DNA of 64,000 nucleotides from Octopus vulgaris (GCA_951406725.2 OX597815.1:89342001-89406000); one strand, 5' to 3'. Counted from the stretch's first letter, positions 1-64,000 are shown. Numbers and translations are program-made. Notes: a model not told the origin generated them from the sequence alone.

Positions 1-110
1 AAAATTACTTTATATTCTTTTAATAAGTTTAGAAGATTCTTTTTCAATTTATTTTTTTAAACAAGTTACATATTCTTTATCAAAATATATATACATACAT
101 ACATATTTAC

Positions 111-268
111 AACGGGCTTCTTTCAGTTTCCGCCTACCAAATCCACTCACAAGGCTTTGGTCAGCCTGAGGCTATAGTAGAAGACACTTGCCCAAGGTGC
201 CTCGCAGTGGTAACGAACCAGGAAACATGTGGTTGGAAAACAATCTTCCTACCACAAAGCTACGCCTG
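111..268 (-). mobile_element. tRNA-derived SINE, 5' part (family A)
   Basis: Matches 20215-20347, 29930-30088 and the reverse complement of 30261-30420 (ttcagtttccg.ctaccaaatccactcacaaggctttggtc...gaagacacttgcccaagg); tRNA-like A/B-box head at the right end. Confidence 0.8.
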
Positions 269-1537
269 TTATATACACACAAACACACACATATGGGTGT
301 GGGCGTGCATGTGTATGTATATCTGTTCAGATATATGTGCAGATCTTTGACCACCAATACGGTGTTGAGCACTCATTCTCATTGTTCGACATTCACGTAC
401 GTGAACACACATATACGTGCACCCACATACTGCACACACATATTCGCACACATACACTCATATATACGATAAGCTGCTGTCAGTCGCCGTCTAGCAAATC
501 CACTCACAAGCTTTTTGTCGGCCCGGAATATATTTAGATGACACCTGACTAAGTGCCACACCGTGGGTCTAGCTTCAAAGCTACATACTAGCTTAAAATC
601 GCCCTCTCGGGCGGCTTTTGTGCTAGTACGTATCTTTTAAGAAACTAACCCCAAATGAGAAGATCTTCAAACAGATCTGTGACTTGTTTTGGAGAATTTG
701 TTGCAATCGTTTCCTCAAGAGTCATATCCTAATGATGATCATATTCGTCGCTGAAAATCATGTAAAAAAAAATCGCTTTAAACAATCGCAGTAATGAATG
801 AAAAATTTCAGGATTGCAGGTCCGTATTCAGCACGGAATGTTTTTAATTTACTCACTGAGTCAGCCTGATTCCAGAATGGTAAGATATGTTTGGATACGG
901 CCTCTAGGAGTAAAGTTCACATTTATTATATTAGATATGTATAATTTGGGGGAAACTCTATTTCAGTTAGTGTATTTTATATATATATATATATATATAT
1001 ACATATGTATGTATAGGTATATGCATATATGAACACACACATACATACACACATATATATCAATGTATTAAAGAAAGCAAAAATAAAGCAAAAATGATAG
1101 TGTTCAGTAGTTGGTTCAGCATGCTGGCCACAGGAATTTCTGTCGAGGGAAGTTGCACGTCATCTCCCTCTTTCTCTCACATCTCTCTTTCTCTTTCTTA
1201 TTACTCACATTGCCACCATCAACACTACTACTTTTAATGAAGCATCATCAACTCTCTCTCTAAATTTCTTTGTCTCTCTTTCTCTCCTTCTCTTTTTCTT
1301 TCCTTCTTTCTTTCTTTCTTTCTTTCTTTCTTTACCTCTTTGTTCGTTTGTTTGTTTGTTTGTCTCTTTCTATCTTCGCCACCGTCATAACCGTCGTTAT
1401 GCTAACTATTACTCTAACCCCAGCACGAAGAAGTTTCATTAAATAGTGAGAGGGGGCAAAGTGTGACACAGTGACACACAGAAATTAGTTTTCGCATTTA
1501 TTAAATTAGATGTGTATGTGTGTATATATGTATGTAT

Positions 1538-1808
1538 GTGCAGATTTGTATGTTTATCTATGTATTCTCATGCATATAGTTGCATATCTAGACATGCTCA
1601 TATATATTTAAATGATAAACATCTGGAAAGTTTTACAGATTATTAAAGTTCCAGTGATGGATTGGATCTGTAGTCCTCCAATTAGCTGTCTCCTTTCTGA
1701 TTTTGAGAAGCCTAATTTCTGAAGATTGGTATTTAGGCAGCGTGTTATGTATCCCAAGGCCTCAATAATTACAGGTATAAACCTGGGCTTGTAATCTGGA
1801 TAGAATAA
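1538..1808 (-). mobile_element. 5'-truncated 3' end of an RLE-type non-LTR retrotransposon, copy 1
   Basis: Minus strand translates to ...YPDYKPRFIPVIIEALGYITRCLNTNLQKLGFSKSERRQLIGGLQIQSITGT..., the IPV(I/V)IG-LG C-terminal RLE signature; homologous to 2994-3266; abuts (TATG)n. Confidence 0.65.
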
Positions 1809-2249
1809 TGTATCTATGTATGAATGTCAGTTCGCTCTTATGTGCCACTGGTAGCATGTAACCCAGTACAACCTGTTGCATGGTCTGGTCGTCGGCGACT
1901 AAACCGGTAACTCCACCAAACTTTCTTGGCGAGGAGGATGACTGTTGGACACCATGCGGGATAAAAAATACAAGACCCGTCAAAGGGCGGAAGAACTGAA
2001 AAAAGTCAACGGCCATGCAATAAATTATGAGAAGTTGTGTTGGGGTATACTTGTGTGTATTCTTTAATGAATTTTTATGAATATTTTATGTGTATTATAT
2101 GCATGGCATATTTTTGTATATATGTATATATTTTAATATTTTATTTGTACTTTGTATTTATGTATTTATATATTTTTTCTTGTTCATATGTGTGATGGTA
2201 TGTATTCCTTATTATTAACTTTGTGGCTGTTAATGTGTGTCTATGTGTG

Positions 2250-2490
2250 TGCCGGTGTAAGTGCATGTAAAACCCCTACCATGGGCGGATAATAGCTCTT
2301 TAGTCTTGGATGAAAAGCTATCTAGGAGAAGGATACTCCGAAATTAAACCTGCAGTCTCAAACAGCAACCATTGATGATGTTCTATTCCACTTTATGGGT
2401 TATGATTCTGGTAATTAAAATTCGATGATATTCTAGGGCATGAAGAAGTCAGGCAATGGCTCTACTAGAAATCGAATTGGTAACCATCAT
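2250..2490 (+). mobile_element. possible RTE-clade LINE 5'UTR fragment
   Basis: tctaggagaaggatactccgaaattaaacc resembles an RTE 5'UTR motif as I recall it; no coding support. Confidence 0.3.
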
Positions 2491-2722
2491 GTATGTATGT
2501 ATGTAAGAATATTTTCATAACTTTGCTAAACCGTAAAGTAATTTCGTTAACCCGATGAATAAAAATAAGACTGAAGTTGTATGTTATACTATTAGATTTT
2601 ATCATTGGGTGCCCAGATGTCTTAATATATATTTATATTCGATTTGTGATAACATGGGAATGTTATAAAGATGTTTTGATTAATTGGAGAGTTCATTCAT
2701 TAAACCTTTCTATGTATATATG

Positions 2723-2756
<34 letters not shown>

Positions 2757-2993
2757 TGTATGTATGTATGTATGTATGTATGTATGTATGTATGTATGTA
2801 TGTAGCTAGGTATGTATGTATGTATGTATGTATGTATGTGTGTATATATATCATTATTCAGTTTATTTCAAGATTTCTTGCCGATAAAGAACCGGTTTCT
2901 AACCTAGATCCAAGGCTACTTCATTGGAATTTCAACAGCAACAATATATTTTTGTGTGTATGTATGTATGTATGTATTTATGTATGTATGTAT

Positions 2994-3266
2994 GTGCAGA
3001 TTTGTATGTTTTATGTGTGTATTCTCATGCATATATTTGCATACCTAGATATGCTCATATATATTTAAATGATCAACTTCAGGAAAGTTTTAAACATTAT
3101 TACAGTTCCAGTGATGGATTGCATCTGTAGTGTTCGAATTAGCTTTCTCCTTTCTGGTTTTGAAAAGCCAAATTTCTGAAGATTGGTATTTAGGCAGTGT
3201 GTTATGTATCCCATTGTCCCAATAGTTACAGGTATAAAACTGAACAAGTAATCTGGGTAGAATAAC
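2994..3266 (-). mobile_element. 5'-truncated 3' end of an RLE-type non-LTR retrotransposon, copy 2
   Basis: ORF 3065..3247 FIPVTIGTMGYITHCLNTNLQKFGFSKPERRKLIRTLQMQSITGT; direct homolog of 1538-1808. Confidence 0.65.
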
Positions 3267-3608
3267 TGAAGATTTCTAAATAGTTCAGCATAGGTGTTCT
3301 CTTTTTCACTGATCTTCGGCTTAATGTATGTATGTATGTATGTATGTATGTATGTATGTATGTATGTGTGTATATACTTTTACTCTTTTACACTTTTACA
3401 TTTGACTGCGACCATACCCGAGCACGGCTTACATATATATATATATGCGTGTGTATGTGTGTGTGTGTGTGTGCATGTGTGTGTATTTGTGTGTGTGTGT
3501 GCTTGTGTGTGTATGTGTGTGTGCGTGTATATATATATATATATTTGTAAGTATGCATATCTATGTATGTATATATATATATACATATATATACAAAATA
3601 TACATTAT

Positions 3609-3677
<69 letters not shown>

Positions 3678-3929
3678 TCTAGGTAAATTCCACAACGGTA
3701 AATTTCATTATAGGTAATATTAATACATTTTAGATCACATTTTATTCCCACATTAAGATAAAAAAAAATGGCGAGTTCATAAAAACTATGCATACAGTTT
3801 AGATCACATTTAATTCACATATTTACATAAAAAATGATCGTGAGTACATTAAAATAAAGTTATGAAAAAAATATTTGAGGTTATCAAAAGTAGAGTTATG
3901 AAAAAAAAATTTGAAGATAATTCTTTTAT

Positions 3930-4860
3930 GACAAATTGCTCGCAATATTTCTTAAAAACAGGAGAATGTTTTCAGATTGATAATTCTGAACTTGCTTCTT
4001 TAGTCGTGCATCAATCTTTTGATAGGCCATTTTTGTTATTGTCGAGTCTCCATGTCGAATGTGCACAATTTACGTGTGGCTTAAGCCATCTTTAGTTTTA
4101 AGGGCATTGCAAAGTTTCCACAAATTTGGATGTGTGGATGTTATCGATGACTGCCAAACAATGTGGAACCCTTCTACCGAATTCTTTGCTCTTGGCATGC
4201 CATTTAAAACGTGGTGGCGTATATTCCAGAGTTGGACAGAAAACTGTGGCGTTTCTCTTCATCGACGAATACCGCGTTCCCTTACAGTCCCAACGTACGA
4301 ATCCTCAAAATAAGTGATAAACTCAGAAGAGATGCTTTCACCACCAGACAAATCTTCACATGAATTGACAGTGTTTTCATTTGGTAAAAGTGCTAAAGTA
4401 CAAAAACACTTAATTCTATGCTCAAGGTTTTCATCCGTGTCGTATCTCATACTCTCACCAAGTGCACATATCTTCCGCCAAGTAGACTATCCGAGTTGAA
4501 AAACACACTCAACTTTCTAAATGCGGAAATACAGAAATACATGAATTGTGGAGGGCTTTTTCAAAGTTCATGAGACAGTTTACATGTCGGGAATTTACAC
4601 TTAAATCCCGCACAGAGGAACGAAACATGATGACTTGAGGCTTCTTTTTTGTCAAGAAGTAAGGCAAAAGTTGGTCACACATAACCCTCTAATGATGATA
4701 TGTAGTGTGAAAAGCTGACACCACAAACTAAGAGACACCTTAAAAGTTTCATCACAGGCCCAACTTTCAGAGCATTTTTGAGAAAAAGACTAAAATTCTG
4801 TCTGAGTCAACAATGCCACTGTTAAAGACCAAAAACAAGGATCCATTTTATAAGTACTTA
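3930..4860 (-). pseudogene. degenerate MULE (Mutator-like) DDE transposase
   Basis: Minus-strand motifs across stops and frameshifts: WACDETFK..QLFTLH, MNFEKALHNS..FP, CFFQLG..WRKI, FITYFEDSYVG, PQFSVQLWN, MPRAKNSVEGFH, HPNLWKL, typical of MULE transposases. Confidence 0.8.
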
Positions 4861-5069
4861 GCTGCATCAGCAACTTCAAACACTGAATGAATAATACAGA
4901 AATCATAGAGCTGTCATGATAAATATTGAACCGCTACCAAGGCTCTCAAACAGCATGAAAAATAGCAACACAATCATGATATATAATATTGCTCTTAGAC
5001 AGATCTGAAGAAATGATCTAACAGCCCCAAATAACTTCATCTATTATACTGCTAAAGTTGTAACTGCTC

Positions 5070-7740
5070 AACTAGGTATCAGGACGATACAGAAAAGGAC
5101 CAGCCATGTCAATAGCAGCAATAGAAAACAATATCGAATATTTGAAGGCGGATGTACCAGTTCTCGATGAACTTGATATATGAGTAAATGTTAAGAAGAA
5201 ACAAGCTAGAAAAAAATCAAGCAAAAATATAAAAATCAAAGATTCTGTAAATCTCCCGGCAACCAAGGAAATAGTGAAATGAATACAAGAGAAAACCCAA
5301 CGGCTCAGACAGTTTGACGAAAGAATCAAATTTTATCGACAAAACCAGGTATTCAAGGCCGATGCAAAAACATTTTATAGGGAAATTGGCAAAAGCAAGA
5401 TAGAAGAAAAGGAGCCACCTAAGACTGTCGAAATCGAAGAGTTCTGGAAGAAGAGATAGAGCAATATAATGCAGAAGCTCACTGGATAGGATGTGAAAAA
5501 GTCAGTCTGGGTGAAGTTGAAGTGGAGAAATGAGAGGCAATAGGAGTAGAACTAAGATGTGTTCTTAAAAAAGTCTCACAAATGGAAAATTCTAGGACTG
5601 GACCGGGTCCCTAACTTCTCGCTGAGTTGTTTGACAGAAGTACACAAACATTTTTTTCTGCATCCTTAAGTGATGTCATCCAAAATCCAGAGCAAAATCA
5701 TGGCTGACCGAAAGAACAACGTAACTATTAGCGAAAACTGAAGACACGAAAAATCTAAAGAACTACCGACCAATAACATGTCTCAAAACCACTTACAAGA
5801 TCCTTACATTGATACTAACTGAAAGAATATACACTTTACTTGAAAAGAACTCTATTTTTCCATAAGCTCAAAATGGTTGTAAAAGGAATTTTTATGGATG
5901 CAAATAATTCTAGAGAATTGCCGGAGCAAAAAGAAAAACCTGAGTATGGCATGGATAGATGACAAGAAAGCGTTTGATAGTGTCCCACATAATTGTCTAC
6001 TAAAGGCCCCTGAGATATATACGATCTATCCTGTCATCTCCACATTCTTACAAGGTAGCATGGCCAAGTGGAATACACGTCTCCTTCTGCATCATAGTAA
6101 TGAGATGAACCAATCAGACATCATCAAACGAGGCATCGTTGAAGGTGACTTCCTCTCCCCATTACACTATTTCAAGGCACTGATCCCAATCTTCAACGAA
6201 CTAAGTAACACCAGGCATGGTTTCAAAGTGTATATAATAGTAAGCGATCTGAAGCTGTTTGCTAGAAATGATGAAGAGCTAATAGGGCTCTTAACAACTG
6301 TTAGAGATTTCGGCAGTGACATTGGGTGGGATTTTGGCCTTGATAATTGTGCTAAAGCAACTTTTGTAAGAGGCAAGCTCAAACAGCTCCATTAAATTAG
6401 ATACTGACACTCCCATCAAGAAGCTTGACTCACAAGAAAGCTATAAATACTTGGGTATAAACGAATTAGATGGTACACAACATGCTACTATGAAGGAGAA
6501 AATAAGAAAGGAGTATTACAGGAGAGTAAGACTTATACTGAACTCAACCCCAAAAATCGCATCGAAGCCATTAACACCCTGGCACTTCCAGTAGTCCAAT
6601 ACAGTTTCAACATCATTAACTGGAATGGTAAAGAGCTCCAACGCCCGGACAGGAAGACAAGAAAACTATTAATATCTTAGAACATGCACCACCCAAAAGC
6701 AGGAGTTGATCATCTGTACCTGTCTAGATGCAATGGGGAAAGAGGAATGATGCGGGCAGAAAGTACCATAAGACACCCACAGTAGAAATGAACAAGTACT
6801 TATCTAGTACAGAGGATTGGATACTGCAGCTTGAATGCAAACACAAAAGAGGCAAGAAAATCATATTATATGGTCAGGAATCTTGCAAATTCGCAAGGAA
6901 TTTCGGTTTGGCATTAATCTTGAATTAAATGAAGAACCTGAAACCTTTGCCACCAAACAGCCAAAACAGATAAAAGAGACAGCAAAATCGAACGGGAAGA
7001 AATAAATTGAGAAGCGGTGGAGTTAGAAGCCTCTGCATGGACAGTATATATTTCGAAGCTGAAATGCTTATGTAGACCACACAACAACCTATCAGTGGCT
7101 GAGAAGCTTAGGCCTGAAAGCAGAAACTGAAGGTTTCATATTAGCGGCACAAGATCAAAGCTTACTTACCAGAAACTACCAGGCTAGCGTTATTCAAAAC
7201 GGTTCTGACCCTAAATGAAAATTCTGCAATAAATTTGATGAGACAATAAACCATCTCGTCTCGGAATGTCTTGTGCGGATAACAAACAAACAGAGAAATC
7301 GCCGCGATATGGGAGGACTGTATTTACATTGAAAAATATGTAAACACTGCTTACTAGTATGAACATCAACCTGAGTCAGTCGTTGAAGGTTAAAATGTCA
7401 CTATACTCTGGGATTTTCCACTCAACACTGACAGAAAGATGCAGGTTAAGCAGCCACACATAATTATTAAAAAACATGAAAGAAAATACTTGTAGACTAA
7501 TAGATGAAAGTGTACCCACTAACAGAAATATATCTCTAAAGGAATTTGACAAGTTAATTGAATATAAGGACCTGGAAATGGAAATACAAAACATGTAGCA
7601 TCTTAAAGCGAGAACACCCTGTTAGTATGGATGCCCTAGGTATCACAACAAAGGGATGCCAGAAACATCTAGATAATATCCCAGGAGAAGCGTGTCTCAG
7701 AGGAATCCAAAAGATTGTTCTAACAAGTACTGCCCACGTC
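5070..7740 (+). mobile_element. old R4/Dong-like RLE non-LTR retrotransposon (RT + zinc knuckle + RLE), disrupted
   Basis: NYRPITCL, MAWID.KKAFDSVPH, GIVEGDFLSPL, DLKLFA, FGLDNCA, SYKYLG, GLKAETEGFILAAQDQSL, TILWDF, IQKIVLTSTAH; many stops and frameshifts. Confidence 0.9.
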
Positions 7741-8192
<452 letters not shown>

Positions 8193-9390
8193 TAAAAGAA
8201 AACTACTATAAAATAACCACCATAGGACTGCAAAAATATCTACTTCAGAAGGAAGGAAAACTGATCCAGATTGCAGCAAAACACGAGCAAAACAAAAGAC
8301 TGTTCTCAGTATTTAAGGAAGCTGACAAATACAAACAAGAAATCATACCACCTAATAAACATGAAGAAGAAGAAGAAGAAGAAGAAGAAGAAGAAGAAGA
8401 AGAAGAAGAAGAAGAAGAAGAAGAAGAAGAAGAAGAAGAAGAAGAAGAAGAAGAAACAACAAAAGCTATAAAACAAATGAAATCCAAACTAAACATAGAA
8501 CAGCAACGAACCATGATAAAACGATGGCAAGAAAAGCCCCTTCATGGTAAATACTGGACTAAACTAAACGCAAAAGAAATAGACAAAGAAAAATCCCAGA
8601 AATGGTTGAGAAGCTCAGGACTCAAAGCAGAAACAGAGGGATTTTTAATTGCAGCACAAGACCAAAGCCTCCCCACCATAAATTACCAAAAACATGTAAT
8701 GAAAAGAAATATTACAAGTAACTGCAGAATATGTGGAGATGGACAAGAAATAATAAATCATATTATCTCTAGCTGCCCAGTCCTGGCTAAGAAGGAATAT
8801 ATTCACAGACATGACAGAGTTGGAACCTACATACATTGGAAGCTATGCCAACATTATGGAATAACAACAGAAAAAAGATGGTATAGGCACACACCAGAAA
8901 AGGTCACAGAAAACGAGAAAGCAACCATACTCTGGGATATGCCGATACACACAGATAGAGAAATTAAGGCCAACAGACCAGATATAGTTGTCAGAGATCA
9001 TGAAGAAAAAAAATGCTTTCTAATTGATGTATCAATACCGGCAGATGACAACGTGTCTCTAAAAGAAATGGAGAAACTCTCAAAATACAAAGACCTGGAA
9101 ATAGAGGTAACTAGAATGTGGAATCTGAAAACAGAAACAATTCCTATCATAGTAGGTGCATTAGGCATGATAAAAAAATATTCAGACAAATACATAACAA
9201 AAACACCAGGACTTACAAACACATATAACATACAGAAAATTGCACTACTAGGCACTGCACACATCCTACGCAGAACACTTTCCATACAATAACCATCAGA
9301 GCATCACAACAAATCACAGCACATACCCAAGGCACACAGAGCTGCGCTCGGTAGTGAAGTGAAAGCACGCTATAAAAATAAAACTACTGA
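8193..9390 (+). mobile_element. young 5'-truncated R4/Dong-like element (open C-terminal ORF to 9292 plus 3'UTR)
   Basis: Uninterrupted frame with KPLHGKY, GLKAETEGFLIAAQDQSL, CRICG..E.INHIISSC (CCHC), RHDRV, ILWD..IHTD....NRPDIV, LIDVSIP, KLSKYKDL (PD-(D/E)xK RLE); flanked by (TAA)n on both sides. Confidence 0.93.
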
Positions 9391-9406
9391 ATAATAATAA
9401 TAATAC

Positions 9407-9499
<93 letters not shown>

Positions 9500-9501
9500 T
9501 G

Positions 9502-9599
<98 letters not shown>

Positions 9600-9600
9600 A
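9390..9600. repeat. compound (TAA)n/(TGA)n/(GAA)n microsatellite
   Basis: Direct reading. Confidence 0.95.
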
Positions 9601-9746
9601 TCTACAGTCACTTGTGGATTTAGTGAAATTAATGTAAACTTGACCAGAAATATTGTTTTTTTCCATACTGGGCAACACTGCTCTATTTTCCTTATACTGT
9701 TTATCCAAATGTTGAGAAGAAGAAGAAGAAGAAGAAGAAGAAGAAG

Positions 9747-9776
<30 letters not shown>

Positions 9777-9778
<2 letters not shown>

Positions 9779-10440
9779 GGAGCAAGTGTTTCCGTTGTGC
9801 CACATTTGCAATAGAGTGGATGAAACCGTTTCACCATATCATGAACAAATGCCCTAGACTTACCGAAAATTACTATAACTTGTGGCGATACGATCAGGGG
9901 CCGAACGTGATACACTGGAAAATGTGGGCTAGAAAGAGGCAAGGCGTAGTATGAGCACTAACCGCAGGGACTGGCGGAGTCGGAGACTAGCAAAACCCTT
10001 TGGGATTTCCCAATCCAAACAGATCAGGTACAAGAGCATAACAGACCGGAGCTAGTGGTGGTGGACAAGATGCATCACAAATGCTATATAATTGATGTTG
10101 CATGCCCCTTTGAACCACGAATATTCAAGAAGGAAGGCGGAAAGATAAATACAACCCCCTTAAGTACGAAATAGTCCGGCTATAGAAAATGAAGAAGGTG
10201 AAGATAGTGCCAATTATTGTTGAGTGCTTGGGAACCGTATGAGAAGGTATCAAGGAGAATATAAAGGAAATTTGAATAGAGTACCTAGTAGAACTGCTAC
10301 AGAAGTTTCGCCTCCTTGGCACGGCTAGAATAATCAGGAATGTATTACGCAGCTGAAAAAGAACGGATAGCCTAATACCGTAGGGTCCAGATAGAATTTC
10401 CACTACGCATGCAAGGCTCCAGGTAAACAAGCACGGTTTT
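9777..10440 (+). mobile_element. degenerate 3' end of a further R4/Dong-like family
   Basis: CHICNRVDET..HIMNKCPRL, LWDFPIQTD..QEHNRPELVVVDK..CYIIDVACPF, KIVPIIV, LGTARIIRNVL across frameshifts. Confidence 0.8.
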
Positions 10441-10479
10441 CCACCATAGCATGCAGATTCCCAGGTCTCCAGTATTTGC

Positions 10480-11032
10480 AACTGTCGCGGTTATTTGAAC
10501 CATTTACTTTGAATGTGGCCTCATCACTTCACACAATCTCTGTTGGAAAATGTACCACTCGCAATACTGCACTCTTCGGTCTGGATAATCGTCATTAATA
10601 GCAGGGTCTCTTCTTGAAACGTAACTTTTCCATTGTCAACGCTTCAAAATGCATTGAGCAGACGATTTTGAAATACCTACCTCACGACTCGCTTGCCACA
10701 CTTTGGTGATACACTTCCAGCACTCATTGCTTTGTGTGGATTGTCAATAATCGTGGTCTTGCGGAACGCTTGGACAGTTCCATCGGCTTCAAACGTATCT
10801 CCAATTCGAGTGATGGGAAATCGCGTTGGGGAATCTATTCGAAACTCCCTCCTAAACTATCTTTGCACTTCAACAGCGTTTTCACACTTCCAGTAGCATT
10901 TGAGAAAGAATTTCCTTTGTTTAAAGCTTAGTCTGACTGCTATCATTAATTCCAATGGGTTTAATCTGGAAAGAAAATCATCAATTGAGTTGTCACCTGC
11001 TAAAGTGTGCATACATTTTTTGGGACACCATG
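10480..11032 (-). pseudogene. Tc1/mariner-superfamily transposase 5' remnant (DUF4817-like HTH)
   Basis: Minus strand: LSFKQRKFFLKCYWKCENAVEVQR.FRREF...FEADGTV and [14 protein letters not shown] (first catalytic D region). Confidence 0.7.
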
Positions 11033-14000
11033 TGTATATGAGAGAAAGAGGGAGAGAGAGATAAGTATGGATAAATATGCGTTTATATTATAGTTCCAAC
11101 GCTCGTTTAACCGTTTAATTGTTTGTAGCTCAGTACCAGTTGTTCCAAATGCAGTCTTTTTGCGCATAGTAGAAATATATCTGTTCAGTGTCACCTGTAC
11201 TGTTTGTGTTTCTTATAATGATTGAAATCGTGCGGTGAACACCATAAGCGATTAACGTTATACTTACAAATATCGTCATTAAGTCAATGAAGAAAATTAT
11301 TACTGTAGTGCCGCAGAAGCATGTCTATCATATTGACGTCGTTAAAAAAGACAGAAATATAAGTTGTGATGTAAGAGAAATAATTGAAATAACATTTGTA
11401 TATTGCTCGTACGTATCCTATCGAGTTCCAAAGGGAAGAAATAATTGGTTTCCCGATAATACGTAATGGGAAGAGACTAAAAACTACACTGTCGTGTTAA
11501 CAGTTCTTGCTTTCCATATTTTAACCTAATACAGAACACACACACACACCTATACGCACGTACACATACACATTTAACACTGGTTATGAAGACTGCGGTA
11601 AAAACATTAACTATATATAAAATTAGTTTGGGAGCTAAGAACCTGAGATGGTCAACTTTCACAAATTAGAGACTAGAGCGTACGATCCTCATTTTATTAT
11701 CTACAATGATATTGTTTGAAACAAGATGTTTACGCATCGCAAAACATGTAACGTTCACTAGAATCTTTAGACATCTTCTGTCATTAACTATAACACATTA
11801 GGCGTTTTCTTGCGCAGCAATGATTTAACAATTCACTTTATTATACTAAATTGTATAATTCTTAATTTGTCTTAATTTGCAGCTTAAATCAATAATGTCT
11901 ATTTACCAAAGAAACGAACTTAAATAATTTTATGCGCAGTGTATAAAAAGTTCTGATTAACTCATTATTCCTGTAGCGATCGAATAATTATCATTAACTT
12001 TGATGTCGATTCATTATAATAATTATGCATATTTTCTAATTTAAAAGTTTTAGACTCACTCTAGAAGAAAGAAAAAATAAAACAAGAAAGAAATACCCAC
12101 TAAAAAAACCATAATTTATTTTGAGGAAGTTAATTGAAGGAATTTATGATTTATACAAACCTATGGTCAGATACGATGTTATTTTATGTAGTTTTTTTAC
12201 ATTTGGTTCACCTTTGCTTTTGTAAGAACGTATCTTGTATAATTTTCAACGTAATCTTATCTTTTATTCGACTTTGAATTCTTTCCGATTAACACCAGTC
12301 GTATTCATTTTAAAGTTGTAAAATACTCCTTATTTCAATTGTTATCATTTTTATGGCTGATGATTAATTAAAAACTGAAAAGCTGATTATGGAAAACATA
12401 GTGGACATAATCACTCTGTCAAGCGAAATAAAGCAGCTGAACTTATAAAAGTATTGTGTAAATTTATTTTAAATTCTATTCACCGTTAATGATAATAATA
12501 AACTATGTGGAGATATCTTAATTAAAGCGTGTAACAGTCGGACGTGAGATAATTAAAACAGTTTATCGGTTGGTGTCAGTTTTACGTCATAAAGTACTCG
12601 GTTTGTAGAATACTAATCATATTTAGTTATTATTACAAGTATCAAAATGATGATTTAAGAGAAAAGCATTGAATATTCCTAAGTGTCAAAATTAAATGAA
12701 TACAATATGAAAAACCAGTATCACATTTCTTGTGGTGAAGATACAATAAGAATAGTATATTTCAACATTGGTGCACAAGGAACACAACAAACAAGGAAGC
12801 ATTTCAAAATCAACATTATAAATGTTACCTTCATCATTTATGAATGTGTACTTATAATTTCATATAATTTTCAGAATTTCATTTGGATGCTTTTGAAGAT
12901 GATTGCTGATATAATGATGTCAAAATAAGTATAAAAATCCGAAATTGCCTTTAAAATAATAGAATCCTATTACATAGTAGATCAGAAGGATCTGTAAATG
13001 TTTTCCTAAACGACATTATGAATGAGGCAGTTGAAGGGAGAGACATGATATTTTCTTTGTTTGACGAAATAAAGGCTTTCATAAAAAGAATACCTTATTG
13101 TAATGTACCATAATTAGGTAATGAGTAACAGAGTATGCTATGTAAAAATATTACGAGATATGACATGCTAGGTATAATTTCACAGTCGGTCGGCCGTCGT
13201 AACAATTAATTCTGAGTAGTTTGTTTTTATGTTTAAAACAGACTGTGGCTGACAATACTACGTACAATTACCAGGAAATACTGCAAGATTACCAAAGTAT
13301 TGTGTTGGCAGTTTAGTTTGTTTGCTAGAAATAGTTCCTATTACATATGTTTACACAAAGAAAAGTTATCATGCAGTGTCTTTATTAATATATGGCATTT
13401 TGAAATTACAATTGTTGAAGAATAAAATTCGATGCTAAGCAGGAAAATTATATGAACATAAAGAACAAAACCAATATTAGCAAAGACAATCATTAGGCTA
13501 GAAATTTAGGCATTTACGGAACAAAGTATGTGTTATGTTTCATTACAATATCCTCAATGAAGATTTAAAAAGTGTAGACTTCAATATATGCTTTTCAAGT
13601 AATGATAGAAAAATCTTGAAGACTATAGTATAAACACTTGCCCAATGTGACGCAAAGTGGGACTGAACGTAAAACCTCATAGTTAGCAAGCGTATCAACA
13701 ACACAGATGCACCTGCACCTGTATGGTTCATTCTCGCGAGACAGATTTGAACCATATATATGTATCAGAATATTTACACATTTCTATTGTGAATATTTTA
13801 CTAGAGAATGGAGCACTTCTATTGCAAAGTTTGATATATCTAACATATAGTTTATATATCTTACACAGTACGACTAGAATAGTATTTAAATGTTCCTTTA
13901 ATAAGACTATGATCACCATGAAACAGTCGATATTTTCTGGAAAATTTCAGTCCGCATGTTCATACAATTTTTCGAAGCAATTCAGTCTGTCGATCTGTTG

Positions 14001-14082
14001 AGAGAAAACAACTCATTCGAGTTTTTTTTTTTACTATAACCCGGAATACTATTAATAGCCGACGTAAAATTTTACTTTTCCT

Positions 14083-14254
14083 CTCCAATGATGAGCGTTA
14101 GACGTAAGAACCATTAATTAAGATCTGGAGCAGTTTTAATTAGATATCTATTAAAATATCAACTTATATAGAATGTGTTGTACTCACTATACTTACATCT
14201 GTAACTGCACTTATATTTAAATTGTAACTATTGTAACTATTTTGAGGTAATACC

Positions 14255-14305
<51 letters not shown>

Positions 14306-14510
14306 TATATATGTATGTATGTATGTATGTATATATATATGTATACACACACACATACACATACACATACACACACACATATATATACAGATATGGTCAT
14401 ATAATTTTACACTTCACTGATGAATTCTAGACGTGTAAAACATTAATTAACGTCTTGAGCAATTTTAATTAGATATTTTTCATAATATTCAATAGTATAA
14501 ATTGTGTTGT
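14083..14510 (+). repeat. two diverged direct copies (14083-14180, 14412-14510) of a degenerate HHR-bearing repeat flanking (TA)n
   Basis: ctcca-aTGATGA-gcgt.tag.acgt-aagaacc-attaattaa-gatc-tggag versus cttca-CTGATGA...aaaac-attaattaa-cgtc-ttgag; shared downstream ttttaattagatat...tgtgttgt. Confidence 0.45.
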
Positions 14511-14702
14511 TTCGAGTAAATTTAAAAGGATGTGTTGTTAAAGAGGACGGTTGGAAAATACGTGATTAGGTGTTCGGTGCCATTGTGTCTGTAGCATCTT
14601 GAGCTAGTGTCTCTTACTGACTAATGCATAGCGAATAAAATTGGATGAGAAAATATGTATAGAAGTCTCACGTGTGTGTGTGTACATATATATGTTTATG
14701 TG

Positions 14703-14930
14703 GAGGATCGTGTTATAGCAGATACGCTGTTACACTCATGGACTTTAAGTTGTGGTTTCGATTCCTGGACCGAAGGATTTGTTATATTCTTGAGCAAAAC
14801 ATGCCATTTTACGTTGCTGAAGTCTACTTTGATGGAAAGAATTAGTAATTCTGCGGCCCAATTAAGGAGCGAATATATACTCCGCAGAATTCTGGAAACT
14901 CGTCTTAGGAGCCTAACTACTCAATAAGGA
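14703..14930 (+). mobile_element. old tRNA-derived SINE
   Basis: B-box-like ggtttcgattcc followed by ttcttgagcaaaaca, similar to 49525-49815. Confidence 0.5.
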
Positions 14931-15475
14931 CCTTTGATATTTTTCGCTATATGAATATATACATTTATGTGTGTATATGTGTTTATATGTGCCAGCAAGT
15001 ATTTATATGTCGTACATCTCTGTCTGTAAGTCGGTCGAAAAATGGCTGTATTTGCTTGTATAAGTTAACTTCCTTATCCCCAGCCACATAATGGTCTGGA
15101 AAATAGATTTCTACAGAATAAATAATAGAATTAATAAAATAATTGTATTAGTCTATATGAAAGTCTAATAAAATCTGCAAAATGGTGCGACAGAATGTCC
15201 ACAGCCCACTCAAGACAAGTATTGATATGAAAACCAAATTATGTTACATATAATATAGATACAATCGAGTCTCCTGCGAGTCAACAAGGGATCCCTCCAC
15301 GACAATGCTAGCTACTTTTGATTTAGTCATGTTTGGCTTAATGAGTAGTTGGTGAATTACCCCTCGTTTGGATAATTATTACTAAAACACGTAGCCTGGA
15401 TTTTATATACTCCATTCTCTAACTGTGGGTATACTTTTATATATGCATATTTGTGTATCTGTGCATCTGTGTATA

Positions 15476-15527
<52 letters not shown>

Positions 15528-15737
15528 GACTTTACATTCTGAGTTCAATTTCCGCCGAGGTAGATTTTTGCCTTTCATTCTGTGGGGTTTATTATATAAA
15601 ACCAGTTGAGCACATAGGTCATGTAATCGACTAGATCCACTCCCCTAAAAAAATTTCAGAACCTTGTGCCTGTAGTAGACAGGATTATAATTCTCGGTCT
15701 TATTCTTAAGAGTATAATTTTAATTTATGGCACTGGG

Positions 15738-15952
15738 AAGGCGGCGAGCTGGCAGTAGCGTTAGCTAGCCGGGCGAAATGCTTACCGGTATTTCGTCTGT
15801 CTTTACGTTCTGAGGTTAAAGTCCACCGAGATCGACTTTGCCTTTCATCCTTTCCGGGTCGATAACTTGAGTACCAGTTGAGTACTGGGATCGATCTAAT
15901 CGACTGGCCCCTTCCCCCCAAATTTCGCGCCTTGTATCTAGAGTAGAAAAGA
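15738..15952 (+). mobile_element. tRNA-derived SINE (family B); partial copy also at 15525-15690
   Basis: ggcggcgagctggcag..gttagc A-box-like head; body ccgaggtcgactttgcctttcatcc...gtaccagt...ccttgt.cc..gagtagaaa recurs in reverse at 23163-23830. Confidence 0.8.
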
Positions 15953-16102
15953 ACTTATGACGCTTGGGCATCATCAGTTCAAGGTCAGATAACCAGAGAC
16001 TTATATATGGATATTCTTCTTCTTCTTCTTCTTCTTCTTCTTCTTCTTCTTCTTCTTCTTCTTCTTCTTCTTCTTCTTCTTCTTCTTCTTCTCCTTCTTT
16101 CG

Positions 16103-16135
<33 letters not shown>

Positions 16136-16671
16136 TACATATATATATATACATAGAAAGACAGAGAGAGAGTGAGAGAGAGAAATAGATTGAGTGAAAG
16201 TGAGAGTGAGTGAGCAAGACGTCTTTTTAACGGAGTATGCTTGGAGTACAAATCGTAATAGAGGCAAAGAGGAAAGCGAATAAAAGAAAAATTAAAGCTA
16301 TTTATTCAAGCTGCTCATTTGCTTAAGTTCAAATTACATTGTGTTCCATGATAATTTTTCTTATCTCCAATATCAATGAATTCCATTATAGTGAATTATA
16401 GTGAAAGATTCAATCTGTCCATAGACAATTCATTAGATTCAAGGAAATGTCATATAATTTCTCTAGCATTACTTTCATTTAAAATAATGCTCTACTTTTG
16501 CCTTTATTATTTGAATTTAATTCAGATTGTTTAATAATTAATTCAACTACATGCTTACATAAATAAATGCATATAAATTATAAATGCTGTTTATATTCTT
16601 GTTTATATTTTGCCTGTTTCTATGAAACTCACACATACAAGGAAGCACAACTCCATATATATATATATGAG

Positions 16672-16702
<31 letters not shown>

Positions 16703-16806
16703 TTAAACATAAGTAATATTAGGGAAATAACAATTATAGAAATTATTATTACCAGTGGCCTAGCACAAAAAATGAATATATATCTATATCTATCTATCTA
16801 TCTATA

Positions 16807-16909
<103 letters not shown>

Positions 16910-16924
16910 ATATATATATATATA

Positions 16925-17222
<298 letters not shown>

Positions 17223-17261
17223 TATATGTATATATATACATATATATATGTATATATATGA

Positions 17262-17297
<36 letters not shown>

Positions 17298-17899
17298 GTT
17301 GAGTCGGCAAGAAATTCATTTCGATGTTTGCAAATAGATAGTGTTAGGATTTTTTAAATGTCTTTTGTGAAGAAATAATTTATATATCTTTATATATAAA
17401 TTATTCTTGCGTGTAGAATTAAGTCCTACTCATGTCGGTCACGAGAACACATTCATAAATTAACACCGTCAAAACACTAACCACTCCTCTTGTTTCCAAA
17501 TTCTTCATAGTCTACAGACTCCTATTTAATGTACCTACTGGGACCAAGTTCTTATTTGTTATGTAGTGTATCCAATGCAAATATTGGTGTCAAAGTGAAG
17601 TCTTTATCCACCCTGCATCAAGTATACTAAAAATATGATTAAAATAGCTGACGATTACATTTATCAAACAAATGAAGTGAACTGCCCAATGGAAGCTTAA
17701 TTACCAAAAGCCCATTTGACTCTTTTGATTCTTTCTTCTCTCTATCTGAAGACCAAACGAGGTGGACGTGTCCTACACTCACAACATTTTAGTAACGTTT
17801 AGTTGAGTCAAACTTAGAAAATATGTGTTTACTTGTGCGTTTATGTGTGTTCTGTATATGTGTAGCCGTGTGAGTGTGACTGGCAAATAAATAGCAATA

Positions 17900-18185
17900 T
17901 ACAGGGTGGAGCAGAGAAGACGGACGTTTTTGAAATGGCTATTACTCAGCGCCAGGGGAGAGACTTATGTCGTACATGTACCATTCAGTCCGTGGTATGG
18001 CGCTTTGGGCGATAGAGCATTGCATGATTGCCTAGACAGTTACCTGAAGAATAACCAGTCTGTCACAGCAGTTCAGCGTACGTTTCGGCGCCACTTCACC
18101 ATTCACCGAAATCAGGTTGTTGCCACCCGTAACATAATCTTACGTTGGGTGAATGCACTTCGTACACGAGGTACACTAATTTCAA
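17900..18185 (+). pseudogene. Tc1/mariner 5' remnant (DUF4817-like HTH)
   Basis: Starts TACAGGGTG; YLKNNQSVTAVQRTFRRHF.....TRNIILRWVNALRTRGTL. Confidence 0.7.
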
Positions 18186-19902
18186 GAATTCTCTGAGTAA
18201 GTAATTAAGCGTCGAAGAACAGCAGAACAACTGGTTTCGTTTCTGCTAATGGTAGCTAAATAACAGTGTTTATGATTTTCGCAGTTAAATTCTTTTATTA
18301 TATTTTACTTTTAATTATATTTGAAATAGTTTATGTTAGTTTTGAAAGTGATTTTCTAACAAATTTAGAATTTAGTATGAACTGTACACTTGGGATCGTC
18401 TATCATGTATGTATTCAGTTTCCTGCAACGACTTTCTTATTTCTATTGCTATAGTATCCTAGTAGTAGCTTTCGGCATGCTGCAGTGTTAAGTTTGTAAA
18501 GCAATATAAATTTCAGTAACTTTCTGCTCGTGTGATTTACGTTTCTGGAACAGTTACAAGATATAGAAGCTTAAGTCAATTTTATTAACTGTAATTGTTT
18601 GAAGTGTCATTCTTCAGAAATAGTAAAATGCAGAACAGAAAATATTAGACTCTCGTGCTGAGTGTAAATATCTAATGTTTCAGGAATAACTATTCATTAG
18701 ATGCAAATATTATACAATCGCTTTTCTTTCTTGTGAATCTTGTTGAATCAACGAACCCGAAAGTTTGTGATTATATTTCTTTCTTAGAGAAGACTTTGTT
18801 GAGAATAGGCAACCGTACATGATAATACTTCGAAGAGGCATCAGTCATCGAGAATCTTTTTTTTATATCAATCGTATTCGTAAATTTCTAAAGACTGCAA
18901 TAGATAATGATACTTTATTTAACACATTTTAGATGGTGTATGTGTATGTGTGTATGCATTTTTTTCAGTAATTTGAGGTATCAAATACACCTGAATACAC
19001 AAATAAAGCTTTCATACTTAAATTAAATACATACTAATTATCTTTCAAATTTGTGTGTTTCAAATTTCAGAATAAGAATATTTGAATATATTGAATCGTC
19101 ATACATAGACATGCACTCCAACACAAACATATAAAAAGAAAGAAAAACTATTATCTATGTTAGAAATTACTATTAGAATGTCGTCCACCTACAGAGAAAA
19201 GGAGTAACATTCTTGTATTTAGCATTTGTTTATAACATTTGTTTATTTATAACATATGCTTTCTTACGAAGTGGAGTATGAATATGTTTTTCCCTTGTTA
19301 TCAACGGATCCTTAGCTTTCATAAACAGAGAGGAAGGATCTTTATTGCCCGAGTCTTTATGGCTGTTTTATTGATAATATTTCATACAATGTTTAATTTC
19401 ATCTGGATTTGCTTCTACATCACAACCTTTTTGTATGTATAAGTCGAGTAATTGCTTCGAAAGTATTTTATGTGAACTGTGGCTAGTGGTACATGCTGAG
19501 CAAACTTTTCATATTTTGTTTCCTGATCTCTGGATAATTTGGTATTATGTGAGTGTTTGACACGTTTGCAGTTGGTTTTATTGATACCAACGACACTTTA
19601 TTTTTTAACGCTCAGATAGTTTTACATTATCAATTCGGAATGAGCAAAGGATGATATCTAGTTGCGTCCCTATAGTATATTTCGGCGGAAGGAAGGAAAC
19701 GATAAAAAGGAACGGAGGGGTAGAGCGGTGCTCTGAGTTAATACATGAATGGTGCATGTTGACCGTCAAAAAGTAAGAAAAAATCATTCATTTTTTCCTA
19801 CAGCAAAAATTAACAAATCACACGCACAGGTATACACACACACATATACGCCCTCGGATATACATACATACTCACACACTCTCACACACACAAACACGTA
19901 AC

Positions 19903-19934
<32 letters not shown>

Positions 19935-19990
19935 CTAATATATACATGCATACATACACACACATATATATATATATATAATTATATTTT

Positions 19991-20347
19991 TACTCTTTTA
20001 CTTGTTTCAGTCATTTGACTGCAGCCATGCTGGAGTACCGCCTTTAGTCGAATAAATCGATCCCAGAGCTTATTCATTGTAAGCCTAGTAATTATTCTAT
20101 CGGTGATTTTTGCGGAACCGTTAGGTTAGGGGGATCTAAACACACTAACAATGACTATCAAGCGATTGTGTCGGGGAGGGGGGGGGCAAACACAAGCACA
20201 TACATATATATGAGGACCTTCTTTGAGCTTCCGTCTACTAAATCCACTCACAAGGCTTTGGTTGGCCAAGAAACTTACTCAAGGTGCCATGCGGTGGGAC
20301 GGAACCATGCGGTTGGGAAGTAATCTTCTTACCACACTCGTACGCCT
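19991..20347 (-). mobile_element. SINE family A, near full length
   Basis: 3' tail cttgtttcagtcatttgactgc.gccatgctggag through to the tRNA-like head; homologous to 29663-30088 and 30261-30648. Confidence 0.85.
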
Positions 20348-20427
20348 ATATATCTATATCTATATATTTATATTTATATATACACATATATAAATATATA
20401 TGTAGATATATATATGTGTGTGTATGC

Positions 20428-20479
<52 letters not shown>

Positions 20480-20526
20480 TATTGAATTTCTAAATGTCTC
20501 AGAGAGACATAAGCGGTGGTGGAGCG

Positions 20527-20846
20527 ATATAGTGGTCGTATACTGTCAACTCAATGTGACAGTCCCGTAAGGGAATTACACCACCGCCATTTAGCCCTGA
20601 GATGACTGCAAGCTCTTCGCAAGCGAGCTGGACTAGCTACCCTGAACTGACGACGAGCAATAGACTCAGAAACATATGTCTTCAGGTGCTTACTCCCGGC
20701 TGGCGGGGGTGATTGCCTGCCCTTTGCAAATATAAGAACACAGAAAATGTGTCAAAGCCGACAGAAGACGTCGATGTTTCCTAGGGCTAAATGGCGGTGG
20801 TGTAATTCCCTTACGGGATTGTCACATTGAGTTGACAGTATACGAC

Positions 20847-20854
<8 letters not shown>
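20527..20854 (+). mobile_element. fold-back HHR element with ~72-bp inverted repeats (20527-20598 / 20783-20854), set in (TA)n
   Basis: atatagtggtcgtatactgtcaactcaatgtgaca.tcccgtaagggaattacaccaccgccatttagccct and its reverse complement; HHR in the spacer. Confidence 0.8.
20641..20686 (+). ncRNA. minimal type-I hammerhead ribozyme
   Basis: CCTGAA-CTGACGA-cGAG-caataga-CTCa-GAA-ACATATGT-C-TTCAGG. 6-bp stem I, palindromic stem III, GUC cleavage triplet. Confidence 0.8.
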
Positions 20855-20907
<53 letters not shown>

Positions 20908-20953
20908 TACATACATATAAACATATAAATATATATGTATATATATACGTGTG

Positions 20954-20988
<35 letters not shown>

Positions 20989-23162
20989 CGGCGTAAAGAG
21001 AGAAAGAGAGGGAAAAAAGAAGTTTAACACAGATTTTGCTAGTAAACAGGACATCAAATAAACTATCATGACTTACCCGAGAGGAAATCCACTGTAGAGC
21101 GCAAAATTAGAACTTTCAACGATCGCACTGCCTGTGAATGCCTAGAATGTTTTTCGTACCAGGCACTACACCTCAGTCTACGCTTGATCCAAGACAGTAG
21201 TTCTGTTACAGATATGAGACTGAGAGAATGATACTGTATGACACCATTACGTAGCCATTCACTCAAACACAGAGCAGATGTCGGTGCAGAAAGCAGCAAT
21301 CCAAACTAGTCTGGCATACAATAATTCGTTCAGATAGTTTTACATTATTAGTTATTAATGCGTGTGGGGTAGACCATCCAAACTAAACAATTTGCTCGTC
21401 GAACAACCATCATTGCTTTCTGCATTTCCATCTATTATCAGTTTTTCGCAACACTCCACCTCTCTTGTTGAGATTCAAAGTAGACACTTAAAGCGATCCT
21501 GCATTTTGGCCTGCCACTCATCGCGAGTATTGAGCAAAATGTTGCTATAAAGACGCAAATATTCATTTTGGATCGAGTGATATGTGTCCACTTAAAGACA
21601 TCTCTCATATTTGTTCTATCTACTAGTATTTTTTGAATGACATGTTTTGTTCTTAACCGTCATATTCGGTACACATATCTGAGTGGTGTGAGTCAAGGAG
21701 GAGCATGTCTTTGGAAAGTTATTGTTCTGACATTGATGCAGTTGTTGTTTTGGGGCTTTTTAGTTGCTGTTCTAGCTCTTTTCTGGGATATGATGGCACT
21801 TAATGGCGACGCATGGTGTTGTTTTTGTTGCTGCTCTTTCCAATGTAGTTGCTGCTATAACTGCTACTTTCAGTATTGTAACTACCGAGTCAATCACCGT
21901 TGCTAGTATTGAGATGGTTTGCTTCATCACACATGTGACGCTACAGCCTTCTACTCTTAATGGCTACATGGTTTTGAGCCAGCTGGCAAATTCTTTAGAT
22001 CCGAGATTAATGCCATGGAATGGTATTCTATTTGGATTAGTAGCTCCATCTCTTGGTCCGCTCAATTTTAATTCTGCAACATCTGAACCTGCGAAATATA
22101 GTTTATCCTCTCTATCGATGAGGATGGACCCTTCCAACCAGTAGTTATTTATATCGGGAATGCGTCGACTATCTTTATTTCTTTTAACTTACGGACAAGC
22201 TAAGTTCGAAGAGGATTAGTTCGGCCCCATTTAGATTTGTTGTGGAGTGGCTCCTGGCCTAATATTTGTAGGGCGCTTCCATCTACAGTGTTGTACTTTT
22301 GCATCCTGGTGACAAATGATTCAGTGCTCCAAAGGGTCTGAGGTACTTTTGTATTTGTTGCTTCATCTCTTCATCTATTTCCCTAATTTCTGTAGAAAAG
22401 TCTTGAGGCTGATTACTTGCCGGATGGATTTCAGTACGTTTAATGCAACATTTAATCTAGATGTGGTTTTTCATACTCTTTAAATATTCCCAACGATAGC
22501 ATAATTTCTGCTGTCTGGTGAATGGCGTCGACGAATACGCAAACGCTTCATTTTTTGTTTTGACGTTAATAGTGTCGGTGATGGAATGCGCAGGCGTGTT
22601 TTGTTCTACGTTCTCAGTTTTGTTGATGCTTTTGTTGTATTCGTTTCCCTGTTGTTGTCATTAGGCTTTGTTCTTGATATTTTCTAATCGTTAGTTTTGT
22701 TATTACTCCTGTTGCGGGGTGTTATGGTTGGCTCTGATGGTGTCGAAGGAGGTGATTTCTTTTAAGTGTGGGAAGATAGCGTTATAACAGCTCTTCTATT
22801 CTCTGATCTCACCTTTCTGATATTTTCACAAAAGATTTGACTCCAGGCTTTATTGTTAGTTGATTTAGGATGGGTAAGTAAACGTTATAAAATTAATGAG
22901 AAATTCCTTCCCGAAGCGACAAAATTTTTACACAACCAAAGAGCCCCAGAGAGTACTATTTGGTTTCACTTAAGAAAAGATAGTGCAATAAAAGCTAAAA
23001 TAGCTATCTGCAAAAAAGAAACAAAAAGCAAACAAAAAGTAGCAACAAAATCTTTCTCTTGCAAAATCATGAAGAAAAAAAGCAATACAGCACACTAGTA
23101 ATAGTAGTTATAACAACAACAACAACAATAATTATAGTAATAATGATAGTGATAACAATAAT

Positions 23163-23990
23163 AATCCTTCCTACTCAAGGCACAAGACCTGAAATTTAGT
23201 GGGAGGCTCTAGTCAATTACACCGAACCCAATGTTCCACTGGTACCCAATTTATCAACCACGAAAGGATGAAAGGCAAAGTCGACCTCGGTGGGACTTAA
23301 ACTAAGAACGGAGTATCGGATTAAATACAGCAAAGCATTTCGTCCAACGTACCAACGATTCTTCCAGCTCGACACCTTCAGTGATAAGAATAATAATGGT
23401 CTCAAATTTCGTCTCGCCTCTAGAGTATCAATTTTGGGGGCGGGGATGAGTTAATTGCATCGACACCAGTTTTTAACTGGTACTTAATTCATCGACTATG
23501 CCAGGAGGAAAAGCACAGTCGACCTCTGCGGAATTTGAACTTAAAACGTAGTGACGGGCGAAATACCGCTAAGCATTTCGTTCAGCATGCTAACGATTCT
23601 GACAGTTCGTCACCTTCAGTGATAATAATGATAATCCTTTCAACTGAAAGCACAAGGCCCGAAATTTTGTGGGTGAGGACTAGACGATTACATCGACCCC
23701 AGTGTTTCGACCTCGAAAGGATGAAAGGCAAAGTCGACCTCGGAGAAATTTGTACTCAGAACGTAAGGACGGACGAAATGCCGGTAAGCATTTTGCCCGG
23801 CGTGGTAACGATTCTACCAGCTCGCCATCTTACTGTGATAATACTAACAAAATTTGTTTGTAACATAGGAACAAGGGGCACCAATTTTAGTAGAGAAGCA
23901 AATAGTTGATGATATTAACCTCAGTGCTTGACTGATATGTTAAATATCTTTGGAAGATGAAGTGTAAAGTTAATCCCACCGACGTCAACA
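23163..23990 (-). mobile_element. head-to-tail cluster of 3-4 family-B SINEs separated by taa-rich spacers
   Basis: Repeated gcacaag.cc.gaaatttt...gaaaggatgaaaggcaaagtcgacctc...gaaat.c.gctaagcattt units at ~23163-23372, 23400-23615, 23633-23828 and a degenerate one at 23860-23990. Confidence 0.75.
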
Positions 23991-25421
23991 CATTTTCTTT
24001 CATTCTTCGAGGTCGATAAAATAATTACTATGTTTGATATAATGGAGTAAAAAGAAAACAACCTACACCCAGAAATATTTGATGACGTGTGTCTATATAA
24101 GAGATTATTATTAACATTAGTTTTAAAAACTTGATATTACGATATTCTTCCGGTTGAGAACTCTGTTTTTCTTTTTTATTCTGCAAATATTTAATGAAAC
24201 GAAAGTTTTTATTTTCTCAATGGCATTTAAAAGCATTCTGATGTAAAACACAATAAGGATCATTTTATGCCAATTTAATTTTTCGAATCCAACAATAGTA
24301 TTTGTTGAGTCGTTTGTACTTCTCTTTTAATGAAAGCAATCTCCATTTAGCATTAACTGAAATTGAGATAACTTGCTTAGTTGGCGTTTTCCCAAATCTG
24401 TAAATTCCATGGCAGATATTTGAATGGTGAATTAAAAAAGGTTAAGATAGTCTTAGAAGGCTTCGAAATATGGGCAATAAAATAAATGAACGTTTTTAAT
24501 GAGCTTTGAAACATATTCAATATATCGGAAAAAATGATTCAAAGCAGATACGATGTTAACTGCCTAAAAATGCTCATACAATTAACGCTTTGTGTGTGAA
24601 TGGGGAATATGTTTTATACAGTATATACATACATACATGTATATATACATACACGCACACACACAAATATATATGTGTATCTATTTATGTATGTATGAAT
24701 ATATGTGTGTGATTGTGTATATATTTATTTATTTATATTTATTTATATACATGAGACATATTTGATAGATTATAGATTAAACACACTTTATGGAAGATAT
24801 TTATTAAAGTTATTCGATTCAGGCGTTCCCTTACTGATATTTTTGTTGATTTATACGATACTATTCATCCAAATCTTCTTTGAAATGTTTTTCCTCAAAG
24901 GTATATTACAAGCTTGTGTATGTGTGCTAAAATTTTAATTACTGTTTGAAGCTATCTAATTTGTATGGATTAATATTAAAAAAAAAGAAAGCATATATTT
25001 TGATGACATTTAGTGATATTTAATATATTTGGGATTGCGATCATCTTAAAAATGCGTTACTACTGAAAAGCCTTTTTTCGTTTTCACCTCAATGTATATG
25101 TATACATACGATGTTCATATACTGCCCCTTCACACATGTGTTATGTGTGTGTGTGTGTGCATCCACAAGAGAAATTGTTTTTATATATGAATGTATGTGT
25201 GTGTGTTTGAGTGTGCCTCAGTTTGTGTGTTTGTGAACTTGATTGTAGGTTGTTTTATGATAACATCATTAACAAACCGATATTTTCAATTTACCAACAA
25301 GCGGGCACTTTAATTATCTACAGACATCACATCACACTTTATACCTATCACACAGACACACACAAACATTTATATGATACGTATACGTGTATAAAAGAAA
25401 ACGGAAACAAACAAAAAATCT

Positions 25422-26660
25422 GGCTCTCCGTCGATTACGGCGGTGAATCTTCCGGTTGCTCCGATCAACCACACAGCCTGCTCGTGAAATTAACATGCAA
25501 GTGTCTGAACTCCACAAACAGGTATACTCTTAATACGAGGTCTGATCAATAACTATCCAGACTGTTGCCATAGTAACAATGTCAAAGCTCGCAGAGTGAA
25601 GCCGCTCGGCACAAATTGACCTTAACTTCCGTTGTGCATATGCACTAAGTGTTTAACGTTCCAGCTTACTTCTGCTGTTTACAGCAGTGCTTCGAAGGAA
25701 GGTATGTAGCGTGTCATCGTCGCATTAACCATGACAGAGAATATTGTCAAAGCTATACCTGCTCAGAGGCCCACGCAAAGTTGCTGAAAGTGTATGGTGA
25801 GGAGTGTATGAGCCGCAAAAAAGTGTATGAATGGTTCAGATGTTTCTAAGATGGCCGACGAAATGTCGATAGTGACGAACGTTCTGGGAGACCTGCAACG
25901 AGCAGAACTGAGAAAAAATATCGCATAGGTGCGTGCAGCTGTGAGGGAAAATCGCCGAATCACCATGCGTGAGTCATCAGATAATGAGCAAATTAGTTAC
26001 GGTTCAGTTCAGTCAATTATCACTGAAGATTTGGGTATGAGACACGTATTCGTCTAGTTTGTGTCAAGACTGCTTTTAGCTGACCAAAAAGACACTCGGG
26101 TTTCAGTTGCACAATATCTCCTTGATGAGGTCGAGAACGATGAAAACTTTTGAAAACTCTGCGTACGCCCCTGAGTAGGTATTGCACACCTTTTGAAAAA
26201 AATTGATGCAGATTCTCTGCTCAACTTTCCGTGTCATGGTCAATACGACGAACATACTCCACAAACGTTACCTCCAAGCACTGTAAAAAACAGAAGTGAG
26301 CTAGAACGTTAAAAACTAGTGCGCATACACTGCAGAGGCCAGTTCAATCTGTGCTTGCCGAGCAACTACACTCTGCGTGCTTTAGTTTCGATACCATGGC
26401 AACAGACCGAATACTTATTGATCAGACTATGTACAGTTCTTAGGAAGTTTCGGTGTTACTCAGAATGTGAAACGGCTGGCCCTTTCAATTACAGGTACAA
26501 CTAATTTTTGCCAGCTGAGTAGACGTGAAATAAAGCGACGTGAAATAAAGCAACGTGAAATAAAGCGACTTACTCAAGGACACAACGCGTCGCTGAGTAA
26601 CGAACTCATGACCTTACGAGCATGAGCCGAATAGCCTGACTACTAAGCCACAAGCATTCA
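25422..26660 (-). mobile_element. tRNA-derived SINE (family C) split by a mariner insertion (25422-25533 plus 26434-26660)
   Basis: The two halves read as one continuous SINE across the mariner; tRNA-like head at ~26600-26655; internal triplication of acgtgaaataaagc at ~26523-26567. Confidence 0.65.
25534..26433 (+). mobile_element. internally deleted mariner element with long (~140 bp) TIRs and TA target
   Basis: TACGAGGTCTGATCAATAA... / ...TTATTGATCAGACTATGTA; HTH remnant SEAHAKLLKVYGEECMSRKKVYEWFRCF..GR.NVDSDERSGRP. Confidence 0.88.
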
Positions 26661-26971
26661 CTATACATGTATTTCTGCATAATTAGACGTATAGATATGC
26701 ACACATACATATAGTCATGTATATATATGTATGTATATATCCATCTATCAATCTCTCTTTCTCTGTCTGTCTGTCTGTTTGTCTCTCTCTCTCTTTCCCT
26801 CTCTCTATGTATATATATTCTGATGAATAAACGAATATAAATGGCTTCCCTGATAATTTTTCCACACTTATAATCATCTAATTATTAAAGTAACAAATTA
26901 TCGGAAAAGCCATTCCAATTCATTTTTTTCAAATATAGAATACTGTACTTACGACTTTATATTTCTGATTC

Positions 26972-27024
<53 letters not shown>

Positions 27025-27046
27025 GGTGTGTGTGTGTGCGTGTACC

Positions 27047-27134
<88 letters not shown>

Positions 27135-29662
27135 TATGTATATATATATATACACACCTATGTATATATATATATATATATATACATACACAAATAGTGA
27201 GAGGGGCAAGTAGGAAAGATTCAGATATATGCGTGTAATGCAACAAGTGAAGCTATTATCTCTACAACTACTGCCATTCTTACTATCTTTGTCTTCCTTT
27301 TCATTCGGTTTCAGTTGCCTGTCAGATAACTTCGTTTGCGAAGTTTTCAGTTATTATACACGGTGCTTTATTCGTTAGCAGGTGAGAATGTTCGTTTTTA
27401 CAATTTTAAGATGGAAACATCAGATGATTGTGAATGTAAAATCATAGATTCCCTTTGATCATCGCATGTATTTTAACGATAAAGCTCTTGATTCAGACGA
27501 TATAATTATATGCATCTGATGAACCCTGCCGCCACAAATCCCAAATGCATTCGATTATAGTGACTATCAAGTAGTATATATATATCATTTAATGCGCATA
27601 AATCCAGGGCAGAAGCATTCCAAATCGGTCTGCTTAAAACCAAATTTGGATTTGATCAATAAATATTTCATCATTCTTTCTTGTTTGTCATAATCTTGTG
27701 CAAAGGAAACCTAAACCCTTTATTATATACCATGTCACGTAATATCATTTGTTAGTGATAACATTTGTTACATACAGTATTATGTATGAGGTCAGCTCAC
27801 CATTAAGCAACAGCACGTGTATGATAATGTTGCATGTTTTGTCACTGGCGCAGGATTCTATCTTGCTTTCACACTTTCATCGATAGCTGACACTAACATA
27901 AAGCATTGAAATGTATTACATTACAATAAATAAATAAATTCATGCTAAATCAAGTAAAATATGTAAAAAAGAAAACGAGCGAATAACAGAAATATCGATT
28001 TGTAAGAAACGTATATTAAAAAAAAAAGAATGAAGTAAGATGTGTATGTGAGTGAAGTAAAGAAATATAGAAACTGGATGGTCACAAGAATATTTGCGAT
28101 TGTAACATACCCTCTACACTTTTGTATTCTCGAGTGACCTGACAAAAAATTCAGTACCGATAAGTAGTTTCCAAAGAATTGAAATTTGCGTACGTTTACG
28201 TTTTCCATTAGTTCCTGACTATGGAATGAGAACAACACTTTTAGTGCCAACTGTGCAGTACTTGTCAATTTGAACAAATATTTCTGTCAAAGTAAATAAA
28301 AGATTTTAGTCGACTACTCAAATAAGGGAGACAATGGAGACTGAATGAATCATATTGTTTCACCGGCATGTATTTTATCGACTCCCTACATAAAAAAAAC
28401 AAAAACAATTATCGCTCCTGTGATTGACAGCGTTGTGAATGAAACTGGAAGGTAAATTTAATGTTGTTTTTTGGTGAACTTTGGCGAGTCTGGTATTGTT
28501 GTTATCATTCGGGCCAGATCTCACGTCTGAGCGTAACTCCCCTACCCCACCAGTCTTAGAGATCATGAAAATGTTGAGGGAGGTGCTAGTTTTTCATGTA
28601 GCAAGAAGGTCACATAAGATGGTTAACCTTGTTTTATCTTTACTGCCTACTCCTTGAGTAGTTTTTATTTGTTAATCAAGAAAAAAAATTTGATTTAAGA
28701 TTTGTATAAAATTATATTCAAACTTCTGGTCATAAATAAATATAACAACTTTAAAAAGAACGTGACCTCGATAATTTACAGGTAAGAAGAATATATCGAT
28801 TAACTTTCTCGGGGTCCACGCACCGTTTTGCATAGAAGGGGTTAACCCGAATTCAACTAAGAAGACCTGCTCTGTCCAACTTGCTACGTTACCAGAAGCA
28901 ATTCGAGAGAAAGAGCCAAGAAGTGAGTGTGAAATAAAAACCAAACATACTAAAGGGGTTGCTCCAGTTCTGCCGCAGTCTTTGGTTGAAACCAGCGAAA
29001 GCAAATGCAATTAACCGTTTGTTGTTTATTGATCTTACATAGTAGAAAAGCAAACCGAACTCTCCCACAATTTGAACTCTGACAATAGTAAATCCGTTTT
29101 TTTCCCACTCTTGTGATATAGCTTTTGTTAATTTCTACTCAAGTGTATTAATGTTTAACCGAGAGTAATAAATCTCAATTATCAAGAAAGAGAATAATTT
29201 CTTTTGCAAGGAATTATTATTGAATTTTGGAGAATCTATTTCATGCCCAGTTTAAATACCAATTAAAGGAATCAAACATTTTGGTTCCAAAGTCATGACT
29301 AAATATTGATCAGGCATTTGTTTGTTTGAATAAACATGTTACGTTTTGTGAGATAATGTATATGTCAGGTGAATCAATAATCACCGAATTTGAAAATTGC
29401 CACTTATGTATTTGTATACGTATATATGTCTGTTATTTTCCCAACTCGGGGAATTCATACAGAAGCGCGACAGAGAGGAAGTGTAATATATACAGAGAGA
29501 TAAGCAGATATGCGCTTCTACAGAACTGCAGAAAATAAATGAGATTTTTCTAGTTAGTTAATTTAATAGAATTAATTTTTAAACGAAGTACAAAAATGCA
29601 ACGAAAGAACAAAATCCCCAAAATGGGAAGACAAGCAATTATTATCGTTGTTACCATTGTAT

Positions 29663-29894
29663 TCTTTTATTCTTTTATTCATTTACTTGTTTCAGTCATT
29701 TGACTGCGTCCATGCTGGAGCATGGCCTTTAGTCGAATAAATAGACAACATTACTTATTCTTTGTAAGCCTAGTACTTATTCTATTGGTCTCTTGTGCAG
29801 AAATGCTAAGTTACGGGGACGTAAAAACACCAACATCGGTTGCCAAGCGATGGTGGGAAGACAAACACAGACAAATACACAAACACACACACAC

Positions 29895-29927
<33 letters not shown>

Positions 29928-30088
29928 CACGACGAGCTTCTTTCAGTTTCGTTTCCGTCAACCAAATCCACTCACAAGGCTTTGGTCAGTCCGAGGTTAT
30001 AGTAGAAGATGCCACGCAGTGGGACTAAACCCGGAACCATATGGTTGGGAAGCAAGCTTCTTACTACAAACTACTTACCACACAGTCT
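29663..30088 (-). mobile_element. SINE family A, full length
   Basis: Same head, body, internal microsatellite and tail as 30261-30648, in the opposite orientation. Confidence 0.85.
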
Positions 30089-30260
30089 ATTATTGTTTTT
30101 CTTTCAGCCACCCCCTTCCCGGAGACGACCTAATGAAGTACCCAGTCAATCATTGGGTTCAGTGACATTGATTTGCTTCCTCCTCTCGAAATTTTTACCT
30201 TGCACCTAAATTAGAAATCCTTGCTACCAATGATATTGCAAATATTACTATCTATATAAA

Positions 30261-30648
30261 GCGCAGGAGTGGCTGTGTGGTAAGTACCTCGCTTACAACC
30301 ACATCGTCCCGGGTACAGTCCCACTAGGCGATGCCTTGGTCAAGTGTCTTCTACTATAGTCTCAGGCCGACCAAACCTTTGTCAGTGGATTTGGTAGACG
30401 GAAACTGAAAGAAGCCAGTCTTATATATATATATATATGCATATGTTTGTGTGTCTGCGTTTGTTCCCCCACCATCGCTTGACAACCGATCTTGGTGTGT
30501 TTATGTCCCCATAACTTAGAGGTTCCGCAAAAGTCACCGATAGAATATGTACTAGGCTTGCAAAGAATAAGTCCTGGGGTCAATTTGTTCGACTAAAAGC
30601 CGTGCTCCAGCATGGCCGCAGTCAAATGACTGAACAAATAAAAAAAAA
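30261..30648 (+). mobile_element. SINE family A, full length
   Basis: gcgcaggagtggctgtgtggtaag head, B-box-like gggtacagtccc, tail ccagcatggccgcagtcaaatgactgaa plus A-rich end. Confidence 0.85.
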
Positions 30649-31539
30649 TCATTCTTCCTAAAAGTCTTTTTTTCATAATTATTTTTCGTGCTAGAATAAT
30701 ACAAGTTTTATAAGAGAAATAGTAATAACTGAGAAATAATCTAATTTATTTAGCAGCAATAATGAAAAGTAAAATTCACTACAGAAGAGAAAATCTAGAT
30801 AATGAATTAAAAATAAGAAAATACGTAAAGGGTTGTCATGGAAGAAACACACTGATCTCTTTTCTTAAATAGCAATTTCTCTGTCACCAAAACTTAGTGA
30901 GAAATCAGGATTCCATTATTATCAGCTGTACAAAATGAAACGAAGAACTCATGTGCCATGCCGAGGAAATTAAACTTAGCGAATTATTTTTATCGTCTAT
31001 GTAATTTATTGAAAGGAACATTTGTTTCAGTTCCATGATCCAATTATCGCAAATAGCAACAATTACTATATTCTTTTGATATATTGCATCCAGACCGTGT
31101 CAATTCATCCGAGTCATCACTTTAAATACATTGAAATGACGACAAGGAAGTAATACAACACACGCAATGTAAAGAGGTTACGTGATTAAATAAATTTACT
31201 TTCGTCGCCTTGTACGCAACGCAGTACATGTATGATTTTAGGAACAGTCGAAATTTCGGTCAGTCGATCGACAATCTCAACCTTCATAATATTCGACACT
31301 GACAACAAAATAGACAGAGATTATACATAGCTACTCACACGCACCAATGTCTATTTGTGTAAACTAAAATACTATATAAAGTTGTCGATATCTGTTGATT
31401 TAATTATCCCGGACTTGTTGGTATTGCAAGTACTTTACACAACTTTTATAATTCAATTCACGAAAAGCTTCAATTTCTCTCTCCGCTCTCTCAATCTCCA
31501 TTCCTTCCTCCCTCCCTCACGTTCTCCCTACCCCTTCTT

Positions 31540-31596
<57 letters not shown>

Positions 31597-31918
31597 ATAC
31601 ATACATACACACACATACACATATATACATATACTCACTGACATACAGACATACATATGTATACACGCACACATATATATGAGAAATTGCGTTGTGAATA
31701 TGAAATTATTATTCGTGTAGCCGTTGCAACGATACGTGCAAATATTTTGAAATCTTACACTGTTAGAGTTGATGCATAAAATAAAGAAACCCGAGGTTGA
31801 TAGTTTCCGATATTTTGTTAGCTATAGTCTTTACGGTCAAAATCACGCTGGTATCGATTTTATAATAAATCTGTTGTGCTGGTACTGAAGATTAATACTT
31901 GCATACTTATTCTCTTAC

Positions 31919-32025
<107 letters not shown>

Positions 32026-32056
32026 CATATATGCATATATATACATATATATATGC

Positions 32057-32091
<35 letters not shown>

Positions 32092-32106
32092 CATATATAT
32101 ATACGC

Positions 32107-32140
<34 letters not shown>

Positions 32141-32155
32141 GTATATAGATATATT

Positions 32156-32229
<74 letters not shown>

Positions 32230-33859
32230 TTTGTGTGTGTTTGTGTGTGCACGTGTGTGTTTGTACCAAACTATGGAATTATGGGTTCGACTTCAATAAT
32301 AAAAGTATATCCAATATATCGATTAACCCACGACAAAATATTCCGTAAATGGCAGCATCTGAAAACCTATAACTCGACTATGAAGTACCTTACCAGTCGT
32401 AGTTAAAAACATCAAGAAACATCATTATTACTTCGATACGTGCAACAGATGCAGTGTTAGATTAAATTCGAAGTGTATGTGCTATATTTAATGAAATACA
32501 CCCGGGAAAGCCAAATTAACTGGGTGTTGGCCCCGATGTAATATCTTTTAAGGACTTTGAGTCAAGATCAGTAAGTTTTGAAAGGTTTTTGATTATGTGT
32601 ATGTGTGAGTATATGCATTTGTGAATGTGTATGTGTGAGTGTCTGTCTTGTGGAAACTGTTTGAGCTGTAAGTTAAATGACACAACTATATATACCTGTC
32701 GTTGTCGAACATTGTCCAGTAGCGGTGGAGGGAATGCTAGATGTGCATTTCTCGTTTTGCTGCGTTTTGTCAGTAGCTCTTATGCGCTGGCAACCGAATG
32801 CCAATAAAAATTTCGTTGTCAATGATATTGGAAAAAAGTGCTTGAAAAGTTTCCAATGAAATAATTAACCGACCGGAGACATTAGATTGTAACAGGATGA
32901 TTATTATGATTAGCAACGGAAACGCCCGAAAAGTAGAAATCAATTATAGATAGAACTGAAGCGCCATAAAAGACAAGCGTTGTAAAGAGATTATTGATTT
33001 TAAAGTTTATTTAAAATGTATGGTTACGGATCAATTTCCTAAGAGATATGTCTCTGACAAGTGCTCAGAAGAATAACCCTTTTCTGTTGTAGAAATACAT
33101 TAAGCATTATCTCTCTCAACACACGGTTTCACATAAAGAATCCTGCAACACATATTCATAAACGTAAAATAGAATAATATATATATACATAAATATTATA
33201 CACGGATATTATATACATGTGTGTGTGAGCGTCTGTACGTGTGTGTGTGTGCTAGTTAGTATGCGTAAATGTCTATTTATACATGTATGTGCGTGTACAT
33301 ATGTATCCATATAAATTCAAAACGAATGAAAAAGCTTATCGTGGAAATTAAATTTCATTTTTTAACAAGGTAAGTCATGTATTAGATTTGTTGATGTAAA
33401 GCAACGTGTTTATCAATACTAATTTATGCCTTCCGACTTTCAAATGACACGGCACTTTGTCAAACTGTTTGTATACATACCTACAAATATACATACATAC
33501 ACACATATATATAAACACAGCTACCTAGCCACCTACCTACCTACCTACCTACCTACCTACCTACCTACCTACCTACCTACCTACCTACCTACCTACCTAC
33601 ATACATACATACATACATACATACATACATACATACATACATACCTACATACCTACCTACCTACCTATCTACCTACATACATACATATATACATACATAG
33701 GTTTTCATTGGGGCATTCCACCAGTACTCCTTTCTTATTACGAGTGGCTATGGCTTCTACCATGCTGTGGGTTCTTATTTCTTTGTCCTTGGGGTTATCC
33801 TTTCGACGCATTTCATTATATATGTATACATACATACATATACCTTCTATCTTTTACCG

Positions 33860-34810
33860 GTTTCAGCCATGGCTGAAGTTGTTCTGGATCATCACCTTTC
33901 AGTGTGATTGGGTTTCTTTTCTGTAGAGTTTCCGGTTAGATGAAATTGTGCTTATTTCTGCATCATGCTGCAATGCGTATTCCTCTCGCATCTCAGATAA
34001 AAAAAACAGTGTCCAGACACTTATTGACACTTCACATCCACACGTCGCAAATCTCTGAGACTGTTCGGTCGAATGTTGAATAGTTGTAGTCTCTTGAAAT
34101 GCAAACTGTCATAGCAATAGGTCCATATTCTAGATAGAGAGAACAAGATCTTTGGTACTATGTAGTACAATCCAGTTCGGTGGTTGGTATAGTTTTAAAT
34201 TCTAAAGTTGGGGGTTAGATCTTCCATCTGCATATCTTTCACGCCTTCTCTCAAGGGAGTAGAGCTTCAGTTTCTTTAGCCTTCCCTGGAGTTAATCTGT
34301 TGCACTGAGTCAATATTCTTTGTGTAGGGACACTAGATTGCCTCAAATTGCGTCATCAATTTGACGTTCTGAGTTGGAAGCAGTCGTGCATACCATGAAA
34401 ATTCTCCATAGGGTAGCTAGGTATCCTTTGTTCTGGTTCTCAGTGATCTAAGGACCCATTCACCTGCTTACCAGCACAGTGTTTCTACCCTTATACATGT
34501 GGATTCTCAGTTCACACAGCAATTCTTATTCTAGGGTTCCATTAACACCTGGCCCTGTAGTCTAGTTGGGGGCTGATAGTGGAGTGCTTAAAATTTCTCA
34601 GCATTGAAATACACGATATTTTCATCAGCCCATTTGTATATTGTATTCAGCTCCTTTTGCAGTTTTAGTATGTCATTAGGGTCCTTGACCGCCTCTTATA
34701 TCTTTATATCCTTAGCATAGTTGGTGAGAGTAGCCAATTGTATGGCTAAGGGTATTTCCGAGAGAGCCACCAAAAAAGCAGTGATTCCAGTGCTGTTCCC
34801 TGAGGGACTT
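33860..34810 (-). mobile_element. old CR1-like LINE 3' remnant
   Basis: Minus strand VPQGTALESLLF.VALSEIPLAIQLATLTNYAKDIKI, LQKELNTIYKWADEN; same family as 51967-53330. Confidence 0.75.
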
Positions 34811-37740
34811 TGTATATGTTGCGTTTGAATATTTGTGTATTCAATGTGGGGGATGATGGAAGCTGAATTGGAAGCAACACCTAAATGACTTCCTTCTACA
34901 TCAAATGAAAACAAAAAAGAATTTTAATCGACAAAATATTGAAGAGAATACGAAAGTGAAATATATTTGGAATTGGGGCAATACGTTGATAGTTGCTTGT
35001 GAAAAGGTCAAGTTCAGTGGAATTTAATTTTAAAATGAGTTCCAATAAAAGTTGGTGAAGTGTGCGTCTGTTGTATGTGTGGGTGAGTGCTGGTGGTGAC
35101 GTGTTTTCATGTTTTCGTGTGTGCTTGGGAGTAAGTTATAACTAATGATAGAAAGTGATTCTTTAGAGGAATATTTAAGAAATAATCAAAAACAGTATTG
35201 AAGTATATTTTTTTGGCATTAAGATCAAATAGTAACGATTATCTATAGAATTTAAAGCAGGGCAGAAGCTTCAAAAGTGATGGACGGAGTAGTGGAGCTA
35301 TTGACGATGTAAAACAGTGACTGCCGGCTGTGGAATTTGAGGTCAAGATCAGTAAGATTTCAAAGTATGTTGATTCCCTGTGTGTGAGTGTATGCGTTTG
35401 TGAATATGTGTGTATGTGTGTTTGTGTGTATATGTCTGTCTTTTGTGGAATACATTTGAGCTGTAAGTTGTCATATGTTGGCTGTGAAGACCCCCAACCC
35501 ATATGACATGTAATACGTGTAGGTGTACGGTTATATACAGTGTATTTATGTTTACACCGATGTAAACATAAAGACGCATATACACATTTATAATATTGAA
35601 TATTACAAATTCTATCCTGAAATACGTAGAGTTCGTGTTTATTATTTATTTGTATTAATGGTACCTCTGCCGAAATACGTATATTTTGTATATATAGTTA
35701 CACAGTATGATTGCATTTAATAAACATAGAGTCACTTGGAATTTAGATGTGCAATGTTCTAATTATAAATGTAAGAAAATTAGAAATAAAAAAATAAAAT
35801 AATGATAATAATTCTATAATTTCCGTTGTAATTTCAGAAACGGGACATCACAAACTACGTTATATACTGCGTCGGCCTCTTTGAATTATAGAAGTTATAG
35901 CGGAATTAAACAGTATGTTGTTGTTTAAAGAAGAATTGGTTGCTATTTCTAGTAGGATGAGAAACCACATAAAATGTATTTTCTTCGGTGTTTTATCCTT
36001 GTGTGTGTGTGCTGTTCGCTGGCAATAAATAATTTCGATTTTCATCATGTCGTCAATGTATGTACGTATGTATGTATGTATGTATGTATGTATGTATGTA
36101 TGTATGTATGTATGTATGTATGTATGCATGCATGCATGTATGCATGTATGTATGTATGTTTGTATGTACGTATGAATGTTCCCAATGAATAACTTTCCAC
36201 TTGGAAATTGACAGAAACTGTCTTCGATGCACGTCTGATTGCCTAAAATTACAAAAATCTAACAGCTCGTATTATTTCATTAATAATTTCTAGGAGAAAT
36301 AAATGTGATTTTCGTCATTAGTAGGCAAAACTATATCAGTGTAGAACATTCTAGGAAATCACATGAAAATTTGAAATCCATATTCATATAAACAAGCAGT
36401 ATAAGAAAACTAATCATTAATAATATTTATTATATTTTCTAGACACATGAACTGGAGATAATTGAACTCATTTTGATTTCTTTTGTAGGCTTCTAGTAGA
36501 CAGTATATATATGTATATACTGCGTATTCCGTTCGTTTAGTAAATTGTTTTTTTTTAAATATTTCCGGTAGACCAGGAATATCTGCACATCACCATGAAT
36601 GCATTTAATAAAAGGCAAAATACGTTGGGCATCGTTTCCCCATGTTTCGCTGAAAGAGGCAGAAACGCTATGGTCTTAATTCCTCTCATTTATAGGTGCA
36701 AGGCTTGATAGTTATATAGGAAATCGATTTGTGATTAATCCAGAAAAAAATTATATTTCATAACACATAAATGCATAACTTAGCATACAACCGCTTGTAT
36801 TACTTACCTTATACTGCAATAATCTTTCACATAATTTTATCGTTTTTATAACAATGTTCCTTACGCTCTAAGTTAAATAGAGGAATTATATGTGCTTAAT
36901 CTGTTTTCACAGCAGCTATATAATAATTTTATTTATTATTATTGTTTATGGTTTTGTCTTAGCATATTTAGAAAATTGACAAAAGCAAGTTAACGGAATA
37001 AAAACAAAATTCTCATCATCTTATTGTTTTATACAAGACATGACGAAGAAGGTATATTTGATGAAAAAAAAAACAACAATAATATTAGATGAGCATTTAA
37101 CTATGTTATTAATACTCTCTTTCAAAATAAAATAAAACACAGACGGAAAATTACAATTGTATTTCTTTCTATATGTATTTATATAAAAAAAATACAAAGA
37201 AAACATCGAACGTAGCTTAGCAACAAAATGCGGATCTTATGATCGAGACAATCACAAACGATGATATAGTGAACCCTAATAGAGAAACTATTCTGTTTCA
37301 GGCAAAATCTATATGGAGTAATGCTGTTATAAACATTTCCTATGCTTTTTATTCGTTCCTATCTCATTTTTCACTTATAGTTTTCCTTCTGTATTTTTTC
37401 CTCTTGCATAGTTGTTGAGTAGGTTTTTCCTTATAAATAGCTTTTATTTTGTAATCACCGTAGGCTACTTTTAGTGGATAACTTTATGGTGCAGAATATA
37501 GTTTTATAGCGGACTGCACTATACAGAGCAACAATATAAAGTGTACAACAAAATAAGTTAGCAAACATTAGCAGCCTAACTACCAATAGAGGCATCTCTT
37601 TTAGAAAGAAACATTCTAGCTGCTAAAGCAATGATTTAAATGTCAGGCAACAATAGAAAGTGACGCCCTCTCATGTAGAATGTACATGAAGTAAACAAAC
37701 CACAGAAATAGTGTTCGATCATACATACATATATATATAA

Positions 37741-37773
<33 letters not shown>

Positions 37774-37834
37774 TGCATGTATTTATATGCATATATATGT
37801 ATATAGTGTATATATATGTATATGTGTATGTATG

Positions 37835-37888
<54 letters not shown>

Positions 37889-38631
37889 TGCATAACACAC
37901 ACATATGTATATATATTACGTGTGTATATATGCATGCAATTATATGTAAATATATACACAGACACATATTAGCATCAGTCTGTGTGTCTGTATGTGTAAG
38001 TGTATGTGCGTGTGAACTAAGAAGCAAAACATTCCTCAAAAAGATGAAAGGGCAAAGGGATAGAATGAGATGGCGGCTAAATGGAGAGATGTGCTGCAAT
38101 AATTTGCCAAAAGAAAATAGATGTGTAGCAATCAGACATGCATCAAAGACAGTTTCTGTCAATTTCCAAGCAGAAGGTCATTCATTTGATACATACATAC
38201 ATCCATACATATATACCTACCTACATACATACATATACATACACACATACATACTTACATACATACATGCATGCATACCTACACATAGTCACACAGACAC
38301 ACATACAGATAAAATATCCATATATATGTATACATATATATGTGTGTGTGTGTGTAAACATATACATATATATACAGTTGTATGTATAATATATTTATGT
38401 ATGCGGATTTACGTACATATACATAATGTATTTTATATAAATATATATGTATATATACAAATATGTGTGTTTATGTATATATATATACATGCATACACAA
38501 TTACATATATATAATGCACACATACATACGAACAGATACATATAGTATTTATTTGGTTTTCATTACCTTAATACTTATATATACACATTCACACATTCGC
38601 ACATTATTTCCCCCACCCGCATATATATATA

Positions 38632-38688
<57 letters not shown>

Positions 38689-38949
38689 TGCCTATTTACA
38701 TACATGCATGCATAGATCCTCACGTACATGTGCATATACATACAAACATATATACCTGTGTTGTTGTGTTTCTGTTTGTATAGTTAAGTATTGAAAGACA
38801 AATATATTATTTAAATGCATATATTCATAAAGCTCTGCAGATATAGGTCTCTGTCTCTTTCTTTTTAATATTTCTCGAACTGTCTAAGGTTATATTTATC
38901 TGTATCAATATATACACAACTACAGTTGTCTATCTATCCATCTATCTAT

Positions 38950-39009
<60 letters not shown>

Positions 39010-39074
39010 TTTTCTATCTAGCTAGCTAGCTTTATGTGTATATGAATAAAAATGTTTTAATATAGTTAGCATGT

Positions 39075-39240
39075 ACGAGGGTGTGCTAGAAAGTGCCTGG
39101 CTTTGGGTAAAGGAAAATACAAGCGGATCAGTTACTTATTATTTTATTCCACATATTCCCTCTAAGATTCACACTTTTATTGCAGCAGTCACTGTTTTCC
39201 TAAACCCCGTAAAAGAACTTGGAATGTTGGACCTCTTTCA
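39075..39240 (+). mobile_element. mariner-type terminal fragment or MITE
   Basis: Begins TACGAGGGTGTGCTAGAAAGT, a mariner TIR-like start; no ORF. Confidence 0.45.
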
Positions 39241-39824
39241 GCACACCTTCGTATTTATGAATATTACAGTACATATAGATACATATGAAAGGCAATTGTG
39301 AAGAGAGGCTCGCATGCGGGAACATGTACAGACAAATCAAACAAACGCACACACATACAGGTACAGTATGTTTTAACGATTAAATAGTCTGCTTCTTGTG
39401 TACAAATCTAGTTTCTTGTACCTAAGTCATTCTGAGTGAAACTGGCTCGATTGAAATTGTATAGAAGTTCTTCCGGTAGACTACACTTGTAGTAGTTCAC
39501 ATGCACTGCACACCAACTCTTTGCGTGACACTAGATTTGTCTGAAAATTGCATTTTGAATACTCATGTCTGTGGAATGCCCAAGTGGAATTCAATGTCTA
39601 TTCAATTCATTTTATCGACCGAAGCAATACTCATCGTCGAAATCACCACACACACACAACATAGATTCACATACATACCCAAACACATTCATACAGGTAC
39701 TCACTCACATTCTTGCACACACACACATACACACGCAAGCATAAATAACGAAATAGCTATACATATGTATTGGGAGATATATTGGTGCATATATATATAT
39801 GCAGTACCTTAATTATATAAGTAC

Positions 39825-39999
<175 letters not shown>

Positions 40000-40092
40000 G
40001 TTAAAAAACTGGAGAATTAACAAGAAAAAACAACGCGAGGACGTGGCATATACATAATATTAAAAGGACGCCCAGAGAAGGAAATAAAAGGT

Positions 40093-40127
40093 GTTTTACG
40101 TTTCGGACAAAATTCTTCCGCAGAAAC
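40093..40127 (-). ncRNA. degenerate minimal hammerhead (Penelope pLTR-type) in a TA-flanked insert
   Basis: Reverse complement GTTT-CTGcGGA-agaattttgtcc-GAAAC-GTA-AAAC; core A6 and stem II are mutated. Confidence 0.35.
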
Positions 40128-40206
40128 AGGAGACAGAGGAATGTCCAGGACAAAATTAAGGCGGAGGAAAAAATCGACAACTGTCCACATGTGGTTTATA
40201 TAAATA

Positions 40207-40253
<47 letters not shown>

Positions 40254-40257
<4 letters not shown>

Positions 40258-40311
40258 GAGAGTGGAGGGAGAGAGGAGAGTGGAGGGAGAGAGGAGAGTG
40301 GAAGGAGAGAG
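40254..40311. repeat. 18-bp minisatellite (gagagaggagagtggagg) x3
   Basis: Direct reading. Confidence 0.8.
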
Positions 40312-41181
40312 AAATATCTTTCGTTCAGTTTTTTTTTTATATATTTGCGCAGTACCTTAACAAGATCATATATAGTTCTATATTTAAGAGATGAAGAATT
40401 ACGTATTAATAATACGAATCAAGTATGGATTCAGGACATCCGTATACCGCAAGCTGGCCTTTACTGGACGATACCTCAACTTCAGTTCCCACCATCCATA
40501 CAGTGTAAAGAAAGGGATTGCTCAGTGCCTAAAACATCGTGCAAATAATATAAGTAGCGATCGTGATGCACACCACGAAGAAATGATGAAGCTCAATAAC
40601 GATCTGTTAAGCAACAACTACCCCAAGATTGTACTACCCGCTCCTATTATGAAGAAGAGAGAGGATGAGGCCAATAAACTGTCCATAGTCTGTTTACTCT
40701 ATGTGAAAGGCCTCTCCGAATAGATATGCGGCCCATATGACATTAGGACAGTATTCAAGAGTAATACAGCACTTCGCAAATATCTCCTTCAAGTAAAACC
40801 ACCAATAAAAGTGAATATGACCAAAAACTACGTGTACTCCATCTCATGCAGCTGTGGTAGGTTATACAAAGGCGAAACATGCCGCCCCTCAAAATAAAAG
40901 TAGACGAACATCGCAAAGCTGTGACACGATGAGATATTGATAAATCGGGTATCGCTGATCATGTATGGAAAAATGGGGACCACCTACCCTTGTGGGATGG
41001 AGTTAAAATAATAGACAGAGAACACCACTGGAAAATACGAAAACTAAAAGAAGCAGCACAAACGCTAGGCCACAACAACCTCCTAAGCAGACTGAGTGCA
41101 GATATGAGTAGCATATAGGAACCGGTATTAAAGAAAGATAGAAAAAATATTAGATTTAAAATTCACTCCATAATTGCCCAC

Positions 41182-41255
41182 GGGTATATGGTGTAGTGGT
41201 TAAGAGCGCAGTCTACTAACCCCAAGATTCCGAGTTCGATTCCAAGAAGTGACCT
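41182..41255 (+). other. tRNA-like (Pol III A/B box) segment in the PLE 3' region
   Basis: ggtatatggtgtagtggttaagagcgcagtctactaaccccaagattccgagttcgattcc: A box tggtgtagtgg, B box gttcgattcc; not a canonical tRNA. Confidence 0.6.
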
Positions 41256-41328
41256 GAATAATAATAATAATAACAATAATAATAACAACAACAACAACAA
41301 CAACAACAACATAAAAAAATACCTTAGG

Positions 41329-41370
41329 ACACCCGAAGAAGGCTGGAGGTTATATCAGCCGAAACGTTGT
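41329..41370 (+). ncRNA. partly degenerate minimal hammerhead of the PLE pLTR
   Basis: acAC-CCGAAGA-aGGCTG-gaggttatat-CAGCC-GAAAC-GTT-GT; stem I truncated. Confidence 0.55.
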
Positions 41371-41890
41371 AGAACATTCTAAACAATTTCTCTATTGTAA
41401 TCCAACCAAAATATTTAATTATTTAAATATTTCCTATTTAAATGTAGACAGTGGTAAAATTGTACCTAGTAAACTAACTGAAAATTCGAACCCCTTAATA
41501 TCACACACTACTTTCCAGAGAAGAAAAAACGAGATTCTAACATTATATTATGTTACATTTAGCATAGCTAAATTATGTTATATTTAGCATAGCTTGCAAA
41601 CGATAACATGACGTGTACTGTAAAATATTCGACAACAAATTTGGTCATTCAAGGCAGATTTCAAACAAAAGTAAACAAGTATGAGATCAAGTATAGCACA
41701 AGAGTTTTAACATTTTCATTGAGGTCACCATCACAGGCCCTTTATTCATTATTTAGGCGCGGCTACAAGACAGTGCTGAATCCTCATACACATCTGACAA
41801 GGTGAAAATGTGTTAGATGAAAATTAGGAATGTGTTTCTGTTGTACAGTCTGTATTTGACAATTATGTATGTGTGATTCCAACACGCATA

Positions 41891-41933
<43 letters not shown>

Positions 41934-41961
41934 GTACGTATATATATATATATATATATAT

Positions 41962-44900
41962 AACACGAAAAGTGGACAGTCAACATGCTAGATATAGACG
42001 TCAAATCGTCATTCACCACAAAAGATTATGTTCTCAGATCAAACTCAACACAAAACCATAGCAATAAACAAGTGAAAAATATACGAAATAAAATAATTAC
42101 CCATGTACTAACTTAGTTTCAGCTGTTATTTTCCGCAAGGAAAACTGCAGCCATCATCAGCATGGTCTGTTATAAATGTAATTTGCTGGACTAGATGCAA
42201 ACACGATACCGAAATATCGCGTGCATGGAGTTCAGCCTATTACATTTGAATATATCTTTCAAATGCCTTTACTTTGGCGCGTTGAAACCCGAGAAAACTA
42301 GCCTGCAGCTAATAATTAGCAGCAGTTAATTTATCGGTTAGAGAACATATTTATTTATATAAAATTAATTAAGGGTAGAAATTGATATTTATCAATTAAG
42401 ACCAGTGGTCTAGCATATTAAAAGAATCCGAAGATTAAAATATTTATATATACCAATTAAGGACTGAACACGAAAAGTGGACAGTCAACATGCTAGATAT
42501 AGACGTCAAATCGTCATTCACCACAAAAGATTATGTTCTCAGATCAAACTCAACACAAAACCATAGCAATAAACAAGTGAAAAATATACGAAATAAAATA
42601 ATTACCCATGTACTAACTTAGTTTCAGCTGTTATTTTCCGCAAGGAAAACTGCAGCCATCATCAGCATGGTCTGTTATAAATGTAATTTGCTGGACTAGA
42701 TGCAAACACGATACCGAAATATCGCGTGCATGGAGTTCAGCCTATTACATTTGAATATATCTTTCAAATGCCTTTACTTTGGCGCGTTGAAACCCGAGAA
42801 AACTAGCCTGCAGCTAATAATTAGCAGCAGTTAATTTATCGGTTAGAGAACATATTTATTTATATAAAATTAATTAAGGGTAGAAATTGATATTTATCAA
42901 TTAAGACCAGTGGTCTAGCATATTAAAAAGAATCCGAAGATTAAAATATTTATATAAATAAATATGTTCTCTAACCGATAAATTAACTGCTGCTAATTAT
43001 TAGCTGCAGGCTAGTTTTCTCGGGTTTCAACGCGCCAAAGTAAAGGCATTTGAAAGATATATTCAAATGTAATAGGCTGAACTCCATGCACGCGATATTT
43101 CGGTATCGTGTTTGCATCTAGTCCAGCAAATTACATTTATAACAGACCATGCTGATGATGGCTGCAGTTTTCCTTGCGGAAAATAACAGCTGAAACTAAG
43201 TTAGTACATGGGTAATTATTTTATTTCGTATATTTTTCACTTGTTTATTGCTATGGTTTTGTGTTGAGTTTGATCTGAGAACATAATCTTTTGTGGTGAA
43301 TGACGATTTGACGTCTATATCTAGCATGTTGACTGTCCACTTTTCGTGTTCAGTCCTTAATTGGTATATATAAATATTTTAATCTTCGGATTCTTTTTTA
43401 ATATGCTAGACCACTGGTCTTAATTGATAAATATCAATTTCTACCCTTAATTAATTTTATATAAATAAATATGTTCTCTAACCGATAAATTAACTGCTGC
43501 TAATTATTAGCTGCAGGCTAGTTTTCTCGGGTTTCAACGCGCCAAAGTAAAGGCATTTGAAAGATATATTCAAATGTAATAGGCTGAACTCCATGCACGC
43601 GATATTTCGGTATCGTGTTTGCATCTAGTCCAGCAAATTACATTTATAACAGACCATGCTGATGATGGCTGCAGTTTTCCTTGCGGAAAATAACAGCTGA
43701 AACTAAGTTAGTACATGGGTAATTATTTTATTTCGTATATTTTTCACTTGTTTATTGCTATGGTTTTGTGTTGAGTTTGATCTGAGAACATAATCTTTTG
43801 TGGTGAATGACGATTTGACGTCTATATCTAGCATGTTGACTGTCCACTTTTCGTGTTCAGTCCTTAATTGGTATATATAAATATTTTAATCTTCGGATTC
43901 TTTTTTAATATGCTAGACCACTGGTCTTAATTGATAAATATCAATTTCTACCCTTAATTAATTTTATATAAATAAATATGTTCTCTAACCGATAAATTAA
44001 CTGCTGCTAATTATTAGCTGCAGGCTAGTTTTCTCGGGTTTCAACGCGCCAAAGTAAAGGCATTTGAAAGATATATTCAAATGTAATAGGCTGAACTCCA
44101 TGCACGCGATATTTCGGTATCGTGTTTGCATCTAGTCCAGCAAATTACATTTATAACAGACCATGCTGATGATGGCTGCAGTTTTCCTTGCGGAAAATAA
44201 CAGCTGAAACTAAGTTAGTACATGGGTAATTATTTTATTTCGTATATTTTTCACTTGTTTATTGCTATGGTTTTGTGTTGAGTTTGATCTGAGAACATAA
44301 TCTTTTGTGGTGAATGACGATTTGACGTCTATATCTAGCATGTTGACTGTCCACTTTTCGTGTTCAGTCCTTAATTGGTATATATAAATATTTTAATCTT
44401 CGGATTCTTTTTTAATATGCTAGACCACTGGTCTTAATTGATAAATATCAATTTCTACCCTTAATTAATTTTATATAAATAAATATGTTCTCTAACCGAT
44501 AAATTAACTGCTGCTAATTATTAGCTGCAGGCTAGTTTTCTCGGGTTTCAACGCGCCAAAGTAAAGGCATTTGAAAGATATATTCAAATGTAATAGGCTG
44601 AACTCCATGCACGCGATATTTCGGTATCGTGTTTGCATCTAGTCCAGCAAATTACATTTATAACAGACCATGCTGATGATGGCTGCAGTTTTCCTTGCGG
44701 AAAATAACAGCTGAAACTAAGTTAGTACATGGGTAATTATTTTATTTCGTATATTTTTCACTTGTTTATTGCTATGGTTTTGTGTTGAGTTTGATCTGAG
44801 AACATAATCTTTTGTGGTGAATGACGATTTGACGTCTATATCTAGCATGTTGACTGTCCACTTTTCGTGTTCAGTCCTTAATTGGTATATATAAATATTT

Positions 44901-45477
44901 TAATCTTCGGATTCTTTTTTAATATGCTAGACCACTGGTCTTAATTGATAAATATCAATTTCTACCCTTAATTAATTTTATATAAATAAATATGTTCTCT
45001 AACCGATAAATTAACTGCTGCTAATTATTAGCTGCAGGCTAGTTTTCTCGGGTTTCAACGCGCCAAAGTAAAGGCATTTGAAAGATATATTCAAATGTAA
45101 TAGGCTGAACTCCATGCACGCGATATTTCGGTATCGTGTTTGCATCTAGTCCAGCAAATTACATTTATAACAGACCATGCTGATGATGGCTGCAGTTTTC
45201 CTTGCGGAAAATAACAGCTGAAACTAAGTTAGTACATGGGTAATTATTTTATTTCGTATATTTTTCACTTGTTTATTGCTATGGTTTTGTGTTGAGTTTG
45301 ATCTGAGAACATAATCTTTTGTGGTGAATGACGATTTGACGTCTATATCTAGCATGTTGACTGTCCACTTTTCGTGTTCAGTCCTTAATTGGTATATATA
45401 AATATTTTAATCTTCGGATTCTTTTTTAATATGCTAGACCACTGGTCTTAATTGATAAATATCAATTTCTACCCTTA

Positions 45478-45489
<12 letters not shown>
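41962..45489. repeat. fold-back tandem array of a ~507-bp HHR-containing unit (~2 inverted plus 5 direct copies) inside (TA)n
   Basis: Period 505 in 41962-42956 and 507 in 42954-45489; the differences I found lie in one A/T homopolymer; strand switch at tttatata ~42949-42956. Confidence 0.95.
43147..43211 (+). ncRNA. type-I hammerhead ribozyme (also at 43654, 44161, 44668, 45175 on + and 42101, 42606 on -)
   Basis: CCATG-CTGATGA-t-GGCTG-cagTTTTCC-ttgc-GGAAAAtaa-CAGCT-GAA-ACTAAgTTAGT-A-CATGG; canonical core, GUA cleavage predicted after 43206. Confidence 0.88.
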
Positions 45490-45509
<20 letters not shown>

Positions 45510-45521
45510 CATTTATTTATT

Positions 45522-45584
45522 TTATTTTTTATTTTAATATATCTAGTTTCAGCTCACGAGCTGTGGCCATGCTGGGGCACCGCC
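45522..45584 (-). mobile_element. isolated CR1/SINE 3' tail
   Basis: Reverse complement ggcggtgccccagcatggccacagctcgtgagctgaaactag matches the CR1 tail at 53281-53321. Confidence 0.7.
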
Positions 45585-45617
<33 letters not shown>

Positions 45618-45643
45618 TGTATGTATGTATGTATGTATGTATG

Positions 45644-45711
<68 letters not shown>

Positions 45712-48218
45712 TGTATAAATATATGTATACGTACCTAATACACATACGCATATATTTATTAATATATGTATGCATATTCAGATAGAAAATGATTTTAAAA
45801 ATTTGGAAAATAGAAGAGAAGAATCGTTGATCTCCTGAGAATTATCAGTTAGGAGGTTCAACTTATTGCCTGAAAAGTAAACACAGAAAAAATATTTAAA
45901 GACATTAAAATAGAAAACACAATATTTAAATACATATTTTCACCCTCATAGAGAAGCTAAAATGTGTCAGTGAAAAATTCAGGAATTGTTTCTATAGCCA
46001 TTGAAATGATACAATATAGCAGACATATATTTCTAGACTATAATCACTATGTAATGTTGCTTTCACTTTCAATAGAACAACTGACCTTTCTGTTAAGTAT
46101 AATGCAAGTTCCTGCTATAGATTCGCGGGAAAATCAGAAACACAAACCACAGAGATTGCTTCATTGTGAGCCATGTAAATAATATATATCAGAATATCAT
46201 GAGTTCATCATGAATTAGTCAATTCCAGATTATATTTTAAGATTTCTGCCAATAATTATTGGATCACTAAGTTATATGATTTTCTGCTTCAGAACCAGTC
46301 ATGAGAAGTTGGATTTTAAAAACCAGAAAGAAGATGCATCATGTCACAGTTACAGGTGCACAAGCAAAATGCGCAACATTCCAGAAGTTTAGCATATAAG
46401 ATCTATACGTGTAATGGCATCCAGCACCTGTGTACGCTTGCACATGTATATGTGTTGCATAAAACGTGCACATTTATACATGCGTGCACGCACACATGTA
46501 CATATATCCATAAATGCCCAGTTGACGTCTGAATCTCATTGACATAGCCTTGTCTCTAGGCTAAAACCTTGCTCTGTCTCCATTGGAAGTTCGAATAATA
46601 AAGTTCGGAAAACATTCATATATGTATATATATATCTATGCACAACAGTGTATGTCTGCGTAGATGTGTGTATATATACATAAATACATACGTGTATATA
46701 TATATATGTGTGTGTGTGTGTGTATGTATGCGTGAATGCATATGTGTGTGTATGTGTGCATGCGTGTGTGTATATATATATATATATATATGCATGGATG
46801 CATTGTTGTATGCATGTATGCATGTATATATGCGGGAATATAAGTATTTGTTTATATATTTCTTACTTGTTTTCTGAATTTACTTACAAAGTTTAGCCGG
46901 GCTTTATCTGAAGTACAAAACGTTTTGTAGTTAATGCATTTTCTGAAATGCCTTAGCTGATTAACATCTGACAATAATTCTCCTTTTTTCAAACAATGAC
47001 CCACACTGTATTAAATTGTTTCCGCAAAAACTCATACAATATAATACTGCTGCGTATGTATTACAGCTTTTAGCATCTTGTTTATAAATAAAACTTTATT
47101 ATAAGAATTCTATTGACAAAAGTTACTTTCACCGATGCATCCCACAATAGATTTCATTTAAACTTTTCCGTAGTAGGTTACATTTCATCGTCGACAACTA
47201 CTTTGCTCAGAGCTCTATCTGCTTCTAGATTCTTTATTTCTTATTAGTTAGTAAATGGAACTGATATTGTACTTCATTTGCTTTGCTTTGTTGTACAATG
47301 CTGGGTTTCCTACTACTGTGGTTATTATTGTACCTTCGTATTCAAAGCTGACTTTCAATTTAGCAGATAAATTACTTTATCCACAAAATTCCGATCCCTT
47401 CATCATTCTTTATATTTTTTCAATTACAGATTCTACTATCTGTTTCTTTGTTCAATCTCGTTTATACAACATGTTTGTTCTACACAAATAGGTATCTAGA
47501 CTTTGTAATGTTTCCTAGCTATTTTTCGACATTTATCTTGTTTTGTTCAGTCAGAATAATGAACAGAATCAGGCAAAATACATCGGTTCCAATTTTAACG
47601 TTGGGAACTAATGTTAATGTTTTTACTAATGCTTTAACAACATCTCTTAATGTAGTTTTATACACTGTTGTTCGGTTCACTCTCTAAAATATATTTACTC
47701 TCACTGACTATGAATATTTGTTCTCATTTAACTCTAATCAAAGCACTGATGGATTCAGTGACCCTGAATAAGAACAGAGCAGATTTACTGTTAAAATATG
47801 GCGTGTTTCAATTCCATAACTAATGTGGTTTCTCACTCCACCAATGTCGGATATTTTACCGCTCCACAAACAGTACATTACTTCTAGTGCATAAAGCAAT
47901 GAGAACATGTATGAAACTAAACAAAAGTTTTCTTCGATATGTTTGTAATTTTTGCTGTTTTCTTCTTCAAACAAAGAGGAAAATTTCCATTATTCAAATA
48001 TTTTTGTCTATGGCATTGAATACCTCTATCGTTACCGATAGGTCTTATCTAAATTCAAAACACTTGGCCATTTAAATATATTATTTTCTTCAAATGCCAT
48101 TTCTAAAATATAATTATGTGAATTGAAGTGACCAAAATTCTGGTAAATTTTTTCTATTTTCTAAAATGTCTGTTTGCTCATTGAAGGGTCCGCCGGACGA
48201 TTGATTCTTTTGATGATG

Positions 48219-48292
<74 letters not shown>

Positions 48293-48446
48293 TAAAGAAA
48301 AAACATTATTATGCAATTCAAAAAATGATAGACATAAACCAAATCATAAATAGAAAATAAAATATATTTTATATAACATAATAAGTATATCATAAATTGT
48401 TTATTATTATATAATAAGTATATTATAAATTGTTTATTATATATAA

Positions 48447-48496
<50 letters not shown>

Positions 48497-49524
48497 GTGT
48501 GTCTGTGTGTGTCTGTGTTGTCCCCTAAGCATAAGTGTTCAATGTTCAGAGAAATTCACTTTCTCATTTCCGCTATGAGACAATTTTGGATTACTTTTGA
48601 ATGTTTTTCGGCGGTCACTCATTACATCAGTATCTATACGAGTTAAACAATATGTCGGTTATTTTTGCAGCGTGATTATCGTAGATATAGATGAAGGATT
48701 TCAAAATCTGAGACAAGCTGAGATCAAAGTTGAACATATATAACCTCTTTTATACAGTTAAGATTTTTGGAAAAATCATTGCATCATAATATTTCCTTTT
48801 CTTCCTAGGTATATGAATTAATGTTTAACAAAACAAATAATTTGCGGATTATAAATGCCAATATAAAAGTAGTTGTAAAAACAAGAATGATTTCAAAGAG
48901 TAAACATTTTTATACCCTTTGATTTTGAATGGAACCGTTCAACACATTTCCATAGTTATTCTCATATAAAACCAGTCTGTAAAAGTTGGAACAGTCTAAG
49001 TGCACAGTATTTCTCATTAAAAGTGCCAAGATTTACTTTTTATATCCACTTATCTGTTATGTCATTTCTTTCATTTATTGTATTTTTCTAAGGTCACTGT
49101 AACTAAAAACTGGTCAACATTTAATTCCTAGTGATGCCACATGACCCTGAGCGAGAGCAGATAATTATAGCACGAGTAGATTAAACGCTCAACAAAAGAA
49201 AATAGATAAAAATAAACAAATTATATATACATCAAAACTGAATTCATTTACTTTACATCAATGTACTTCTAGTATGAACCAAGATTAACCAGACTCCATA
49301 TAATAATTCTGTAAAATACCCAATGTGATACTATTAACATACATAACTCTACTTTCGTCTTTTGTCATCCAAAATAAAGATAATACAATGTTTACAACAA
49401 AAGAAAAGCTCATAAATGTCGTCTCATAGAGTGTACAGTTTTTCAAAACCACTTTTGCTTAATTTCTGAATTAACTGCATTTCTTTATTTCATTTCCGTA
49501 AAAAAAAGTACAGATTTGCTTAGG

Positions 49525-49815
49525 GGCGCTATCAACGTGGCTCAGTGGTTAGGGAATTGTAGTAACGGTCGCAAGATCATGTTTACAATTCCTGAACCAG
49601 GCAGTGCGTTGTATACTTGAGCAAAACACTTCATTCAACGCTTATCTGCCATCACTTCGACACCAAACGTGTAGTGCATCGTGCACCAGTCGAAGCAGCG
49701 TCGAGTTCATGGGAAAAAATAAGCTTAAGTGCAACAACACAACAAACATTTGACTGCTATAAGCAAATCATTTGTGCAGGTTGTTCAGTATACCGGGAAC
49801 AGTCCAATTCCGATT
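49525..49815 (+). mobile_element. old tRNA-derived SINE
   Basis: gtggctcagtggttaggg A box; cttgagcaaaacacttcatt body. Confidence 0.6.
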
Positions 49816-50789
49816 AACAAACGAAGATATATTTAATGAGAAAACCAGATATTTTGTAAGAACACTAGATGGAAAAGTGATTCGCACGTTTGTAAGTGAA
49901 TGTGTACATATGTTTGCGTGTTGTTGTTCTTATTGTTGTTGTCGTTTTCGTTGCTGTTGTGTGTGTGTGTGTGTGTGTGTGTAAAAGAAGGTAAATTGTA
50001 CAACTACATATGCCTATCTCATGGACGTTTGAGTGTATGCGTATAAATGATGCAGATACTAAAGCATATATATTAGAAAGAGAGAGAGAGAGAAAGAGAG
50101 ACGGAGACAGAGAGAGAGAGAGAAAAGAGAGAAAGAGAGAAAGAGAGAGAGGGGGTATGCATAGGCCAATGTGCTTGAATAGCGATATCAATACAATGTA
50201 TATATGAGTGTTTACGGATATGTCTTTATGCAAATGAATAAGTATACGCGTGCATAAATATGCACACATATATACATGCATACATACATAAATACATGCA
50301 TATACATAAATATATATACGTATGCACACATGTACATATATGTAAATAACTACATAGACACAAACCCCACATACATCTGTATATACATACAAATACACAT
50401 GCATACACACCTATGTACGAACAGATATATTTAATTAGTGCTTAAGCAAGGAAATCCTAATGAAAGTAGACCTTGTCGTTTGTTACGTTTACTAAAGAGT
50501 AGGTTACCTACACAGTTCAGGTATCCGTCATCTGAAGCTAAGCAGTGGTATCCGAATCTCATCTGTAAGTGTAGAACACTGTTTTTTAATCACAATCGAC
50601 CACTGAATTACAGTTGCACTACCAAACACTCTTTTATGTCATTCAACCTTAATCTTCAAAATAGGTTAACAGTTCATGTCGAAAAATATACTGGTAGTAT
50701 AGATCTAATAATGTAGTGTTCGGGTTAATTTTGATAGTATGCATAGCACGAAAAAGAAATAATAGCCCATCCAAAATTAAAAGTATCTA

Positions 50790-51172
50790 AAAAAATCAAA
50801 ACATATCTACTAGATTATGACTCCAAGATAAGAGTTTACTCAAAGTAGCCACTTATAGCTTCCACGACGATCTCGAGTGTGCTCCGGAACTTGGTGCATA
50901 TGCTTCGCACTGTGTCTTTGAGAAGATCTTCGAATACACTCTTGACCTTGGCTTTCAGCTCAGCTTTCATGTTGCAGGTAGAGCATTTGGTATCTTTTAC
51001 AACCGATCCCCAAACTCACAAATCCATGGAATTACAATCTAAGTCAAATTTTTCTCAAATGCAAATTTAAGCTTTATGCTGTCCAACACCGTCCACTGTT
51101 CACTAATCCACCATACTGTTTCAGAAAAAAAGGAGATATAAAGTTCGTCAAATTTAGCTGGAACCTCCTGTA
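50790..51172 (-). mobile_element. internally deleted Tc1/mariner element
   Basis: Minus strand starts TACAGGAG; DCNSMDL.VWGSVVKDT....N.KAELKAKV...IC.KFRS.LE.VVEA.SGYFE* is a typical transposase C-terminus. Confidence 0.65.
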
Positions 51173-51405
51173 TGAGGTCCAAATCCTCGACACTACATAA
51201 GAAAATTTTCTCGTTTAGTCATATCGATTAAATATTTCACTTGCATCTAGCAACTACCGAATAATAGTCCGGATTATATTGTAAAATGGTGACTAGACTC
51301 CATCGAAGTAACTATACACCAAATATACACCTATCTGCTGTGTAACATTTTCATTTTACCTTTATTTTAACTCACCTATGACAGCAGTACACATGTTCAT
51401 GCACG

Positions 51406-51436
<31 letters not shown>

Positions 51437-51933
51437 ATATATGTACGCATATATAGTGTGTCTCTATGGTCTTATAACTTGAATGTTTTACACAACTTTA
51501 ACGGTGTACTTTATATTTTTATCTTTACCATTTACTATCACGTCATTGCATTCTACTATTTGTTCTTTTTCGTTAAATATATGTTATTACTCATATATTT
51601 CTTCTGTATTGAATATTTTAAAATTTATTTCACATTCATCTCTCGAACTACAGTTCATATGAATGTACAGCCAAAATCCCGATAAACGATGACTAATGGA
51701 TATTGAGAAATACAATTGTTACTAAAGACAGTGTATCAAGTCAAAAATTTGAAGTAACTAATGTACAGTCAATTGATTGCACTGTTTTAAACAGACACTC
51801 TTGTCCTCATACGTACTCACACACACATACGCACATAAACACATATACACACTGATAAGCACTCATGAATATATATATATGTATGCATATATATATATAT
51901 ATATATATATATGTTTAAATATATATATATATG

Positions 51934-51966
<33 letters not shown>

Positions 51967-51967
<1 letters not shown>

Positions 51968-53330
51968 ACTAATCGCATTCCTTGAGGAAAATAACTTGCT
52001 GAGTGATACCCAGCATGGTTTTCGACCAGGTAGGAGCTGCCTGACCCAGCTCTTACAGCATTATGACTGGGTGTTGAGGCAGTTACTCAACAAATCAAAT
52101 GTGGACGTAATCTACCTTGATTTTGCAAAAGCTTTTGACAAGGTGGATCATGGTATGATACGTGACCTCGGCATAACTGGAAAACTTGGAGTGTGGTTGC
52201 ATGACTTCCTGAAAGATAGGAGTCAGCAGTAGTGGTTAATGGAGCCACCTCTATGAACACTCAAATAGTGAGCGGTGTTCCACAGGGCACTGTCTTGGGA
52301 CCACTGCTTTTTATAGTGGCCCTCTCAGATATGCCCTCAAATGCCCGGATAGCCACTCTGGCCAGATATGCAGACGATACGAAAGTCTCGCAGAAAATAC
52401 AGAACCCCAGCGATGTTGCATACCTGCAGCAGGAGTTGGACTCAATCTACAGATGGGCTGAGGATAATAATATGCAGTTTAATGCTGAAAAATTCCAGGC
52501 CCTGCGCTACCAGCATCCAAACCTGAATATTAAACTTACAGGATACACCGGTCCACAGGGAATTTCGATCCCAGAGCCTAAGTCTGTGACGGACCTGGGT
52601 ATCGACATGAGTGATGATACCTCTTTCCAAATGCACATTACCAGGATGGCGACAAAGTGCAGACGACTGGCTGGGTGGATCCTAAGAACATTCAGAACCA
52701 GAGATAAGGAAACCATGATGGTCCTCTGGCGGACATTCGTCCTCAGTCGCCTGGTCACCCACCAGTGTAAAATTAACAGCGGACCTTGAAGCAATCCGGA
52801 GAAGATTCACAAAGAAGATCATCTCTTTGAAACAGCTCAGCTACTGGGAAAGGTTGAAACAGCTAAGACTCTACTCCCTGGAGAGAAGACGGGAGAGGTA
52901 TGCAGTAATATATGTCTGGAAGATCCTGGAAGGAATTGTGCCAAATGTTGGCATTGTAAGCTACACCAATGCTAGAACGGGACGACACTGCATAGTGCCA
53001 AAGATCCCACCAATGCCATCACGCTTCAGGACCAGCTTCTGCAACAGCCTGGTTTTCAAGGGCTCACAGCTTTTTAATATTCTCCCAAAGAGTCTGAGGA
53101 ACTTGCACAAAGTAGATGTAGCGGTTTTTAAATCAAAGCTGGACATCTTCCTGTCAAGAGTCCCAGATGAACCTACCTCACGGCAAGAGGTGCAAATGAG
53201 AGTAGCTATATCAAACTCCATTCTTCACCAAGTGCCACATATTAGACGAGGTTCGTCGTAATAACAGTGTAGCACAAAACGGCGGTGCATCAGCATGGCC
53301 GCAGCTCTGACCTGAACCTAGAAAAAAAAA
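51967..53330 (+). mobile_element. 5'-truncated CR1-like LINE (RT pseudogene plus 3' tail)
   Basis: QHGFRPGRSCLTQL, YLDFAKAFDKVDH, SGVPQGTVLGPLLF, YADDTK, SYWERLKQLRLYSLERRRER; stops and deletions; A-tail at ~53322-53330. Confidence 0.92.
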
Positions 53331-55423
<2,093 letters not shown>

Positions 55424-55425
55424 CC

Positions 55426-55465
<40 letters not shown>

Positions 55466-55653
55466 AATAAAACTTATTGAGTGTGCTACAACTAGCACCA
55501 GCACCATAAGATTAGCAGTCAAAAAACAACTACAACCACAACTATTCACTGATACACATTACTTGAAATCGGAGGAATGAGCAGAAATTCTAAGCCTCGG
55601 TACCATGTTTACAAAGGCTAGACAGGCATCCCCAACTAGCAGGCCATACTACT

Positions 55654-55770
55654 CCAGACTGATGACGAGCAAAGACTCAGAAACTAGCCTTTGGTGCAGG
55701 CTTAGTTGGATGGAGGTACTTGTCTCCCCCTTGTAAACATAAGGACACAGGAAATGTGTCAAGGCCGACA
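55654..55770 (+). ncRNA. degenerate homolog of the 20641 HHR element
   Basis: CCAGA-CTGATGA-cGAG-caaaga-CTCa-GAAAC-ta-GCC-TTTGG (cleavage triplet mutated); downstream aagg/aacacag.aaatgtgtcaa.gccgaca is shared with 20734-20763. Confidence 0.55.
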
Positions 55771-57023
55771 TTATTTCGCAATGTTTCACCAAAGAGGAGA
55801 ATTGCAAAAGTCATTAAATGCGACTACAGTGTTAGGAAACGCCTACCTTGCTTCAAATAAGAGCTAAACCGCTCTGATGCTGTAGTTAACGCAAATGGAT
55901 AAAAACATATACATTAACAGGGACTATAATTGCCCAGAAAGTGCCGATCGAGAATTCTTAATACAGATGCGTCAGTTTCAGCAATTTCCGTTACTTTATT
56001 AATTAAGACAGCTCGTCTTCGGCTCTGTCCGAAATCATTTCGCCATTAGTATTTGTTTTCGTCATCCAAATAATTGGATGATTTAGAGATTCGATAATGT
56101 ATATATACAATTAATATAAACAGCAGTTTGTAATGTTTCACCAAAAAGGATAATTACAAATGTCACTTAATTCGATGTGTGGATGTATGCTATGATGCAT
56201 ACAAAATACTAGTCGCTTGGTGTCTAAGTATTGGCCTACATTCAATATGTGCCCTCTGAACAATAATCTTAGTGAAAGCCACTCATTGAAAGCACGAATT
56301 GCAAAACGCCTATAGAATTATTCAATAGCATATTTTAAAATGATTCCACTATTCAAAAAAGCACGAATTTCATATATAATCTCGTTCAAAATTTCACCAG
56401 AGAATCTTTTATCAAATTCTCGATACACTGATTTTATCATTTAATATACATACATGAGTACACACATGAATACTTATATATACTAGCAGAATGACCGCTC
56501 TCCAATCAGTTTTCTGTTAGCCACTAGATATTTTTACATTTGATTCCCAATTCTAATCATTTTTATTATGTTTTATGTTACATCATGTATTTGTACAATA
56601 GTGCTCAATTAGTAAATATTGCTTTCATTATTTTATCACAGTCACAGTCTCTCTTTCTTAGACAAACATAAAGGTAGTCCAACTAAGTTCAGAGTTTAAA
56701 AAATTAGCAACTATTACATACAAATATTTTAATACCTGTTTCAAAACGTTTCAAAGCATTTCAAAGAGCCATAGCAAAAATTCCCTTGATAATTCTTAGA
56801 TAACGACAGAAAGGAAATAAGTCGCATGAGTTCGAAGATTCAGTAGATTTCAATAAGTTGTCCAGCCTAATTTATAAACAAGAAGCTGAGGGTACTTACA
56901 AAGCGAATTTAAGTCAACGAAATACCTGATTTTTCTCCTCTGAAATGACGAAATAAAACTTGAAATGAAAAAATTGCAATGAATATATATTAAGTAAATT
57001 GTTATTCATGGAAACAATTAGAG

Positions 57024-57091
<68 letters not shown>

Positions 57092-57099
57092 TGCTAAAT

Positions 57100-58130
57100 T
57101 TACATTCCGTTCTCCTACCTCTGTGTTTTCTCTCAGACGCCACTCTTTCCTCACCCAGTACTCATCCTTAGAGCTACTATCCCAGAGACAGATAAAGCAG
57201 GGATACTTAGTATATCCACTCTGCTGGACCAGGAGAAAATTTACTATTTTTAGATCCACACAGATTAACCACTGGTGATCGTAATGTGATATTTTTTGTA
57301 GGATCAGAGCAATTGCCTTTTGCTCCTAAGTCATCTTAGTTGAGGGAACAATTTGGATTGATTCACATTTGTATCCATTATGTAGAAGCACGCATTTTAA
57401 GCTCTGCTTAGAAATGTCTATGAACACAGCCGCCATTTGCTTGGTAGATATTGTGGTATGCCCATTTTCATCAGCAAGCCTTGAACATTGTCGCAAAGTA
57501 CAAAATCACATCCGAGAACGGCAGTAAATCTCTTTTCTACAGCGAAAGTATGTGATTTTGCTTTCCGGATGCAATAAATTCTTCTGTGCTAATCCAGACG
57601 CCAACACTGCTGCTGATTTCTTTCACAGATTTAGCTCTCTAACGAGGTCATTGGGCTACCACTGATTAAAAACTTGTGCCACTAATGACGTCACTTCAAA
57701 TTCACTGGCATCATGACTACTGTTTATAGGTGAAGAGCAAGATTCATCTTTTTCAGTGAGCTCTTCCAGATTAATGAATGATGGTACTGGTATTTCATAT
57801 AAGTGTACAAGAAGTTTTGCCGAATCTAAATCAAGATACTCCCATTTACTCCGATTACGTCCATTAATGCCCTTTATATTAACCAGAGAGAAGTAAACAT
57901 CTTCACTGTAATTCCTCTGTTCGCTCCTCAACATAAGTATCCCAAATTTCAGATATTTCGTCATACCAGTTATCCAATGCCGAAGGTACACAATTCAAGC
58001 ATTACAGACAAAGTGTGGAGCCCGTGTTGTAACTTGGTCCTCTAGTTTTATTTTGAAATAGCTTAAGTATACTCTTTTCACAAAATCAGAAATGGATTTT
58101 CTCTGTCCCCTGAATGTATATTCGAGCATT
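57100..58130 (-). pseudogene. Chapaev3-like (CMC) DNA transposase remnant
   Basis: QRKSISDFVKRVYLSYFKIKLEDQ...APHFVC, LRHW..G..KYLKFGI.M...EQRN..EDVYF.LVNIKG.N..NR.KWEY.DL.SA, ICVDLK.VNFLL.QQSGYTKYPCFICLWDS; superfamily label from recalled motif family. Confidence 0.7.
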
Positions 58131-58790
58131 AGTCAAAAACATTACAGACCTTCTCTGATTTTATAATAACCCTGTTGGCGGCCTATCCCAGAATTATGTA
58201 TGGACTGCTCTACATTATCTCAAAAAGTAAAGTTGCTAGAAAGAAATGAAGGGCATATTTTTATTTAGAAGATTGAATATGCCTAACATCAGTTCTAAGG
58301 CACCAAAAACCTTTTCCCCACTGGTATTAAATTATCATTAATGCAAATAGAGACAAGATAGATAGATAGATAGATAGAGAAAGAGATAGCGAGAGAGACT
58401 GTTGCAAATGAAAACTGAAAGTGCCACCTGCAATGTATTAATATTGTTTATTATAAAACATTAAAATCTACTCCGCAGTGAATGCAACGACTATTGAAAT
58501 TTGTGAAAAAATTAGACGCAGTGATTGCAACGAATATTTAAATTTCTGAAAAATTGGAGTTCAAAAATTCAATAAACTTCAGAAATCTAAATTATAGGGA
58601 ATGTTTTGAAACATAAATTTATGAAAAAAATATTACAGACGGTCAAGCCTTTAATAATTGCTTTCTTTTAGTACTTTTAGTAACTGTTACACACCTAGTT
58701 AGGTACGTATCAGTTACTAAAAGTACTAAAATTGATAAGAAAATTTCTCCATTATAATATATATATTAATCGAAGTCTACAGTGTTATAT

Positions 58791-58887
58791 ATCCGTTACA
58801 CCCGATCTTACGAACAGGTTTCGCACTAGGTGTTCAATGGAGTGTTAAGTAACAATCCGACTACTTAACCCTGTTCTCTTCAGGGAT
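58791..58887 (-). ncRNA. possible degenerate hammerhead with long stem-II insert next to (TA)n
   Basis: Reverse complement ATCC-CTGAAGA-gaac...(gttaagta/tacttaac hairpin)...gtgc-GAA-ACCTG..CGGGT-gtaac-GGAT; extra nucleotides at the cleavage site. Confidence 0.35.
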
Positions 58888-58897
58888 GGCAGTCATG

Positions 58898-60800
<1,903 letters not shown>

Positions 60801-60806
<6 letters not shown>

Positions 60807-60932
60807 TATATAGAAGGAGCTTCTACAGGACTAGAACTGTTTCATTCAAGAGAAATCATCAGGAAGCTTCCTGATGATTTCTCTTGAATGAAACAGTTCT
60901 AGTCCTGTAGAAGCTCCTTCTATATAATAAAT
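60801..60932. repeat. perfect 132-bp palindrome encoding a hammerhead on each strand
   Basis: Centre at AAG|CTT (60866/60867); + strand AGCTTC-CTGATGA-tTTC-tctt-GAAt-GAA-ACAG-ttctagtc-CTGT-A-GAAGCT (60865-60915). Confidence 0.88.
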
Positions 60933-60998
60933 TAATTTTACTCTGCTATGTATTGAGTACCTTATTTACTGTGGTTAACCCAGAATCAACCCGGGACC

Positions 60999-61044
<46 letters not shown>

Positions 61045-63389
61045 TAGTTCGACTCGCCATCAGGCCACTGGCCAAGGGTTTGTTACGTTATCCCTAGTTT
61101 TTTCCAAGGATATATTCAATTCTTTACGAGTTATCAAATCGCATGTGCATTAATGACATTTTGTTATCATTAAAATTTTATAAGCCATCTCTGAATCACT
61201 GTTGAAGAACATATTCAGGTAAATCTTAAACAAATTTTGGGGTCCAAGAGCGGCCAACCATTCATATTTAAACTGCATAAAATAGCATGATAAGACGTTT
61301 TGATTGATTGCGCATTGAATTCATATGGAGTTAAGACAATGTTTTTACATATTTTACTGAATATATTTCACGGGAAAACCGACGTTGAATGCATACTTTA
61401 CACCAAATCGGAACAATTAGGAGTTTTCACGTAACACTTTCCATTTCAATAGGCATGGTTATTTATATAATTATGTTTAGATGGAAATTCAATTAGCTAA
61501 TAGAAATTAGATTCAATAAAATTAGAATGTAGCTGGAAGTAATACGAAGTTTAGCATTAAAATTTTCTGTTTTTTAGCTACTTTTATTTGATTATCCTTT
61601 ATGTTGATGATGGCATTAAAAGCGGATTATATTTCTGAGCAGATTTTTGCATGTACATGTTAACATATAATTAACGGTGGTGGTGACGATGAAGCTATTC
61701 ATCAAGAAAAGTTTATGATATTAATGATCACGACTAGAATGACAATACTAAAATATTTAATAATTACAATAACACTAAGTAAATTTCAAACCTTTTCTTT
61801 CATATTGTTTTTAATATACTTCTTTCCTCTCTCCTTACATTTGTTTCTTCACTAAACTAATGCCTCACAACGCTCCTTATAAACGTTGTTTAAAGTAAGC
61901 AATAACTGAAATGCGTCTCACAGACAGATGAGATTACATACTAACTAATATCACATAAAATGTGTTTGAAATTAGCAATCACAGAAATTTTATTCGTCGT
62001 ACATAAAATTTAAATTAGAGAATTACCTGATTAAGTTTGTGGGCTGTGAGTGAAAACGTGTAAAATATATTTGGTTTTAGGTAGTAAAATTAATCATTGT
62101 TCGCATTCACTTCTGCTAGCCTGTAATTACGGCAAAATGCCGGAGTTCCAAGATACGAATATATCATTTACAGTGTATGTTTGTTTAATTCTCTATATGT
62201 TGCGTAATGCATTAGAATTCGTGAAAGGTGCCTGGGTTTATTCTTTGTCGTTGCTATGGTATTTTTCATTTAGAAACTGTACTCAAATACCAGTTGTAAT
62301 TACTTTAATGATCTATGAAATATACTTCACATGTACTTTGTCATATTTCAGTCGTAGTCGAAATTAACAAAAATATAGTGGAGTTATATAACATTAGGTG
62401 AAATTTGTGCTTCTACTATGGTTTTTACCAGCGAAATAACCTGATTGCAACCGAGAATGCAAACCTCCATTCAGAAAACTGGTTGTGAAATATCTGCAAT
62501 TATTGGTCGGATTTTAAACAATGGAGGTGTATTTGATTGAATTGATATGTGAACATTAATGACAATTATATATCAACATTGGTGCAATGAAAGGCATTGA
62601 ACCAACATATTTAAACACAAAATGTAATGGTTCATGGCAAGATACTGCAAGTTAATCTACCATCTCTTTTATATTAAACTTCTGATTTCCATTAACTAGA
62701 ACTGCACGACGTAAATATATGCGTTGAATTCGATAAAATCGCGCCGTGCAAGAAGCCTTGCGTTAGTTTCATAGTTATATTTTATATTTTCAGATTTGGT
62801 TGAAAAAGTATTAACCTTCCGTCCTTCGGTGATAAATGAAGTACATACTGTCGAAATGTTGCAGCTGATAAAATAAACACCGACTCCTGAAACATTACAA
62901 GTGTATTTTGGTTTTACTTCATATTAATTCATTTGTCACATCGATTAGCTTGAGGTTCGATATCAGTATGCAGAACCACATGCGTTTGTCTTCTACCGTA
63001 ACCTCCGTTTGACAAATAAACTGTGAAAGGAAAAACGTAAAACCGAAACCGTGCTAGAAGCCTTTCATATATATATATATGTACATATACTTTACGAGAT
63101 TGTAAACCTGTGAAAAGTATAAAACGTTTTGAAATGATGATTACATTCTAGGCTCCTTCTATACCAAAGTTGTAGATGGGCTTCAAGTGAACCCAATCTA
63201 CAACAGGGTTTCGTTTTCGAGAAAAGCCATTTCAATCTGTTTTATAATAACACTATCAAGCGCAGCTCCTGCATACTCGCTATTACCCCATGTTTGACCA
63301 TGCATATCACTATTTCATAAAATACCAACTCATAGTGATAATTAATCAAAGGGTTTCTACTTGTCATATAACCACCTACAATGAAGCGC

Positions 63390-63432
<43 letters not shown>

Positions 63433-64000
63433 TGCTTCTTCTAATGAGCATATATGACTATATGTATATTAATATGAATGCAGGGTGAGTGACGATATCT
63501 ATATACTTATTTTTTCTAATTTTCAAGGAAGGACACGGAAACTAGACTGTAATGAATTAACATTAAACAGAAACTTATTCCTGCGTAGAATGGACCAGTC
63601 GTTTTGTCGCAAGGTACAAGGGATACCTTAGATCTTTCAAAGAAATAAAAGAGCAAACTAATAGAAAAGTATTGAAATGGCCAGTCTTCACCAATTTATT
63701 ACTTTATTATCACTAAATACTTAATTTTATTCTTCAGTCTATTGTTCAATCGGTTCAGCATCTTTTCCGTTTAATCTGACCATTAAGGTAGAATGGTAAT
63801 TCATAGTCCACCCAGCCCTTTTCTTTCCCTCTCCATTTATTCATGTATTTTGTATTTCGATTGTATTTGTAATCTGTCTCTGCCTGTCACTGTATTCATT
63901 AGTTCAGTTTTGTCTGTAAGCTGCTGAAAATGACACTTTACTTTCGGTACGCATTCACAAAGTGAGTGAAATGAGGAGACGATCTAAGAAAGGATTTATT

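Follow-up and report, generated by a model that had tools for sequence, protein, structure and literature searches.

The array of 507-nt units in the 64-kb window (the whole stretch of DNA analysed), here called element A, is probably a non-autonomous Penelope-like element, namely a non-LTR retrozyme, which was inserted in one event. The retrozyme reading made in the initial annotation is supported by the anatomy: the units are tandem and non-coding, have 33% GC, carry a hammerhead each and fold as a circle with z −8.2. As judged from its sequence, element A has every sequence-level feature that defines retrozymes and most marks of Penelope-mobilised insertions, from which it departs in autonomy, in the G-C pair and in the 30–40-nt tail (an optional mark). 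The retrozyme class and its Penelope link have already been published; element A is recent and well preserved, but belongs to a kind of genomic parasite that is already known and is not a new system. Taken alone, the locus amounts to an ordinary transposon insertion, and nothing in it points to a host function.

In the available parts of the literature, the idea that retrozymes ride on Penelope-like elements is based on co-occurrence and pLTR likeness, not on insertion scars (PMC7229834; Li 2026). Element A and its sister element B display such scars on hammerhead arrays (a head in inverted orientation, (TA)n as the target, a 3′ end at a fixed position and a downstream signal in common), and both arrays are young enough for base-by-base reading. 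No description of family A, or of an inverted head on any retrozyme, was found in the accessible literature, in which subscription journals were poorly covered and Repbase and Dfam were not included.

Anatomy of the array and of its sister element

The window is AT-rich and full of microsatellites. Element A (Table 1) consists of an inverted head and five direct copies with a period of 507 nt (starts at 42949, 43456, 43963, 44470 and 44977), among which no difference was found (5/5 copies). This agrees with the annotated layout of five direct copies after about two inverted ones, the array being identical over 42949–45483 and the head comprising 1.96 units. The unit is non-coding (GC 0.33), its longest stop-to-stop frame having 60 aa. 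The head starts at unit position ~419 and ends at ~402, and it differs from the direct copies solely in the length of one T run, which is T6 in the array but T5 and T4 in the head. The inversion joint is in register with the 3′ end of element A, and the direct part, counted from 42947, comprises 5.02 units.

Table 1 Features of element A, element B and the adjacent Penelope remnant (window positions)
Feature	Position	Strand	Description
Broken RT-thumb/GIY-YIG end of old Penelope-like element	40403..41145	+	57–59% to RT/GIY-YIG proteins
Left target	41888..41962	.	TA-rich microsatellite; (TA)12 abuts element A
Inverted head	41962..42956	− (sense strand)	995 nt = 1.96 units
Hammerhead in head	42101..42165	−	Predicted cut 42106/42105
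Hammerhead in head	42606..42670	−	Predicted cut 42611/42610
Head-to-head inversion joint	42947..42956	.	8–10-nt overlap at self-complementary T/A word
Direct array	42949..45491	+	Five identical 507-nt units + 8 nt reaching into (TA)n
Unit part upstream of hammerhead	42957..43146	+	190 nt; strong self-pairing (z −5.2); without relation to element B
Hammerhead copy 1	43147..43211	+	Stems I and II of 5 bp each; extra U after core; predicted cut after 43206
Unit part downstream of cut	43207..43463	+	257 nt; homologous to same part of element B
Hammerhead copy 2	43654..43718	+	Predicted cut after 43713
Hammerhead copy 3	44161..44225	+	Predicted cut after 44220
Hammerhead copy 4	44668..44732	+	Predicted cut after 44727
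Hammerhead copy 5	45175..45239	+	Predicted cut after 45234
Right target (TA)n, entered by element A 3′ end	45487..45509	.	
Sister element B	59047..60755	+	Inverted head, 2.00 direct units of ~590 nt, three hammerheads

The longest hairpin has arms of ~908 nt at 41962–42868 and 42949–43857, with two differences in 909 columns. The arms of ~900 bp reported initially are thus present; the reported spacer of ~85 nt is in fact a loop of 80 nt, and it is not unique sequence, since it is the reverse complement of unit positions ~419–499 and hence inverted unit sequence. Long double-stranded RNA, which had also been suggested, could form from these arms but would require a read-through transcript from outside the element, because the arms lie head-to-head and internal promoters would fire away from each other.

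Element B, which lies 13.5 kb from element A and was found by the descriptor scan, is older than A. It has the same layout, with an inverted head (59047–59579), direct units (59575–60755) and a joint at 59575–59579. Each copy carries private changes, and the divergence between copies is ~1%. Its hammerheads have the core CCGAUGA, a perfect 8-nt palindromic stem III and a G-C pair, and the extra nucleotide is absent; the circle fold has z −4.2. The head of element B stops 6–8 nt past the cut site. A check for target site duplication showed that both flanks are (TA)n. All four ends of A and B touch (TA)n; positions no more than 10 nt from a (TA)8+ run make up 4.4% of the window. The left end of element A shows one base of homology. 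The difference between the two outer ends is ~110 nt for element A and ~300 nt for element B; the fixed 3′ end lies 257 nt past the cut in A and 308 nt past it in B.

The similarity of the two elements lies downstream of the hammerhead, where the alignment score was 99.5 against 60.6 ± 7.3 for shuffled sequences (0/500 as high). Upstream of the hammerhead no homology between A and B was detected (23.5 against 30.4; 480/500 shuffles). From this sequence comparison, the 257-nt downstream part of the unit is the likely cis signal for a Penelope RT, and the upstream cargo would be exchangeable. If this is true, two families would swap cargo ahead of a shared 250-nt cis signal.

Several smaller features occur around element B and at other (TA)n runs. 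Between (TA)n runs, 60801–61001 contains a perfect palindrome of 132 nt, in the middle of which lies a hammerhead-like core and whose right arm is longer by ~70 nt; by eye it is a stump-sized Penelope-type insertion adjoining element B. The element B cluster has a 66-nt imperfect palindrome (58666–58731) immediately to its left. By eye, short ends resembling hammerheads were recognised at (TA)n runs at 58760–58900 (−) and 39995–40200 (−), the latter with a changed core; both were missed by the descriptor.

The hammerhead ribozyme

Element A contains seven identical 65-nt type I hammerheads, five on the plus strand and two in the head. A relaxed descriptor found 11 sites in the window, compared with a mean of 0.17 (maximum 1) in 30 block-shuffles. 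The core CUGAUGA is followed by one extra U and later by GAA; stem II has 5 bp, the first of them G-U, plus an outer hairpin, and stem III is an 11-nt palindrome (43195–43205 in copy 1) with the predicted cut after GUA. The predicted cut position given initially for copy 1 (43206/43207) is correct. Of the seven near-identical canonical hammerheads that had been claimed, the number holds and the copies are even identical, but they are not fully canonical owing to the extra U and the G10.1-U11.1 pair. The extra U lies between A9 and position 10.1 and is a Penelope-type mark, a nucleotide after position 9 and before 10.1 having been described for Penelope hammerheads (PMC4209133). The G10.1-U11.1 pair stands in place of G10.1-C11.1, which is highly conserved (PMC4209133); at 43191 no family variant of at least 5% was seen in the contigs of four runs. 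A U-U first pair of stem II, a variant found in the available part of PMC3088659, was rejected by eye, as the following pairs then fail.

The Rfam hammerhead models gave no match at the gathering score over the window, nor at E ≤ 10 in three narrower scans. Matches to Rfam miRNA families were rejected; they fell on microsatellites and palindromes, all below the gathering score. Hammerhead patterns had no matches in metagenome and viral contigs.

The active fold of the hammerhead monomer was calculated at −17.4 kcal/mol, and this with five consecutive units compares with the at least two consecutive units, complete hammerhead and fold below −5 kcal/mol by which retrozymes were defined by Li 2026. 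In isolation the active monomer lies 2 kcal/mol above the folding minimum, and forcing it in a 560-nt context costs 2.1 kcal/mol. When two copies are cofolded, the minimum is the active dimer, at −45.0 kcal/mol, compared with −34.8 kcal/mol for a pair of active monomers. The dimeric activity between adjacent copies suggested initially is therefore supported in silico, but the dimer may be dispensable, as the active monomer costs so little in context. The circular monomer is more strongly folded than all 60 shuffles (z −8.2); of the two flank controls, one had a z of −2.3. The family variants gave no covariation support for the circle structure, 5 of 19 breaking a pair against 5.4 expected. Among the listed variants, those inside the ribozyme change only the centre of the stem III palindrome (43197–43200).

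On the basis of these models self-cleavage is plausible, and it is predicted, with rather more confidence than doubt, that the hammerhead cleaves well on its own. In the available part of a recent study, one of nine predicted Xenopus retrozymes was cleaved in vitro (Li et al. 2026, bioRxiv 10.64898/2026.07.22.740005). No RNA dataset is listed among the runs that contain the unit; a 415-nt contig of a run guessed to be RNA (X2) spans the cut site uncut, contigs showing neither ends nor strand, and this run was given no weight for or against expression. A natural circle-forming cassette of 507 nt would be a usable tool.

Two further features of the unit were seen beside the ribozyme. An imperfect inverted repeat just upstream of it (43065–43138; 71% over 76 nt) accounts for most of the folding energy of the unit. 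Directly after stem I, a splice-donor-like word occurs in both A (43209–43217) and B (60453–60461) and is followed by a pyrimidine-rich tract; as far as the sequence goes, the two may form a retained intron, a Penelope hallmark.

Family copies and the origin of the array

The unit was present in 20 of the 24 listed public runs (8 studies, 4 organism labels). A stretch of 499 nt that is free of repeats and includes the inversion joint (42868–43366), compared with the contigs of four of these runs, matched 1652, 9, 776 and 1502 contigs, respectively; the 1652, 776 and 1502 contigs of the three DNA runs were 85–100% like the unit. The head-to-tail joint was found in three of the four runs, with a depth of 2744 in one. 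Inverted-to-direct joints at other points made up 10 of the 14 listed joints (2, 1 and 7 in runs X1, X8 and X9, respectively), with depths of 5–68. These ten joints from other loci are candidates and serve as hints, as their short sides are only 20–30 letters among the joints listed; their break points are scattered and most resemble sub-unit stumps. An apparent hot spot of inversion joints at 42951–42960 (4 of the 10 listed) was rejected, since the inverted part of the compared stretch ends there.

Position 43144 is A in all seven copies of the window and G at 98.4, 100, 98.5 and 99.4% of the depth in the four runs. The presence of this rare base in every copy indicates that the head and the array come from one template and makes a collapsed family consensus, which would carry G, unlikely. 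The A is also a marker for tracing the source locus. No substitution was found in ~3540 nt, which gives a 95% upper age of 0.08–0.85 million years if 1e-8 to 1e-9 substitutions per site and year are assumed. Both the absence of substitutions over ~3.5 kb and the family-rare base in 7/7 copies support the very recent single insertion proposed in the initial annotation, although very recent can mean up to a few hundred thousand years.

An assembly artefact, i.e. a fold-back long read and/or a wrong copy number, is very improbable. It would suit the perfect arms and the confinement of the differences to homopolymer length, a typical long-read error, and the joint of this array was bridged by none of the best 32 of 4048 pieces. 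However, the mirror ends inside the unit and is followed by a unique flank, the consensus of collapsed copies would show G instead of the rare A at 43144, element B repeats the layout with private substitutions in each arm, and inversion-type joints occurred in three of the four independent runs.

The uniformity of the copies could also be of later origin, if a shorter Penelope-type insertion (head and about two units) had been lengthened by unequal exchange or slippage, or homogenised by gene conversion; copy number and identity would then be uninformative on one RT event. Recent unequal exchange yields identical tandem copies, and local amplification is favoured for retrozyme arrays in the available part of Li et al. 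2026. Yet tandem exchange cannot produce the inverted head, which is equally identical and has the same rare base, and the copies of element B retain private changes, so that homogenisation is not fast here. We regard such amplification at the DNA level as improbable.

Insertion of a retrozyme was further weighed against the possibility that the unit is the long pseudo-LTR of an autonomous Penelope-like element and the array a run of its 5′-truncated stumps. In autonomous elements, partial tandems are a normal occurrence and so are inverted pLTRs, as far as the available parts of PMC8557442 and PMC3846280 go. Short hammerhead-bearing ends occur at other (TA)n runs of the window, and the summed depth, which is not copy number, rose several-fold towards the 3′ part of the unit in all four runs. 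This origin is nevertheless unlikely, considering that five full units follow head-to-tail without an intervening ORF, that the head-to-tail joint recurs in three of the four runs, and that the best 18 of 277 loose ends were tandem joints, variant units or (TA)n and none was new coding sequence. Moreover, Adineta pLTRs have only ~190–220 nt according to the available text of PMC3846280.

Within the preferred reading of element A as a retrozyme inserted in one event, the number of units bears on the template. Counted from the 3′ end, the direct parts comprise 5.02 (A) and 2.00 (B) units, the rough chance of which is 0.001 (post hoc, n = 2), and neither begins at the hammerhead cut, the point at which a linear template made by cleavage would have its end. 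Whole-number direct parts with such starts favour a circle as the template, which was proposed for retrozymes in the available part of PMC7229834. The array may thus be the footprint of a Penelope-like RT that went five times round one circular ribozyme RNA and stopped at its start, a reading that we put forward tentatively and consider rather doubtful. The scattered break points of the ten joints from other loci speak against its generality. If it were true genome-wide, the rolling-circle retrozyme model would for the first time have evidence at the level of insertions, and the inverted head of Penelope insertions, so far unexplained, would be linked to the return of the RT to its start site. 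As the family is abundant, array lengths and joints could test a circle against a linear multimer as the Penelope RT template.

Insertion mechanism and relation to known elements

The insertion of element A might have proceeded as follows. The tandem locus would be transcribed, and the hammerheads, probably by pairing palindromic stems III between neighbours, would cut the RNA into 507-nt units, which may be ligated into circles. The RT/GIY-YIG protein of an autonomous Penelope-like element would bind the part downstream of the hammerhead, the putative cis signal, and nick (TA)n. Reverse transcription would start ~257 nt downstream of the cut, and the five units would be copied from a circle or from an uncut multimer, which we consider about equally probable. 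The second stretch could result from fold-back of the cDNA or from priming at the other nicked strand, to which twin priming of LINE-1 is a parallel, and would be joined head-to-head via the 8–10-nt overlap, closing the left end. Ribozyme action would be dispensable for the five-unit copying step.

By analogy, the combination of an inverted head and a (TA)n target corresponds to the standard Penelope-like insertion pattern. In the available parts of the respective papers, Penelope-like insertions are tandem, often with an inverted 5′-truncated copy, and (TA)n is favoured in some clades (PMC8557442, PMC8969392); in Adineta, inverted and direct pLTR lie head-to-head and overlap by 15 bp (PMC3846280). 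The available part of PMC11167929 describes that the anole Poseidon protein cuts AT-rich DNA and extends both strands, that its reverse transcription starts inside the RNA, downstream of the hammerhead and without target homology, and that hammerhead cleavage is not required by the anole Penelope RT in vitro. These published properties agree with the fixed 3′ end, the conserved downstream part, the single base of homology at the left end and the inverted head seen here.

The following comparisons rest on those parts of the cited papers that were available. Element A resembles the endonuclease-bearing Penelope-like insertions (PMC3846280, PMC8557442, PMC11167929) in its tandem copies, AT-rich or (TA)n target, 5′ inverted copy placed head-to-head (overlap of 15 bp in Adineta Pen2a, 8–10 in element A), nucleotide after position 9 and before 10.1 and fixed 3′ end downstream of the hammerhead. 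It differs in having no RT/GIY-YIG ORF, five full units and a head of almost two units, and its outer ends differ by ~110 nt, whereas the Penelope tail has 30–40 nt. With metazoan non-LTR retrozymes (PMC7229834; Li 2026) it shares tandem non-coding units with a type I hammerhead in each, GC below 50%, a self-paired monomer and a weak palindromic stem III. The 507-nt unit is inside the range of 51–972 given by Li 2026, where arrays mostly have up to seven units, but is longer than the 150–450 of Cervera and de la Pena 2020 (PMC7229834). Element A adds to these retrozymes the Penelope-type extra nucleotide, the G-U in stem II, the inverted head and the (TA)n target, and it is known from DNA sequence, not as expressed circles. 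The term "inverted" is absent from the available part of PMC7229834 and appears in that of Li 2026 only within the title of a reference. The non-autonomous Chlamys elements, e.g. MRC1 (PMC8557442), are similar in their non-coding multicopy head-to-tail insertions, their microsatellite targets and the confinement of likeness to kin to the 3′ part; they differ in coming from green algae, in their (CA)n/(C)n targets and in being mostly without canonical hammerheads.

Element A contains no RT/GIY-YIG ORF and no ORF above 60 aa, and is therefore non-autonomous at most. Six Penelope-type proteins matched only the old remnant upstream of the array, and not A or B. This remnant (context 40403..41375) has a degenerate hammerhead core at 41333, in which the extra nucleotide and the first pairs of stem II are as in element A. 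No BLAST match between the remnant and the unit was obtained within the window, where the sister non-coding family B alone matched the unit in the search for a partner pLTR. As a demonstrated partner of element A the remnant, which lies 600 nt upstream on the same strand and has a similar stem II, was rejected, being broken and without a DNA match to the unit.

A SINE with an (AAT)n tail, which we take to be tRNA-like from its box motifs, seems to sit in the 3′ UTR of the remnant (~41175–41310). ARAGORN predicted no tRNA genes in the window, and accordingly a tRNA cargo is not postulated. Elsewhere in the window, 7943–9292 contains the C-terminal portion of an ORF from a non-LTR retrotransposon (zf-RVT, below the cut-off with E 6e-5). 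Inserted (AAT)n and (GAA)n runs do not interrupt its reading frame, and it has a 90% homologue in a run assembly. Two facing LINE-type reverse transcriptase fragments (RVT_1) lie at 52220–53261 (+) and 53649–55139 (−), the latter being open for 496 codons.
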